This document shows, in pieces, positions 1-64,000 of a stretch of 64,000 nucleotides of DNA. How positions within the stretch are numbered: position 1 is the stretch's first letter; each line of letters opens with the position of its first letter. Source of the stretch: an uncultured Candidatus Micrarchaeota archaeon (lineage in GTDB: Archaea; Micrarchaeota; Micrarchaeia; Anstonellales; Bilamarchaeaceae); the NCBI GenBank assembly GCA_963714085.1, contig OY970229.1:896001-960000 (forward strand), given 5' to 3'. Position numbers and translations under genes: made by a program. The notes below the pieces were generated by a model. That model was not told the origin of the DNA. It worked only from the letters and a program-made list of their open reading frames with translations, and did no database searches.

Positions 1-303
1 CAACCCCGCACCGGCTCCGACAAGGCAGCATTTCTCGAGCGTGGTCCAGCCTTCCTCCCCGTACTTCAACGAAAGGATGGCGATTATCGTCATTCCTATG
101 GCGTAGGAGATGGGGACCCAGGCCGTTTCCCTGGCTCCGGAAGCGTAATAGCTCGCCGCGATTGTCAGGCCGACCGCGGCCCATACTATCCAGGTCGCTT
201 TACTAGGCTTGGTGGTGCGATTCAGGGTCCCGATTATGTACGGGATGAAGGCGATGAAGCCGATCACGCCCGCGGCAAGGCCCACGGTAGAAGCGAACGT
301 CAT
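1..303 (-). CDS. Membrane protein, PQ-loop/SemiSWEET-like (runs off window edge; not in ORF track)
   Basis: ATG at 303 overlaps the gyrA stop (ATGA). Manual translation [45 protein letters not shown]... is hydrophobic and open to position 1. Confidence 0.7.
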
Positions 304-2723
304 GGCGCTGCCGCCTGCTCGGCCTTGGGCACCACCGCGAAGCTGGCCACCTTCTCGCCTTCCTCCTCCTGCAGGCGTATGATGCGCACGCCCTGGGTGT
401 TCCTGCCTATCACGGATATGCCCGTGACAGGGGAGCGGATGGTCTGGCCCTTGGAGCTCACCACTATGATCTCGTCGCTGTCCAGCACGCCCCTGACGCC
501 GACGACCGCGCCGTTCCTGCCCTCGGTCTTCATGTTTATGACTCCGGAGCCGCCGCGGCCCTGCAGCCTGTACTCGCTGGTCGCGGTCCTCTTGCCGTAG
601 CCGTTCTCTGTTATCGTCAGGATGCTCGGGTACTTCTTGCACGATGCCACTCCGACAACGGCGTCGTCCTTGTCCTTGAGCCTTATGCCTATGACACCCA
701 TGCCCGCCCTGCCTATCTCGCGCGCCTCGTTCTCGTCGAACCTGATCGCCTGTCCCTGCTTTGTAGCGATGACAAGCTCCTCCTTGCCGTCGGTCTTTAT
801 CACTTCGACCAGCTGGTCCGCATCACGCAGGGTGATGGCCATTATGCCGGTCTTCCTCGGATGGGAGAAGTTGTCCAGCGACGTGCGCTTGACAATGCCG
901 TTCTTCGTGACCATAACAAGGTATTCCTCGGGCTTGAACTCCGGGACCGGGATCCATGAACTCACCTTCTCCTCCTTGAGGTCCAGCAGGTTCACGAGCG
1001 ACTTGCCTGCCGCGTACCTTCCGGCCTCCGGTATCTGGTACGCCTTGAGCCAGAACACGCGCCCCTTGTCCGTGAAGAAGAGGATGTGATTATGGTTCCT
1101 GACGACGATGACGTCCTGCACGAAGTCCTGTTCCTTGGTCTCTGAGCCCACCACACCCTTGCCGCCGCGGTGCTGCGTGCGGTATTCGTCCAACCCGACG
1201 CGCTTCACGTAGCCCCGGCCGGATATCGTGACGACCACCTGGTCGTTGGGTATGAGCTCCTCTGCGGTTATCTCGCCTTCCACGTCGACTATGGCTGTGC
1301 GCCGTTCGTCCCCATATTTCGCCTTGACCTCCAGCAGCTCGTCCTTGATTATCTTGAGTATCTTGTTGACGTCCGCGAGCACGTCTTTGAGCCAGGCGAT
1401 GGTCTTCACCAGCTGCGCGTACTCGTCCTCTATCTTCTGCCTTTCGAGTGCTACCAAGCGGGATATCTTCATGTCCAGTATGGCGTTCGCCTGCTTCTCT
1501 GAAAGCGTGTAATTCCTCATCAAGCCAGCCCGCGCATCCGCGATGTCCTTGGTCTTTTTGAGGAACGTGACTATCTCGTCTATGCGCTCCAGAGCGATCC
1601 TTAGACCTTCGAGTATGTGCGCCCGCTCCTCCGCCTCTTTGAGCTCGAACACGCAGCGCCTGCGCACGACCTCCTTCCTGAACTCTATGAACTCGTTGAG
1701 TAGCGGGTAGAGCCCGAGCACCCGCGGCTGCTTGCCAACGAGCACCAGGTTTATGATGCCGAACGTGCCCTCCAGGGGCGTGTGCGCGTATATCTGGTTG
1801 AGCACCACCTCTCCGATGGCGCCCCTCTTGAGGTCTATGAGGACCTCGATGCCGTCCTTGTCCGAGCGGTCGTGCACCCCGGATATGCCCTCTATCTTCT
1901 TCACCTTGACGGCTTCGGCTATGGCCTCTATGATGGCGGTCTTCGTGACCTGGTAGGGGATCTCGGTTATCACTATCGCATTGCGTTTCGTGTCCACATG
2001 CGCCTTGCCCCTCACCCGGATTATGCCCCTGCCGGTCTTGTACGCTTGGAGAATCCCTGCGCGTCCGACGATTTCTCCTCCAGTGGGGAAATCCGGACCG
2101 CTCACTATCATCAGGAGTTTGTCCTCGTCCGCGCCGTCTATGACTGCAATCGCGCCATCCACTATCTCGGTGAGGTTATGGGGCGGGATGTTCGTGGCCA
2201 TGCCGACCGCGATACCCGAGGAGCCGTTCACGAGCAGGTTCGGTATCCTTGATGGCATCACCACCGGCTCCTTGAGCGTGCCATCGAAGTTGTCCGTCCA
2301 GTCTACGGTCTCCTTGTTTATGTCCGAGAGCACATCGTCAGCGATTTTGGCGAGACGCACCTCGGTGTAGCGCATGGCAGCCGGGCTATCCCCGTCGATG
2401 CTGCCCAAGTTGCCTTGACCGTCTACAAGCGGATAACGCAACGAGAACCACTGCGCCATGCGGACCAACGAATCATAAACTGCCAGGTCCCCGTGCGGGT
2501 GGTACTTACCTAGGATTTCACCGACAATACGCGCGCTTTTCTTGTGGGGCTTGTCATGGTGGTTCGCAAGCTCGCTCATGCCGAAGAGTATCCTTCTGTG
2601 TACGGGCTTGAGTCCGTCCCGTACGTCCGGAATTGCCCTCCCGACTATCACGCTCATGGCGTAATCGAGGTAGCTCTCGCGCATGTCGTCCTCGATCGTC
2701 CGCGGTAATATGGTTTCGGGCAT
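300..2723 (-). CDS. gyrA: DNA gyrase subunit A
   Basis: [21 protein letters not shown], catalytic AAMRYTE, GyrA-box QHRGGKG, C-terminal pinwheel repeats. Confidence 0.98.
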
Positions 2724-2732
2724 GTGATCATC

Positions 2733-4622
2733 TCAGATGTCGAGGTTCTTCACCTGCTTGGCGTACTGCACGATGAACTCCTTCCTGGGCTCCACTTCCT
2801 CTCCCATGAGCACGGAGAAGAGCGCGTCCGCCTCCATGCCGTCCTCTATATTCACCCTCTTGAGCGTGCGCCTCTCCGGATCCATGGTGGTCTCCCAGAG
2901 CTGCTCAGGGTTCATCTCTCCCAAGCCCTTGTATCTTTGGATGTCGGACTTCTCCCCCACCTGCTTCAGCACTTCCTGGAGCTCCTGGTCCGAATAGGCG
3001 TAGCGGATGGCCTTGCCAGTTTTTATCCGGTAGAGCGGGGGCGTCGCGATGTAGAGGTATCCTTTTTCGATAAGCGGCTTGAAGTGTCTGTAGAACAGCG
3101 TTAGGATAAGGGTCCTGATATGGCTTCCGTCCACATCAGCATCGCTTGCGATTATTATCTTGTGGTACCTGCATTTGGCGAGGTCAAAATCGTCACCGAA
3201 TCCTGCGCCTACCGAAAGCACGATGGCCCTTATCTCCTCGGATGTCAGCACCTTGTGCAGCGGTGCCTTCTCGACATTCAGTATCTTCCCCTTCAGCGGG
3301 AGAATTGCCTGGTGTCGCCGATCCCTTGATTGTTTGCTTGAGCCCCCGGCCGAATCGCCTTCCACGAGGAAGATTTCGCTTTTCGCAGGGTCCTTCTCCT
3401 CGCAGTCGGCAAGCTTGCCCGGCAGTATGCTGGACTCGAACACGCTCTTGCGCCGGATGAGGTCCTTGGCCTTCTGAGCCGCCTCCCTCGCCTCCATAGA
3501 GCTCATTATCTTCTGCATGATTACCTTGGAGTCCGAGGGGTTCTCCTCCATGTAGGTCTTGAGCGAGTCGTAGGCAAGTGAATCCACTATGCCCTTGACC
3601 TCTGCGTTACCAAGCTTGGTCTTGGTCTGGCCCTCGAACTGGGGCTCCGGTATCTTGATGCTTATTATGGCGGTTAAACCCTCAAGCACGTCGTCTCCTG
3701 AGATATGCTTCTCCTCCTTCAGGCTCTTGTGGCCCTTCACGTAATCGTTCATCACCCTGGTCAGGGCGCTCTTGAAACCACTGACATGCGTTCCGCCCTC
3801 TATTGTCTTGATGTCGTTGACGAAGGAGTAGATGTTCTCGGAATAGCCGTCCGTGTACTGCATGCCCAGCTGGATCTCCACGTTGTCCGTGGTCTTCTCG
3901 ATATAGAACGGCGGGTGGAGCCTCGCCCTGGACTTGTTCAGGTATTCCACGAACTGCTTTATCCCGCCCTCGTAGTGGAATTCCTCCTGCTGGTCCGTCC
4001 TCTCGTCTTTTATCACTATCTTCAGGCCCGCGTTCAGGAACGCAAGCTCCATGATGCGCTCCCGCAGGTAGTTATAATCGAAATCCGCGACCTGGAAAAT
4101 CTTCGGGTCTGGCTTGAACCTCACCGTGGTCCCGGTCCTGTCCGTCTCCCCTATGGGCTTGACCTCGCACTGCGGTATCCCCTTAGCGTACTTCTGGATC
4201 CAGATCTTCCCGTCCCTGTGCACTTCGACGGTCATCTCTTCGCTCAGCGCGTTGACCACCGAGACACCCACGCCGTGGAGTCCTCCGGACACCTTGTAGG
4301 CCTTCTTCTCGAACTTGCCGCCTGCGTGGAGTATGGTCATCACGACCTCCAACGCCGACTTCCCGCTGGCGTGCTTCTCCACGGGCACGCCCCTGCCTTC
4401 GTCCATCACGGACACTGAGCCGTCGTTGTGTATGGTGACGTTGATGTTCTTCCCGTAGCCGGCAAGGTGCTCGTCGATAGAGTTATCTAGCACCTCGTAG
4501 ACCAGGTGGTGGAACCCCCGTTTGCCAGTGTCCCCGATGTACATGGCCGGCCTTTTCCGGACCGCTTCCAGGCCTTCCAGGATCTGTATGGATTCGGCTG
4601 TGTACCCGCTCTTATCTGCCAT
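2733..4622 (-). CDS. gyrB: DNA gyrase subunit B
   Basis: LEGLEAVRKRPAMYIG, GHKL motif GGLHGVG, TOPRIM EGDSAGG and DADVDG, RYKGLGEMNP. Confidence 0.98.
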   Translation of the reverse strand: MADKSGYTAESIQILEGLEAVRKRPAMYIGDTGKRGFHHLVYEVLDNSIDEHLAGYGKNINVTIHNDGSVSVMDEGRGVPVEKHASGKSALEVVMTILHAGGKFEKKAYKVSGGLHGVGVSVVNALSEEMTVEVHRDGKIWIQKYAKGIPQCEVKPIGETDRTGTTVRFKPDPKIFQVADFDYNYLRERIMELAFLNAGLKIVIKDERTDQQEEFHYEGGIKQFVEYLNKSRARLHPPFYIEKTTDNVEIQLGMQYTDGYSENIYSFVNDIKTIEGGTHVSGFKSALTRVMNDYVKGHKSLKEEKHISGDDVLEGLTAIISIKIPEPQFEGQTKTKLGNAEVKGIVDSLAYDSLKTYMEENPSDSKVIMQKIMSSMEAREAAQKAKDLIRRKSVFESSILPGKLADCEEKDPAKSEIFLVEGDSAGGSSKQSRDRRHQAILPLKGKILNVEKAPLHKVLTSEEIRAIVLSVGAGFGDDFDLAKCRYHKIIIASDADVDGSHIRTLILTLFYRHFKPLIEKGYLYIATPPLYRIKTGKAIRYAYSDQELQEVLKQVGEKSDIQRYKGLGEMNPEQLWETTMDPERRTLKRVNIEDGMEADALFSVLMGEEVEPRKEFIVQYAKQVKNLDI

Positions 4623-4814
4623 AAAATTACCATGGATTTTTTGTACTATTTCACGACGTAGAATCTGCGGCCATTTCCGTCGCGTTGGTATATCGCAGAC
4701 AGGCTTTAAATAGCTGCCGAAAAAGCCCTCTTTTGCGGACGCTAAAAGTAGCCAAAGATGTACGAATACGGTAACTTTTTAAACCTTCAGCGCGTAATCA
4801 TATTTGGTGATATA

Positions 4815-5303
4815 TTGCCTTCTCATAAAAATGATGGAAAAGACGGAGCGGGTCGCAAGTGCCAGATCACTCCAGTATCGAAACTTCTCGGTCGATATCC
4901 TTGGCGAATCGCAAGTAAATCGGATGAAAAGCCGCCCTTAGCCCCAGACCCGGCGCACAGAACTGTTCCTCCGGAAGAGTTGGCACAACGCCGGGAAGGG
5001 CAACTGCCGTCGCCCAGAGAACTGGTTCGTGAGTTGGCGCAACGCCGTTCAGCGTCTGGCTCTTCCGAAACTGGCCCCGTTCCCCGGGCGCCGTCTGTGT
5101 CGAGGTTCTTCGGAAATACAGTTCCTCCCTCGTTGGAATACAATCCGCAAACCGGAAAACCAAGGCATAAGGCGCCGTCTGTGTCGAGATTCTTCGGCAT
5201 GGGATCCCCATCTGTTCCTTATGGGAGTGGGATGCAGGTGGGCGATAACGACAGACGCCAGGAACCCCGCGCCCCGTCCACTGCGAAAGAGCCGGGCAAG
5301 TAA
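4815..5303 (+). CDS. Orphan low-complexity Pro/Ser/Arg-rich protein with internal repeats
   Basis: In-frame TTG at 4815 after SD GGTGA, with TTTTAAA upstream. ELAQRR x2 and APSVSRFFG x2. No recognisable family. Confidence 0.5.
   Translation: MPSHKNDGKDGAGRKCQITPVSKLLGRYPWRIASKSDEKPPLAPDPAHRTVPPEELAQRREGQLPSPRELVRELAQRRSASGSSETGPVPRAPSVSRFFGNTVPPSLEYNPQTGKPRHKAPSVSRFFGMGSPSVPYGSGMQVGDNDRRQEPRAPSTAKEPGK
5087..5197 (+). repeat. Two 27-bp direct repeats (1 mismatch), 84-bp period
   Basis: GGCGCCGTCTGTGTCGAG(G/A)TTCTTCGG at 5087-5113 and 5171-5197. Confidence 0.9.
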
Positions 5304-5402
5304 AATCTCTTCCAATCCGCTGATTTTTGGTTTTTCAATCAAGCAGCGCCAGCCATGCGAAATCCTTAAAATCCTCGTTGCCAATCTCCATTGGGTCATT
5401 CA

Positions 5403-6716
5403 ATGTACTCAAAGCAGATACTCTCATTATTGAAAAAGAAGGGGATAGACATCGGCGACGAGGTCAGGCTCGACTCCCCTAAAGGGACTTTCACAGGCCT
5501 TCTCATGCCCAGGCCGGAAGGCGCAGAGGACACCTTCGTGATAAAGCTGGGCAACGGCTACAACCTGGGCATAGATGCGAAAGGGGCCGAGCTCAGCCTG
5601 GTGAAGAAAACCCAGCCAGCCAAACCTCATGGAGCCGAGCCAAAGGACAGGGGCGAAATCGCCATAATCGGCTGCGGCGGGACGATCGCATCCAAGGTCG
5701 AATACCGGACCGGCGCGGTCTATCCGGCCATATCCCCGCGCGAGATGCGTAACGCGTTCCCGGACGTGGACTCCATCGCCACCATACACACGCGGCAGCT
5801 GTTCGAGCTCTTCTCCGATGACATGGCGGTTCCGCACTGGAGCATCCTGGCAAAGGCAATAGCCGAGGAGGTGAAAGACGGCGCCAAAGGGGTGGTCGTC
5901 ATGCACGGCACGGACACCATGTCCTACACATCCGCAGCGATCTCATTTATGCTCCAGGACCTTCCGGTCCCAGTGGTCATCACAGGTGCCCAGCGCAGCT
6001 CGGACAGGCCATCCTCAGACAACCGGCTCAACCTCCTGAACGCGGTCTTCGCAGCGAAGCAGGATGTCGGCGAGGTCGGCGTTTGCATGCACGCAGGCCC
6101 GTCTGACGACATATGTCACTTACACCGCGGCACCAAGGTGCGCAAGATGCACAGCTCCAGAAGGGACGCGTTCAGGTCCATAAACTCGCCGCCTATAGCA
6201 GAACTGGATTACCGCGCATCCAGCTTCAAGCCGCTAACGGAGTACAAGAAGCGCTCCGTTCCGGGTTCGCTCAAGCTCGACGCCAAGATGTCGGACAACG
6301 TGGCCCTTATCCAGGTCCATCCCAGCATAAAGCCCAAATTCATCTCTTCGCTCAGCTCCTATGACGGAGTAGTGCTCATGGCCACGGGGCTCGGGCATGT
6401 GCCGACCAACCCGACCAACGAGAAGCACGCGACCCCTATTTTCCCGGAGGTCCGCGGGCTCGTGGAATCCGGAATCCCGGTCGTGCTCGCGCCCCAGACC
6501 ATCTACGGCAGGCTGAACCTCAAGGTCTATACCAACGGCAGGCTGCTCCTGGACGCAGGCGTCATAGGGGACGGCATGGACTGGACCCCTGAATGCGCCT
6601 ATGTGAAGTTATCCTGGGTCCTGGGCCAGACCAAGGACATGAAGAAGGTCAGGCAGCTCATGGAGACGAACATGGCCGGCGAGTTCAGCAGCCGCAGCCC
6701 CCTGGAGGTGGACTAG
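5403..6716 (+). CDS. gatD: Glu-tRNA(Gln) amidotransferase subunit D
   Basis: KLGNGYNLG N-domain, GGTIAS, HGTDTM, GAQRSSDRPSSD, KMHSSRRDAF. ATG at 5403. Confidence 0.97.
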   Translation: MYSKQILSLLKKKGIDIGDEVRLDSPKGTFTGLLMPRPEGAEDTFVIKLGNGYNLGIDAKGAELSLVKKTQPAKPHGAEPKDRGEIAIIGCGGTIASKVEYRTGAVYPAISPREMRNAFPDVDSIATIHTRQLFELFSDDMAVPHWSILAKAIAEEVKDGAKGVVVMHGTDTMSYTSAAISFMLQDLPVPVVITGAQRSSDRPSSDNRLNLLNAVFAAKQDVGEVGVCMHAGPSDDICHLHRGTKVRKMHSSRRDAFRSINSPPIAELDYRASSFKPLTEYKKRSVPGSLKLDAKMSDNVALIQVHPSIKPKFISSLSSYDGVVLMATGLGHVPTNPTNEKHATPIFPEVRGLVESGIPVVLAPQTIYGRLNLKVYTNGRLLLDAGVIGDGMDWTPECAYVKLSWVLGQTKDMKKVRQLMETNMAGEFSSRSPLEVD

Positions 6717-8492
6717 ATGGTCAAGATGGGCCTGGAAATCCACCAGCGGCTCGCGTGCGGCAAGCTTTTCTGTTCCTGTCCCTCAGAGCTCGCGGAGCCC
6801 GAGGCGAAGCCAGACCTGGTCCTCAAGCGCAGGCTCCATCCCGTGCTGAGCGAGATGGGCGAGATAGACGAGGCGTCGAAAGCCGAGTTCGGCAAAGGCA
6901 GGACGTTCTCCTACCATGCTTTCAATAAGTCCAACTGCCTCGTGGAGATAGACGAGGAGCCGCCCCACGCGCTGAACCCCGAGGCGCTCGCGATAGCGCT
7001 GGAGCTGGCGCAGCACCTGAACATGAAGACCGTGGACGAGCTCCATATCATGCGCAAGATGGTGATAGACGGCTCCAACACGTCCGGGTTCCAGAGGACG
7101 GCGATAGCCGCGTTCGACGGGACGCTCGAGACCTCCAAAGGCTTGATCGGCATCCCCCTGCTCGCGGTGGAGGAGGAGAGCGCCGGGATAATGGGGACCG
7201 AAGGCAGCGAGGCCGCCTTCAGGCTCGACCGCCTGGGCATACCGCTCGTGGAGGTGAGCACCACGCCGGACATAAAAAGTCCGGAGCATTTGCTGGAAGT
7301 CGCCGAGAAGCTCGGCATGATCATGCGCGCGACCGGCAAGGTCGCCCGCGGCCTGGGCACCATAAGGCAGGACGTGAACATCTCCACAGAGCGTGGCGCG
7401 CGCGTGGAGATAAAAGGGGCGCAGGACCTGAAGATGCTGCCCCTGCTGGCGCAGAACGAGGTCAGGCGCCAGGACGCGCTTGTCGCCATCATGGACGAGC
7501 TGAAGACGCGTTTCGGCGCCAAGATCGTCCTCAACTGCAAGGCGGTGGACGTGACCGACGCGTTCGCCTCGACCAAATCACAGCTCGTATCCAAAGGGCT
7601 CGCTTCCGGGGCTTCGGTCCTCGGGGTCGTCCTTGAAAAACACGCCGGATTGATAGGCAGGGAGACACAGCCCAACAGGCGCTACGGCACCGAGCTCTCC
7701 GACTACGCGAAGTCCGCGGGCGTGAAGGGGATCATCCATTCGGACGAGGACATGGGGAAATATTCCATAAGCGCTGACGAACTGGCTGCACTGAAGCAGT
7801 CGCTCGGCATGAAGCAGGGCGACGCGTTCGTCCTGGTCGTCGCCCCTGCCGAACAGGCGAGGGCCGCGCTGGCAAGGGTGCTCGAGCGCGCCAGGATGGA
7901 CTTCATCCCTCCGGAGACCAGGAGGGCCAACCAGGACGGGACCACCAGCTACATGCGCCCGCTCCCGGGCAAGGCGAGGTTGTACCCGGAGACGGACGTG
8001 CCTCCGGTCAGGATAACCAAGGAGCTCCTCAGTTCCGTCTCGAAAGGCGAGGCGCTGGAGGACAAGAAGGCGCGGCTCCTGAAGCTTTTGGGCAACGCCG
8101 AGATGGCTGAGAGGATGCTGCGCTCGCGGAACCTCGCGCTTTTCGAGCGGCTGGTCAAGGACGGCGCGGAGCCTACGCTGGCCGCAAGCACGCTGGAGAG
8201 CACCCTTGTTTCATTGCGAAGGGAAGGCGTGGTGCTGGAGCCGGACAAGGCCCTGCCCGAGCTCTTCGCGCTCTACAACAAGGGCGCTTTCGTGAAGGCC
8301 GCGATCCCTGACATACTGAAAGATGTCGCCAAGGGCAGGCCGCTCTCCGATGCCGCGAAGGACTATTCGGTAATCAGCGGAAAGGAACTGGAGAAGATAG
8401 TCAAGGAACTCGGCTCTGACATGAAGGCGATAATGTCCAAGTACAGAACCAGGGTTGACCCTAAGGAACTGGATAAGCTAATCAAGAAGTAG
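6717..8492 (+). CDS. gatE: Glu-tRNA(Gln) amidotransferase subunit E
   Basis: GLEIHQRL, IDGSNTSGFQRT, LDRLGIPLVE, RGLGTIRQDVNIS, RPLPGKARLYPETD. Abuts gatD. Confidence 0.97.
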   Translation: MVKMGLEIHQRLACGKLFCSCPSELAEPEAKPDLVLKRRLHPVLSEMGEIDEASKAEFGKGRTFSYHAFNKSNCLVEIDEEPPHALNPEALAIALELAQHLNMKTVDELHIMRKMVIDGSNTSGFQRTAIAAFDGTLETSKGLIGIPLLAVEEESAGIMGTEGSEAAFRLDRLGIPLVEVSTTPDIKSPEHLLEVAEKLGMIMRATGKVARGLGTIRQDVNISTERGARVEIKGAQDLKMLPLLAQNEVRRQDALVAIMDELKTRFGAKIVLNCKAVDVTDAFASTKSQLVSKGLASGASVLGVVLEKHAGLIGRETQPNRRYGTELSDYAKSAGVKGIIHSDEDMGKYSISADELAALKQSLGMKQGDAFVLVVAPAEQARAALARVLERARMDFIPPETRRANQDGTTSYMRPLPGKARLYPETDVPPVRITKELLSSVSKGEALEDKKARLLKLLGNAEMAERMLRSRNLALFERLVKDGAEPTLAASTLESTLVSLRREGVVLEPDKALPELFALYNKGAFVKAAIPDILKDVAKGRPLSDAAKDYSVISGKELEKIVKELGSDMKAIMSKYRTRVDPKELDKLIKK

Positions 8493-8551
8493 CCTGTCGG
8501 AATAGGAAAATAAGGAATGAAAGAAAAAAAGATTGGCTGGTTTAATCATGC

Positions 8552-9013
8552 CTATGGGTTTGAGCACGATCCGACCATGTCCTTCGCTCCATTCTGGTGG
8601 AGGTCGCTAATCCCGCCCTGGTCATATACTATCACGACATTGGCGAAATCGAACGTGCCGCTGCACCCAGTGGTTGCCGTGGCTGTCACGGTCCCGACCT
8701 GGCCCACTGCGTACGTGGTTGCGTTCATAGCAGTGTTGAAAGCGTTGGCACCACCGCTGCTTGTTATGGACTTCAGCGTGACCTGCTGTCCAGCCTGGTT
8801 CTGGACCGTCATCGTAAGCGTAGTACCGCTGAACTTCCACGCGGTTATCGCAAACGGAGACACCCCTGCCCAATAATTCGCGCTCTGACTTGCGCTCACC
8901 CCGGTACTCAATGGCGACATGCCGCTGACCAGCGCCACAACGACGAGGGCAACGACTAGCACGACCGCCAGAATAACGAGATATTCTGTCGAAACCTGTC
9001 CTTTCCTAAACAT
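8552..9013 (-). CDS. Archaeal type IV pilin (class III signal peptide)
   Basis: MFRKG/QVSTEYLVILAVVL. Start corrected to 9013 (SD GGTGA, TATA near 9044-9051). Confidence 0.9.
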   Translation of the reverse strand: MFRKGQVSTEYLVILAVVLVVALVVVALVSGMSPLSTGVSASQSANYWAGVSPFAITAWKFSGTTLTMTVQNQAGQQVTLKSITSSGGANAFNTAMNATTYAVGQVGTVTATATTGCSGTFDFANVVIVYDQGGISDLHQNGAKDMVGSCSNP

Positions 9014-9138
9014 TACATCACCAAGGTTACTCCAACAAGTACATTTAAATATTTTTCCAGCAGGTCGCAAAACCCGATTGCCGTGAAAAAAGCAGAATCC
9101 GCAGGGCGCCAGATAGAAAAAGGGAATGCGCCCGGACT

Positions 9139-9594
9139 TCAACTGCACGCGCCGACTATGTCCTTGGCCCCGTCCTCATGGAGGTCCGGCAGCCCGCCCT
9201 GGTCGTAGACTATCACGACATTGGAGAAGTCGAACGCCCCGCTGCACGGGCTGGTAGTGGTTATCGTCACGGTCTGTGTCTGCCCTATGGATAATATAGT
9301 GGCGTTCAGGGTGGCGTTGAACGCGCTGCTACCGCCTGTGCTGGATATGGACTTCAGCGTGGCCATCTTGCCCCCCTCGTTCTGGAACGTCAGTTCAAGC
9401 GTAGTCCCGCTGAACCTCCACGCTGTCAAGGCTAATGGCGATGCTCCGGCCCAATAATCGGCGCTTTGGCTCTCGCTTATCCCGCTGCTCATGGGTGATA
9501 TGCCGCCGACCAGCGCCACGACCACGAGGGCGACAGCCAGCACTACCGCAAGAATAACCAGGTACTCTGTCGAAACCTGCCCTTTCCGGACCAT
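9139..9594 (-). CDS. Archaeal type IV pilin, paralog of the adjacent pilin
   Basis: MVRKG/QVSTEYLVILAVVL. Colinear similarity to 8552-9013; own SD and TATA. Confidence 0.9.
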   Translation of the reverse strand: MVRKGQVSTEYLVILAVVLAVALVVVALVGGISPMSSGISESQSADYWAGASPLALTAWRFSGTTLELTFQNEGGKMATLKSISSTGGSSAFNATLNATILSIGQTQTVTITTTSPCSGAFDFSNVVIVYDQGGLPDLHEDGAKDIVGACS

Positions 9595-9641
9595 CCTATC
9601 ACCAATCCTATTTAGGAGCGGACTATTTAAAAGTGTGACTT

Positions 9642-10655
9642 TCAGGAGAAAGATGAGAGCATCCCGCCTATCAGCACCCTGGACACCATGAACATGAGTA
9701 TGGACATGATGATGAACACCGGGGCGTATTTCACCCCGTCCAATGCTCTCCCGGACATTATCACGCCCGCCAGGCAGGACACCAGGATGCTGGTCATCAC
9801 GAGCGAGACGTAACCGAGGTTCGTCATGTCCGTGGTCGTGACCAGGATGTCGCCGCTGAACATGGGGATGGCGTGGGAGACCGAGATTCCGGCTGTCGCC
9901 GTCTGCGCCTTCACCTGCAGGAACATGGCCACGAACTGGCCGGACAGGGCGAGCAGGAATGGCATTATGATTATGATTATGAAACCGAGGAATATCGCGT
10001 AGGTGCGGGTCGAGATGACGAGTTCCGACTGCAGGTCGTGTATCCTCCTTATGTCCTCGGCAGAGGACACCAGCAGGGAGGCGAGCTTCCCGCCTGAGCG
10101 GACCCCCTTCTTGAACACGACTACTACCCTCCGGAGGATGGTGGAATCGAAGCGCTTGGAGAGCTCGTCGAGTGCGTCGTTGAGCGATGCGGTCGAGCTC
10201 AGGTTCGATGCCGCATGGGTGACCTCCACGGATAATTCGCCGAACTCAGGCCTGGCCGCCCTCGTGAACGCCACGAACGGAGTCATTCCTGCCCTTAGGT
10301 TGGACGCCACAAGCAGCAGGAAGTCAGGAAGAACGGACTCCATCTTACTCGCCCTGCCCCTTATGGAATAATACGTGCTCATTTCAAGGACGATCGCACA
10401 GGCGACCAGTCCCGCGAGGAAGATATCGAACAGCATGATGTAATCTGACATGCTCCAGGGGCCCGCCCTGTGGACCAGGACCGCATACGCCCCGGCAGTC
10501 ACCAGGCCGTAGAGCAGGTAGAGCAGCAGCCAGCCGCCCGCCACGTCTATCGGGTCCGCGTGCACTCCTGCCAGCATCTGCTCCTTCCTTATGTGGCTGA
10601 CGAGGCCTTTCGGAGCGATTGAAGCGATTCTTCTGTAAACGTGTGAGAAGTCCAT
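9642..10655 (-). CDS. Type IV pilus membrane platform protein (TadC/T2SS-F family)
   Basis: LPDFLLLVASNLRAGMTP, EFGELS, SGGKLA; multiple TM segments. Confidence 0.9.
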   Translation of the reverse strand: MDFSHVYRRIASIAPKGLVSHIRKEQMLAGVHADPIDVAGGWLLLYLLYGLVTAGAYAVLVHRAGPWSMSDYIMLFDIFLAGLVACAIVLEMSTYYSIRGRASKMESVLPDFLLLVASNLRAGMTPFVAFTRAARPEFGELSVEVTHAASNLSSTASLNDALDELSKRFDSTILRRVVVVFKKGVRSGGKLASLLVSSAEDIRRIHDLQSELVISTRTYAIFLGFIIIIIMPFLLALSGQFVAMFLQVKAQTATAGISVSHAIPMFSGDILVTTTDMTNLGYVSLVMTSILVSCLAGVIMSGRALDGVKYAPVFIIMSILMFMVSRVLIGGMLSSFS

Positions 10656-11561
10656 CTAACCACCGAAAACATCGGGCCTGGAGCTTGCCATGTAGCCGAT
10701 GAGCACTATCTGCCCTATGGCCGAGCCGATTATCAGTACCAGTATCTTTTCCACCGTCATGCCTATGCCCGAGAACGCGGAGAGCAGCACGAGGAAAGTC
10801 ACGCCGAGCGACGGCAGGGCAGCGGCTATGAGCATGTATATGAGCATGAGGAAGTTCAGGTTGGAGGTGTAAGTCCTTATGTTCCTGTAGGCGTAGAGCT
10901 CCAAAGCATCCACTATGCCGGGAAGCGCGGTCGTCATGCTCGAGCCGGTCTCCAGCACGTTTATCATCTGCCAGAGCACCCTCTTGAAATAATCCGATTC
11001 CGTGTGCAGCGCCAGGGTCCGCAGGGCCTCCTTCTCCGATACGCCGCTCTCTATCTGCTGCACGACATGGGCGAAATCCTCCGACACCTGGCCGTAGCTG
11101 CCCAGGGATACGTTCTTTAGCGCATAGAACACCGGTATCCCGCTGTTTATGCTGAGCATGATTTCCCGGAGCGCGAAGAGCAGGTCCTTGTCCGACCTGG
11201 CGGCGACGTTCATGACCAGCATCCTCGGGTAGTAAAGATGCAGGCTGAAGAATATCAGGAAGAAGAGGAAGCTCGTGAGGAAGCTGATGTATATCTTCTG
11301 TTGCATGGTCATGGTGTGGGCGCCCATGAGCAGCGCCATCACGAGGCCGAACGCCAAAAGCCCGTAGACCATCGCGGAGAAGAAACAGCCGACCCGGTAG
11401 TAGTCTGGTTTTATGCGTATGCCCAGGGCATCGAACTCAGCGCCGAGCCGCGGCCGGAACGTCTTGAGGACGTTCGCCAGGCCGCTCATCCTCCTGCCGA
11501 TCTCCTCCATGGAGCCGTAACTAAGTAGGACGAAAGGAACCCTGATCTGCGCTTCGGCCAC
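10656..11561 (-). CDS. Type IV pilus membrane platform protein (TadB/TadC family)
   Basis: LLFALREI..INSGIP, YGQVSEDF, LWQMINVLETGS. Probable GTG start at 11561. Confidence 0.88.
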   Translation of the reverse strand: MAEAQIRVPFVLLSYGSMEEIGRRMSGLANVLKTFRPRLGAEFDALGIRIKPDYYRVGCFFSAMVYGLLAFGLVMALLMGAHTMTMQQKIYISFLTSFLFFLIFFSLHLYYPRMLVMNVAARSDKDLLFALREIMLSINSGIPVFYALKNVSLGSYGQVSEDFAHVVQQIESGVSEKEALRTLALHTESDYFKRVLWQMINVLETGSSMTTALPGIVDALELYAYRNIRTYTSNLNFLMLIYMLIAAALPSLGVTFLVLLSAFSGIGMTVEKILVLIIGSAIGQIVLIGYMASSRPDVFGG

Positions 11562-11562
11562 T

Positions 11563-13305
11563 TCAGTCCCCTCCAAGCAGTTTTCCCGGTTTCTGTCCCT
11601 TCCTAATCCCATCTAGCAGGGTGGATCCGTCCGCGTAGTAGGCCTCCATGATCCTCCCCACGTCGTCCACGTAGATGACCTTGTTATCCTTCATCCATGA
11701 GAGGATCTCCTGCTTCTCCGCCTGGTCCTCCACGATTTCGTTCTCCGTCATGCCGGTATGGAGGTTCATTATCTCGACGTAGCGGTGCGGGGGCCTCACC
11801 TTCTCGAAGGTGTCCGTGCGCGGCCTCCACTTGAAGAGGTAATTGAGCTCCGGGCCCTTCACGCCGGGTATCACCTCGGAAAGCTCCAGGGTGCGCCTCA
11901 GGTTCTTCCTCCTGTCGCGGTACTGCACCAGTATGAGATGGATATCGTCTATTTCTCCGGGCGGGACCTCGATTGGCGGCTCGATGAGCCTTTTTATCAC
12001 CTGCTCGCCAGTGTCTGCGTGCAGCGTCCCGTAGACCGAGTGGCCGGTGTGCATGGCCTCGAAGAGCACCTCGGCCTCCTTCTTCCTCCTTATCTCGCCC
12101 ATGACTATGCGGTCCGGCCTCATACGCAGGGAGTTCACCACCAGGTCGAGCATGGACACTTCGCCCAGGCCCTCGGGATTCGGTTCCCTGGTGGCCAGGG
12201 GCACCCAGTTCCACTGGTAGCTGGGCAGCACCAGCTCCCTGGTATCCTCTATCGTGATTATCCTCTGGTGCGGGGGTATGAGCGCGACGAGCGAATTCAG
12301 GGCCGAGGTCTTTCCCGATGCGGTGCCGCCCGCGACTATGACGTTCATCTCGTAGTGGAGCGCCTGCCAGAGCATGGCCGCCATCTCCAGGGACATGGCT
12401 TTCACTTCGTCGCTCACCAGGCTGCCTATGGTCCACGGGTTCCTCGCGAAAAGCCTCAGGGTGATGGTGTTGCCTGCCGTGGATATCGGGCAGAGCGTCG
12501 CGTTTACCCTGTCCCCTGTGACCAGGTGCGCGTCAAGCACGGGTTCCAGGACGGTTATCTGCCTCCCCACCTCCCGGGCTATCTGTGAGGAATAGTTCTC
12601 TATGCCGACCTCGTCCTTGATGACGATATTGGTCTTCAGCCAGCCGTATCTCCTGTGGTATACTGCCACCGGCACCTTGGAGGAGTTTATTATTATCTCC
12701 TCGAGCCCCTTGTCCGCGACCAGGGTCTCCAGGTCCCCGAGCCCGTACATCTCGTTCACGGCGATGTTGGCCAGCATCCGTACGACCTCTTCATCGCCGC
12801 CGATCTCCTGGCTGATCCTCTCCTGGATGGTTTTCGTGCGCTCCTGCATGTCCTTGCGCAGCTCCTCCTTTGTTTTCTCCAGCCCGGAGATGGAGAGCGC
12901 GCGGGTTATCTCGTTCTTGATATGCTCAAGGAACGCGCGGGAGAAGGGCGTGAGCCTGGGAAGCCGCACGAAGTACTTGTTCCTTTTCTCCTCCGAAGAG
13001 AAATACACCTCCGCATCCGCGATGTCGTAATCCTCTGAGGGCTCCTTTATCTTGTAGGCCTCCACGGTCTTGCCCGGGGGCCGCTGCTCCTCCTTCTCGG
13101 TTTCTGTCTTTTTCACGGTTATCCAGGGCTTGACCAGCGGATTGAGCGGGTAGTGTATCTGGAAAAGGCCTGCGCTCTCCAATATCCTGGCCAGCCTCTC
13201 CATGGCTTGCGGGGAGAGCTTTAGCTTCTCGCCAAGCTCCTCGAAGCTTATCTTGTTGTTCCTGCGGATCAGCTCTACCATCTTGTCTATTTTGGTGAGC
13301 AACAT
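11563..13305 (-). CDS. Type IV pilus assembly ATPase (TadA/CpaF/ArlI family) with N-terminal HTH-like extension
   Basis: Walker A GGTASGKT, TIEDTREL, LRMRPDRIVMGEIR, AMHTGH. Start corrected to ATG 13305. Confidence 0.95.
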   Translation of the reverse strand: MLLTKIDKMVELIRRNNKISFEELGEKLKLSPQAMERLARILESAGLFQIHYPLNPLVKPWITVKKTETEKEEQRPPGKTVEAYKIKEPSEDYDIADAEVYFSSEEKRNKYFVRLPRLTPFSRAFLEHIKNEITRALSISGLEKTKEELRKDMQERTKTIQERISQEIGGDEEVVRMLANIAVNEMYGLGDLETLVADKGLEEIIINSSKVPVAVYHRRYGWLKTNIVIKDEVGIENYSSQIAREVGRQITVLEPVLDAHLVTGDRVNATLCPISTAGNTITLRLFARNPWTIGSLVSDEVKAMSLEMAAMLWQALHYEMNVIVAGGTASGKTSALNSLVALIPPHQRIITIEDTRELVLPSYQWNWVPLATREPNPEGLGEVSMLDLVVNSLRMRPDRIVMGEIRRKKEAEVLFEAMHTGHSVYGTLHADTGEQVIKRLIEPPIEVPPGEIDDIHLILVQYRDRRKNLRRTLELSEVIPGVKGPELNYLFKWRPRTDTFEKVRPPHRYVEIMNLHTGMTENEIVEDQAEKQEILSWMKDNKVIYVDDVGRIMEAYYADGSTLLDGIRKGQKPGKLLGGD

Positions 13306-13425
13306 GGCGGGATATCGCGGATTGCATTTATAAATCAATTTGGTCTAACGCCGTGTGCGCCGGTGGCGGCCTCCGAAAAGACAGTCATTATATATTTTCA
13401 GTTTGAGATAACCGCGCGATGCGGT

Positions 13426-15726
13426 ATGGCTGGAAAAAAAGGGCAGACGAGCGTGGAGTTCCTCATCATCCTGGCCGTGGCCCTCCTGGTGCTCACAGCC
13501 ACGATCGCCATCGCCCTCCAGAACATCGACAGCATCAACGCCCAGAAAGACCAGGATTCCGCGAGCAACGCGGTCATGGACCTTGGCAGCGCAGCGAAAG
13601 ACGTGTACGCCCAGGGGGTCGGCGCGAGGAAGGACGTCTACATCGTAATCCCGAGCAGCTATAACCCGGCCAACTCCTTCGTAGGCAACCAGGCGATAAA
13701 GATGAGCGCCGGGAGCGACTACGTAGACATCGAGAACTTCAACCTGCGCGGCTCGCTGCCAAAGACCTACGGGCCGCAATGGGTGTGGGTGGTCTCGGAA
13801 GGCAACGACGTGCTCATCGGCAACGGCATGCTGGAGTTCAATCCCGCCCAGGTCTATGTGGTGATGAACAGCAACAGCACCGCCTCGGCCCAGTTCAATG
13901 TCATCAACATGTGGGGCCAGGGCCTGAACGTCACCGCGGCCAGCGTCTGGACATACACCGGCGTGGGCATGAGCGGCGTGCCGTCCCAGTTCGCCCTGAG
14001 CGCGAACGCTACCCGTACCGTCACGTTGGGATTCACGTCAGGCTCGAATTCCACGGGCTTCTACTCCGGCCAGGTGGATTTCACCGCCACGGACGCAGCG
14101 GGGAACACCGAGGTCGACTGGATACCCGTCACCGTGGAGGTGATTCCGAGCGGCCAGAACCTCTATCCATCATGGGACATCCAGGGCCCTCTCGTCACCA
14201 GCATATCCCAGGTGCCGGCGCCTGCCATAAAATACCAGCCACTGGCTATTTTCGCGAATGCCAGCGACGTGACGACCGGCAACAGCTCCATAACCGGCTG
14301 CCAGGTCGATGCGGACAACCAGTTCAACTGGAACAACATGCTGCCCGTGGACGGCGCCTTCAATACTCCGACCGAAACCGCGATGTTCAATTTCACGAGC
14401 GGCTTCTCCCTGGGCCCCCACTTCGTGGCCGTGAAATGCACGGATTCCAAGGGCAATGTCGGCCCCCCGTCGTACTACTACTTCCAGGTGAACGAATCCG
14501 ACACGCTCGGGCCCATCGTAATACAGATGACGCACCCTGATTATCCGACGACGCTGTCCAATCTCACGTTCACCGGCATAGCGACGGACGCATACACCGG
14601 CGGCAGCAACGTGGCGGCCTGCAATGTCAAGGTGGGCGCTTCGGGCACCTGGCACAGCGCGAGCGCAGTCAACGGCACGTGGAACACCAGCATCACCCAG
14701 AATTTCAACTACACCATCGCCCCTCTGGTTGTGGGCTCCTACACCGTGTACTACCAGTGCGAGGACTCAGTGGGCAACTGGGGCGGTATATACAACGACA
14801 GTTTCGGGGTCGTGGATGTCGACCTGATGCTGGTCCTCGACATATCCGGCTCCATGGCGGAAGACGTGACCAACTCCACCAGCTCCAGCGTCGTCTCGGC
14901 TTCGAGCACGGGCTGGTCGAACGTCAAGAACATAAGCGTATGGTACGAGAACGGCAATACCGCCAATCTCACGACCCAGCTGGAGGCCACGAAATCCAGC
15001 TGCACGGCGTTCTACAATGCGACGATAAACAATGTCCAGGTGGCTACCGGGAACACGACCTCGACCTCGTACGTTACCCTGAACGCGACCCTGAACCTCT
15101 CAGGCATCTCGGCGCCTTTCACGCTGGTGCTCAGCGTCAAGACCAACGGCACCTCGCAGTGCTCTGCCTCGAACCAGATACTCTCGCTGGTGCAGGCTCC
15201 GCCCAAAATAAGCGCGGCCGAGACCGGGGCCGACACGTTCCTCAATATCTCCGGGAACAACATCCAGGCGGGCCTGGTCTCATTCTCCACGACCGCGACC
15301 ACGAACACGCAGTTGGCGCTCATGGGCGCCTCGAACCAGAGTGCGCTGATCAGCACGATAAACAGCCTGGCCCCCGCGGCATCCACATGCATCCAGTGCG
15401 GGCTCGTGAACGCCTGCGCAGAACTCAACTCAAGCCGCTCCAGGCCCTCGGCCAGCAAGGTGGTGATCCTGCTGACAGACGGCCAGTCCAACTATTGCAC
15501 GGGCTCGGTCTCGTGCACCCAGGGCGGCAGCGCGTGCATAGGCTGCGACACGGAAGGGGCTGCCGGATGCCGGGCCGACAACGTCACGGTCTACACGATA
15601 GGCTTCGGCAGCGACGTGGATGACACCGAGCTCACGAACATCGCCTACATCACGAATGGCGCCTACTACTTCGCGCCGAACGTCGCGACGCTCACCTCCA
15701 TTTTCCAGAGCATCGGAAGGCACTGA
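13426..15726 (+). CDS. Large pilin-like adhesin: class III signal peptide, Ig-like repeats, C-terminal vWA domain
   Basis: MAGKKG/QTSVEFLIIL; MIDAS DISGSM; ILLTDGQSN; VYTIGFG; many N-x-S/T sequons. Confidence 0.88.
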   Translation: MAGKKGQTSVEFLIILAVALLVLTATIAIALQNIDSINAQKDQDSASNAVMDLGSAAKDVYAQGVGARKDVYIVIPSSYNPANSFVGNQAIKMSAGSDYVDIENFNLRGSLPKTYGPQWVWVVSEGNDVLIGNGMLEFNPAQVYVVMNSNSTASAQFNVINMWGQGLNVTAASVWTYTGVGMSGVPSQFALSANATRTVTLGFTSGSNSTGFYSGQVDFTATDAAGNTEVDWIPVTVEVIPSGQNLYPSWDIQGPLVTSISQVPAPAIKYQPLAIFANASDVTTGNSSITGCQVDADNQFNWNNMLPVDGAFNTPTETAMFNFTSGFSLGPHFVAVKCTDSKGNVGPPSYYYFQVNESDTLGPIVIQMTHPDYPTTLSNLTFTGIATDAYTGGSNVAACNVKVGASGTWHSASAVNGTWNTSITQNFNYTIAPLVVGSYTVYYQCEDSVGNWGGIYNDSFGVVDVDLMLVLDISGSMAEDVTNSTSSSVVSASSTGWSNVKNISVWYENGNTANLTTQLEATKSSCTAFYNATINNVQVATGNTTSTSYVTLNATLNLSGISAPFTLVLSVKTNGTSQCSASNQILSLVQAPPKISAAETGADTFLNISGNNIQAGLVSFSTTATTNTQLALMGASNQSALISTINSLAPAASTCIQCGLVNACAELNSSRSRPSASKVVILLTDGQSNYCTGSVSCTQGGSACIGCDTEGAAGCRADNVTVYTIGFGSDVDDTELTNIAYITNGAYYFAPNVATLTSIFQSIGRH

Positions 15727-15738
15727 CGCCCGAAGGGT

Positions 15739-16602
15739 TCATCTGCTGGCATTGGCTGTTTTTTGCACCCCGTCCTGGGCGTATGTCATCTGCACCGGGA
15801 ACACGATCAGGCTGGATTCGCTCGGCGGCTGGGCAGGCAACCGCGCGCTGAAGGAGTAGGCCGCGGTCTCGTTCGTGAGGCTGATGGAGAGCGCGCCGTT
15901 GTAATTGGAGCCGTTCTGGCTCACCCTCCCGATGACGATGTCGGCGTATCCCCCGGACATATAATTTATGAAAAAATAGTTCGCCGCGGAGGGATTCAGG
16001 GAGACAGTGTCCACGACGGTCCCGTTCCTGTCGCTGTAGCTCAGCGTGGCATTGACCGTCCCGCTTGGATCGTTGGTGAACTCTGTGATGCTACTATCGT
16101 AATCGTCTACGTAAATCGTCACGTTGTAGCCCGTCGCGTTCGTGGAGCTTCCGTTCGCCATGCTCCGGAAGACCATAGCCGGGCTGTTGTTGATCGTGCT
16201 CTGGAGCGCGAAATTGTCCATGATGCGCAAATCAAGCGAGCCGTTCTCCACCTGCGACGTGTTCACGGTTATGTTGGCGTGCTGTGAATCAGCCAGCTCG
16301 CCTTCAGCGTAGTACTGGAGGCCGGAAAGCTGGGCCTGGCTGACCTGCCGGGGCAGGGCGTCGGAGACCGACACCGTCGCGCCGCTGTCGTCCTCGGCTA
16401 CTGAGGCCGACGGGAGCAGCAGGTCCGCCGTGAGCCGCCCTACGTTATCCAGGCTCGCGGATGCGAACGAGTTGGGCACGGGCGCGGCCTCCACGCGCTG
16501 GCTCTCGGCGTACTCGTTCGCCATGGTTGCCGCCATCAGGACGAGCAGCATCACGAACAGCACCGCGACGAGGGAGAGCACGAACCCCTTTCGGGCATTC
16601 AT
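15739..16602 (-). CDS. Minor pilin-like protein
   Basis: MNARKG/FVLSLVAVLFVMLL. ATGA overlap with the upstream gene. Confidence 0.8.
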   Translation of the reverse strand: MNARKGFVLSLVAVLFVMLLVLMAATMANEYAESQRVEAAPVPNSFASASLDNVGRLTADLLLPSASVAEDDSGATVSVSDALPRQVSQAQLSGLQYYAEGELADSQHANITVNTSQVENGSLDLRIMDNFALQSTINNSPAMVFRSMANGSSTNATGYNVTIYVDDYDSSITEFTNDPSGTVNATLSYSDRNGTVVDTVSLNPSAANYFFINYMSGGYADIVIGRVSQNGSNYNGALSISLTNETAAYSFSARLPAQPPSESSLIVFPVQMTYAQDGVQKTANASR

Positions 16603-17015
16603 GCGGGCACCTCCTGGCTGTACCAGCTCTGCAGCGTCGTGCCGAACATCACCCCTCCGGAACTGAACGTCCCATACACGACCTGGGATTCCGTGACCGG
16701 CTGCCCGCATCCGGGCTTGCCTATCGTGGCCACCACGCTCCCGTTCGCCTGGGTGACGCTGAGCTCCATGCAGACCTGCGGCGGGGTCGCGAGCAGCACC
16801 TCGCTCGCCGATGTGCCGTTGACGAAAAAGATGTCGTCGAGCCGTCCGGATTTCTCCAGCACGCTCATGGTGTCCAGCGATATCTGCTTCAGGGCGGTCC
16901 CCTTGAGCATCACCGGGTTGAAGCTCGTGGACTGCACGAAATAGAGCGAGATCAGCAGCAGTGAGAGCGCTGCTATGGAGTCTAGCGTTATCACGAAGCC
17001 CCGCCGCGCGTTCAC
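16599..17015 (-). CDS. Minor pilin-like protein
   Basis: GTG start, VNARRG/FVITLDSIAAL. GTGA overlap with the upstream gene. Confidence 0.8.
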   Translation of the reverse strand: MNARRGFVITLDSIAALSLLLISLYFVQSTSFNPVMLKGTALKQISLDTMSVLEKSGRLDDIFFVNGTSASEVLLATPPQVCMELSVTQANGSVVATIGKPGCGQPVTESQVVYGTFSSGGVMFGTTLQSWYSQEVPA

Positions 17016-17527
17016 TGCCACACCTCCAGCGTGGCTTCGGCGACGGTCGTGCCATTGAGCAGGACGAACCTGTCGACCACCGCGGAATTGTTCAATCCCG
17101 ACGGGTAGCCGTAATCGTAATACGTGGCGTTGTCGTGTATGTCGCTGATGACCAGGTGCATCTGGCATCCGGAGAGGCCGATCTTCGATAGCACGAGGCT
17201 GTAATCCTGGCTGCCGTTCATGGCCATCAGCTTCTCCAGCTTCTCCTCGTCCAGCGAATTGCGCGTGTCTGCCAGGCCTATGGAATGGGTGTTGTTGGCG
17301 CTGAGGTTGGCGGTCCGTTCCCATCCCGGAGGGTCCCCGGGCGTGGTGAACAGGGCATCGGAGGCGAACAGGGCCTTGCCCAGCAGCTCGCTGTAGGTCG
17401 CGGAGCCGTTCCACCGGAGCGCGAGCGTGTTCCATTCCAATACGAACACGAGCACGAGGATCGACATGATGGTTATGCCGGACATCATATCCATGCTCCA
17501 TATCTGGCCTTTGCGGGTGCTATCCAA
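17012..17527 (-). CDS. Minor pilin-like protein
   Basis: MDSTRKG/QIWSMDMM plus hydrophobic helix; TTPGDPPGW motif. Confidence 0.85.
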   Translation of the reverse strand: MDSTRKGQIWSMDMMSGITIMSILVLVFVLEWNTLALRWNGSATYSELLGKALFASDALFTTPGDPPGWERTANLSANNTHSIGLADTRNSLDEEKLEKLMAMNGSQDYSLVLSKIGLSGCQMHLVISDIHDNATYYDYGYPSGLNNSAVVDRFVLLNGTTVAEATLEVWQ

Positions 17528-17894
17528 TCGATATCACCCCGCCGCTGTTCCTGACGATCATGTTCCCGGTGCTTATGTTCGTCGCATTGACATTGTCTGT
17601 GAGAAGGGGCAGGTATGCGGCCCCGTAGACGGAGCTCGCCTCGACCACCCCATTCGCTATCGTGACGTTGGTCCCGCTGGTCTCTATCGTGGTGTTGTAC
17701 ACCGTCCCGTCCCCGGCGAGATAGACGTAGTCTATCGCGGATTGGACCGCGGAGGCTACGCGCATGGTGACGATATTGCTGTTCGCCTGCTGCGAATTGA
17801 CCAACTGGCTGCTATAAATCATGTAAAGCATGAAGAAAAGCACTAGGATGACGCTGACCACGACCATGAACTCCGCGGCGACCTGCGCCCGCAT
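17520..17894 (-). CDS. Minor pilin-like protein
   Basis: MRA/QVAAEFMVVVSVIL; VYLAGDG motif. Alternative upstream TTG at 17969. Confidence 0.82.
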   Translation of the reverse strand: MRAQVAAEFMVVVSVILVLFFMLYMIYSSQLVNSQQANSNIVTMRVASAVQSAIDYVYLAGDGTVYNTTIETSGTNVTIANGVVEASSVYGAAYLPLLTDNVNATNISTGNMIVRNSGGVISIG

Positions 17895-17920
17895 CAGAAG
17901 GCGCGGACGGGCTGCACCGG

Positions 17921-19357
17921 TCAGAAATTCGACTGGTGCCTGTCCCCGTAGTCGTCTTCCTTCCTCCAACAGAATCCTCTCCTTATTTCAATCCCCTTCT
18001 TGGTGATGTTGAAGCTGCACAGCTCCGTGGTGTGGTTTGTGTTCCTCATCTTCACGATCTCTATGGCCCTGGTCCTCTTGTTGCCGCGCCTCAGGTTGTA
18101 GAGGTGTATTATGCCGTCCGTGAGGAAGCCCATCCTGCCCTGGGGCGCGGAGCTGGGGGTGAGGGGATCTTCGGAGGTCACCAGGGTGGTGCAGTTCAGG
18201 CCGTGCAGCATTTCGAACAGCTCCAGTATCGAGCGGTTCGCCTCGTACTCGGTGTTGAATAGCAGGAAATACGCGCTCAGCGAGTCTATCACTAGCCGCT
18301 GCGTGCCGCTGGACTCTATCATGTCCTTTATGGAGCCGCCGCCCGCGCTTATGATATCCTTTATCTCGTGGGGCTCGTACCTGGCGAAGATGAACTTCTT
18401 ATCCTTCTCCAGCTTCTCGAAGTCCCAGCCGAAGAGCATGCCCCGCTTGAATATGGCCTCGCGCGACTCCGCGAATGACAGGTACATGCCCGGCTCGTTG
18501 TACTTCGTGGCCCCGTACCAGAGGTACTGGAGCGCCAAGATGGTCTTACCGACACCAGAAGTGCCCTTGACGACTATGGAGTTGTTGCGCTCCAGGCCCC
18601 CCTGGATCATCTCGTTAAGTCCTGGCACGCCTGTTTTAACGCGGTCGCTGCGGGCTGATTTCGGCTTCGCCTTCTTTGCGGTTGCCTCTGCTTCCTGCTC
18701 ACGGACCGGTTCATCCACTGTTTCAAACTGCAGTTTCGGCTTCTTGGCGATGACTTCTGCTTCCTGTTTCCGGACCGGGATATCAGCCTCAGGCTGCATC
18801 TCCGGCTTCTTCGCCACGGTTTCTATTTCTTGGCCCTGGATTGCGACCTCAGCTTTGGTTTCAGGCTGCAGCTTCGGTTTCTGCTTTTTGACCATTGTTT
18901 CTGCTTCCTGTTTCCGGACCGGGATGTCAGCCTCAGGCTGCGTCTTAGGCTTCGCCTTCTTTGCGGTTGCCTCTGCTTCCTGCTCACGGACCGGCTCAGC
19001 CACTGTTTCAGGCTGCGTCTTCGGCTTCTTGGCAATAACCTCTGTTTCCTGCTCACGTACCGGAACCTCAGCCACTGTTTCAGGCTGCAGTTTCGGCTTC
19101 TTGGCGATGACTTCTGCCTCCTGTTTCCGGACCGGGGCATCAGCCTCAGGCTGCATCTTCGGTTTCGCCTTCCTTGCCATAAATCGCGGATGCGGCTTCG
19201 GTTTCTTGGTCACGTATCGATATCTCAGCTTCGGTTTCTGCTTCTTAGACATAGAGTGCCAGAAGTCCTGGATCGCCAAGATGGTCTTGCCCACTCCGAA
19301 GGTCGACTTCTTGGCCCTGGATCGAGATCGGTGCTTCGGTTTCGCCTTCTTGGCCAT
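17921..19357 (-). CDS. KaiC/RAD55-family ATPase with long repetitive N-terminal extension
   Basis: RVKTGVPGLNEMIQGG, Walker A GTSGVGKT, Walker B LVIDSLS, IEIVKMRNTNH. Confidence 0.9.
   Translation of the reverse strand: MAKKAKPKHRSRSRAKKSTFGVGKTILAIQDFWHSMSKKQKPKLRYRYVTKKPKPHPRFMARKAKPKMQPEADAPVRKQEAEVIAKKPKLQPETVAEVPVREQETEVIAKKPKTQPETVAEPVREQEAEATAKKAKPKTQPEADIPVRKQEAETMVKKQKPKLQPETKAEVAIQGQEIETVAKKPEMQPEADIPVRKQEAEVIAKKPKLQFETVDEPVREQEAEATAKKAKPKSARSDRVKTGVPGLNEMIQGGLERNNSIVVKGTSGVGKTILALQYLWYGATKYNEPGMYLSFAESREAIFKRGMLFGWDFEKLEKDKKFIFARYEPHEIKDIISAGGGSIKDMIESSGTQRLVIDSLSAYFLLFNTEYEANRSILELFEMLHGLNCTTLVTSEDPLTPSSAPQGRMGFLTDGIIHLYNLRRGNKRTRAIEIVKMRNTNHTTELCSFNITKKGIEIRRGFCWRKEDDYGDRHQSNF
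18659..19180 (-). repeat. About 7.5 imperfect in-frame tandem repeats of 22-26 codons
   Basis: Consensus AKK(AK)PKxQPE(T/A)xxxPVRxQEAExx. Confidence 0.92.
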
Positions 19358-19407
19358 GGATTCAAATGATAAGTTAACCTATATAAAGATGACTCGCGGC
19401 CACCCGC

Positions 19408-20925
19408 TCAGATTGCCGCCGTAATCTCCTTCCCGAGCCCCTCGAACTGCCTCAGCCAGGCGCGCCTGTTCTCCCGCAACTCCGCGGTCATCCGCTTGTA
19501 CTCCTTTTCGCCGTAGTAAACCGAAGGATCGAACACGCCCAGGTCCACGTCTTCTGCCCTGATCGCGACCTCGTACCCCCAGTCCGGGTCTTTCTTCCAG
19601 ACCAAGGTGCCCCGTGCCGCGTCCGCGAGCAGCCGCGCGGAATCGTAGACAGTTATCTTCTTCCCGTGTATGCTCCCGCTCGCGCCGAAGTATCCGGTGT
19701 CCAGCAGGTAGCATTCGATGTGAGGGTTCTGCCTCAGTATCTCGAGGAACCTGTTGCCCTCCTCGTCCTGCGGCCCGATGATGAACGGGTTCGTGCCGAC
19801 GACGTTGAGCGGCTTCCCGGCCTGGGTCGGGTCTCCTGCGGAGGACTCCACGGACTCGCCGAGCATGAAGAACGCCGCGGCCTGCTCCTGCGTCAGCCTC
19901 GCGATCGGAGGCACGATCGTCTTCTTCCTCGTGATGAAGACCATCATGTCCACGCGCTTGAGGTCTATGGAATCGTCTGTGAAGTCCAGCTCCTTTCTTA
20001 TCACGACCCCCCTCCCGTTGGACGTGATGCTGGAATCGAAGAAGTCCACCTTGCCCGTATCATCCACCTTCACGTTCTCCAGTATGGCATTGGACGAGAT
20101 CGCGCCCTTGTATAGAAGAGGCTGGGAGTCCGGCTCCAGCCCGTCGGTCTTTATGTAAAAGTTGTCCTCGGTCCCTATGGCCGAGCTGTCCTTGTTCAGC
20201 ATCACCACGTCGTCCTGCCTTATGATCACACCCTCGCCTTCGGAGGCGTCCAGCCAGTGGTGGTGGCAGGTGAGCGTGGTCTTGCCGGTGGCGCTCAGCC
20301 CGAAGAGTAGCATCCCTTTCTCCACGATGCTGCCGTCCTTGCGCCTGGCCCGGAGCAGCTTGGAGCCGGCGTGCAGGCCGAGTCCGCCCCTCTTCGTCTT
20401 GTGGTGGTACATCATCATGCGCAGGCCGGCCTTCTTTATCTCGCCGCAGTAATCGGAGCCGAGTATGAAGGTCGTGAACGAGACCGGGTCCACGAGTACC
20501 TTCCGCTCCGGCCATTCCGGGACGTCCACGATTACGAAATCGGGCTTCCTGTCCTTGGTTTCCGGCATGAAGAGCATCTGCCCCCACATGTACGCCAATC
20601 GCGCGTATCTCTCTGTCACGTACAATCGTATGAGCGTCCTGTAGCCCTTGTGCATGCACATCACGCGGTCCACCGCGATGAGCTTCCTGCCTTTGAGATA
20701 AGCGGAGACCTTGGCCAGTGCTTCACTCTGTTGCGCATTCGCTTCAAAGACTATCTCTGTGAATTTCGCGCTCCTGGAGCGCACTGCGCTTATGTAGCTC
20801 GCGCTCCCGTACTCGGTCGTGCGCTCGTCCGGCTTCGCTAATTTCCGGAGCTCGTCAGGGCTCGCGTCCCAGAGCGCGTCCTTCTTTGCGATCGAGCCGA
20901 CCGCCTCCAGGAAGGGATTCGCCAT
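19408..20925 (-). CDS. pckA: Phosphoenolpyruvate carboxykinase (ATP-type family)
   Basis: DYCGEIKKAGLR, GLHAGSK, FGLSATGKTTL, QDDVV, SNGRGV. Confidence 0.9.
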   Translation of the reverse strand: MANPFLEAVGSIAKKDALWDASPDELRKLAKPDERTTEYGSASYISAVRSRSAKFTEIVFEANAQQSEALAKVSAYLKGRKLIAVDRVMCMHKGYRTLIRLYVTERYARLAYMWGQMLFMPETKDRKPDFVIVDVPEWPERKVLVDPVSFTTFILGSDYCGEIKKAGLRMMMYHHKTKRGGLGLHAGSKLLRARRKDGSIVEKGMLLFGLSATGKTTLTCHHHWLDASEGEGVIIRQDDVVMLNKDSSAIGTEDNFYIKTDGLEPDSQPLLYKGAISSNAILENVKVDDTGKVDFFDSSITSNGRGVVIRKELDFTDDSIDLKRVDMMVFITRKKTIVPPIARLTQEQAAAFFMLGESVESSAGDPTQAGKPLNVVGTNPFIIGPQDEEGNRFLEILRQNPHIECYLLDTGYFGASGSIHGKKITVYDSARLLADAARGTLVWKKDPDWGYEVAIRAEDVDLGVFDPSVYYGEKEYKRMTAELRENRRAWLRQFEGLGKEITAAI

Positions 20926-20978
20926 GATCCGTTGATTCCAAGTTAATGTTTTAATTATGCGACGCCCAGAATCATCAT

Positions 20979-21611
20979 ATGGAAAAGGAACTGCTCGGAT
21001 CCGTGGAAGCGCTCAAACGCGGGAGAACAGGCTCGCTAGTGCGAAGGCGCATGAAGGAATTCAGGCAGGCCGGGAAGGGATCAGGGAGCCGCCTGTTCAG
21101 CGAGCTCTGCTTCTGCATACTCACGGCCAACTACACTGCCGAGGGCGGCATAAGGATACAGAAGGACATGGGCAACGATTTCTGCACCCTGGATGAAAAG
21201 GAACTCGCGAAAAGGCTCAAATCCCTGGGCCACCGCTTCCCGAACACCAGGGCGAGGTACATCTCCGAGGCCAGGAGGCACAGGGTGGACGTGGAGAGCA
21301 TGTGGAGCACCTGCTCGAGCAGCGAACTCCGCGAGTGGCTGGTCCGGAACGTCAAGGGATTGGGGTACAAGGAGGCGAGCCATTTCCTGCGGAACACAGG
21401 AGCCACGGACCTGGCGATAATCGATTTCCACATAATAGACGTGCTCGCGCGCAACGGGCTAATCAAGAAGCCGAAGTCCAAATCCCTCTCAAGGAAGAGG
21501 TACCTGGAGATCGAGAAGGTCCTCGCCCGTCTCGCGGCTAAAGCCAACGTCAGCCTCGCGGAGCTGGACCTCCACCTCTGGTACCTCGAGACCGGGAAGA
21601 TACTGAAATAA
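20979..21611 (+). CDS. ogg: N-glycosylase/DNA lyase (8-oxoguanine)
   Basis: ELCFCILTAN, HRFPNTRA, HhH VKGLGYKEASHFLRN, AIIDFHI, C-terminal GKILK. Confidence 0.93.
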   Translation: MEKELLGSVEALKRGRTGSLVRRRMKEFRQAGKGSGSRLFSELCFCILTANYTAEGGIRIQKDMGNDFCTLDEKELAKRLKSLGHRFPNTRARYISEARRHRVDVESMWSTCSSSELREWLVRNVKGLGYKEASHFLRNTGATDLAIIDFHIIDVLARNGLIKKPKSKSLSRKRYLEIEKVLARLAAKANVSLAELDLHLWYLETGKILK

Positions 21612-21613
21612 CA

Positions 21614-21647
21614 TATAAGCTTATAAATATATAAGTGCATACTTATA
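21614..21647 (+). promoter_or_regulatory. TATA box overlapped by two TATAAG inverted repeats (likely ArsR operator)
   Basis: TATAAGCTTATA at 21614-21625 and TATAAGT-GCAT-ACTTATA at 21630-21647, just before ATG 21650. Confidence 0.7.
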
Positions 21648-21649
21648 AT

Positions 21650-21898
21650 ATGAATAACGAAGTTTTGCGGGCCGTGGCGGACGTCACCCGCCTGAAGCTC
21701 CTGGAAAAGATATCCGGGGGCGAGGTATGCGCATGCGAGCTCCCCAGCACGGTCAAAACGAGCCAGCCCGCCGTATCACAGCACCTCAAGGTCCTTTTGG
21801 GCGCAGGGCTCGTGTCGGTGAGGAAAGAAGGGGCCAAGCGCCTATATTCCGTTTCGGATACTGGCAGGCGCGTCCTGCGCGACATCCACGGGTGGTAA
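21650..21898 (+). CDS. ArsR/SmtB-family transcriptional regulator
   Basis: ADVTRLKLL, EVCACEL, SQPAVSQHLKVL. Confidence 0.92.
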   Translation: MNNEVLRAVADVTRLKLLEKISGGEVCACELPSTVKTSQPAVSQHLKVLLGAGLVSVRKEGAKRLYSVSDTGRRVLRDIHGW

Positions 21899-21899
21899 T

Positions 21900-22127
21900 A
21901 TGAAAATCGAGATTCTCGGCGGCGGCTGCGCGAACTGCGCGAAGCTCTACGAAAACGCGAGGAAGGCGGTTTCGGAATCCGGCAGGAAAGCAACAATCGT
22001 AAAAATCACTGATTACGCAAAAATCGCTTCACACGGAGTCATGCGCACTCCGGCGCTCGTGATTGACGGCGAGATAAAATCCGAAGGAAGGGTCCCGAGT
22101 GCCGACGAGATACGGAAACTGCTGTGA
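21900..22127 (+). CDS. Small thioredoxin-like redox protein (MTH895 type)
   Basis: MKIEILGGGCANC, GVMRTPALVIDG. Confidence 0.9.
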   Translation: MKIEILGGGCANCAKLYENARKAVSESGRKATIVKITDYAKIASHGVMRTPALVIDGEIKSEGRVPSADEIRKLL

Positions 22128-22133
22128 TGGGCC

Positions 22134-23090
22134 ATGGACATCTTCGAACAATTCGCGTCCTGGCTGATAAACGGCGCCATGGGAATCGCCGCGGGCAGCC
22201 GGCTCAGCGACGTGGCAGTCTATTTCGTTGCGGACATAACCAAGATATTCATACTCCTGGGAGTCATGATTTTCCTTGTTTCCGTCCTCCGCACCTTCAT
22301 CACGCCGCAAAAGGTCAAGAAATGGCTCGGCGGAAGAAAGGAAGGGATCGGCAACGTGCTTGCGGCCCTGCTCGGGGTCCCGACGCCATTCTGCTCGTGC
22401 TCGGCAGTGCCGCTGTTCATCGGCTTCGTGGAAGCTGGTGTCCCACTTGGCGTGACATTCTCGTTCCTGGTATCCGCTCCGCTGGTGAACGAAGTGGCGG
22501 CCGCGCTCCTGCTCGGCCTTTTCGGCTGGAAGATCGCGGCGCTGTACATTGGCACAGGGCTTTTCATAGCGATTTTCGCAGGCATAGCGATTGGAAGGAT
22601 GAACATGGAAGGCGAAGTGGAGGATTTCGTTTACGAAATCCGCTCGAAGCAGCTGAAAGAGAATAAGATGACCTGGAACGGGCGCATCGATTTCGCGAAA
22701 AGCGAGACCGTGGACATAACCAAGCGCGTGGCGCCTTACCTCGTATTGGGGGTCGTGCTGGGGGCATTCATCCATGGATTCGTGCCGGTCGGATTCCTGG
22801 TCGGTATCGCGGGCCCTGGCAACCCTCTGGCAGTGCCCGTCGCAGTGCTCATCGGAGTCCCGCTCTATTCCAATGCCGCCGGAACAATCCCCATAGTGCA
22901 GGCGCTCATGGCCAAGGGCATGGCGCTCGGCACCGCGCTGGCATTCATGATGAGCGTCACGGGGCTATCGCTGCCTGAGATGATAATCCTGAGGAAAGTC
23001 CTCAAGCCGAAACTGCTCGCGCTTTTCGCGCTCATCCTGGCGGTCTCGTTCGTGGTCGTGGGGCTGCTCTTCAACGCAATCATGGCTTAG
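22134..23090 (+). CDS. ArsP/DUF318-family permease
   Basis: TPFCSCSAVPLF, FLVSAPLVNE, GVPLYSNAAG, LSLPEMIIL. Confidence 0.9.
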   Translation: MDIFEQFASWLINGAMGIAAGSRLSDVAVYFVADITKIFILLGVMIFLVSVLRTFITPQKVKKWLGGRKEGIGNVLAALLGVPTPFCSCSAVPLFIGFVEAGVPLGVTFSFLVSAPLVNEVAAALLLGLFGWKIAALYIGTGLFIAIFAGIAIGRMNMEGEVEDFVYEIRSKQLKENKMTWNGRIDFAKSETVDITKRVAPYLVLGVVLGAFIHGFVPVGFLVGIAGPGNPLAVPVAVLIGVPLYSNAAGTIPIVQALMAKGMALGTALAFMMSVTGLSLPEMIILRKVLKPKLLALFALILAVSFVVVGLLFNAIMA

Positions 23091-23092
23091 GT

Positions 23093-23449
23093 CTATTGCA
23101 CGATTACGGTCCCGGTCATGCTCGTATGTATCGCGCAGTGGTACTGGTAAGTCCCAGCCTTGTCGAACACGTGGCTGTAGCTCTGCCCGGGTTCGATCGC
23201 TCCGGAGTCGAAATCCGTACCGGTCACCGTATGCGCGACCGGATCCTGGTTCGTCCACGTCACCGTCGCGCCTTTTGCGACCGTGATGGTGGCGGGCTGG
23301 AACGCGAAGCTGGTTATCATGACGGACGCCGGCGTTGCGCCGGTTGCGTTCGTCATTCCCGTATGGTTCTGCTGCGGCGCAACAGTCTGCGTGCAGCCCG
23401 CGGCCATGAATATCAACGCGAGCAATGCGGCGAAAATCATTTTTTTCAT
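23093..23449 (-). CDS. Cupredoxin (plastocyanin/halocyanin-like) lipoprotein
   Basis: Start corrected to MKKMIF; lipobox AAGC; type-1 Cu ligands HTVT ... CAIHTSM. Confidence 0.9.
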   Translation of the reverse strand: MKKMIFAALLALIFMAAGCTQTVAPQQNHTGMTNATGATPASVMITSFAFQPATITVAKGATVTWTNQDPVAHTVTGTDFDSGAIEPGQSYSHVFDKAGTYQYHCAIHTSMTGTVIVQ

Positions 23450-23466
23450 ATTCTCAATCCCTCTGT

Positions 23467-23715
23467 TCAGAACGGTATCCCGAAAGTCATAATCGCGACC
23501 GCGGCATGTATGATGACCGAGAGGAAGAAAAGCCTCCAGTACCAGCAGTGGTGGTCGAACACCCACCTGTACCATGGCTTTTTCAGCATCTCGTTCACGA
23601 ACTTCAGGCCCACCAGGCACCTGCAGGTGAAGAACACCGCGAGCATGCAGATCACATTCGTGATGCCGAGCAGCACCACCAGCTTTATCCCCAGGACCGG
23701 ATCTATGAGCGGCAT
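23467..23715 (-). CDS. Small 2-TM membrane protein
   Basis: LLGITN..FFTCRC ... HHCWYW..IIHA; lies inside the redox operon. Confidence 0.75.
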   Translation of the reverse strand: MPLIDPVLGIKLVVLLGITNVICMLAVFFTCRCLVGLKFVNEMLKKPWYRWVFDHHCWYWRLFFLSVIIHAAVAIMTFGIPF

Positions 23716-23719
23716 CCCA

Positions 23720-24013
23720 TCACTCCTTCGCCCGCACGAAAAGCGAGCACCAGCATTCCCCCTTCTCCCGCCAGGTCTTCTGGACCTTGAAGTTGCACGG
23801 GCAGACGAGCTTCAAATCCTCTTCCCTGTTCTTGGTGGTCATCCTGCACGGGCAGTACTTGAGGCCGTGGTTCTTTTCGTTGTTCAGGACTCCCCTCGCG
23901 AGCATCTCGACCCGTCCCCTGTCCGGGTTTAGCATGAACCTGTCGTCCTGGGACTGGCGCGCCACGAAATCCTCCCAGATGGCGATGAGCCCCTTCACTT
24001 CCCGGTCGCCCAT
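23720..24013 (-). CDS. Ferredoxin:thioredoxin reductase catalytic subunit
   Basis: YCPCR ... CPC ... ECWCSLF cysteine pattern. Confidence 0.9.
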   Translation of the reverse strand: MGDREVKGLIAIWEDFVARQSQDDRFMLNPDRGRVEMLARGVLNNEKNHGLKYCPCRMTTKNREEDLKLVCPCNFKVQKTWREKGECWCSLFVRAKE

Positions 24014-24273
24014 GCCTTCAGCTCCTCGTATGGCACTTCCCCGCAAAGCGCCTTCTTGCCCTTCTCGTCTATGAAAGCCGGAGTTCCTAGAATACCGCCG
24101 CTAGCCTCCATTATGATCTTCCCGTATTTGCGCATCCTGTCAGCGTTCCTCTCGTTGTGCCATACCTCCAGCTTCTCGATCTTGACCCCCTCCTCCTTCT
24201 CAAGGCGCTCGACAAGCGGCATCATGGCGTTGCAGTGCGGGCATTCCGCCCCGTAGAACATGGTTATCTTCAT
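23995..24273 (-). CDS. Thioredoxin-like protein
   Basis: FYGAECPHC, LEVWHN, cis-Pro GTPAF. Start corrected to 24273. Confidence 0.88.
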   Translation of the reverse strand: MKITMFYGAECPHCNAMMPLVERLEKEEGVKIEKLEVWHNERNADRMRKYGKIIMEASGGILGTPAFIDEKGKKALCGEVPYEELKAWATGK

Positions 24274-24527
24274 AGTCCGATCACTGTCTTGAACTCCTGC
24301 AGGCTTATCTCGACATAGGAGTCCGGTGTCATGCAGGTCGGGCACGTCTCCGGCGGCTCTGAATTGAGGTGCAGATCGTTGCACACGTTGCAGCGCCAGA
24401 GCTTTCTCTCCCCCATCTTGGCGAGCGCCTTCTCCACGTCCGCCTTTCCGCACGGCGCGAAGCCGTCCGGCGCGTTGATGCCGAAGTGGATATTACCTGC
24501 CTTGTCCTTGAAGAGTTTCTTGTCCAT
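24270..24527 (-). CDS. Rubredoxin-like metal-binding protein
   Basis: WRCNVCNDLH...PPETCPTC. Confidence 0.82.
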   Translation of the reverse strand: MDKKLFKDKAGNIHFGINAPDGFAPCGKADVEKALAKMGERKLWRCNVCNDLHLNSEPPETCPTCMTPDSYVEISLQEFKTVIGL

Positions 24528-24530
24528 GGG

Positions 24531-25052
24531 TCACGCCTTCTTCATGTGCTTGGCGAGGTCGTCCAGGAACACCTTCGCCCTATCCCGCCATGCCGGATCG
24601 ACCGGTTCTCCCTTCTGGTCGAAGATGCCGCTCACTCCGCTGAAATAGAGCGCCTCCCTTATATTGGCCATACGCAGCTCCACGGATACGAGCCGCAGCT
24701 GCTCCACTACCCTGGCGCCTCCCAGCGGACCGCCGGAGACTCCGCATATGCCAAGCGGCTTGCCCCAGTACTGCTGGTACAGGAGGTCGAGCATCATCTT
24801 CAGCTCGCCGGGATAGCCGTGGTTGTACTCCGGTGACACGATTATGATGCCATCAGCCTTCGTTATCTTGGGCGCGAGTTTTTTCGCCATCAATCCGGCC
24901 TGGGTGTTGTCAGTCGCCGGAACCCGATAATCCCGCACGTCTAAAATCTCGCTCTCTAATCCGTAACTCCTCGCTTCCCCAAGCATGAACCTGGCGACTT
25001 TCTCGGATTCCCTGCCTTCCCGGGCGGTGCCTAGCATTATTGGTACGTACAT
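24531..25052 (-). CDS. NADPH-dependent FMN reductase
   Basis: LGTAREGRES, SPEYNHGYPGELK, SGGPLGGAR. Confidence 0.92.
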   Translation of the reverse strand: MYVPIMLGTAREGRESEKVARFMLGEARSYGLESEILDVRDYRVPATDNTQAGLMAKKLAPKITKADGIIIVSPEYNHGYPGELKMMLDLLYQQYWGKPLGICGVSGGPLGGARVVEQLRLVSVELRMANIREALYFSGVSGIFDQKGEPVDPAWRDRAKVFLDDLAKHMKKA

Positions 25053-25062
25053 CGCAGCGCAC

Positions 25063-25662
25063 CTACTTGCATTCCTCGCACTCGCAGCCGGCGCACATCG
25101 CGTATCTCTGCCCGATGCTGTCCCAGTCGATGGCCTTGAAGAACGCGTCTATGTAATCCGCCTTCTTCAGGCCGTAGTCTACCATATACGCGTGCTCGAA
25201 CACATCCATGACCAGCAGCGGCTCGGCGCCGGCAAGGTGGCCCACATCGTGCTCGTTCACCCATATGTTGAACGTCTTTTTCGCATGCAGGTCGTAGACG
25301 AGCAGCACCCATCCTATGCCGCGCATCGCGCCTGTCGCCCTGAAGTCCTTCTCCCAATTCTCCAGCGAGCCGAAATCCTCAGCGATCTTCTTGGCGAGTT
25401 TGGAGTTCTTGTCTAGCGCCTTCCCCCCTTTCACCATGCTCCAGAAATAGAGCTCGTGCAGCCTCATGCCGTTGAACTCCCACCCGAAGCGCCGCTTAAG
25501 CTCGGAATATTCCGGAGTCCCAGGCGGCGTTTTCTCCAGGTCGATGAGCTTGTTCACGTTGGCCACGTACCCCTGGTATAGCGTGAAATGGTTCTTCAGC
25601 AGCGTGTCGCTGAATCCGGCTGTTCCGAGCAACCCCTCGAAATTCTTCGCTTCATAAGCCAT
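25063..25662 (-). CDS. sod: Fe/Mn superoxide dismutase family protein with Cys-rich tail
   Basis: NHFTLYQGYV, LHELYFW, MDVFEHAY. Start corrected to MAYEAK (SD AGGTGG). Confidence 0.9.
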   Translation of the reverse strand: MAYEAKNFEGLLGTAGFSDTLLKNHFTLYQGYVANVNKLIDLEKTPPGTPEYSELKRRFGWEFNGMRLHELYFWSMVKGGKALDKNSKLAKKIAEDFGSLENWEKDFRATGAMRGIGWVLLVYDLHAKKTFNIWVNEHDVGHLAGAEPLLVMDVFEHAYMVDYGLKKADYIDAFFKAIDWDSIGQRYAMCAGCECEECK

Positions 25663-25674
25663 GATACCACCTAG

Positions 25675-25700
25675 GCAATCATGACTTGCAATCATTAAAA
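25675..25700 (-). promoter_or_regulatory. TATA-like element with tandem ATGATTGC repeats upstream of the redox operon
   Basis: GCAATCAT at 25675-25682 and 25688-25695 (+ strand), adjoining TTTTAAT on the minus strand. Confidence 0.5.
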
Positions 25701-25722
25701 ATGCGCTGCCCCAGTGGAAAAA

Positions 25723-26721
25723 TCAGGCATGGTCCTGGAACTGCTGTGTGAACTTTCGCAGTGCCTCCAGCTTGGCCATCGCAGCACCGGAATCGATGGA
25801 TTTGCATGCAAGCCTAAGTCCCTTGCCGACGCTCTCCACCATACCGGCCACATAGATGGCGGCAGCGGCATTGAGCACGGATATATCCCTGGCGGCGCCC
25901 TTCTCTCCATTGAGCACGCCCATGGTTATGCGGGAGCTCTCCTGCTTCGAGCCCGCCTTCGGGATTTCCCTCCGGGAGATGCCGAAATCCGAGGCACGCA
26001 TGTCCCGCGTCCACATCTTACCGTCCCGGACCTCGCTGATCCTCGTGCGTCCCAGCCCAATCTCATCCATGCCATCGGAATGCACGACCAATGCCCTTTT
26101 CGTACCAAGGTCCAGCAGTACCCGGGCAATAATTTCGGTCAGCTCGGAGTCGAAAACGCCGAGTACCTGGGCGCTCGCTCCGGCTGGGTTGGCGAGCGGG
26201 CCGAGGATGTTGAAGACCGTGCGGGCGTTAAGCTCCTTCCTGACACCAGCCACGTTCTTCATGGCGGGATGGAAATAAGGTGCGAACATGAATCCTATGC
26301 CAATATCATTGATGCATCCGGCCACTTCTTCAGGCTGCAGCATCTTGACGCCCAGCTCCTCGAGCACGTCGGCCGAACCGCAGCTGCTGGACACCGCCCT
26401 GTTGCCGTGCTTGGCGATCGCCACGCCGGCCCCTGCCGCTATCAGCGCCGCGGTGGTGGAGATGTTGAACGTGCCGGACGAATCTCCTCCGGTTCCGCAT
26501 GTGTCAACGAGCGGCTCTCTCAAGGGTCGGATGGTCCTGGCATGGCTTCTCATTGCTTCGGCCAAGGCAGTGATCTCATCTTTGGTCGGTCCTTTCGTCT
26601 GCAGCGCGACAAGGAAGATTGCTTTCTTCAGGGGCTCTGAATCCGGGCTCATGAGCATGTCCATGGCGGCCCTGGCCTCATCCCGAGTGAGGTTCTTCCT
26701 CTGCATGAGTTTGCGATGCAT
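25723..26721 (-). CDS. trpD: Anthranilate phosphoribosyltransferase
   Basis: DTCGTGGD, FNISTT, KHGNRAVSS, GSADVLE, RTVFNILGPLANP. Confidence 0.97.
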   Translation of the reverse strand: MHRKLMQRKNLTRDEARAAMDMLMSPDSEPLKKAIFLVALQTKGPTKDEITALAEAMRSHARTIRPLREPLVDTCGTGGDSSGTFNISTTAALIAAGAGVAIAKHGNRAVSSSCGSADVLEELGVKMLQPEEVAGCINDIGIGFMFAPYFHPAMKNVAGVRKELNARTVFNILGPLANPAGASAQVLGVFDSELTEIIARVLLDLGTKRALVVHSDGMDEIGLGRTRISEVRDGKMWTRDMRASDFGISRREIPKAGSKQESSRITMGVLNGEKGAARDISVLNAAAAIYVAGMVESVGKGLRLACKSIDSGAAMAKLEALRKFTQQFQDHA

Positions 26722-26783
26722 ATTTCATCCCTGCCATACACATACATTGAAGTCCTTATAAATCCACGGTGCGTTCCTATCCC

Positions 26784-27263
26784 ATGGCAAAACCAGGCAT
26801 TTGGGTGCTTATCGGTTTCATCGTGCTTTCTCTTCTCGCTGGCGCCATCGGCTCGCTCTTCACGTTCCAATCCATACCTGGCTGGTACGCCTCGCTCCAG
26901 AAGCCCTGGTTCAATCCGCCAAATTGGGTGTTCGGTCCGGTGTGGACACTTCTTTATATCCTCATGGGCTCGGCCGCATACCTGGTCTATGAAAAAGGGC
27001 TGAAAAACAAGGAAGTTCGCTCCGCGCTCGAGGTCTTCGGTATACAGCTCGCGTTCAATGCTGCATGGTCCATAGCGTTCTTCGGGCTGCGCTCTATCTC
27101 AGGCGGCCTGGTCATCATAGCCCTGCTCTGGCTCTCCATAGTTTGGACGATGATTCTTTTCTGGAAACTCTCCCGCAACGCTGCCTGGTTGTTATCGCCC
27201 TACATCCTTTGGACTAGCTTCGCAGCTCTGCTCAACCTCTCGCTCCTTTTCCTGAACCGCTGA
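26784..27263 (+). CDS. tspO: TspO/MBR-family membrane protein
   Basis: WYASLQKPWFNPPNWVFGPVWTLLY; LLSPYILWTSFA. Confidence 0.93.
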   Translation: MAKPGIWVLIGFIVLSLLAGAIGSLFTFQSIPGWYASLQKPWFNPPNWVFGPVWTLLYILMGSAAYLVYEKGLKNKEVRSALEVFGIQLAFNAAWSIAFFGLRSISGGLVIIALLWLSIVWTMILFWKLSRNAAWLLSPYILWTSFAALLNLSLLFLNR

Positions 27264-27265
27264 AT

Positions 27266-27298
27266 AAAAAAAAAGCCGGCCCCTTTCAGGGCCGGCTT
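27266..27298 (-). terminator. Hairpin + U9 terminator after the leuA-like gene
   Basis: Minus strand AAGCCGGCCC-TGAAAG-GGGCCGGCTT running into T9, 5 nt after the stop codon. Confidence 0.8.
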
Positions 27299-27303
27299 GG
27301 CAT

Positions 27304-29103
27304 TCATTCCGATACGGCGGGGTATTGCGCCCTTAATTCTTCCAGCGCGTGGATCGCGTTGTAGCCCTTCACAAAGGCCTCGATGGATGCTCTGACCGTG
27401 TCCGTGCCGACAACTGAAGACTCGACCTCCGATTCTCCCTTTTTGACGCTCATGGTGATTCTTCCCCGGGCGTCGCTTCCCCCGCCTATCCCGTGGGATT
27501 CGTAGGACGAGATTTCCACGCCCGTGCCATTGCCTATGGCAGCCCGGATCGCTTTTACTCCCGCATCCACAGGACCGTCTCCGCTGCTGTCCTCGCCAAC
27601 GACGTCTTCTCCATTGACCCTGACCCTCACGCGCGCATAACGCCCCGCATCTCCGGTCCTGACCTCCTCGACGCGGACGTCATCGACCAGGCTGCACGGC
27701 TTGTCCATCACCGCGGCGTAAGTCATGAGGAGGAAGTCCGCGTCGCTCACCGCGCTGGCCGCGGCCATCTCCTTCACTGCAGCCAGGATGACCGGCACCG
27801 TATCCTGCGGGACGCTGATGCCGAATTCATCCAGCTTGAGGACGATGCTCTTGTTCCCGGCGAGCCCACCTACTTCGACAGTCTCCTTTCTGCCTATTAT
27901 CTCCGGGGCGTAAGCTATGTACACACTTCCTCTGTCCCTTCTGTCAGACTCTGCGTTCTGCGTGACGGTCTTTTTGCTTTTGAAAACCCCGTCGGCGTGG
28001 ACGCCCGCCGTGTGCGACCCCGCCTTTATCCCGACGTACGACGCGTTCGGCGCAGGTCCGACCCCGAACCGTTCTGTCACGAAAGCGGACATCCTGGCCA
28101 GTTGGCTCACGTCAAAGTACTCAATGCCGTAGTTGAGGTACATATACATTGCCACCTGCTCCATCGACGCGTTCCCCGTCCTCTCGCCCACCCCGTGCAT
28201 CGTGACCTGCGCCACGTCCACTCCGGCGAGCATGGCCGCGATCGTGTTCTGCACCGCCATGCCCATGTCGTTATGGCAGTGCACCTGGAGAGGCAGTTCG
28301 GGGATTTCCGAGCGGATATACGATATGAGGCCGTACATGTAGGCCGGGTCGCACACTCCGATGGTGTCCGGGATGTTGTACTGGATGCCATGGCCACCGG
28401 CTGCTTCGTATACCCTCTTCCCTACCTCCACGATATGGGCCGGGTCCGCCCTCGCCGCGTCCTCGAGCGACACTATGATGTTGCCGAACTCCCTTTGCCC
28501 GGGGTCGAAGCCCTTCCCCCTGGCGTATCTCACGCATTCCACGATATGCTCTATGAGCTCTTCCGGCATCTTGTCGAATTTCACCCATGCGTGCGGGATG
28601 GAGCCAGAGGAGTAGATGTGCATAGTGTGCGCCTCCGCTTCTATCGCGGCGTCTATGTCCCTCTGCACCATGCGGCCGAGGCTGACGATTTCGGTCTTCA
28701 TGCCGGCTTCCCGCACCATCCGCCTCACCGTCCTTATGGCCTCGATCTCGCCCGGGTTGCTCACTGCATTGCCGACCTCTATTATAGGTATGCCGCAGCG
28801 GGCCAGCATCATGCAGATGTCGACCTTGTTCTCGACCACCGACCTTCCGGTCTGCTCGGTGATGAAGGCCTCCCTGGTCTGCATGCCGTCCCTGGCCGTG
28901 GTCTCGAATAACTTCTTTCTTCTGAGCCTTGCTACGGTCTCCCCGTCCCGTGCGACCATGGCACGGCCATATCCGTCGGCATAAGGCCCTATCACCTCGA
29001 GATACTTGTTCTTTCTCTCTTCCCACCACCCGAATTTCCTCACCGCATCCGGCATCGCCCTGATTGCCGGGCGCGCCATAACAATCCTTTGTCCGTTTTG
29101 CAT
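27304..29103 (-). CDS. leuA: 2-isopropylmalate synthase / citramalate synthase family (DRE-TIM) with C-terminal allosteric domain
   Basis: ETTARDGMQ, PDTIG, HCHNDMGMA, GVGERTGNA, regulatory GDGPVDA. ATG 29103 lies 6 nt after SD GAGGTG. leuA versus cimA not resolved. Confidence 0.8.
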   Translation of the reverse strand: MQNGQRIVMARPAIRAMPDAVRKFGWWEERKNKYLEVIGPYADGYGRAMVARDGETVARLRRKKLFETTARDGMQTREAFITEQTGRSVVENKVDICMMLARCGIPIIEVGNAVSNPGEIEAIRTVRRMVREAGMKTEIVSLGRMVQRDIDAAIEAEAHTMHIYSSGSIPHAWVKFDKMPEELIEHIVECVRYARGKGFDPGQREFGNIIVSLEDAARADPAHIVEVGKRVYEAAGGHGIQYNIPDTIGVCDPAYMYGLISYIRSEIPELPLQVHCHNDMGMAVQNTIAAMLAGVDVAQVTMHGVGERTGNASMEQVAMYMYLNYGIEYFDVSQLARMSAFVTERFGVGPAPNASYVGIKAGSHTAGVHADGVFKSKKTVTQNAESDRRDRGSVYIAYAPEIIGRKETVEVGGLAGNKSIVLKLDEFGISVPQDTVPVILAAVKEMAAASAVSDADFLLMTYAAVMDKPCSLVDDVRVEEVRTGDAGRYARVRVRVNGEDVVGEDSSGDGPVDAGVKAIRAAIGNGTGVEISSYESHGIGGGSDARGRITMSVKKGESEVESSVVGTDTVRASIEAFVKGYNAIHALEELRAQYPAVSE

Positions 29104-29301
29104 GAACCACACCTCTTTTTTTGTTTTTCACGACGCAGGAAAAAAGCAAGGCTAAGGGTATTTTTTCTATAAATCCGGGGTTCTAAGTGTGGTGTGGCCG
29201 CTAGGCCAGCAAAAGGAGCAGGCTGAGCGTGATGGAATTAGAGCTGATTTTTCCGCTCATGGCTTGCATACTGGTTCTTTGTGTAAGCAAGATTTTTTAA
29301 A
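29104..29301 (-). promoter_or_regulatory. Candidate leucine attenuator leader region (TATA, leader ORF, anti-SD, U6 tract, SD)
   Basis: TTTAAA from 29301; leader ORF 29269-29201; GGCCACACC (29199-29191) complementary to GGTGTGGTT (29113-29105), which overlaps the SD; U6 at 29145-29140. Confidence 0.7.
29201..29269 (-). CDS. Leucine-rich leader peptide MQAMSGKISSNSITLSLLLLLA (22 aa)
   Basis: Manual translation. Five consecutive Leu codons (CTG CTC CTT TTG CTG) just before the stop, 97 nt upstream of the leuA ATG. Confidence 0.75.
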   Translation of the reverse strand: MQAMSGKISSNSITLSLLLLLA

Positions 29302-29316
29302 GGCTACCTGCCGCGC

Positions 29317-29592
29317 CTAATCCGATTTTATCCACGTCTGGTAGTCCTTCATGCTCATCTCTATGGGCATGCCGCTGTAGCCGCATTTCGGGCAGTTGAT
29401 CTTGCTCGCCATGGAAGTCGTGCCCATGAGGGAGAGTGAGTCCATCTCGTAGTCCCCTTCGCTCACCGGTCGCTTGCACTTCGGGCAGACAAGGACGTCG
29501 TGGCTCTCGTCGCCTTTCTCGGCCTTCTCTATCTCCTTGTCCTCCTCATCGATTTCCTTGTCGAGCTCCTCTTCTTCGGTTTTCTTGGCCAT
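29317..29592 (-). CDS. Small acidic zinc-ribbon protein
   Basis: Start corrected to MAKKTEEEE; CPKC ... CPKCGY. Confidence 0.75.
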   Translation of the reverse strand: MAKKTEEEELDKEIDEEDKEIEKAEKGDESHDVLVCPKCKRPVSEGDYEMDSLSLMGTTSMASKINCPKCGYSGMPIEMSMKDYQTWIKSD

Positions 29593-29659
29593 GTGATCAT
29601 CTTCATTTGTTTCTTCGGGGAAGTTAATAAAGATTGCCTGAGACTCATGTCCGAGGTCT

Positions 29660-32600
29660 ATGAGGCGCATCGTCCTCCTGTTGTTATTGGTATCCATCGC
29701 GTTCGCGTCCAATGTCACCACCAGTCCGCAGGATGCTGCGTATAACACTGCCAATGTCACTGGACCGTCCCATGATTATTACATCGTCAGCTTCAACGGG
29801 CCCATAACCGACGCGCAAAGGGCCAGCGTGGAATCCTCGGGATTGGAAATCGTTGGCTATGCCGGGGACTACTCCTATGTCGCGAGGACGCCCATCGGAG
29901 CCGTCCCCACAGCCTCGGGTTTCAGCATCGAGAAGATGGGGAACAAACCGATGAAAGCCATGTCAAGCATGGCCTTGGCGACAAACAGCACGCTTTTGGA
30001 AAACATAATCGTGGTTCTCTACCCTGGCGAGGATGCCGACGGGATGGTGAACGCGATAAGCGCCATAGCGCCCGCGGAAAAGTACGATGAAAAGACTGTA
30101 GTCGTCCCATCCGCCACCGAGGACCAGCTTTCGGAGATACGTTCCATTCCCGGGGTCATAGGAGCCGATCCCAAGATGCCAAATCAAGTCTTCAATAATT
30201 ACGCGGCACCGGTACTTGGTGTGAGCGATGTCTGGTCACGGCTCGGTCTGAACGGGAACAGCACGATTGTGGCGATTGGGGATACTGGCCTCGACACCGG
30301 AAACCTATCCACGATGCATATTGATTTCCGTGGGAGGGTCAACATAAGCGCATGGTGCGACGGGGCAGGGCATGGCTATACATGTTCTGGTAATCCGACT
30401 GGCAAGGACCTGATGGGTCACGGAACGCACGTTTGCGGTTCGGTTCTCGGGGGCGGGAACGCGAGTGGCGGTGTAATCAAAGGCATGGCGTTTGGGGCCA
30501 AGCTGTTCATGCAAAGCCTTAATCCTGACGGGACCGATAGCATTTACACGCCAGACAACCTGGAGCTGTTATTCAATGAATCGTACAATGCCAATGCTAG
30601 TTTGCACTCGGATTCCTGGGGTGATAATTACTATCACTATGATAGCTCTAGCTCATATTTCATAGATGATTTTTCATACCAACATCCAGATTTCCTAATC
30701 CTTTTCGCAGCAAGCAACAATGGATCGGCTGGTGCAGACACAATATCCTCTGAGGGCCAAGCTAAGAACGACATAACCGTAGGTGCTGTCGGAACTACAC
30801 GAACGACTCCCTCAGACCCATATTCTACTGGTCCTGGCGTCGTTTCATCATTCTCATCAATAGGTCCGACATCTGATGGTAGGTACAAGCCAGACCTCAT
30901 GGCTCCGGGAGACAACATACTTTCCACCAAGTCATCTGCCACGGGGGTCTGGGCCTGCAATACGGCATGCGGTAGCGCATGTAATTCCTCATATGCGTCT
31001 TCCTATGCGTTTTGCTCAGGCACTTCCATGGCGACCCCGTTGTCAACCGGAAGCGCAACGCTGGTCCGGGATTATCTGATAAAAAACATGTCCATGGTAG
31101 ATCCTCCGTCCGCCCTGATTAAAGCTATTCTCATCGCCGGGGCCGAAGACCTGCCTTCCTATGGCGCTTCCCCGAATTTCAACTCCGGTTTTGGAAGGAT
31201 CAACCTTTCGGAATCGCTTCCACAAGGAAAGCAGGTAATGAACTTCACTTTGGGGAACATAAGCACCAATACTTCGATCTCTCTGCAGTACCATTTCAGG
31301 ACCAGCAACAGAACAAGATTCGCGCTTGTTTGGACGGACCCTGCTTGCATAAGCAGTTGTGACGCCAAGGCGCTGGTGAACGACCTTGACCTCGCCGTGA
31401 CGCTTCCGAACGGGACTCTCTTCTACGGTAACAGCAGGGGAAACAGTTCCGCAGGGCCTGACAGGAAGAACAATGTGGAAATGGTGGAGCTCAACCCGGT
31501 GCCCGGGCGGTATACCGTGAACGTCTCAGGGTATAGTGTGCCGATTGGACCGCAGGCATTCTCTTTGGTTGTAATTGGCGGAATCGACCCGGATGCGCCG
31601 AGCATCAGCATCTCCAGCCCGGCGAATACGACCTATTTCGTTAACACTGTCAACCTAACTTTCCAGGTCAACGACAGCGACCTGAATTCCTGCTGGTATT
31701 CTCTCAACGGAGCGGGCCCTACCGCGCTGCCTAACTGTTCCAATACGACCATCGGCCCCGTAGTGGACAATAGTTACAATCTCTCCGTATTCGCCAACGA
31801 CTCGGGAGGGAATGTGAACAGCTCGAACGTAACGTTCGTCATAGCCGCAGCACCGAACGTAATCATCAACTCCCCGGTCAACACGACGTACAATTACGCT
31901 TCCATCCCTATCGACATCAACGTGACCGCTCCCACGAACGTCAGCGCGACATGGTTCTTCAACGGCACAGTGAACGAAACCTACAACGGAACGGTGAACC
32001 GGACTTACAGCGACGGGCAACACACCCTCATCGCATACGCGAACGATACGCTCGGAGATAACTCAAGCGTCAGCGTCTCATTCACAGTGGACACGACCCC
32101 GCCGATTGCCAACCAGATATTTCCCCTGCAAGGTTATCTCACCAATGCTTCGGCAATAAACTTCAGCTTCACAGCTGTCGACAACCTGTCAACAACCATG
32201 AACTGCTCGTTGTACATCGACAATTTCCTGAATCGGTCGAATGCAACGACTCAGAACAATACGCTAACTAATTTTTCAGTCTTGGGCATACCAGACGGCA
32301 GGCACAACTGGAGCATAAGCTGCACCGACCAGGCGAACAATACCAATATGAGCGCGACCAGTAATTTCACAGTGGACACAACGCCCCCAAGCACCATCCA
32401 AATATTCCCTTTGCAAGGCTACCTCACCAACGTCTCAACGATAAACTTCAGCTTCACCGCAGTAGACAACCTGGCCTCGATAATGAACTGCTCGTTGTAC
32501 ATCGACAATTTCCTGAATCGGTCGAATGCAACGACTCAGAACAATACGCTAACTAATTTTTCAGTCTTGGGCATACCAGACGGCAGGCACAACTGGAGCA

Positions 32601-34372
32601 TAAGCTGCACCGACCAGGCGAACAATACCAATATGAGCGCGACCAGTAATTTCACAGTGGATACGACCGCCCCGATGATCATCCTCAACTCACCCGCCAA
32701 CCTATCCTTGTTCAACATCCAGAACGTAACCTTCAACTTCACCACGGTGGACAATCTGGCTCCACCAATGAACTGCTCGATTTTCCTAGACAACGTCCTG
32801 AACTCGACCAACCCATTGGTGAACAACGACACAGCGGCCAGCTTTCTGATTAGTGGCATAAGCGACGGCAACCACACCTGGTACGTTGCGTGCACTGATA
32901 ACGCCAATAACACAGGCCCGAGCGCAACCTGGAACTTCAGCGTCGGCACGATTCCGCCAACAATCTCAGGCATCTCAAACATAATCCAGACAGCGACCAA
33001 CCTGACTTCGAACGTGACTTACAGCCCCACCGCAAAAGACGAGTACAACGCCTCCGTCAACGTGTCATGCACACCTGCTTCCGGCTCACTATTCCCAATC
33101 GGAACTACTATGGTGAACTGCACCGCAACCGACGCCTACAACAACGCGGCTAATGAATCATTCAACGTGACCGAGAACCCGGGCGCAACGGCCCCGACAA
33201 TCTCAAACATCCAGAACATAACTGATACCGCAGTGACTCCTGCCGGAACTATAGAGAATTACACCCCCACAGCGGAGGACGAGTACAACGCATCGGTCAA
33301 CGTGTCATGCACGCCTCCATCTGGGTCACTCTTCCCGATAGGGACTACGCATGTGAACTGCAGCGCGACGGACATCTACGGCAACACGGCCAATGCGGCA
33401 TTCAACGTGACGGAGAACACAAACCCACCGAACATAGCGCTCAGCAGCCCTGCAAACGGAGCTTCTTACACGTCAAGCGCGCCCCTCAACGTGACCTTCA
33501 ACTTCACGGCGACTGAACCGGCGACTCCAACAATGAACTGCTCGCTTTACCTGGGCGGGCTGCTCAACTACACTAATGATAGCGTCGTAGGTGGCTTCCC
33601 CAACCAGATAATCGTGCTGATGGAGCTCGGAAGCCATATCTGGAACGTCACCTGCCAGGATATCTACAATAATACGAACTCATCAGCGACCTACGGCTTC
33701 ACGATAGCTGCACCTGCGCCGGCCCCGGCGCCTTCGTCCGGAGGAGGCGGGGGTGGCGGAGGAGGCGGCGGTGGGGGTGGTGGAGGCGGTGGCGGAGGTG
33801 GCGGCGGCGCAGCGATCGCACCCACGGCGAACATCACACTCGAGCATCCAATCCCTTCGGCAAACGCGTGCAAGCTTGACAGAGACTGCAATAGCAGCGA
33901 TGCCTGCTTCGGCGGCATATGCAGGCAGCTGAACGGCACATGCGGTTTCGCCGCCAACCATACCTGGAATTCGTATCAATGCTGCTCCGACGCCATGTGC
34001 CCCACGGACTCCGAGTGCAACAACAACTCCTGCGTCATCTACGAGGCGCCCCAGGTCCAGCCTGAGGTCGAGAACAAGACGGTGTATGTGACGGAGCAGC
34101 CGTGCCAATGCAGGCTCTTCGGGATGTGCTCGCCGACCGGCTCGCCGACTATAGCAGGCAGCTGCTGGTACAACCCCGCGATTGCCGCCATCGTTGCAAT
34201 CATAATACTCGGCTTCGCGTACCGCATCGCGACCATGATAAATATCGGGCGCGGGAAAGCGGAGACCAATACCCAAGAGCCCAAAGGCGGGGGAACACCT
34301 GGCAAAAAGCACAAGAGGAAGAGGAAAGCGCAAACTGCAGCGTCTTCCACGCCGCCCATGAGCGGGGCATAG
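29660..34372 (+). CDS. Secreted, membrane-anchored S8 subtilase (Kp43-like) with Ig-like/HYR stalk, poly-Gly linker and Cys-rich domain
   Basis: Signal peptide; triad motifs GDTG, HGTHV, GTSMATP; KPDLMAPG; C-terminal TM plus KKHKRKRK tail. Confidence 0.93.
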   Translation: MRRIVLLLLLVSIAFASNVTTSPQDAAYNTANVTGPSHDYYIVSFNGPITDAQRASVESSGLEIVGYAGDYSYVARTPIGAVPTASGFSIEKMGNKPMKAMSSMALATNSTLLENIIVVLYPGEDADGMVNAISAIAPAEKYDEKTVVVPSATEDQLSEIRSIPGVIGADPKMPNQVFNNYAAPVLGVSDVWSRLGLNGNSTIVAIGDTGLDTGNLSTMHIDFRGRVNISAWCDGAGHGYTCSGNPTGKDLMGHGTHVCGSVLGGGNASGGVIKGMAFGAKLFMQSLNPDGTDSIYTPDNLELLFNESYNANASLHSDSWGDNYYHYDSSSSYFIDDFSYQHPDFLILFAASNNGSAGADTISSEGQAKNDITVGAVGTTRTTPSDPYSTGPGVVSSFSSIGPTSDGRYKPDLMAPGDNILSTKSSATGVWACNTACGSACNSSYASSYAFCSGTSMATPLSTGSATLVRDYLIKNMSMVDPPSALIKAILIAGAEDLPSYGASPNFNSGFGRINLSESLPQGKQVMNFTLGNISTNTSISLQYHFRTSNRTRFALVWTDPACISSCDAKALVNDLDLAVTLPNGTLFYGNSRGNSSAGPDRKNNVEMVELNPVPGRYTVNVSGYSVPIGPQAFSLVVIGGIDPDAPSISISSPANTTYFVNTVNLTFQVNDSDLNSCWYSLNGAGPTALPNCSNTTIGPVVDNSYNLSVFANDSGGNVNSSNVTFVIAAAPNVIINSPVNTTYNYASIPIDINVTAPTNVSATWFFNGTVNETYNGTVNRTYSDGQHTLIAYANDTLGDNSSVSVSFTVDTTPPIANQIFPLQGYLTNASAINFSFTAVDNLSTTMNCSLYIDNFLNRSNATTQNNTLTNFSVLGIPDGRHNWSISCTDQANNTNMSATSNFTVDTTPPSTIQIFPLQGYLTNVSTINFSFTAVDNLASIMNCSLYIDNFLNRSNATTQNNTLTNFSVLGIPDGRHNWSISCTDQANNTNMSATSNFTVDTTAPMIILNSPANLSLFNIQNVTFNFTTVDNLAPPMNCSIFLDNVLNSTNPLVNNDTAASFLISGISDGNHTWYVACTDNANNTGPSATWNFSVGTIPPTISGISNIIQTATNLTSNVTYSPTAKDEYNASVNVSCTPASGSLFPIGTTMVNCTATDAYNNAANESFNVTENPGATAPTISNIQNITDTAVTPAGTIENYTPTAEDEYNASVNVSCTPPSGSLFPIGTTHVNCSATDIYGNTANAAFNVTENTNPPNIALSSPANGASYTSSAPLNVTFNFTATEPATPTMNCSLYLGGLLNYTNDSVVGGFPNQIIVLMELGSHIWNVTCQDIYNNTNSSATYGFTIAAPAPAPAPSSGGGGGGGGGGGGGGGGGGGGGGGAAIAPTANITLEHPIPSANACKLDRDCNSSDACFGGICRQLNGTCGFAANHTWNSYQCCSDAMCPTDSECNNNSCVIYEAPQVQPEVENKTVYVTEQPCQCRLFGMCSPTGSPTIAGSCWYNPAIAAIVAIIILGFAYRIATMINIGRGKAETNTQEPKGGGTPGKKHKRKRKAQTAASSTPPMSGA
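32081..32661 (+). repeat. 285-bp-period tandem domain duplication with an identical ~179-bp core
   Basis: 32198-32376 matches 32483-32661 base for base by eye; FTVDTT junctions at 32081, 32366 and 32651. Confidence 0.92.
33740..33808 (+). repeat. GGN x23 poly-glycine tract
   Basis: 23 consecutive Gly codons with mixed third positions. Confidence 0.95.
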
Positions 34373-34465
34373 CGCTGCGATATGGTTTATATTCCTAACT
34401 GGAGACTTCCTTTAGTAGTCCCGATGCAAAACGGATGATCGTATCAAAAAGAGGCATGTGAGCGT

Positions 34466-35437
34466 ATGGCGATAATCAGCTGCAAGGCCCTCACGAAACG
34501 GTATGAGACCAAGGTCGTCGCAGTGGACGCGCTGGACCTGGACATAGAGGAGGGTGAGGTCTTCGGCCTGCTGGGCCCGAACGGCGCAGGCAAGACTACG
34601 ACCATCTCCATGCTCTGCACGCTCATACATTCCACTTCGGGGCAGGCCCTGGTGGCCGGCTTCGACATAAAGAAGCAGCCCTCCGAGGTGAGGCGGAACA
34701 TAGGGATCGTGTTCCAGGAGCCCAGCGTGGACGATTTGCTCACCGGCAGGGAGAACCTCGAGCTCCACGGCAGGCTCTATAACATGAAGGACCTGGACAG
34801 GAACGCGCGCATAAAGGAGATGCTCGAGCTGGTCGGGCTCACCGACCGCGCGGACGACCTTGTCAGGGAATACTCAGGAGGCATGCGCAGGCGCTTAGAG
34901 ATCGCCCGCGGCCTCATGCACAGGCCGAAGGTGCTTTTCCTCGATGAGCCTACGCTGGGCCTGGACCCGCAGAGCAGGACGCACATCTGGGATTACATCA
35001 AGAAATTGTCCAAGGAGCACGGCACGACCATGGTGCTCACCACCCACTACATGGAGGAGGCGGACCTCCTCTGCAACCGCATAGGCATTATCGATTTAGG
35101 CAAGATAATCGCGCTCGGCACCCCGCGCGAGCTCAAGAGCAAGATCGGGGAGGACATCGTCAGGCTGAAAGGGGTGGTGGACCCGGCCCCGATCAAGAAG
35201 CTCAAATTCGTGAAGAAGGTCGCCCAGTCGGACGGCGTGACCACGGTCGCGCTGGTGGACGCGCCCGCGAATCTCCAGGCCCTGCTGAAAGTCATAGGCA
35301 AGGTCGACTACGTGGAGGTGCGCGAGGTCACGCTCAACGACGTGTTCCTCCATTACACCGGCAAGGAGATACACAAGGAGGAGGGCGAGGGCGGCTGGTT
35401 CGAGCGCGTGGCGCGCTCAGGTGGTAACCGTGCTTGA
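34466..35437 (+). CDS. ABC exporter ATP-binding subunit (DrrA-like)
   Basis: GPNGAGKTT, YSGGMRRRL, FLDEPTLGLD, TTHYMEEA. Confidence 0.95.
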   Translation: MAIISCKALTKRYETKVVAVDALDLDIEEGEVFGLLGPNGAGKTTTISMLCTLIHSTSGQALVAGFDIKKQPSEVRRNIGIVFQEPSVDDLLTGRENLELHGRLYNMKDLDRNARIKEMLELVGLTDRADDLVREYSGGMRRRLEIARGLMHRPKVLFLDEPTLGLDPQSRTHIWDYIKKLSKEHGTTMVLTTHYMEEADLLCNRIGIIDLGKIIALGTPRELKSKIGEDIVRLKGVVDPAPIKKLKFVKKVAQSDGVTTVALVDAPANLQALLKVIGKVDYVEVREVTLNDVFLHYTGKEIHKEEGEGGWFERVARSGGNRA

Positions 35438-36194
35438 ATTCCATGGCATATACGCGGTGTGGAAGCGCGAGCTGCTGGTCTACCTTAGGGAGAAGGAGAG
35501 GGTGATAGGCTCCTTCGTGTCCCCGCTGCTCTGGCTCTTTGTGTTCGGGAGCGGCGTAGGCGCCAGCATGTACGCCGGCACAGCGATAACCGGAAGCTAC
35601 CAGGCGTACATATTCCCGGGCATACTCACGATGTCCGTGCTCTTCGTGTCCATGTTCTACGGATTGTACATCATCTGGGACAGGAGGCTCGACTTCCTCA
35701 AGGAGGTCCTCGTTGCGCCGGTCTCGCGGAGCAGCATATTCGTCGGGAAGGTGTCCGGAGGGATGTCCGATTCGCTCATCCAGGGCTTCATAATCATGGT
35801 CATAGGCGCGATTTTCATAGTCAGCCTCAGCCCGCTGCAGTTCATCGGGACGCTGCTCATACTCGCGCTGCTGACCTACTTCACGACCAGTCTCGGCCTG
35901 ATAATAGGCGCCAGCCTGGAGACCCAGGAGGGCTTCGCGCTTGTGATGAACTTCGTCATGTGGCCCATGTTCTTCTTCAGCGGCGCGCTGTTCCCGGTCT
36001 CCCAGCTTCCGGCGTACCTGAAGCCCATCAGCCTGATCAACCCGGTCACCTACGCTGTGGACGCCCTGCGGACCGTGGTCCTCGGGCAGTCCATCTTCCC
36101 GTTCTATCTGGACATCGTCATCCTGGTTGCGTTCTCCTTCGTGGCCTCGATAATAGGGGTAATGTCCTTCGGGAACCTGCAGCAGGCGAAATAG
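35430..36194 (+). CDS. ABC-2 type permease
   Basis: FPGILTM, WDRRLDFLKEVLVAP, FFSGALFP, NPVTYAVD. Probable GTG start at 35430. Confidence 0.92.
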   Translation: MLEFHGIYAVWKRELLVYLREKERVIGSFVSPLLWLFVFGSGVGASMYAGTAITGSYQAYIFPGILTMSVLFVSMFYGLYIIWDRRLDFLKEVLVAPVSRSSIFVGKVSGGMSDSLIQGFIIMVIGAIFIVSLSPLQFIGTLLILALLTYFTTSLGLIIGASLETQEGFALVMNFVMWPMFFFSGALFPVSQLPAYLKPISLINPVTYAVDALRTVVLGQSIFPFYLDIVILVAFSFVASIIGVMSFGNLQQAK

Positions 36195-36195
36195 G

Positions 36196-36663
36196 CTATC
36201 TGAGCTTCGCTGCGAAATCCCTGATCTTTATCCGGAAAGAGTCTTTCCCGGCCTCGCTGGCGGAGAGCGCGAGCGTGGCCAGGGGACCGATTCCGCACAC
36301 GGAGGCCATCTCGCGGAACGCGTCCTCGCTTCCTGTGCTGCCCTGCGTGCAGAAGAACGCGACTTTCCTCAGCGATGCTTTATTGGCGCTCAGATACGTC
36401 CGTATGGGCGTGGAGACGTTCCATCCCCAGACCGGGGTCCCGATGATCACGAGCTCGTATCGCGACGGATCTGACCTCATCTCCTTGATCCTCGTCAGGG
36501 CCTTCGTGCTCGAGTCCTTGCCGGCCATGATGAACCCCATCACGCCGTTCCTGTCCTTGGTGTCGAAAATCTCCTCGATATCGCATTTGAGCTCCGCAGC
36601 CAAGGCCTCCGCGACTTTCTTCGTTGTTCCGGTCCTGGAGTAATATATTATCAGGGTCTTCAT
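36196..36663 (-). CDS. Flavodoxin-like protein
   Basis: Start corrected to MKTLIIYYSRTGTTKKVA; IGTPVW; AFFCTQG. Confidence 0.9.
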   Translation of the reverse strand: MKTLIIYYSRTGTTKKVAEALAAELKCDIEEIFDTKDRNGVMGFIMAGKDSSTKALTRIKEMRSDPSRYELVIIGTPVWGWNVSTPIRTYLSANKASLRKVAFFCTQGSTGSEDAFREMASVCGIGPLATLALSASEAGKDSFRIKIRDFAAKLR

Positions 36664-36717
36664 GCAATCCCTTTCTCCTGCCTGGTTTTTATCGCTTATG
36701 TGCCAATATAACGATTT

Positions 36718-37263
36718 ATGGGAACCGGTTGCATGCGCTGCGGGAACTGCTGCACGCGCTTCGTGGTCTGCGTGACTCCTTCGGACGTGCTCCGAATAGC
36801 GCAAGCCACGGGCAAAAAGCCCGGATCGTTCGTATCCGTGGTCCAAGAGCCGCTCGAGCGCGAGCGCGAGGAGCCGGCGATACTCATCGATGCAGAGCCC
36901 TGCCTGTTGGTCCTCAAGCGCATGGCAGGTAACGTGTGCATGTTCTACAATGGCGAAGGCTGCGGCGTCTACGATTCGCGGCCCATGCTCTGCAGGACCT
37001 ATCCGTTCCACCTGGAAGGCGCTTCCCTTCCGAGCATGAAATCGCGCGTATGTCCAGAACGCTGGCAGCCCTCTGCTGCGGAAAAGAAGCGCTATATCGC
37101 GGATTGCAGGAGATACGAATCCCAAATCCGCACCTACTGGAAAATCGCAATGCAATGGAACCAAAATGGGGGCAGCCTCGAATCCTTCCTCGCATTCGCG
37201 CTCGCAAACAGTTCTCCTACCCCTGAATCCAGAATCGCAAAAGCCATTGAAACGAATAAATAG
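36718..37263 (+). CDS. YkgJ/CxxCxxCC cysteine-cluster protein
   Basis: CMRCGNCC ... CMFY ... CGVYDSRPMLCRTYPF. Confidence 0.88.
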   Translation: MGTGCMRCGNCCTRFVVCVTPSDVLRIAQATGKKPGSFVSVVQEPLEREREEPAILIDAEPCLLVLKRMAGNVCMFYNGEGCGVYDSRPMLCRTYPFHLEGASLPSMKSRVCPERWQPSAAEKKRYIADCRRYESQIRTYWKIAMQWNQNGGSLESFLAFALANSSPTPESRIAKAIETNK

Positions 37264-37285
37264 CTTTCCGGTTCTATAACACTTC

Positions 37286-39817
37286 ATGTCTGCTAAAACA
37301 TCTAGCGAGAGGCATCAGACGCTCGGAGACAACGTAATCCCCCTCAGGTATCTCCTTGTCTTCGAGCCGGACCTCAAGACCTTCAAATCCAAGGGCAGCG
37401 AGGTCATAGAATGCACGGTTCGGGACAGGACAAAGGCCATACAGCTCAACTCGAAGGAGATCGATATCAAGCGCGCAGCCATAAAATCGAAAAACAGCCT
37501 TCAGAACGCGCGCATAAGGAAAAACGAGAAACTGGAGCGGATCGAGCTCGTCTTCGATAACGCGGTGAAAGGCCCGATAGAGATACGGATAGATTTCGTC
37601 TGCACGAACAACGAGAAGATGTACGGGTTCTACAGGAGCAGGTACAGCGTGGGCGGCAAGCAGAGATACATGCTCAGCTCGCAGTTCGAGGCCGCCAACG
37701 CGCGCGCCGCGTTCCCCTGCTTCGACGAGCCGGAGTTCAAGGCGGCGTTCAAGGTCTCGATGCGGATCGACAAGAGCCTGAGCGCGATCTCGAACATGCC
37801 GATAAAGAAAGAATCCCTTTCTTCAGGCAAGAAGCTCGTGGAATTCGACGAGACCCCGAAGATGTCGAGCTACTTACTTTATTTGTCAGTAGGCGAATTC
37901 GAGTTCATCGAAGACAGGCTCGGTAAGCTCAGGCTCCGCGTCATAACCACGCCCGGGAAAAAGCGATTCGCGAAGCTGCCCATGGAATACGCTAAGCGGT
38001 CGGTTAAGTGGCTGCAGGATTATTTCGGCATCGATTATCCGCTGCCGAAGCTCGACCTCATCGCCATACCGGATTTCGCCGCCGGAGCCATGGAGAACTG
38101 GGGCGCGATGACCTTCAGGGAAATCGCCCTGCTCTGCGATGAGAAGACCGCGCTTTTCAACAAGCAGTACATCGCGACCGTTGTCGCGCACGAGATCGTC
38201 CACCAGTGGTTCGGGGACCTGGTGACCATGGAATGGTGGAACGACACCTGGCTCAATGAGAGCTTCGCGGAGTTCATGAGCAACAAGGCGATAAACGAGA
38301 TCTACCCCAAGTGGCGCATAGAGACGCAATACGTCGCGAACACTTTCGGGACCGCGTTCGCAGCCGATTCCCTAAAGAGCACGCACCCCATAAGCGTGAA
38401 GGTCGACACGGTCGGGGAGGTCGTATCCATCTTCGACGCCATAAGCTATCAGAAAGGCGGAAGCATCCTGTACATGCTGGAGGACTACGTCGGAAAAGCC
38501 GTCTACAGGAAGGGGCTCCATCTTTACCTGAAGAGGCACGCATACTCCAATGCCACCAAGCGTGACCTCTGGGACGCGATCCAGCAGGCGGCGAAGGAAT
38601 CCGGGAAGAGGATCCAGGTCTCGGATGTCATCGAGAAATGGGTCACTAAGCCAGGCCACCCACTGATTCACGTCAGGAAGGCGCCGGGCGGGTTCTCGCT
38701 CAGGCAGGAGAGGTACACGCTGCTCGGCAGGGAGGATGATTCCTGGCCGATACCGCTGCATTACATGGCATCGACCGGGGTCTCGAGCACGTTGATGAGA
38801 AAGAAGGAGCAGAAGCTAAGCGTGAAGGGGGACTGGGTGAAGCTGAACTACGGGCAAAAGGGCTTCTACAGGGTGAAGTACGAAGCCGTCCTGCTTGCCG
38901 GGGTCGGGAAGCGAATAAAAGAAAACAGGATAGGCGACATCGACACCTGGGGCATAGAGAACGACCTTTTCTCATTCGTCCGGTCCGCCAGGATAAGCGT
39001 CGAGGAATACCTGGATTTCGTGAGCGATTACTGCACGGACAAGAGCTATCCGGCCAACTCGAGCATCTCCGGGCATCTCAACTGGCTCTGCAACATGGGC
39101 TATGGCCACGGTTTCGGGGAGAAGGCGAGGAAGGCAAGCATCAGCTTCCATAGGAAGGTGCTATCAAGGCTCGGATGGGAGAAACAGGACGGCGACGACA
39201 CCATCAAGGTGATGCTCAGGAACGCCGCGATATCAAGCCTCGGATTGGCCGGAGACAAGGCCACCCTCTCAAGGGCGAAAAAGGAATTCGAATCATATCT
39301 CAAAGGCGGGAAAGAGATAGACGTGAACATACGCGGTGCGATCTACGCGTTGAACGCATGGCAGGGGGATGAAAAGACCTTCGGCTTCTTCCTCAAGAGG
39401 TACAAGGAGGAGAAAGCCCCGGACGAGCAGAGAAGGAACCTCAGGGCCCTGGCCTTTTTCAGCGATCCGGCCCTGCTCCGCAGGACGCTCGACCTGAGCA
39501 AATCCGGCGAGGTGAGGCTGCAGGACTCCTTCCTGCTCCCAGCGGTGCTTTCCGAGAATACGATTGGAAAAGCGCTCATATGGGGCTGGACCAAGAAGAA
39601 CTGGCATGCGTTAATGAAGAAATACGACTCCGGCGCCCACATGCTCGGAGGGCTTGTCGACAACCTGTCCTACGTCTCGGACGCGAGGACCGCCTCGGAA
39701 ATAAAAAAATTCTTCGCCCGCAAGAGCAACAGGCGCGATGACATGAAGATGGAACTGACCCATGCGCTCGAGAGGATACAGACCAACATCAAGCTGATGG
39801 AGAAGAACCGGGACTGA
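37286..39817 (+). CDS. M1-family aminopeptidase (tricorn-interacting factor/PepN-like)
   Basis: ARAAFPCFDEP, GAMENWG, HEIVHQW...NE zinc motif, ERAP1-like C-terminus. Confidence 0.96.
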   Translation: MSAKTSSERHQTLGDNVIPLRYLLVFEPDLKTFKSKGSEVIECTVRDRTKAIQLNSKEIDIKRAAIKSKNSLQNARIRKNEKLERIELVFDNAVKGPIEIRIDFVCTNNEKMYGFYRSRYSVGGKQRYMLSSQFEAANARAAFPCFDEPEFKAAFKVSMRIDKSLSAISNMPIKKESLSSGKKLVEFDETPKMSSYLLYLSVGEFEFIEDRLGKLRLRVITTPGKKRFAKLPMEYAKRSVKWLQDYFGIDYPLPKLDLIAIPDFAAGAMENWGAMTFREIALLCDEKTALFNKQYIATVVAHEIVHQWFGDLVTMEWWNDTWLNESFAEFMSNKAINEIYPKWRIETQYVANTFGTAFAADSLKSTHPISVKVDTVGEVVSIFDAISYQKGGSILYMLEDYVGKAVYRKGLHLYLKRHAYSNATKRDLWDAIQQAAKESGKRIQVSDVIEKWVTKPGHPLIHVRKAPGGFSLRQERYTLLGREDDSWPIPLHYMASTGVSSTLMRKKEQKLSVKGDWVKLNYGQKGFYRVKYEAVLLAGVGKRIKENRIGDIDTWGIENDLFSFVRSARISVEEYLDFVSDYCTDKSYPANSSISGHLNWLCNMGYGHGFGEKARKASISFHRKVLSRLGWEKQDGDDTIKVMLRNAAISSLGLAGDKATLSRAKKEFESYLKGGKEIDVNIRGAIYALNAWQGDEKTFGFFLKRYKEEKAPDEQRRNLRALAFFSDPALLRRTLDLSKSGEVRLQDSFLLPAVLSENTIGKALIWGWTKKNWHALMKKYDSGAHMLGGLVDNLSYVSDARTASEIKKFFARKSNRRDDMKMELTHALERIQTNIKLMEKNRD

Positions 39818-39883
39818 CGGCATACTTCCATCCAACTGCAAAAAAACGCGGGATTATATTTTTTGCCTAATCCATCCCTTGCC

Positions 39884-41056
39884 ATGGCAGATGAGAAACG
39901 CATCAGCCCGATCGTCTACATCCTGGGGGTCGTCAGCTTCCTCACCGACATCTCGAGCGAGATGATATTCCCGATCCTCCCCCTGTTCATCACCTCCATC
40001 CTGGGGGCGGGTACGGCCATCCTCGGCATCATAGAAGGTGTCGCGGACAGCACGGCCAGCCTGGTGGAGATATTCTCCGGCTATTTCTCGGACAGGCTCG
40101 GGAAAAGGCGGCAGTTCATAATCGCCGGCTATGGGATATCGTCGCTGGTGAAGGTGGTCATCGCGCTGTCCACGACCTGGTGGCAGGTCCTAATAGCCCG
40201 CGGCCTGGAGCGGGTGGGCAAGGGCGTGCGCGAATCGCCGCGCGACGCGCTCATATCGTCGTCCACCGGAGCGGAGGTGCGGGGCAAGGCGTTCGGCATC
40301 CACCGCGCAATGGACAGCGCGGGCGCAGTGATAGGCCCGATAATCGCATATCTCCTGCTCCTGAAGTTCGGCAGCATGGAGCCGGGGTTCCGCACGGTCT
40401 TCCTCGCGGCCCTTATACCAGCGTTCCTGGCGGTGCTGGTCATAATCCTTTTCGTGAAGGAGCCTGAGAAGGCGGCACCCCCCAAGGTCAGGCCGCGGTT
40501 CTGGGACGCGCTGCGCCAGATGACGCCAAGATACAAGACGTTCCTCAAGGTCTCCCTGCTGTTCTCCATATCGTACTTCAGCTTCGCCTTCTTCATCGTG
40601 CGCGCCGCGGACATGGGGATCAACACCGCGAGCGTGCTGCTGATGTACGTCCTCTACAATATCATGTACGCGCTTGCCTCGGTCCCCGCGGGCGTGCTCT
40701 CGGACAGGATCGGCAGGAAGCCGGTGATAGCCGGGGCGTTCGCGCTCTACGGGCTGGTCTGCCTCGGGTTCGCTTTCTCGAGCCAATGGTGGCAGGCAGC
40801 GGCCCTCTTCGCGCTCTACGGGATCTTCGTGGCCGCAGACGACAGCGTGAACAAGGCGTTCATCGCGGACATCACCGACGAGGACAAGCGCGGCACCGCC
40901 CTGGGCGCGTACAGCACCGCTATCGGCGCAGCATACCTGCCCGCGAGCATAATCGTAGGCGCGCTCTGGGCGCTCTCTGGCCCTGTCGCAGGATTCACGC
41001 TCGCCGCGGCCATCGCGCTGCTCTCGGCGCTCCTGTTCGTGAAATACGTGAAATGA
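39884..41056 (+). CDS. MFS transporter
   Basis: TDISSEMIFP, GYFSDRLGKRR, GVLSDRIGRK. Confidence 0.93.
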   Translation: MADEKRISPIVYILGVVSFLTDISSEMIFPILPLFITSILGAGTAILGIIEGVADSTASLVEIFSGYFSDRLGKRRQFIIAGYGISSLVKVVIALSTTWWQVLIARGLERVGKGVRESPRDALISSSTGAEVRGKAFGIHRAMDSAGAVIGPIIAYLLLLKFGSMEPGFRTVFLAALIPAFLAVLVIILFVKEPEKAAPPKVRPRFWDALRQMTPRYKTFLKVSLLFSISYFSFAFFIVRAADMGINTASVLLMYVLYNIMYALASVPAGVLSDRIGRKPVIAGAFALYGLVCLGFAFSSQWWQAAALFALYGIFVAADDSVNKAFIADITDEDKRGTALGAYSTAIGAAYLPASIIVGALWALSGPVAGFTLAAAIALLSALLFVKYVK

Positions 41057-41069
41057 ACGAGGTGATGGA

Positions 41070-41528
41070 ATGGTATTGGGAATCGGGGAAGGGAAGATCG
41101 AGATAACCACTGAAAAGCAGAGCTATGCGCCCGGGGAAAAACTCAAGGGGAAGGTGACGCTCACCCTGAACCAGCCGAAAAAGGCCAGGGAGCTCAGGAT
41201 ACTCTTCTACGGGGAGCGGAGAGTCAAGGGGCCAACGATGTACACCGCCGGCTCGTCGAATAGAGGCAATGTCGAGCGGATATACCCGCAGGACATACAA
41301 CTCGCAGGGGAGCAGGAATACCCGGCCGGGGCGAGCGAATACGACTTCGAGTTCACGCTCCCGAGCCCGCAACGGATCACGCCCCAGGCGGACAATCCGC
41401 TCGCAGGGATGGTCGGCATGCTCGTGGGAGACCCCTGGGCGCGTGTCAAGTGGAAGCTCGACGCGTCGCTCAACCTCCCGATGTCCTTCGACATCAACAA
41501 CAAGATGCAGATAAATCTCGTTTTCTGA
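41070..41528 (+). CDS. Arrestin-N/SpoOM-like beta-sandwich protein
   Basis: YAPGEKLKGKVTL, YPAG..EYDFEFTLP, VKWKLDA pattern. Confidence 0.65.
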   Translation: MVLGIGEGKIEITTEKQSYAPGEKLKGKVTLTLNQPKKARELRILFYGERRVKGPTMYTAGSSNRGNVERIYPQDIQLAGEQEYPAGASEYDFEFTLPSPQRITPQADNPLAGMVGMLVGDPWARVKWKLDASLNLPMSFDINNKMQINLVF

Positions 41529-41555
41529 ATTATTTTTTCAATATTTCCCAGGCAA

Positions 41556-42056
41556 TCATCCGATCGACAGCCGCGCGATGTTCTTCAGTTCCCTGATCCT
41601 CAGGAAAGCGGCGGGAGGGAGCTTTTTTTCGAGCACTACGGTCAGTTTCGGGTTCGGATAGATGTCAGGGTCGTCGCAGACCAGCTGCCTGATGCTGATC
41701 CTCGCGTCCGCGATTATGGCGGTCACCGAGCTCACTATGCCCCTGGCATGGGGCTCGGCCTCTATCTCTATGACCTCGAACCCAAGGCTCTTCGCCACTC
41801 CCCGGATGGATGCCGTGGGTTCCAGCGCCCGGAATATGCCGAAAAGCTCCGGCACGTCGCATATCAGCTGGCCGGTCTCCAACACGACTCTCCGGTCCAC
41901 GCCGAGAGCCCGCGCTATCTTCACCGGGCTTATCTCGATATCGCCCGAAAATATGCGTCCGTTCTTGTCGACGCGCATGCCCTGCCTGAGGAGGAGCTCG
42001 GCCACCTTTTTGCGCATCGGATAGCGCAGGAACGCATCTTCCAGGATAGGATACAT
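41556..42056 (-). CDS. trpY: TrpY-like HTH-ACT amino-acid-responsive regulator (COG2150 type)
   Basis: MYPILEDAFLRYP.RKKVA, IARALGVDRRVV, ACT region ISIRQ..DDP. Divergent from trpGE. Confidence 0.75.
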   Translation of the reverse strand: MYPILEDAFLRYPMRKKVAELLLRQGMRVDKNGRIFSGDIEISPVKIARALGVDRRVVLETGQLICDVPELFGIFRALEPTASIRGVAKSLGFEVIEIEAEPHARGIVSSVTAIIADARISIRQLVCDDPDIYPNPKLTVVLEKKLPPAAFLRIRELKNIARLSIG

Positions 42057-42090
42057 AATGCACATTTTTGTACGTAAAAGCTATAAATAT
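42050..42090. promoter_or_regulatory. Divergent promoter with TRP-box-like hexamers
   Basis: TGCACA (42059-64), TTTT, TGTACG (42069-74), each one mismatch from TGTACA; TATAAATA at 42082-42089. Confidence 0.6.
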
Positions 42091-42112
42091 ATCATTGATG
42101 CCAATACTGCTT

Positions 42113-42814
42113 ATGCAACCGGCAGAAAAAATGCGCTCGGAGCGCCGCGGTCCGTATTCCTCCGGAGTCCCCACGTTCAGGCGCGCCTCCCCGCTCGCGG
42201 AAAAGCCGCGCGTGCTGCTCATAGACAACTTCGACTCGTTCACCTTCAACCTCTACCAGCTGTTCGGCATGCTCGGCGCCGAGCCGCTCGTTAAAAGGAA
42301 CGACGAGATTTCGCTCGCGCAGATAAGGGAATTCGATCCCCAGGCATTGGTGATCTCCCCAGGCCCTGGCAACCCGTCATTGAAAAAGGATTTCGGGGTG
42401 AGCGGTGATGCGATCCTGGAGTACTCCGGAAAAATCCCGGTGCTCGGGGTTTGCCTCGGCCACCAGGGCATAGTGCATGTCTTCGGCGGAAAAATCGTGC
42501 GCGCCAAGTGCCTCATGCACGGAAAGACCAGCCAAATCGCTTACCAGCGGAAAGGGATACTGTCCGATATCAGGGGCGGGCTCACAGCCATGCGCTACCA
42601 CTCGCTCGTGGCTGAGAAGGATTCGCTGCCATCGTGTCTCGAGGTCATCGCAACGAGCCGGGGCGATGGCGAGATAATGGCGATACGCCACAAGGAGCAC
42701 CCGACTTTCGGCCTGCAATTCCACCCGGAATCCGTGATGACTGAAAAAGGCCCGCTCATGATAAGCGCGTTTCTCAGCTACATCAACGGCGCTGGCCCGA
42801 GGCGAGAGTCATGA
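42113..42814 (+). CDS. trpG: Anthranilate synthase component II (glutamine amidotransferase)
   Basis: IDNFDSFTFNL, SPGPG, GVCLGHQ, RYHSL, QFHPES. Start uncertain (42098/42113/42131). Confidence 0.92.
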   Translation: MQPAEKMRSERRGPYSSGVPTFRRASPLAEKPRVLLIDNFDSFTFNLYQLFGMLGAEPLVKRNDEISLAQIREFDPQALVISPGPGNPSLKKDFGVSGDAILEYSGKIPVLGVCLGHQGIVHVFGGKIVRAKCLMHGKTSQIAYQRKGILSDIRGGLTAMRYHSLVAEKDSLPSCLEVIATSRGDGEIMAIRHKEHPTFGLQFHPESVMTEKGPLMISAFLSYINGAGPRRES

Positions 42815-44175
42815 CCACGATGCAGAAAAAACTCAGGACCAACCTGCAGCCGCATGAGATATACGCCAAGGTCCATCCACGGTACCCTAGCTCGTTCCTT
42901 CTCGAGTCTGCGGAAAAGGACGGTCAGCTCTCCCGATACTCGTTCATAGGCTTCAAGCCGGAAAAAACGTTCACTTACCGGAGGGAAAAAGGCAAGAGGG
43001 GAACGGCGTCGTTCAACTGCTGCGACATCGAGACGGAAGACCCGCTCGGCATCATGCGCAAGCTGCTCCAGGACGAGCGGGTGAGCAATGCGGTTCCGCC
43101 CGGATTCATGGGCGGTTACGTCGGGTACGTTTCCTACGACTTCATAGCTGAGCTGGAGAGGACGATAAGATTCGCCGCGCCGCCCTCGAATTTCCCGCTC
43201 CTCGAGTTCGGCCTTTACCTCGACGGCATAAGGATAAACAACCGCACCGGGGAGGCATATTACGTATCCGTGGGCCCCGACCGCTCGAAACAAGCGGAAA
43301 GCATGCTATCGGAAAGCGCAGCGCCGGCAAAGCCGCTCAGGCTCGGTGCCCGGAGATGCAGCTTCTCGAAGCAGGAATTCGAGGACGCGGTGCGGAAAAT
43401 CAAGGAGCACATACTGTGCGGCGACATATTCCAGGCGGTGCTCTCCAAGCAATACGAGATAGAGTTCACAGGAAGCCTCCTTGATTTCTATTCCAGGCTG
43501 AGGCAGATCAACCCTTCGCCATACATGTATTTCCTGAAATCCGGGGAAAGGCAGATAATCGGCTCAAGCCCGGAGAACCTGGTCAGGGTCGAGAACGGGA
43601 GGATAGACAGCTTCGCAACACTCGCAGGCACGAGGCCCAGGGGGAAAACGGACCGGCAGGACGCGGCGCTGGAGAAAGAGCTGCTCGCAGACCCGAAGGA
43701 AAGGGCGGAGCACCTGATGCTGGTGGACCTCACGCGGAACGATGTCGGCCGCGTCGCTGAGATCGGGACCGTGAGGGTAGAGGAGCTCATGCGCATACTG
43801 AAGTTCTCGCACGTCCAGCACATAATGTCGCATATATCCGCCCACCTCAGGGACGGGCTCGACGCGTTCGACGCCCTCAAGGCGATATTCCCCGCAGGCA
43901 CGCTGAGCGGCGCCCCGAAGGTGCGCGCCATGGAGATACTGGGCGCCATGGAGCCCGTCGCGCGCGGCCCCTACGGCGGCGCGGTCGGCTATTTCGGTTT
44001 CAATGGCAATGCTGATTTCGGGATATGCATCCGCACGCTCGTGGCTGACAGGAACAGGATATACGTCCAGAGCGGTGGCGGCATAGTCGCGGATTCGGTG
44101 CCTGAAAGGGAGTATGCCGAGACCGAGCACAAGGCCGGCGCCATGATGAAGGCGCTGGAGAGCTCCAGGGGCTAG
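42811..44175 (+). CDS. trpE: Anthranilate synthase component I
   Basis: LLES and NPSPYM feedback motifs, AGTRPRG, KERAEHLMLVDL, PAGTLSGAPK. Confidence 0.93.
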   Translation: MTTMQKKLRTNLQPHEIYAKVHPRYPSSFLLESAEKDGQLSRYSFIGFKPEKTFTYRREKGKRGTASFNCCDIETEDPLGIMRKLLQDERVSNAVPPGFMGGYVGYVSYDFIAELERTIRFAAPPSNFPLLEFGLYLDGIRINNRTGEAYYVSVGPDRSKQAESMLSESAAPAKPLRLGARRCSFSKQEFEDAVRKIKEHILCGDIFQAVLSKQYEIEFTGSLLDFYSRLRQINPSPYMYFLKSGERQIIGSSPENLVRVENGRIDSFATLAGTRPRGKTDRQDAALEKELLADPKERAEHLMLVDLTRNDVGRVAEIGTVRVEELMRILKFSHVQHIMSHISAHLRDGLDAFDALKAIFPAGTLSGAPKVRAMEILGAMEPVARGPYGGAVGYFGFNGNADFGICIRTLVADRNRIYVQSGGGIVADSVPEREYAETEHKAGAMMKALESSRG

Positions 44176-44194
44176 CGGCAGAACCGCGCCGCCA

Positions 44195-44367
44195 GAACTA
44201 TTATATAAGTTCACGTGCCATTCCATGCATACGAAACACATCGGTGCTCTGATGCCTGGCAAGATTGGAAAACGCCTAATCCGCATTAGGCTCGTCGCGA
44301 AGGCAGGCCAGACTGATTCTTGTTCCCGATGCCGGCGGACCAGGCGCATAAGAGGGTAGGGGATGCC
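44195..44367 (+). promoter_or_regulatory. mgtA promoter and long structured 5' leader
   Basis: GAACT-ATTATATA-AGTTC around the TATA box; hairpin GCCTAAT-CCGC-ATTAGGC at 44274-44291; further complementary segments. Confidence 0.5.
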
Positions 44368-47046
44368 ATGGAGCTGCCGGACCTCTTTTCCATGTTCAAG
44401 AAAAAGGAAAAGCCGGAGCACAAGATATACACCCAGCTGTCGCAGAGCATGATCCAGGCTTCGGAAAGCGAGGTCGCGGACGTCCTCAGGAAGGTGAAAA
44501 GCAGGACGACCGGCCTCACGCCTTCGGAAGCCAGGACCAGGCTGATGAACTATGGGGACAACCGCCCGGTCCATCAGATAAAGAAATCCAACCTGCAGAG
44601 GCTCATCGAGGCCTACAAAAACCCGCTGAACGGACTACTGACCCTGCTCGCTATCATATCCTATGCGACCGGGGACCTGGCTTCCGCAGGCATCATCGTG
44701 TTCATGGTCGTGGTCGCGGTGGTGCTCAGGTTCATCCCGGAGCTGAGGGCCGAGGAAGCTGCCGAGAAGCTCAAAGCCATGGTAAGGACGACCTCCACCG
44801 TTATCCGGGACGGGAAGCGGAAGGAGATCCCGCTCGCCAACGTAGTCCCCGGGGACGTGCTGGTGCTCTCAGCCGGGGACCTCGTCCCCGCGGACGCGCG
44901 GATAATCGAGTCCAAGGACCTTTTCGTGAACCAGTCGGCCCTGACCGGGGAGTCCATACCTTCGGAGAAGCACGCGCTCAAGCTGGGCCACGAGGTGAAG
45001 AGCCCGTTCGAACTCCAGAACATGGTCTTCCAGGGCACGAACGTGGAGAGCGGCACCGCGACCGCCGTCGTCCTGCTTACCGGAACGAACACCTATTTCG
45101 GAGCCATCGCGATGCGGGTAGTGAGCGAGCAGGGCCTCACGGAGTTCGACAGGGGGATCCAGGGATTCACGAGCCTGATGATAAAGTTCATGCTGGTGAT
45201 GGTCCCCCTCGTCTTCGTGATAAACGCCCTGAACAAGCACAACCCGTTCGAGGCGTTCCTCTTCGCGATATCGGTCGCAGTCGGCCTCACGCCTGAGATG
45301 CTGCCGATGATCGTGACCGTGAACCTGGCCAACGGGGCCACCAACATGTCGAAGAAGAAGGTGATAATCAAGAAGCTGAGCTCCATACAGAATTTCGGCG
45401 CCATAAACATGCTCTGCACGGATAAGACCGGGACTCTCACCCAGGGCAAGGTGATATTGGAGAAGCACATAGACATACACGGCCATGACGCCCACGACGT
45501 CCTGGTGTACGCCTACATGAACAGCTATTACCAGACCGGGCTCAAGAACATAATGGACCTCTCCGTCATAGACTACGGGGACAAGGAGAAGCTGGGCAAC
45601 CTGGCCAAGGGTTACAAGAAGGTGGACGAGGTCCCCTGGGATTTCAAGAGGCGCAGGATGTCCGTCGTCGTAGATGAGAATGGCAAACGCAGGATCCTGA
45701 TATGCAAGGGAGCCGTGGAAGAGGTCCTCAAAGTCTGCAAACAGACCGAATGCGACGGGAAGGTCTTCACCCCGAAAGAAAAGGACAGGGAGGTCGTGCG
45801 GCAGCTCGTCAAGGACCTCAACGACGACGGATTCCGGGTCATAGCCATCAGCTACAAGGAGACGCCGAAGGACAAATCCGTCTATTCGCTCAACGACGAG
45901 AACGACCTCACGCTGCTGGGCTTCATCGCCTTCCTGGACCCGCCCAAGGAATCCGCGAGGAAGGCCATAGTGAGCCTCAACGAGCAGGGGATCGAGGTCA
46001 AGGTATTGACGGGAGACAACGAGCTCGTCACGAACAAGATCGCCAGGGACATAAACCTGCCGGTGAAGGGCACGCTGCTGGGCAGCGACATAGAAGCAAT
46101 GGACGACGACGCGCTGGCCATAGCCGTGGAGAAGAACACGATATTCGCCAAGGTGTCCCCGATCCACAAGGAGAGGGTGATCAAGGCGCTCCAGCGCAAC
46201 AAGCACGTCGTCGGCTTCCTCGGTGACGGCATCAACGACGCCCCGGCCCTGCGCGCCGCTGACGTCGGCATATCCGTCGACAGCGCGGTGGACATCGCGA
46301 AGGAGTCCTCGGACATCATCCTCCTTGAGAAGAGCCTTCTCGTTCTGGAAGACGGGATAACCGAGGGACGGAGGGTCTTCGCCAACATAATCAAATACGC
46401 CAGGATGGCCGCAAGCTCGAATTTCGGGAACATGTTCAGCGTCCTGGGAGGGAGCATATTGCTCCCGTTCATCCCGATGAACCCGCTCCAGATACTGACC
46501 AACAACATGCTCTACGACATGTCGCAGGCTGCGATACCATCGGATAACGTGGACAAGGAATGGCTCGCCAAGCCCCGGAAGTGGAACTTCAAGGAGATCA
46601 CGAATTTCATCGTATTCATCGGCCCTATCAGCTCCATATTCGATTACACGACCTGGGGCGTGATGGTGTTCTACTTCGGGGCATGGAACAACATGCCGCT
46701 TTTCCAGACCGCGTGGTTCGTGGAATCGCTGCTTACGCAGTGCCTCATCATCCATGTCATCCGCACGAAGAAGATACCGTTCATAGAGAGCAGGGCCAGC
46801 AACCAGCTGCTGTTCGCGTCATTGGCGATATGCCTCATAGGCATCTGGCTCACGATCTCCCCGTTCGCGGCCACGTTCGGGTTCGTATCCCTGCCATTCC
46901 TGTTCTGGCCGTTCCTGCTGCTCACGCTGATATGCTACGTCGCCCTGACACAGATCGTGAAGGTCTGGTACGTGAGGAAATACGAGTCGGAAGATGCGCC
47001 TGTCGCAGCGAAACCGGTTTCCCCGGCACAAATCCTGTCAGCCTAG
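44368..47046 (+). CDS. mgtA: Mg2+-translocating P-type ATPase
   Basis: LTGES, GLTPEMLP, DKTGTLT, SYYQTGLKN, GDGINDAP, SSNFGNMFS, WFVESL. Probable start ATG 44368. Confidence 0.95.
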   Translation: MELPDLFSMFKKKEKPEHKIYTQLSQSMIQASESEVADVLRKVKSRTTGLTPSEARTRLMNYGDNRPVHQIKKSNLQRLIEAYKNPLNGLLTLLAIISYATGDLASAGIIVFMVVVAVVLRFIPELRAEEAAEKLKAMVRTTSTVIRDGKRKEIPLANVVPGDVLVLSAGDLVPADARIIESKDLFVNQSALTGESIPSEKHALKLGHEVKSPFELQNMVFQGTNVESGTATAVVLLTGTNTYFGAIAMRVVSEQGLTEFDRGIQGFTSLMIKFMLVMVPLVFVINALNKHNPFEAFLFAISVAVGLTPEMLPMIVTVNLANGATNMSKKKVIIKKLSSIQNFGAINMLCTDKTGTLTQGKVILEKHIDIHGHDAHDVLVYAYMNSYYQTGLKNIMDLSVIDYGDKEKLGNLAKGYKKVDEVPWDFKRRRMSVVVDENGKRRILICKGAVEEVLKVCKQTECDGKVFTPKEKDREVVRQLVKDLNDDGFRVIAISYKETPKDKSVYSLNDENDLTLLGFIAFLDPPKESARKAIVSLNEQGIEVKVLTGDNELVTNKIARDINLPVKGTLLGSDIEAMDDDALAIAVEKNTIFAKVSPIHKERVIKALQRNKHVVGFLGDGINDAPALRAADVGISVDSAVDIAKESSDIILLEKSLLVLEDGITEGRRVFANIIKYARMAASSNFGNMFSVLGGSILLPFIPMNPLQILTNNMLYDMSQAAIPSDNVDKEWLAKPRKWNFKEITNFIVFIGPISSIFDYTTWGVMVFYFGAWNNMPLFQTAWFVESLLTQCLIIHVIRTKKIPFIESRASNQLLFASLAICLIGIWLTISPFAATFGFVSLPFLFWPFLLLTLICYVALTQIVKVWYVRKYESEDAPVAAKPVSPAQILSA

Positions 47047-47098
47047 CCAGTTCGCGAAGAAAAGCGGATATCGAAGAAAGGAAAAAATAGAGAAGAAC

Positions 47099-47530
47099 TT
47101 ATTGGTATTTTATCTCGCCCTTCACGCCCATGAGCTGCGAGATCTCCTCGGTGTGCTCCTGCTCGTCCATGAGGTTGTGGCGGATCGCGTGCTCGAGGAG
47201 TGTGTTGTCCCTGCACAAAGGCAGTATCTGCCTGTAGATCGCAATCGCGTCCTTTTCAGCCTGCAGGTTCATCTTCAGGACCGGCTGGATCTCATCAGCT
47301 ATGCCGACCTTCTGGGGGACGGTCTCCGGGACCCCGCCCAGCATGGAGATCCTCTCCCGCAGCCTCTCGGCGTGCTTCTGCTCGTCGCCGGCTATCTCCA
47401 GCAGCCTCGCCCTCACGGGCTCGTAATCCTCGCCTGCTATGAGCTCGGCGTGAGTCTGGTACTGTATTATCGCCTGGTACTCCATTGACAGCGCCTTGTT
47501 CAACAACTCCAGCAATTTCTTATCCGCCAT
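47099..47530 (-). CDS. Ferritin-like/bacterioferritin di-iron protein
   Basis: EYQAIIQY, DEQKHAE, EKDAI..Y, DEQEH. Confidence 0.88.
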   Translation of the reverse strand: MADKKLLELLNKALSMEYQAIIQYQTHAELIAGEDYEPVRARLLEIAGDEQKHAERLRERISMLGGVPETVPQKVGIADEIQPVLKMNLQAEKDAIAIYRQILPLCRDNTLLEHAIRHNLMDEQEHTEEISQLMGVKGEIKYQ

Positions 47531-47592
47531 AAAAACCACCGTTTTTCCTATCACCGATAAGGAATAAAAAGCGCCGCTTCCCCATTATCCCC

Positions 47593-48843
47593 ATGATCCG
47601 CTTCTACGACACCGCTTCCCGCAGAGTGAGGGAGTTCCGTCCTCTCCGGAAAGGCGAGGCGCGCATCTACTCCTGCGGCCCCAGCGTCTACGACGCCCCG
47701 CATCTGGGCAACTTCCGCACCTATGTCTTCGAGGACGCGGTGAAAAGGGTGCTGCTATCTGGCGGCTACCGCGTGCGGCACATCATGAACATCACGGACA
47801 TAGAGGACAAGTCCGTGCGGGCGGCCAGGGGCAGCATGAAGCGCATGCGGACGCTCACAAGACGCAACGAAGCGGAGTTCATGCGCACCGCGTCGCGGCT
47901 CAACATGCTCCAGGCCACCAGGTACCCAAGGGCGACCGAGAACATCCGTTTCATGGAGAGGATGATAAGGAGGCTGCTCGCGAAAAAGCTCGCGTACCGC
48001 GATGGAAGAGGCAACGTGTTCATGGATGTCTCGCGCGTGCGCGGCTACGGCGCTTTCTCCCGCTCCAGCTTCGTCCACGGCCTGGACCGCCGCGTCATGA
48101 AGGACGACTACTACCAGCGGGAGGCCGGCGACTTCCTGCTCTGGAAGGCGTGGCGCAAAGGCGACGGGGACATCTTCTGGAAGACCCCGCTCGGCAAGGG
48201 CAGGCCGGGCTGGCACATAGAGTGCAGCGCGATGGGCTCGAGGTTCCTCGGAGTACCGTACGACATCCACGAGGGCGGAGCGGACAACATCTTCAGCCAC
48301 CACGAGAACGAGATCGCGCAGACGCAGGGCGCGACCGGGAAGGAGCCCGCCCGCTACTGGCTCCACTGCCGCCACCTTCTCGTGGAAGGGAAGAAGATGA
48401 GCAAGTCGCTCGGCAACTTCTACACGGTCGAGGAGATCCACAAGATGGGCTTCGGCTACGACGCGATACGCGCGCACCTCCTCGGCACCCATTATCGGAG
48501 GAGGATGGATTTCACGTTCAAGGGGCTGCGGAAGGTCGCGGAAGACCTGCGCAGGTGCAGGCGCTGCCTCTCCATAATCTGCGGATACAAATCCGGCGAA
48601 GAGAACCCGGGCGCGGACCAGCTCGCCAGGGATAGCCTCGCTTCGTTCCGCGGCCATGTTTCCGATGATTTCGACTTCCCTGCGGCCATGGATGATTTCT
48701 GCCACTACGTGCGCAGGGTGGAGAAGCTGGCGAAAAGCCGCAGGTTCGGGTCTAAGAACGCGAAGCTCGCGCGAAAGACCATGCTCGCCATGGACGAGGT
48801 GCTCGGATTCATAGTGAGAGGAGGTTTTTGCCATGGAGACTGA
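47593..48843 (+). CDS. Cysteinyl-tRNA synthetase-like protein lacking the distal anticodon-binding domain
   Basis: CGPSVY..PHLGN, GRPGWHIECSAM, HHENE, KMSKS. Ends shortly after the DALR helices at 416 aa. Confidence 0.85.
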   Translation: MIRFYDTASRRVREFRPLRKGEARIYSCGPSVYDAPHLGNFRTYVFEDAVKRVLLSGGYRVRHIMNITDIEDKSVRAARGSMKRMRTLTRRNEAEFMRTASRLNMLQATRYPRATENIRFMERMIRRLLAKKLAYRDGRGNVFMDVSRVRGYGAFSRSSFVHGLDRRVMKDDYYQREAGDFLLWKAWRKGDGDIFWKTPLGKGRPGWHIECSAMGSRFLGVPYDIHEGGADNIFSHHENEIAQTQGATGKEPARYWLHCRHLLVEGKKMSKSLGNFYTVEEIHKMGFGYDAIRAHLLGTHYRRRMDFTFKGLRKVAEDLRRCRRCLSIICGYKSGEENPGADQLARDSLASFRGHVSDDFDFPAAMDDFCHYVRRVEKLAKSRRFGSKNAKLARKTMLAMDEVLGFIVRGGFCHGD

Positions 48844-49378
48844 GAAAGCGATATATGGAAGGCGTTCAGTGCGGGATTACGAGGACAAGCCGGTTCCGGA
48901 GGATGCGGTGGAGCAGATACTCAAGGCAGGCGCCATGGCGCCCTCTGCCATGGACGCACAGCCCTGCAGGTTCACGGTCGTAACTGACCGGAAAAGGATA
49001 AAGGAGCTCTCGGACAAGGTGAAGGGCAGGCTGGGCGCGCTCGGCTCAGGTGCAAGATTCGTGGAGAGGATGAAGCTCAAGGAGGACGTGATATTCTACG
49101 GTGCGCCGCTACTCGTACTCGTCTGCGCGGAAGAGAGCAAGTGGACACCGATAGACTGCGCGCTCGCGGCCCAGAACATGATGCTGCGTGCATACGACCT
49201 GGGCCTCGGGAGCTGCTTCATAGGCTTCGCGGCTTCGCTGCAGGACGACCGCGAGACCCTCAGGAGCCTCGGCATAAAGGATTCACAGGCGCTCTATTGC
49301 CCGCTGATATTCGGCTATCCGAAGAAATGGCCTGCCCCGAAATCGCGCGAGGCGAAGGTGCAGAAGGCGACGGGCTAG
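48833..49378 (+). CDS. Nitroreductase family protein
   Basis: RRSVRDY, APSAMDAQP, AAQNMML.A..LGLGSCFIG. Confidence 0.93.
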   Translation: METEKAIYGRRSVRDYEDKPVPEDAVEQILKAGAMAPSAMDAQPCRFTVVTDRKRIKELSDKVKGRLGALGSGARFVERMKLKEDVIFYGAPLLVLVCAEESKWTPIDCALAAQNMMLRAYDLGLGSCFIGFAASLQDDRETLRSLGIKDSQALYCPLIFGYPKKWPAPKSREAKVQKATG

Positions 49379-49466
49379 TGGCAATCTGGCCTCACGGCAG
49401 GGTTCAATGGAAAGTCACGCTTATTCTTAATCATTTCAGCGCATATACATAAGATATTGTGGTTTT

Positions 49467-50276
49467 ATGCAGCTTGCGAGGAAAGATGGAAGCATCGCCT
49501 ATTCATTCGCCACCCCCTATGAGAAGGGCGCAACGCCGATTTACATCAACGTCATACCGAAATATCTCTGCCCGAACGACTGCCGCTTCTGCGGCAGGCG
49601 CGATGCGCTGGTAGACAGGCCGAACATCTATGAAAGGAAAGCGGGCACCTCCCTGTACCTGGGAAGAGCGCCGAAAGTGGAGGAAATAATCAGGGCGGTC
49701 AAGGCCATGGCGCCCGGCATGTCCCCGGAATTCGTGGGCTACGTCCCAGAAATCGCCTTTGTAGGGCTCGGCGAGCCCCTGTCGCAGTTCGACCTGGTCT
49801 GCGATACCATCCGCGCACTTAGGCGCGCAGGCCACGTGGGAAAAACGCGGGTGGATACTGACGGGCTGGTAAAATGCATGGCAGCCGGGCAATGGCCTGG
49901 GTGCACGCGCGCGGGCATAGACCCTGCGCGCGAGCTTGCTGCGGCGAACCTTAATGAAATACGGATTTCAGTGAACGAGACGAACCGGTCTGATTACGAA
50001 CTTCTTTGCAGGCCGCGCTTCGCCAACGCTTTTGAAAATATCTGCAGTTTCGTGAAAGATTGCATCTCAGCGGGCATCGATACCTCGGTGAGCTTCGTGG
50101 TGAATTTCGCCGACGAAGTCGCCAGGACGAAAAGCGCGGGCGAATACGCGGAGTTCGCCAGGTCGTGCTTCGGGCTGAGGCTGGAAAAAGTAATCATACG
50201 GGACCACATAGCCATGGATCCTAGCAGCGATCGCGTCGGTGCTAGTGGGGCGGATGCTTCGAGTGCCTCTTCTTGA
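49467..50276 (+). CDS. Radical SAM protein (resembles the TatD-associated family)
   Basis: YINV....CPNDCRFC, EIAFVGLGEP, ISVN.....Y..LCRP. Confidence 0.85.
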   Translation: MQLARKDGSIAYSFATPYEKGATPIYINVIPKYLCPNDCRFCGRRDALVDRPNIYERKAGTSLYLGRAPKVEEIIRAVKAMAPGMSPEFVGYVPEIAFVGLGEPLSQFDLVCDTIRALRRAGHVGKTRVDTDGLVKCMAAGQWPGCTRAGIDPARELAAANLNEIRISVNETNRSDYELLCRPRFANAFENICSFVKDCISAGIDTSVSFVVNFADEVARTKSAGEYAEFARSCFGLRLEKVIIRDHIAMDPSSDRVGASGADASSASS

Positions 50277-52041
50277 AGACCAGGAAATAGACCGCCGCGC
50301 ATGCGGCAGCTATGATGACGACGACCACGATGAAGATGCCGCATACGAGCAGTCCGGTCATGTCGCTCTGCACCGTCACCGTGCGGACGACCTCGTCGGC
50401 CTTGTTGCCAGAGGAATCGGAAACGTCATAGGTGATGTTGTAGACTCCTGAGGCATTCGTATCCACCTGGCCCCCGACCACTATCTTGGATGTCAGGTTG
50501 CCGTCATAGTTGTCCCAGGCCGTAGCACCGTCATCGGTGTAGTTCGAGTTGGCCTGGATCGTGACCGAGGAGTTGCCCAAAAGGGTTATCACGGGCTTGG
50601 TGGTGTCCACGACATCCACGGTCCGTGTCAGCTCCACCGCCTTGTTGCCCGCGGCATCCGTCACGTCATAGGTGACGGTGTAGCTGCCGAGCTTGCTGGT
50701 GTTCACAGGATTGTTCACGGTTATCTTGGAGGTCAGGTCCCCGTCATGCTTGTCCGTGGCCGCCGCGCCCGCGTCGCTGTAACTGGAGAACACCTGCAGA
50801 CTGACCGAAGCGTCGCCGTTGAGCGTCAGGACCGGCTTGGTGGTGTCGATCCCAGCCACCGCGTTCGACATATTGTACGCGGTGTTGCCGAGCGAGTCGC
50901 TCACCTTGTAGCAGATCCGCTTCCCGTTGTCGGATTCATTGCTGAAGGTGACGGACGCGTAGGGCACGAACGTCTGCGAGGAATCGCACGTCGAACCGGT
51001 GATGACCGCCATCGAAACTGTCCCTGACGACACGGACGCCGAGACGGTCTTGGATTGCGCCGGGGAGGCGTCCGGATTGGAGATGGTTATGCCAGGCGCC
51101 GTGGTCACCCACTGCAGCGTGAAGCTGCTGCTGCCCACATTGCCCGCCAGATCCGTCACCGTGAGTCTTATCACGTAAGTGCCGTCCTTGCTCGCGCTTA
51201 TCGTGGTGCTCGCCGAGCCAGGGCTTCCGAAGCTTATCGTTCCAGGTCCGGAACTCTGGGACCACAGATAAGACGCGATCCCGCTTCCGGAATCCGACGC
51301 CATCCCGTTCTGCGTGAATCGCGAATTCACGGTCTGGTTCGGGCCAGCGCTCACAATCGGCGGCGTGGTGTCGAGATATTGTATCCTTGAGGAGACGGCG
51401 TAATTCTTGTTGCCCACGTTGTCGATCGCCCTGAAGCAGATGTAATCGCCCTGATAGCGCGTGTCGTTGTTAGCCTCCATGGACGTGTCGTTCGTTCCGG
51501 AATTGAGGCTGCTGTCCTGCGACGAACCGCAGTTCGAGTTCGACTCCGCCACCCAGGCGGTGTTCGCCACTCCGGACTCGTTGTCCGACACGCTCGCTGT
51601 TATCGTATCCTGGTTGCTCCAGGTGCCGGTCGCATCCCTGGTTATATTGATGACCGGCGGGGTCGTGTCTATCTCCACGGTGCTGGAACCCGTGTCGCCC
51701 CAGTTGCTTGCGCTGTTCTCGCTTGCGTAGCGTATATAGGAGACCCCCTCGGTCGATACCATGATGGGCGTGCTGTAAAGAGTCCCGTTGTTTGTGGGAT
51801 CGCAGATGTTCGTCGTATCGGTGCAATACGTAGTGTTCGCGCAGTTCGAGCCTCCGGGGACGCACGTGAGCGTGACGTACACCGGATACCTTGTCCAGGT
51901 GCCGAAATTATATGCGGTGCTATTCGCAGTCCCGCTGGATGTCGTCGTCGGGTCCGTTGCGTATGAAAGCGCCGAGAACAAGATGATAGCGAGGGCAAAG
52001 AACATCAGATGTCGGGAACCGCTCGACCTCATATGCACCAT
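50242..52041 (-). CDS. Cell-surface glycoprotein with PKD/Ig-like and two DUF5011-like domains, C-terminal TM anchor
   Basis: Signal peptide; WSQSSGPG; DTTKPV.TL.G...GA.A.D..DG.LT x2; TM followed by KKRH. Confidence 0.88.
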   Translation of the reverse strand: MVHMRSSGSRHLMFFALAIILFSALSYATDPTTTSSGTANSTAYNFGTWTRYPVYVTLTCVPGGSNCANTTYCTDTTNICDPTNNGTLYSTPIMVSTEGVSYIRYASENSASNWGDTGSSTVEIDTTPPVINITRDATGTWSNQDTITASVSDNESGVANTAWVAESNSNCGSSQDSSLNSGTNDTSMEANNDTRYQGDYICFRAIDNVGNKNYAVSSRIQYLDTTPPIVSAGPNQTVNSRFTQNGMASDSGSGIASYLWSQSSGPGTISFGSPGSASTTISASKDGTYVIRLTVTDLAGNVGSSSFTLQWVTTAPGITISNPDASPAQSKTVSASVSSGTVSMAVITGSTCDSSQTFVPYASVTFSNESDNGKRICYKVSDSLGNTAYNMSNAVAGIDTTKPVLTLNGDASVSLQVFSSYSDAGAAATDKHDGDLTSKITVNNPVNTSKLGSYTVTYDVTDAAGNKAVELTRTVDVVDTTKPVITLLGNSSVTIQANSNYTDDGATAWDNYDGNLTSKIVVGGQVDTNASGVYNITYDVSDSSGNKADEVVRTVTVQSDMTGLLVCGIFIVVVVIIAAACAAVYFLVFKKRHSKHPPH

Positions 52042-52101
52042 GGTGGGCACCTCTTCGCCAGCGTGCCTGGCTCGTGTATGTTAACGTAACTTCCATATAA
52101 A

Positions 52102-52830
52102 CTAATTGGTCTTGAGGAACTCCCGCACCTTCTCGGCCGCGCGCGGCATCAGCGGCTCGCCATGCCCGCTCAGCATCGTGTCGAAATCGAGGGATGCTAT
52201 CCTCTGCATGGACTTCTTAGCCAGCTCCGGATCAAGGGTGAACCTCTCCGGCGGGCCTTCGACTCCGTCCTTGCCGACCCGCAGCGTGTCGCCCACGAAG
52301 ATTGCGCGCCGCTTCTTGTCCAGGAGCGCGATGCTTCCCGGGGTGTGGCCGGGCGTATGCATGACTAGGAGGCCTGATATATCGCTGCCATCGTCAAGTA
52401 GCGCGTCGGGCTGCACCGGCGGCGCCTTCATAATCGTGCCGACGGCCTTGATGAGCACCGCCATGGCGCCCTTTGGCATCGGCATCTGCTCCTTGCCCGA
52501 GAGGATGAGCGCCTCGCTGCGGTGCACCGCGACCTTCGCGCCGGTCGCCTCCTTCACCGCGCTGAGGCTTCCGATGTGGTCGATATGGCTGTGCGTGATG
52601 ATTATGGTTTTGACATCGTGCGGTTCCCTGCCCATCCCCTTGATGTATCTGAGGATCGCGTCGCCATTGTTCGGCATCCCGGTGTCTATCAGCGTCAGGT
52701 CCTTATCGCCGACGATGTAGCAATTCGCATTCACTCCGTCTACTCTGTGGATGCCCTTGGTGATCTCCATGGCATTGCCAATGACTTCGCAATTCCCATC
52801 AACTTTGTGGATGCCCTTTGTGACTTCCAT
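52102..52830 (-). CDS. MBL-fold metallo-hydrolase with duplicated N-terminus
   Basis: LIDTG, THSHIDHIG, HTPGHTPGS, GDT, GHG. Alternative start at 52770. Confidence 0.92.
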   Translation of the reverse strand: MEVTKGIHKVDGNCEVIGNAMEITKGIHRVDGVNANCYIVGDKDLTLIDTGMPNNGDAILRYIKGMGREPHDVKTIIITHSHIDHIGSLSAVKEATGAKVAVHRSEALILSGKEQMPMPKGAMAVLIKAVGTIMKAPPVQPDALLDDGSDISGLLVMHTPGHTPGSIALLDKKRRAIFVGDTLRVGKDGVEGPPERFTLDPELAKKSMQRIASLDFDTMLSGHGEPLMPRAAEKVREFLKTN

Positions 52831-52881
52831 GCTCCCACCACCTATCGCTAGCCCGTGCTAGAATTATATCCGTTCCGGTGA

Positions 52882-54615
52882 TTAATGCATCGCAGAAGCC
52901 CCGTGCGCGTGATGATGTCTCTTCTTCTCCTTGCCCCTCATGGACGACACGACCGCGGCGATAAGCGAGACCACCGCGCAGATGGCGAACGCCAGTTTGG
53001 TGCCGTCGATGAACGCCGGGGAGATGAGGTTGGGGAAGAACGTGGTGCCTATCACATTCTGCCTTACCGCGCTTGAAAGGTTGTTCAGTTCGGTCTGGGG
53101 CAGGAGGCTTCCCAGCGGGTTGTAGCCCAGGAATGTGGCGAACAGCATGCCTGTCGGAGGGAGATTCGACACGACTGCTGCGGCCTGGGAGCTGATGCCG
53201 GCGGTTGTCAATCCGGCGTACATGGTCGCCGGAAGGTTCGTTGCCATGCCTACGGTAAAGAGCGTGAATATGATGCTTATGCTCAGGGCGCTCGCGGCGT
53301 TCTGGAACGTCGCCCGCATGCCTGAAGCCACGCCCCGCTGGTGCGAGGGCACGGAGCTCATTATCGCGGAAGTGTTCGGAGCTGCGAACATGCCGGTCCC
53401 GGCGCCGATCAATGCGAGGACGCATGCGAATTCCCAGTAGGCGAAGTTGGCCGGCAGCAGCATGAGGCCGAAAAAGCCTATGGCCATGAGGACGCTTCCG
53501 GCTGTTGCGAGCAGACGCGGCCCGTGCTTGTCCGAGAGGTAGCCTGAAAGCGGGCCGAACACCAGGAACGCTATCGTCAGGGGGAGCAGGTATATGGCGC
53601 CCCACAGCGGCGTATCCTCGAATGCAAAGCCATGGAGCGGCAGCCATATCCCCTGGAGCCAGATGATGAGCATGAACTGCAGGCCGCCCCGCGCGAGGGA
53701 ATAGAGGAATCCCGCGGCGTTGCCTGTGGCGAACTCCGTGATGCCGAAGAGCTCCAGGTTGAAGAGGGGGTGTTTCACCCTGGTTTCGTGCCAGGCGAAG
53801 ATGCCGAGCAGCAGTATGCCCAGCAATATGCCACCGATGACGAAAGGATTGCCCCAGCCCATGGCAGAGCTGCCATATGGGATAATCCCGTATGTGATCG
53901 CCACGAGTATCGCGCTCAGCCCTCCGGCTAGCAGTACATTCCCTGCTATGTCGAGCTGCTGGTTTGGCCTGATCTCGCCCTTTTCCTTGAGCATCATGTA
54001 GCCCCAGATCGTGCCGAGGAGGCCGAACGGGACGCTGACGAAGAAGACCAGCCTCCAGGAGATCACGGCCAGGAAGCCGCCCAGCAATAGGCCTATGAAA
54101 CTGCCTGCTATGAAGGCGATCTGGTTCACTCCGAGCGCGAACCCGCGCTCGTTCGCGGGGAAGGCGTCGGTGAGGATGGCCGCGGAATTGGCGAGCAGTA
54201 TCGCGCCTCCTATCCCCTGTATCACCCTGAAGAAGATTATCTGGAGCGCAGCGGAGTTCCCGGTCCCCTGCACGAAGAACAGCAGTATCGAGCCGATGCT
54301 GAAGATGAGGAATCCGAAATTGTACATGCGCACCCTTCCGAATATGTCGGACATCCTGCCAAGGCCCACGAGGAGGACGGCAAGCACCGTGATGTAGCTC
54401 ATCAGCGTCCAGAGCAGGTAGTTTATCTCCCCGGGTGCCAGCGGATTGATGCCTATGCCGCGGAAAATGGCCGGCAGGGCGATGAGGAGTATGTTGGCGT
54501 CTATCCCCGCCATCAATGCCCCTAGCGTGGTGTTCGAGAGCGCGATCCACTTGTAGTCGAACCTCTCGATCGAGGCTAGCACTTCCCTGGTTTTCTTGGA
54601 GAACAAATCAATCAT
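52882..54615 (-). CDS. MFS transporter, 14-TM DHA2-like
   Basis: GRMSDIFGR, RVIQGIGGA, TDAFPANERG, GYLSDKHG, APNTSAIM. Confidence 0.93.
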   Translation of the reverse strand: MIDLFSKKTREVLASIERFDYKWIALSNTTLGALMAGIDANILLIALPAIFRGIGINPLAPGEINYLLWTLMSYITVLAVLLVGLGRMSDIFGRVRMYNFGFLIFSIGSILLFFVQGTGNSAALQIIFFRVIQGIGGAILLANSAAILTDAFPANERGFALGVNQIAFIAGSFIGLLLGGFLAVISWRLVFFVSVPFGLLGTIWGYMMLKEKGEIRPNQQLDIAGNVLLAGGLSAILVAITYGIIPYGSSAMGWGNPFVIGGILLGILLLGIFAWHETRVKHPLFNLELFGITEFATGNAAGFLYSLARGGLQFMLIIWLQGIWLPLHGFAFEDTPLWGAIYLLPLTIAFLVFGPLSGYLSDKHGPRLLATAGSVLMAIGFFGLMLLPANFAYWEFACVLALIGAGTGMFAAPNTSAIMSSVPSHQRGVASGMRATFQNAASALSISIIFTLFTVGMATNLPATMYAGLTTAGISSQAAAVVSNLPPTGMLFATFLGYNPLGSLLPQTELNNLSSAVRQNVIGTTFFPNLISPAFIDGTKLAFAICAVVSLIAAVVSSMRGKEKKRHHHAHGASAMH

Positions 54616-54684
54616 CCTTGTAATCGTTTAGGTATTTTGACTCGCACCAACCCGGTGCTATGGATAACTGACGGAATCACTGGT

Positions 54685-55074
54685 CTATTTCTTGTTGATG
54701 CTCATGATCCCGACCCAGATGCCGTTGGGATCCTTCACCAAAGCCATGGAGCGTTCCTTTCCTTCGAACGGCCCCATCGCTACCGGTGCGCCGCTCTTAA
54801 CCAACTTGTCGAACGCCTTCTTGAAATCCTTGACCTGGAACATGAGGTGGTCGAGCTCCACCCCGTCTTTCTTGTACGGGGTGTAGAGCTTGCAGCTCTT
54901 GGTGTAATGCATGATGTTCATGCGCACGCCGGTGTCAGGGCTGACCAGGCTCACGATCGTCTCTCCGGGCCAGTGGCTCCTCGTGCCCGTGACCTTCATG
55001 CCCATCAGCTTGGTATAGAAAGCCAGGGTCTTCTTCAGGTCGTTAGCCCGTATGCTAGTATAGATTAGTCCCAT
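54685..55074 (-). CDS. VOC/glyoxalase family protein
   Basis: DLKKTLAFYTKLMGM, LDHLMFQV, KDPNGIWV. Confidence 0.9.
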   Translation of the reverse strand: MGLIYTSIRANDLKKTLAFYTKLMGMKVTGTRSHWPGETIVSLVSPDTGVRMNIMHYTKSCKLYTPYKKDGVELDHLMFQVKDFKKAFDKLVKSGAPVAMGPFEGKERSMALVKDPNGIWVGIMSINKK

Positions 55075-55185
55075 ATTCTCACTGCTCTTAATCAGCCGCG
55101 AATATTTTTATATTTTTCGTGCCGCGTGCCTCTCCGCTAAAAGAAAACCCATCATTAGCCCGGGCTCCCTGCGGGCAGGCTAATG

Positions 55186-55201
55186 TTGTCAGACCGCGCA
55201 T
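55186..55201 (+). repeat. Left copy of a 16-bp direct repeat flanking the ROK gene
   Basis: TTGTCAGACCGCGCAT; partner at 56599-56614. Confidence 0.75.
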
Positions 55202-55245
55202 TCCGTAGACATCTGTTTTATAAAAGTTACTAACCATACGGATAT

Positions 55246-56568
55246 ATGGTGCTAATTATGACCAAAGCTACAAGAAAAGACTTCGGCATAGATTACGGTG
55301 GAACGAGTGTACGGATCGGACCTGTTGACCGCAGCAGCGGCAGACTGACCGACAAGGTAATAACCATGGATTCACGGCAATTCCGCACCAACGAAAGCCT
55401 TACCAGAGCCATCCGCGACCTGCTGCCTCCAAAGTGCAATGTTTTTACTGGCGCAGCGGGCAAGATCGAAGGGCTGCAGATCAAACATTCCCCGAATTCT
55501 TCCATAGTCGGGCCAGTGACATTTCCGGAAGACCTGAAGCGCGACGGCTATCACGTCGCGCTTGTCAACGACATGGGCGCTGCCATTAGCGCAGTAGTCC
55601 TATGGGGGCCCGGAAGAGGCCGCAGGGTGTCGGCCGTCGGCACGTACTCCTCTGGCTCCAATTTCGCAGTATATCGTGAAAATCTTCTGATTCAGATGGA
55701 GGCCAGCCATATGCAGGGGCCTGCTGTAGCCGGCTGGCCGGATAAGGTCCCCATCTCCGCCCAGGTGTGGCAATACTGTTTCAGGAGAGACGTGGACTTC
55801 AGCTCTGCCACGGTGGCAATGCAAGGCATGGAAGCTTACAATTCAAAGCACAGTCCAGCAGAGTTAGCGCGATTTGGATTGCATCCTCTGACAATGGAAG
55901 ATTTGGCCACACAGGACGGTCTTGCGCGTGCACTGTTCGCTTTGGACACCTATCCCGACCACATTGTGTTAAACGAGAGGACTCTCAGCGCCGCAGAACT
56001 CGCTTCAGATAAGCGCTTCTTCTGTGGTTGCGGAGGCCAAGGGCATTTGGAACCCCTTGTCACTGGCAATGGAGCTGCCTGGATGGCCCAGCGCCATTTC
56101 CTGTTGAATCGCGCACCTGGTCACAAAATCATGCTCATGGCGCTTGCGGATTATAATAAAAAATTCGGAACGGATATCGCCTTCTCCAGCCTTAGAGACG
56201 ATTCCATCTATCCTGTAATCGTCAGCCATATCTCAGCTAAACACATATATGAAGCATACCGGCTGGCTCCGGAAGAAATGCCGCAGGCATTCATCAGGGA
56301 CACGCAGGTCAACATGATAGCGGCTTCGATCGGCATTCTTGCATCCTACCATATGCCCGAAGTGCTGGTGTGCATGGGAAGCATGACAAATGATTGGGAT
56401 ATCATATTCGAGCCCGCGATAGCGCTGATAACCCCGGGTTCCCCTGTGCATAAGCCAGGTTATTATTACTTCGACGCCGTTACGCCGCCCGAGGTTCTAA
56501 AGAACGATATCAAAGAACTGGGGCTCGTCGGTGCCGTGGCTTACGGGGTTATGCAGGAAAAACGCTGA
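55246..56568 (+). CDS. ROK-family (sugar kinase-like) protein with a large internal insertion
   Basis: IDYGGTSVR, LVNDMGAA, EASH, CGCGGQGHLE, LGLVGA. TTTTATAAAA 30 nt upstream. Confidence 0.8.
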   Translation: MVLIMTKATRKDFGIDYGGTSVRIGPVDRSSGRLTDKVITMDSRQFRTNESLTRAIRDLLPPKCNVFTGAAGKIEGLQIKHSPNSSIVGPVTFPEDLKRDGYHVALVNDMGAAISAVVLWGPGRGRRVSAVGTYSSGSNFAVYRENLLIQMEASHMQGPAVAGWPDKVPISAQVWQYCFRRDVDFSSATVAMQGMEAYNSKHSPAELARFGLHPLTMEDLATQDGLARALFALDTYPDHIVLNERTLSAAELASDKRFFCGCGGQGHLEPLVTGNGAAWMAQRHFLLNRAPGHKIMLMALADYNKKFGTDIAFSSLRDDSIYPVIVSHISAKHIYEAYRLAPEEMPQAFIRDTQVNMIAASIGILASYHMPEVLVCMGSMTNDWDIIFEPAIALITPGSPVHKPGYYYFDAVTPPEVLKNDIKELGLVGAVAYGVMQEKR

Positions 56569-56684
56569 GCAGCATCCCAGATTCTTCTCCTTAAAGGTTT
56601 GTCAGACCGCACATCAATCTTCATCGTTTCGTCCGTGGCTTTTAAGGGCTTAGGGACTAGCTCGGTGATCACCGTGGTCATCAT
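56541..56684 (-). CDS. Possible small leaderless ORF (47 aa)
   Basis: MMTTVITELVPKPLKATDETMKIDVRSDK...; TTAAATA begins 31 nt upstream; crosses the right repeat copy. Confidence 0.3.
   Translation of the reverse strand: MMTTVITELVPKPLKATDETMKIDVRSDKPLRRRIWDAAQRFSCITP
56599..56614 (+). repeat. Right copy of the 16-bp direct repeat flanking the ROK gene
   Basis: TTGTCAGACCGCACAT (15/16 identical to the left copy). Confidence 0.75.
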
Positions 56685-56804
56685 CCATAACCATTATGCC
56701 CGCCACAATATTTAAGGCGTTCGCTTGGGCCGCGGCATCGCTCCATGCTGCCCGCACGGCCCCCGGCTAGGTATTAATCCCTTTCCCCGCAATAACATCC
56801 AACG

Positions 56805-59102
56805 ATGATAAAGTCCATCCGGCTTCTCAACTGGCGCTCGCACGCTGACACGAAACTCGAGTTCAGCGAAGGCGCCAACCTGCTCATAGGCCACATGGGC
56901 GCTGGCAAGAGCTCGGTGATGGACGCCATCTCCTTCGCGCTGTTCGGCACTTTCCCCGCGCTCGAGCGCAGGAAGCTGAAGCTCCAGGACGTCTTCAGGC
57001 TGAACGAGGACAAGGCGTCCGTGATCCTGGAGTTCGCATGCAACGGCTCGGACTACACGGTGGAGCGCACGCTCACGAAGGGGAAATCCAGGGTGGAATC
57101 CGAGGCGCGGCTCTTCCGCGGCTCTTCGATGCTCGAGAGCGGGCCGGAGCCCGTGAAATCCTACATCTCCGGACTGTTGGCAGTGGACTACGACCTCTTC
57201 ACCCGCGCCATCTACTCGGAACAGAACAACATAGACTATTTCCTCAGCCTCGACCCGCGCAGGCGCAAGGAGGAGCTGGACGCGCTCCTTGGGCTGGACA
57301 GGTTCGAGACCGCCAGGCAGAACGCGGTCTCCGTCATAAACAGGATGAGGTCCGAGAAAAAGATGCTGGACGGGACGTTCAGCCAGGAGGCGCTGGAAAA
57401 GACGAGGAAGGATCATGCGGAGCAGAAGGAGCTGCTCGTGTCTCTGGGCGCTGCGCTCGCATCCGCCTCGCTGCAGGAGGAAACTGCGAAGAAGTCTCTC
57501 CAGGAGGCCGAGAAGGCGCTATCCGCGCTCGCGCTCAAGAAGGAGGGCCACGAGCGTCTCTCCAAGGAGAAGATGAGGCTGGAAGTCCTCTCAGGCCAGC
57601 TCAGGGCCGAGCTGGAGGGAAAGCCCTTTGACAGCGGGGCGCACGCACGGGCGAAGGCGTCGCTCTCCGAGAAAAGGCAGGCCCTGGAATCCGGCAAATC
57701 AGGGCTCAAGGCGATCGACACCGGCTTATCCGACCTCTCCAGGCGCGCGGGTTTCGCGAAAGCCAGGCTGGAGCAGGCGCTGCGCGCCAGCAAGGAGCTG
57801 GAAGCGAGGGGGAACGAGCTCTCATCGCTGCTCGAAGGGAAAAACGCAGCGGAGATGGAGTCCACGCTCCGCTCGGCGGAGAACGAGTGCCTCGTCCTTG
57901 CGTCGGAGCAGAAGTCCCTGCTCTCGTCCATAAAGGACACGGAGGAGCTGGTCCGCGGCCTCAAGCCGGGCGCGTCCGAGTGCCCGGTGTGCGGCGGCCC
58001 GCTCGGAGAGAGCGGCATCGAGCACGTGATCAAGGAGAAGAAGGCGCGTGCCGCGGACATGCACGAGCGCGCGAAGGCGCTTGACAAACCGCTGGCGGAC
58101 AAGAGGAAACTCGCCTCCGACCTCTCGCTCAGGCTGAAGCGGCTCTCGTCGCTGCAGGACGCTCTGTCCAGGCTGGAGAAGGAGGCCTCGGGGAGCGCGG
58201 CAGCGGAATCCGAGCTCAAGGAGCTGGGCGCGAAGCTGTCCTTTGAGCAGGAGGCGAAAACTGCGCTGGAAGGCGGGCTCGCTGTCCTTGCCCAGGAGGT
58301 CCAGTACCTGCTGCTCGAATGCAGCCGCATGGAGGAGCTGATGGCCAAGAAAACCAGGCTCACGGAAGCGGAGAAGGCGCTCGCCATCGCCACGGAGCAG
58401 CTCTCCGCGCTCGGATTCGACCCGCTCGAGCACGAGGCGCGCAGGAAATCCGCAGAAGAGGCGCGGCTCGCCCTCGACCGCGCGCTGAACGGCCGCAAAT
58501 CGTTGGAATTGCAATTCTCGATGAACAAGGCGGCCGGAGAGAAGCTGGAGAAGGAGCTCGCGCGGCTGGAGCAGGCGAGGAAGGGTTCGGAACGCTGCGC
58601 AAGGCTCGAGGAGCAGCTCACGATCTACCGGGACGCGCTGCTGGACACCCAGGCCTCCCTGCGTTCCGAGCTCGCGGCGGCCATAAACTCGGCCATGGCG
58701 GAGGTCTGGCCCATATTCTATCCTTACCGGAATTATCCCTCAATAAGGCTCAGCGCCACAGAAAAGGATTATCTCATAGAGATAGAGGACCGTTCATTGT
58801 GGAAGCCGCTGGAATCCGTGGCGTCCGGAGGGGAGCGTGCATGCGCGGCGCTCACCATCCGCGTCGCCCTCGCCGCGGTCCTCACGCCCAACCTCTCGTG
58901 GCTGGTGCTCGACGAGCCTACCCACAACCTGGACGCAGAAGCAGTCCGGCTGCTCTCCGACACGTTGCAGACCAGGGTGCCTGACGTGGTGAAGCAGACA
59001 TTCGTCATAACTCACGAGGAGGGGCTGATCGGCGCGGACTTCTCTTCGGCGTACCGTCTGAAGAGGGATGAAACCGGGCCTACCAAAGCCGAAAAAATCT
59101 GA
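56805..59102 (+). CDS. rad50: Rad50/SbcC-like SMC ATPase
   Basis: Walker A GHMGAGKSS, coiled coil, zinc hook CPVC, signature ASGGE, Walker B LDEPT, H-loop ITH. Confidence 0.9.
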   Translation: MIKSIRLLNWRSHADTKLEFSEGANLLIGHMGAGKSSVMDAISFALFGTFPALERRKLKLQDVFRLNEDKASVILEFACNGSDYTVERTLTKGKSRVESEARLFRGSSMLESGPEPVKSYISGLLAVDYDLFTRAIYSEQNNIDYFLSLDPRRRKEELDALLGLDRFETARQNAVSVINRMRSEKKMLDGTFSQEALEKTRKDHAEQKELLVSLGAALASASLQEETAKKSLQEAEKALSALALKKEGHERLSKEKMRLEVLSGQLRAELEGKPFDSGAHARAKASLSEKRQALESGKSGLKAIDTGLSDLSRRAGFAKARLEQALRASKELEARGNELSSLLEGKNAAEMESTLRSAENECLVLASEQKSLLSSIKDTEELVRGLKPGASECPVCGGPLGESGIEHVIKEKKARAADMHERAKALDKPLADKRKLASDLSLRLKRLSSLQDALSRLEKEASGSAAAESELKELGAKLSFEQEAKTALEGGLAVLAQEVQYLLLECSRMEELMAKKTRLTEAEKALAIATEQLSALGFDPLEHEARRKSAEEARLALDRALNGRKSLELQFSMNKAAGEKLEKELARLEQARKGSERCARLEEQLTIYRDALLDTQASLRSELAAAINSAMAEVWPIFYPYRNYPSIRLSATEKDYLIEIEDRSLWKPLESVASGGERACAALTIRVALAAVLTPNLSWLVLDEPTHNLDAEAVRLLSDTLQTRVPDVVKQTFVITHEEGLIGADFSSAYRLKRDETGPTKAEKI

Positions 59103-59105
59103 TAA

Positions 59106-59990
59106 TCAGCTGAATATCTCGGTCTCGAGCCTGTCGGTTATCTCGAGCGCTTCCTTCGCCGGGGCGCCCGTCTTCTCCATGTACCATTCGACGCAGGCCT
59201 GCTCGTTCGCCGCGTGGTAGGTGGCTATCGCCAGGTACCTGTCCTCAGCGCCCATCATGCCTAGCGCGAAGAGGTACTGCATCAGGGACTTGAACTCCTC
59301 AACGCAGAAGGAGCGCTTCCTGGTGGCGCGCAAGCCCCTCAGGTCGGTGAATTTGATGCCGTCGTTCTTGATGAGCACGGAGTTGAGCGTGAACTTCCCC
59401 AGCACCAGGCGCCTGGAATGCAGCGCCGCTAGGTTGTTTATTATCATGTCGCAGAGGTCCCTCTTCTGCTCCGGCCCGAGGGAGTCGGACTCCACGAAGT
59501 TTATGTTGTCGTGCCTTGCGAGCCTCCGGTCGAAGCACCAGGCGGTCTGCTCCACCTTGGAGATCACGTAGGCGCTGCCGAGCACGGTCACCATCCAGCC
59601 CACGATGTTCTCGAGCCCTGCCTGGACCTTTGAATAGGCGTTGTAGAGCGCCCTCGCAATGTCCTTGGTGGTCTTCCTGAATATGTAGACGACGTTCCCG
59701 TGAGCGAGGGACACGGTGTCGATGCCATCCCTGGCGTTGAGCATGTGGATCTCGCCCAGGGTCTCGCCCTGCCTGAATTCAAGCACCTTGGCCCTGATGT
59801 TCTCGCATTTCGTGTCCTTCCAGGTATGCTCAAGGGTGATCGTGTCGTTGCTCCGGCTCGTCCTGGTGGACACCGGCACCTCTTTCGTGAACTGGGGCAG
59901 GCCCTGCTCCTCCTTCTTCTCTGCGTCGAGCTCCAGCCTCCTCTCTCCTGCATCGGGAACATGGACTTCCGCGTACTCTGTTTTCTTCAT
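59106..59990 (-). CDS. Hypothetical protein with degenerate protein-kinase-like C-lobe
   Basis: LAALHSRRLVLGKFTLNSVLI...IKFTDLR resembles kinase subdomains VI-VII. Confidence 0.6.
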   Translation of the reverse strand: MKKTEYAEVHVPDAGERRLELDAEKKEEQGLPQFTKEVPVSTRTSRSNDTITLEHTWKDTKCENIRAKVLEFRQGETLGEIHMLNARDGIDTVSLAHGNVVYIFRKTTKDIARALYNAYSKVQAGLENIVGWMVTVLGSAYVISKVEQTAWCFDRRLARHDNINFVESDSLGPEQKRDLCDMIINNLAALHSRRLVLGKFTLNSVLIKNDGIKFTDLRGLRATRKRSFCVEEFKSLMQYLFALGMMGAEDRYLAIATYHAANEQACVEWYMEKTGAPAKEALEITDRLETEIFS

Positions 59991-60093
59991 GGGTGCAATC
60001 CTCTGGATTACCCTGGTCCCCCCTTTCGTAACACTATATTATAGCGCAAAACTCTATTTAAACATATGTCTTGTAGTCTTTCATTGATAACAC

Positions 60094-60978
60094 ATGGACG
60101 TAGAAGACCTCAAGAGCGGCAGGCATGATTACCTCTCCACCGGATTCCAGGCCACGAACGTCGGCAGGGCCATTGAGCTGATCAAGCGCATGAAGGAGGA
60201 GAAAGCGACGGTGTTCCTCTCGTTCACCGCGAACATGGTGGCCAGCGGGCTAAGAGGCGTGTTCGCCGAGATGTGCAGGCGCAGGTTCGTCAACGTGGTC
60301 ATCACCACGGGCGGTTCCCTGGACCACGACGTCATACGCACCAAGATGGATTACGGGGTCGGCGATTTCACCATGGACGACGCCGCGCTCCACAAGAAGG
60401 GCGTGAACCGCCTCGGCAACGTCCTGATAAAGAACGAATGCTACGAATTCCTGGAAAAGGCGGTCCGGCCGGTCTTCGAGCGCCTCTACAACGACGAGGT
60501 GGTCACCTCGCCGAGCTCGGTCGCGGCCGCGCTCGGCTCTTCAGTTTCCGACAAGGGTTCTTTCCTCTATTGGTGCTCGAAGAACAGGATTCCCGTGTTC
60601 TCCCCAGGCATAACCGACTCCGCCATCGGCCTCCAGACGTATTTCTTCAAGCAGAGGCACCCGGATTTCGGCATAGATGTGACCAAGGACATGAAATCGC
60701 TCGCCGACATAGCGCTGAACGCGGACAGGACCGGAGCCATCGTGCTCGGCGGCGGCATATCCAAGCACCACACCATAGGGGTGAACCTGCTACGCGGAGG
60801 CCTGGATTACGCGGTCTACGTCACTACGTCGTCTCCTTGGGACGGCTCGCTCTCCGGCGCCCGCACCAACGAGGCGGTGTCCTGGGGCAAGATCTCTGAG
60901 AAGGCGAGGCACGTCACCGTGGACTGCGACGCGACCATCGCGTTACCGCTCATAATGGAGAAATTCTTGGGTGATTGA
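60094..60978 (+). CDS. dys: Deoxyhypusine synthase
   Basis: GFQATN, NRLGNV, PGITDSAIG, GGGISKHH, DGSLSGARTNEAVSWGK, DATIALP. Confidence 0.96.
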   Translation: MDVEDLKSGRHDYLSTGFQATNVGRAIELIKRMKEEKATVFLSFTANMVASGLRGVFAEMCRRRFVNVVITTGGSLDHDVIRTKMDYGVGDFTMDDAALHKKGVNRLGNVLIKNECYEFLEKAVRPVFERLYNDEVVTSPSSVAAALGSSVSDKGSFLYWCSKNRIPVFSPGITDSAIGLQTYFFKQRHPDFGIDVTKDMKSLADIALNADRTGAIVLGGGISKHHTIGVNLLRGGLDYAVYVTTSSPWDGSLSGARTNEAVSWGKISEKARHVTVDCDATIALPLIMEKFLGD

Positions 60979-61525
60979 CTTGATAAGCATCATGGCTATG
61001 GCGGCGCTGCTTTTCTGCGCAGGCCTCACCGTCAAGGCGGTGGACTGGATAGACGACGAGAGGAATGGCAAGAACCTGCTGAAATGGCCCATGGCAGTGC
61101 TCTACGGGGCGTTGCTCGGCTATCTAATATCCGAATCTGCCATCGCCATGCTGCTCCTGGGCGCCCTGTTCGCGCAGGTCTTCGCCAGGAAGATCGACAC
61201 CCACACCCACGTGCTCGGGTTCGCGATAGCCATGCTCTCGCCGTTCGTGCTCGGCTTCCCGCAGTTCGACCCGCTGCTCTTCGTGCTCTTCGCCCTGCTC
61301 GCGTTCGTGGACGAGATGGTGTTCGTCGGGAAGCTGGGCTGGCTCACGGAGCACAGGGTGTTCCTGATCCTGGGCTCAGCGCTGCTCATACCGTTCTACG
61401 GCTTCGCCTACTTCGTGGGCATACTGGCGTTCGACGTCGGCTACGTGCTCTTCAGCTGGGTCGCCAGGCGTCTGGTCCCGGCGCCCGGGCCTTCGAGGCG
61501 CCGCCCCGCGCCGTCAGCCTTTTAA
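60971..61525 (+). CDS. Conserved-type archaeal membrane protein
   Basis: Multiple TMs; K.VD..DD and KIDT..H motifs; overlaps the dys stop. Confidence 0.75.
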   Translation: MIDLISIMAMAALLFCAGLTVKAVDWIDDERNGKNLLKWPMAVLYGALLGYLISESAIAMLLLGALFAQVFARKIDTHTHVLGFAIAMLSPFVLGFPQFDPLLFVLFALLAFVDEMVFVGKLGWLTEHRVFLILGSALLIPFYGFAYFVGILAFDVGYVLFSWVARRLVPAPGPSRRRPAPSAF

Positions 61526-61549
61526 TCCAAAACCAGCACAATACCACAT

Positions 61550-62479
61550 ATGGATGACCTGGATTTCGCGGTACGCTACCCTTTTTCTCCAGAAGCCAAG
61601 GCTGCGCTTGATTCCAGGGCGACCCAGCTCAACGAGTCCATCGTGCTCATGGGGTCCGAGAGGATAAGGCGGGCGTTGAAGGGCGAGTCCGGCAGGAGCG
61701 CAGCGCTGCACGAGAGCGACAAGATAAACGAGATCGCGTCCTTCGCAGCAGCCCGCATGCTGCTCGCGTTCCTGAACAACAGGTTCATCACCAACAAGTT
61801 CGCGGTCTCGGAATCCAAGCGCGTGAGCGCGTACCTGGACAGCGAGAGGGACGAGTCCGTGATAATCCGCGTCGGGCACGAGCTGGGGTTCGTTGCCGAG
61901 AAGCAGGGCGCCTCCTATCTGGTCCCCATCCCGGTGTACCTGATGTTCTGCAGGCGCGACCCGAATTACAAGCTCATAAACCGCGAGATCAGCAACGGCA
62001 GGGTACTGGTGAACCAGCACGAGCGGGTGAGGCTGATGGAGGAGGCGGCGAGGAAGCGGATAGAACGCGTTCCTCTTCTCAAGGACCCGCCGAAGATCGT
62101 GGCCGATGCCGGCAAGAGGCTCGTCGCCGAGCTACCGAAAAGCGACCTTCCCCAGATACAGGTGAAGCCAGGGGATTACCCGCCGTGCATAATCAAGCTC
62201 CTCGACAGCGTGAAGAAGCACGAGAACCTCAACCACCAGGCCAGGTGGCTGCTCTGCGTCTACCTCATGGCCGCGGGCCTGAGCGACGAGGAGATAATCG
62301 GGCTGTATTCCAATCTTCCGGACTTCTCCGAGAGGATAACCACCTACCAGGTGCAGCACGCCAGGAAAAAGGGGTACACCGTCCCGGCGTGCGCGACCAT
62401 AACGACTTGGGGCTTCTGCTGCGCCGACTGCAGGATCGGCTCGCCGCTCTACTGGCGCGGGAAGGGAGTTTCCAAATGA
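61550..62479 (+). CDS. priL: DNA primase large subunit
   Basis: RYPFSPEAK, YKLINR....GRV, YPPCI, H.AR, DFSERITTYQV.H, PAC..I...CCADC. Confidence 0.92.
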   Translation: MDDLDFAVRYPFSPEAKAALDSRATQLNESIVLMGSERIRRALKGESGRSAALHESDKINEIASFAAARMLLAFLNNRFITNKFAVSESKRVSAYLDSERDESVIIRVGHELGFVAEKQGASYLVPIPVYLMFCRRDPNYKLINREISNGRVLVNQHERVRLMEEAARKRIERVPLLKDPPKIVADAGKRLVAELPKSDLPQIQVKPGDYPPCIIKLLDSVKKHENLNHQARWLLCVYLMAAGLSDEEIIGLYSNLPDFSERITTYQVQHARKKGYTVPACATITTWGFCCADCRIGSPLYWRGKGVSK

Positions 62480-63570
62480 ACGCCAATGAAATCGTGCTGG
62501 CCACGTTCCGCAAATACTACGAGAACGCGGAATTCGACATCCCCTCCATAGAGCAGAGGGAGTTCGGCATAGGCAACAGGAAGAAGATAGACTCCAGGCA
62601 CCTGAATTTCGCCAGCACGGCCGAGTTCAGGAGCTATCTGGTGTCCAACACGCCGCTGTTCGTCTCCTTCTCCACTGGCTATTACCGCTATCCCGGGGCG
62701 ACCCCGATGCAGAAGAAGGTGTGGACCGGGGCTGACCTGGTCTTCGACCTTGACATCCACGCGGAAGGCAAATACGGGGCATATGCGTTATTGGACAAGG
62801 TCAAAGCGGACGCGATACGGCTCATGGACATGCTGAAGGACGATTTCGGCATCTCCGGGAAGGAGATCCACGTGAACTTCTCCGGCAACCGGGGCTACCA
62901 CGTCCACGTCCGGGACAGGTCGTATCTCGAGATCGGGTCGGACGAGCGCAAGGAGATCGTCGACTACATAATGGGCATCGGGCTGGATTATCGGGCTTTC
63001 TTCGAGCCTGACTCCAAAAGGCCCAACGACAGGATAGAGCGCGGTCCCAGGCCAGACGAATGCGGCTACCGGGGCAGGTTCAGCCGCGCGGTGATAACGG
63101 AACTTGAAAACGATCCGAAGTCCCTATCGCGCGTTTTCGCGAAAGAGGAGACGAGGAAGCGCCTCATCGACGGCATAACGGCCGGGAACTGGAACAGCCA
63201 GCCGTTCAAGGTCAATGATTTCCTCGGCCGGCTCGCGCCGATTGCGGCGAAACTCGGATTGTCCAGCGTTAACACGGACGCGGGCGTGACCCAGGACCTC
63301 TCCAAGCTCATAAGGGTGCCGGAGTCCGTGCACGGCGACACCGGCCTGATCGCCAAGAAAGTGAGCGATATCAACAAGTTCGAGCCGTTCAGGGACGCGA
63401 TGCTGCCCGGGCCTAGCGGATCGTTGAGACTCAAGTTTATAGAAGACGTTCCTCAATTGGTTCTGGCGGGCGAGAGCGTCGGACCGTTCAAGAAAGACGA
63501 GGAAAAAGAATTCGAAAAATCCGCTGCCCTTTTCTATGTGCTCAAGGGCAGCGCGGAAATAAAGGAATAA
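62476..63570 (+). CDS. priS: DNA primase small subunit
   Basis: Start corrected to ATG 62476 (ATGA overlap); REFG, ADLVFDLD, FSGNRGYHVHV, LIRVPESVHG.TG. Confidence 0.95.
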   Translation: MNANEIVLATFRKYYENAEFDIPSIEQREFGIGNRKKIDSRHLNFASTAEFRSYLVSNTPLFVSFSTGYYRYPGATPMQKKVWTGADLVFDLDIHAEGKYGAYALLDKVKADAIRLMDMLKDDFGISGKEIHVNFSGNRGYHVHVRDRSYLEIGSDERKEIVDYIMGIGLDYRAFFEPDSKRPNDRIERGPRPDECGYRGRFSRAVITELENDPKSLSRVFAKEETRKRLIDGITAGNWNSQPFKVNDFLGRLAPIAAKLGLSSVNTDAGVTQDLSKLIRVPESVHGDTGLIAKKVSDINKFEPFRDAMLPGPSGSLRLKFIEDVPQLVLAGESVGPFKKDEEKEFEKSAALFYVLKGSAEIKE

Positions 63571-63571
63571 A

Positions 63572-63970
63572 CTATTTCTTGTCCGACTTCTTCGGCATCT
63601 GTATCCTCTGCGGGAGGTACGGGGCCGCGAGCCCGAGCACCCTGGCCACCAGCGTGCCGTTGACAGAGCCCGAATAGTTCACGGTGGTCAGGATGCTGTC
63701 GGCATAGCCCTCCGGCAGCCTGTGGTTCCTGTCCCACTCGTTCTTTATCTGGTCCGCGAGCTTCTTCTCCTCCTTGGCGTATAGGATGCCCTTTATGGTG
63801 ATGTAGCCTATCTTATCCTCGTAGTTGGCCGTGTACTGGTATCTCAGCTCAATGTCCCCGCCTTCGACCTTGACGTCCATTATGGAGATGTCGACATTAA
63901 GGTTGGTGTATCCTTCCGTCTTGTCCTTTTTGCTCGACACTTCGAGTATCCTCTCTCCTGTTATTGGCAT
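63572..63970 (-). CDS. Conserved hypothetical archaeal protein
   Basis: 132-aa ORF with SD AGGAGG and typical codon usage; no functional motif recognised. Confidence 0.75.
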   Translation of the reverse strand: MPITGERILEVSSKKDKTEGYTNLNVDISIMDVKVEGGDIELRYQYTANYEDKIGYITIKGILYAKEEKKLADQIKNEWDRNHRLPEGYADSILTTVNYSGSVNGTLVARVLGLAAPYLPQRIQMPKKSDKK

Positions 63971-64000
63971 ATTTATCCCTCCTTGATTCGTGGAATACGT

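What the first reader, a model, noticed from the sequence alone, without database searches (positions are those of the whole stretch)
29104..29301. Candidate leucine-sensing leader-peptide attenuator in an archaeon, upstream of a leuA-like gene
Seen (minus strand): (1) TTTAAA starting 32 nt before an ATG, the same spacing as other apparently leaderless genes here. (2) A 22-codon ORF, too short for the ORF track: MQAMSGKISSNSITLSLLLLLA*, with five consecutive Leu in four different codons (CTG CTC CTT TTG CTG). (3) Its stop sits in the loop of a TGGCC-TAGC-GGCCA hairpin. (4) GGCCACACC, right after the stop, can form 9 bp (2 G-U) with GGTGTGGTT, overlapping the leuA SD GAGGTG; a second register ACCACACTT/AGGTGTGGT also works. 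(5) A U6 tract at 29145-29140. Established: bacterial leuL leaders, the actinobacterial LEU element and leaderless poly-amino-acid uORFs sense charged tRNA by ribosome stalling. To my knowledge such attenuators are essentially uncharacterised in archaea. Inference: a ribosome stalled on the Leu run masks the anti-SD and frees the leuA start; with leucine abundant the SD is sequestered and/or transcription ends at U6.
Basis: partly seen in the sequence, partly recalled or inferred. Interest (0 to 1): 0.92.

Follow-up and report, generated by a model that had tools for sequence, protein, structure and literature searches.

The report
Conserved leucine leader peptide in Micrarchaeota

Summary
The listed sequence features are present. 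The 22-codon Leu-run ORF, its TATA spacing, the hairpin around its stop and a downstream U-rich tract recur at 19 loci in Micrarchaeota genomes or matching metagenome contigs. All 16 clade leuA-like genes I read have it (one with an eroded run, one behind an inserted ORF). In 18 intact copies 71 of the 72 codons before the final Ala/Gly are Leu, in four codons. Relatives carry Phe/Tyr/Trp-rich ORFs before DAHP synthase (17 of 18 loci). This genome also has an Ile-run ORF sharing an RNA module with Phe leaders of pheA. A translated leucine gauge is likely (~0.8). The anti-SD switch fails: the pairing is not conserved (8 of 18) and the polarity is wrong. My best guess is termination at the U tract by aCPSF1/FttA; this is inferred, and folding shows no switch. 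Oddities: no LeuB/LeuD/IlvD was found in the genomes tested, and three copies precede unrelated ORFs. No Rfam match. The scan found this element before in other Micrarchaeota; the Ile/Phe module was not in its index. No RNA data.

The parts
29296..29301 (-). TATA-like box (TTTAAA) of the leader transcript
   Evidence: A box chosen without regard to frame was found in 16 of 18 copies. In all 16 the first ATG after it (30-32 nt away in 15, 25 nt in one) is in frame and open to the Leu run. Genome peak of box-to-ATG distance is 28-31 nt.
29201..29269 (-). 22-codon leader ORF MQAMSGKISSNSITLSLLLLLA*
   Evidence: Homologues are 20-33 codons long; their length differences in alignment A3 are multiples of three. 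The stop is TAG, TGA or TAA.
29207..29227 (-). Leu control codons CTC AGC CTG CTC CTT TTG CTG
   Evidence: 71 of 72 codons at positions -2..-5 before the last residue are Leu in 18 copies (counted from the list). CTT and TTG make up 25% and 24% of leader Leu codons against 9% and 7% genome-wide (the copies are related, so not independent).
29195..29208 (-). 5-bp hairpin with the stop codon in its loop
   Evidence: 97.5% of cells paired in 16 sequences; one double-sided change (Ala GCC to Gly GGC with a matching 3' arm); 53 of 500 shuffles reach this score. Kept in the G103 copy whose Leu run is eroded.
29191..29199 (-).
29150..29194 (-). G-poor, weakly structured spacer; contains a non-conserved TTTATA at 29173-29168
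   Evidence: G fraction 0.06-0.15 in 18 copies; TTTATA in 1 of 16 copies checked.
29140..29149 (-). U-rich tract (TTGCTTTTTT), candidate aCPSF1/FttA termination signal
   Evidence: A U-rich window lies +36..+61 from the stop in 18 of 18 copies (picked as the best 10-nt window, so partly by construction) and 37 nt or more before the downstream ATG in all 18.
29110..29115 (-). Shine-Dalgarno GAGGTG of the downstream gene
   Evidence: GGTG invariant in 15 aligned copies.
27304..29103 (-). LeuA-like DRE-TIM enzyme (599 aa) of a divergent Micrarchaeota clade, with N-terminal extension and LeuA allosteric domain
   Evidence: Pfam HMGL-like and LeuA_dimer. Best NCBIfam hits are isopropylmalate synthases but all below the curated cut-offs. 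RDG, HxH and GERTGN motifs are kept. The 13 clade rows form one long-branched clade (SH-aLRT 100, quick tree).
29317..29592 (-). Upstream small zinc-ribbon-like ORF (context only; other copies have other upstream neighbours)

Best explanation
The element is a translated leader peptide that reports charged leucyl-tRNA and gates expression of the gene behind it. The transcript starts at or a few bases before the uORF AUG (inferred from TATA spacing), so a ribosome loads at once. With leucine plentiful, it clears the Leu run, terminates in the small hairpin and leaves. RNA polymerase then transcribes about 100 nt of untranslated, G-poor RNA, and aCPSF1/FttA cleaves and terminates at the U-rich tract before the leuA start is usable. 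With leucine scarce, the ribosome stays on the Leu codons, the stop hairpin cannot form, and read-through rises. Shown by sequence comparison: selection on frame, Leu identity, stop position, hairpin, U tract and SD. Inferred: translation, leucine dependence, termination as the output. Not resolved: how the stalled ribosome blocks termination in this leader. I put about 0.8 on 'translated leucine gauge' and about 0.6 on termination given that.
For: 19 loci: 4, 3 more, L054/L055/L057, six distinct, G424 and a second G365 copy, G103. In-frame first ATG in 16 of 16 copies with a box. Leu-only run with synonymous changes. No such hairpin-stop leader before 14 other family members in relatives or 75 non-clade homologues (five had under 200 nt upstream). 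Pathway-matched leaders in the same lineage: aromatic-rich ORFs before DAHP synthase in 17 of 18 loci and before stand-alone pheA in G103 and G125. G004 carries both a Leu and an aromatic leader. In the aromatic leaders a stem starting at the stop hides a GGUUUU arm that opens only when a ribosome sits at the stop (unpaired 0.23 free, 0.24 stalled, 0.60 at stop; 16 loci), the polarity expected for U-tract termination. aCPSF1 is encoded here. Archaeal termination needs U-rich RNA and no hairpin (PMC7515710, passages). FttA uses RNA -1..-36 with U-rich RNA at -30..-36 (PMC11616081, passages), which fits the 37 nt or more between tract and ATG.
Against: No folding switch at the U tract of the Leu leaders (unpaired 0.66, 0.63, 0.63; mean opening cost 1.8-2.7 kcal/mol). 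A stalled ribosome is also uncoupled from polymerase, so plain uncoupling does not explain the polarity. U tracts are common in archaeal intergenic DNA. No LeuB or LeuD was found in 5 genomes (only IDH and AcnA-type hits in 2), no stand-alone LeuD in 5 more, no IlvD in 6; completeness 77-95%. So the physiological purpose is unclear. Three copies (G143, L142, L152) precede unrelated ORFs and one (G424) an inserted ORF. The G103 copy has only 3 Leu in its last 8 codons with the hairpin intact. Hairpin covariation rests on one event. No Leu/Ile/Val leader with this architecture appeared in 13 regions around ilvC or canonical leuA/cimA genes of relatives.
Confidence: 0.5

Rival explanations
1. Leucine gauge with translational output, like the actinobacterial LEU element: the pyrimidine-rich Leu codons themselves pair with the purine-rich SD, and a stalled ribosome frees the SD.
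For: Right polarity. Leu-run:SD duplex mean -9.0 against -8.2 non-cognate and -8.0 shuffled, better in 11 of 18; the site opens more easily when the Leu run is masked than in free RNA in 10 of 18. Such a base stem is described for LEU (PMC1262725, passages).
Against: The effect is about 0.6-0.9 kcal/mol and weak in the divergent copies (-3.6 to -7.6). The SD stays mostly paired with other pyrimidine stretches at every ribosome position.
Confidence: 0.17
2. One reading: a Leu-stalled ribosome masks the anti-SD just after the stop and frees the leuA start.
For: A 9-bp duplex forms in this genome (-15.7 kcal/mol) and fairly well in G001 and G259.
Against: Not conserved (8 of 18). Wrong geometry and polarity.
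Confidence: 0.05
3. The ORF is translated and conserved, but the element is not a leucine gauge now. It is a fixed dampener, a general translation-stress sensor, a relic from a prototrophic ancestor, or a peptide acting in trans.
For: The leucine pathway looks incomplete. The leader persists before unrelated ORFs. One copy has an eroded run. Leader-mutation results in Streptomyces were not consistent with classical attenuation (as reported in PMC1262725).
Against: Strict Leu conservation across LeuA proteins only 33-77% identical to this one. The N-terminal part of the peptide varies freely in sequence and length. The amino acid matches the pathway in the aromatic leaders.
Confidence: 0.23
4. 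Chance ORF, or the stump of a signal-peptide-bearing gene.
For: SLLLLLA resembles the end of a signal peptide (my own knowledge); Leu has six codons.
Against: The stop is kept in place as three different codons. No Ile/Val/Phe substitution in 72 positions. 1 of 1,278 background ORFs.
Confidence: 0.03

Closest known systems
Enterobacterial leu operon leader (leuL) and other classical leader-peptide attenuators (own knowledge; Rfam library searched)
   Same: Short upstream ORF with a run of cognate codons, enriched in minor codons, before the first enzyme of the pathway.
   Different: No GC-rich terminator hairpin or 2:3/3:4 alternation. Archaeal TATA promoter and near-leaderless start. No Rfam match. 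The downstream pathway looks incomplete.
Actinobacterial LEU element upstream of leuA (PMC1262725; abstract and passages read)
   Same: Leu-run ORF before leuA with no classical terminator; possible pairing of Leu codons with the SD.
   Different: No pseudoknot or other conserved long-range pairing was found here (only nested folding was run). Base-stem pairing is weak and not conserved. There is a stop-codon hairpin and a U tract.
Rfam RF03001 leuA-Halobacteria RNA (Cis-reg; accession recalled, then confirmed)
   Same: A conserved element named after archaeal leuA, so archaeal leuA leaders have some prior art.
   Different: It is a 53-nt model; the 34 consensus positions shown contain no Leu run (19 were hidden). 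It does not match this leader, and its best hit in the genome lies elsewhere, below the cut-off. Its description is probably in a supplement that I could not read.
Factor-dependent attenuators such as E. coli tnaC (Rho) and mycobacterial poly-amino-acid leaderless uORFs (own knowledge)
   Same: Ribosome state on a short ORF followed by a G-poor, unstructured stretch that could load a termination factor.
   Different: The factor would be aCPSF1/FttA; the sensor is a run of Leu codons, not an arrest peptide. Not tested here.

Membership tests
Classical leader-peptide transcription attenuator (leuL type) | Short upstream ORF with a run of cognate codons | tested here: met
Classical leader-peptide transcription attenuator (leuL type) | Intrinsic terminator hairpin plus U run, with a competing antiterminator | tested here: not met
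   0 terminator-like sites; the consensus fold has only the 5-bp stop hairpin; no switch.
Classical leader-peptide transcription attenuator (leuL type) | Match to an Rfam leader model | tested here: not met
Classical leader-peptide transcription attenuator (leuL type) | Output depends on amino-acid supply and on leader translation | not testable with these tools
   No RNA run was listed; needs an experiment.
Actinobacterial LEU element | Base stem between Leu codons and the SD | tested here: inconclusive
   Cognate better in 11 of 18; mean margin 0.8 kcal/mol.
Actinobacterial LEU element | Conserved pseudoknot | not tested
   Only nested folding was run.
Rfam leuA-Halobacteria (RF03001) | Score over the gathering cut-off of 47.9 bits | tested here: not met
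   No hit at the leader; best genome hit 22.7 bits elsewhere.
aCPSF1/FttA-dependent terminator | U-rich RNA about 30-36 nt behind the polymerase, and the factor encoded | tested here: inconclusive
   Tract and spacing are compatible and the gene is present; 3' ends were not observed.
2-isopropylmalate synthase (LeuA) | HMGL-like TIM barrel with RD and HxH motifs plus LeuA allosteric domain | tested here: met
2-isopropylmalate synthase (LeuA) | Score over an NCBIfam LeuA, CimA or homocitrate-synthase cut-off | tested here: not met
   Best 313 bits against 517; substrate unknown.

The most novel reading that the evidence does not exclude
Micrarchaeota use a set of ribosome-read amino-acid gauges (at least three RNA architectures: Leu, aromatic, and a module shared by Phe and Ile runs). 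These end transcription through the archaeal factor aCPSF1/FttA rather than a terminator hairpin. In cells that no longer make the amino acid, the leaders have been kept, re-coded (Phe to Ile) and placed before new genes as sensors of what the host or habitat supplies.
Probability: 0.3. Interest if true: 0.9.

Novelty: new variant of a known kind. Interest (0 to 1): 0.74.

Why it matters
Ribosome-mediated attenuation needs transcription and translation to communicate. In archaea such coupling is proposed, but direct evidence is called scarce (PMC13681488, passages), and FttA-ribosome exclusion is stated as a hypothesis (PMC11616081). A 170-nt cassette with a codon-programmable input would make this testable in model archaea and would be a natural tool for amino-acid-controlled expression. 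It also suggests that reduced, host-dependent archaea monitor amino-acid supply even where the pathway looks incomplete, and it points to uncharacterised genes that may be switched on by starvation.

Tried and rejected
Anti-SD switch: rejected. Internal promoter at TTTATA: not conserved. Hairpin 3' arm acting as antiterminator by pairing past the U tract: pairing probability 0.5 or more in only 2 of 18 copies. A loose pattern scan was near its control level: 19 of 401 genomes matched against 14 reversed-pattern hits, and only 5 were true leaders. 18 of 25 metagenome matches were chance. A Leu-rich ORF before the Methanosarcina-type gene in L072 has no counterpart in 25 related loci, so it was treated as chance. 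The R2 hit in G140 was not recovered by R3. pheA itself has a leader directly upstream in 1 of 30 loci; in most of the others it follows another aro-operon gene. RNA evidence: no RNA holder was listed. The protein behind the Ile leader has no Pfam hit, no usable atlas hit and only two marginal matches in 60 relatives. Literature: searches listed no paper describing archaeal leader-peptide attenuators (I saw listings and abstract starts only). The main text of PMC5737381 lacks 'leuA' and its supplement was unreadable. PMC7261190 notes uORFs in Haloferax without attenuation (passages). I recall a proposal of Trp-codon-based translational control of trpY in Methanothermobacter but could not read it; it may be partial prior art. 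The careful tree did not finish; the quick tree left out G038 and has no bacterial rows, so the origin of the clade is open.

Full report
Observation. The ORF 29269-29201 on the minus strand ends L-S-L-L-L-L-L-A-stop. Among 1,278 intergenic ATG ORFs of 10-40 codons in this genome (my own gene calls) it is the only one with six Leu in the last eight codons. It lies 100 nt before the only DRE-TIM gene found in the genome. That gene has the HMGL-like and LeuA allosteric domains but scores below all NCBIfam cut-offs, so 'LeuA-like' is as far as the name can go. Its closest named relatives are Micrarchaeota. The TATA-to-ATG distance is at the upper edge of the 28-31 nt peak seen among 653 genes with free upstream DNA.

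Conservation. Reading upstream of 18 family hits in relatives gave the element in 4, all of one clade marked by RDGMQ. A pattern scan of 401 genomes gave 19 matches against 14 control hits, 5 of them real. Of 80 genome loci from the protein search, the 5 clade members have it (one behind an inserted 157-aa ORF) and the 75 others do not. A metagenome scan gave 7 real matches in 25, two identical. An RNA model hit 10 of 99 genomes of the family. After removing duplicates there are 18 intact copies. A 19th, in G103, was missed by the model and found through the protein; it keeps the box and hairpin but reads S-A-L-L-Q-L-A. All 16 clade genes whose upstream I read have the element; two of these are known only from an N-terminus at a contig end.

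Signs of translation. With the TATA-like box picked blind to frame, the first ATG after it is in frame and open in 16 of 16 copies (two had no box by my pattern). Length differences inside the ORF are multiples of three. The N-terminal half varies freely, while 71 of 72 codons before the last residue are Leu, spread over CTC, CTT, TTG and CTG. The stop is TAG, TGA or TAA in the loop of a 5-bp hairpin with one compensatory change, which alone is not significant. This argues against chance, a signal-peptide stump or a purely structural RNA.

Mechanism tests. It lies where a terminating ribosome, not a Leu-stalled one, would cover it, taking the ribosome edge as 12 nt past the A site (my assumption). 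Pairing of the Leu codons with the SD has the right polarity but only a weak signal (11 of 18). What is conserved is a G-poor spacer and a U-rich tract at least 37 nt before the downstream ATG. Archaeal termination uses U-rich RNA without a hairpin (PMC7515710, passages). FttA engages RNA -1 to -36 (PMC11616081, passages), and aCPSF1 is encoded here. I therefore favour factor-dependent termination, but folding shows no switch at the tract, so the link from stalling to read-through is unexplained.

Sister elements. A scan of this genome found a second six-codon run, MHNNRKTSETAIRAASSIIPIIIIR* at C1:810274-810197, before a 250-aa ORF of no known family. The DNA after its stop matched G103. There it follows MVRNKNKTNSFAKFSFSFRHF* before a prephenate dehydratase, and G125 has a third copy after a Phe run before the same kind of gene. 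The module has 7 of 18 pairs with double-sided changes in three sequences, is in 3 of 150 genomes searched and had no Rfam match. Of 61 genomes with prephenate dehydratase among 171 searched, I fetched 20 regions. 18 held DAHP synthase, and 17 of these have a Phe/Tyr/Trp-rich ORF at the operon head. In these a long stem begins at the stop, and its U-rich arm opens only with a ribosome at the stop (16 loci, four of them anchored on a U run other than the stem's 3' arm). The match between amino acid and pathway across elements is the strongest indirect evidence for sensing.

Results against a simple story. LeuB, LeuD and IlvD were not found in the leader-bearing genomes tested (incomplete genomes). 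Full-length IlvC-type hits were in 8 of 176 genomes of the order, not this one. In G143, L142 and L152 the whole leader with its SD precedes unrelated ORFs, and in G143 and L152 the upstream neighbour matches that of a leuA-bearing locus. G143's only HMGL-like hit is a non-clade protein. No leader of this type appeared near ilvC or canonical leuA/cimA genes in 13 regions. These facts fit either a relic or a gauge reused for nutrient status.

Comparison and novelty. It works like a leader-peptide attenuator but fails membership of the classical family (no terminator or antiterminator, no Rfam match) and of RF03001 leuA-Halobacteria. Eight paper searches listed no report of such elements in archaea. 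The library lacks most subscription papers, one supplement was unreadable, and a recalled trpY proposal could not be checked. Earlier unchecked notes of this scan describe the same Leu element in other Micrarchaeota, similar ones in other archaea, and an aromatic leader before archaeal aroF. A sequence look-up of the Ile/Phe module found nothing. Verdict: a real conserved element, a new variant of a known kind, with the mechanism half resolved; interest 0.74.

Noticed in passing
G000:C1:810274-810111 (-), outside the window; L030:4112-4275: Ile-run ORF MHNNRKTSETAIRAASSIIPIIIIR* with its own GGTG, followed by an 85-nt covarying RNA module with a conserved GGARUAAAGAA loop, before a 250-aa ORF of no known family. 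The same module follows Phe-run ORFs before pheA in G103 and G125, suggesting a Phe-to-Ile re-coding.
   Followed up: partly
L213-L231, e.g. L223:2548-2610 (G004), L216:6675-6746 (G192): Phe/Tyr/Trp-rich leader ORFs (core FSFSY) at the head of the aro operon in 17 of 18 loci, with a long stem starting at the stop and often a second small hairpin (UUAG..GUR..GAU) after it.
   Followed up: partly
L040:96-836 (-), L142, L152, L180: The Leu leader with intact SD precedes ORFs unrelated to leuA (247 aa in G143; 70-80 aa then 131-199 aa in L142 and L152; 157 aa inserted before leuA in G424).
   Followed up: partly
window 25723-26721 (-): A trpD (anthranilate phosphoribosyltransferase) with no other trp gene beside it here; G259 has trpD, trpG and trpE in a similar neighbourhood near its leuA-like gene.
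   Followed up: no
window 29660-34372 (+): 1,570-aa secreted subtilase-like protein with repeated domains and a long Gly run, starting 68 nt from the small upstream ORF on the other strand.
   Followed up: no
L072: A contig labelled Saccharibacteria carries a LeuA-family protein nested among Methanosarcina rows of the tree: probably a binning contaminant.
   Followed up: yes
L283 (G103:C18), about 250-400 nt before the leuA-like gene: A tRNA-Phe-like gene that appears interrupted by an insertion; an uninterrupted copy precedes the leader in G421 and L152.
   Followed up: no
L161:6179-7183 (G318): An asnA (aspartate-ammonia ligase) gene directly follows the leuA-like gene on the same strand.
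   Followed up: no
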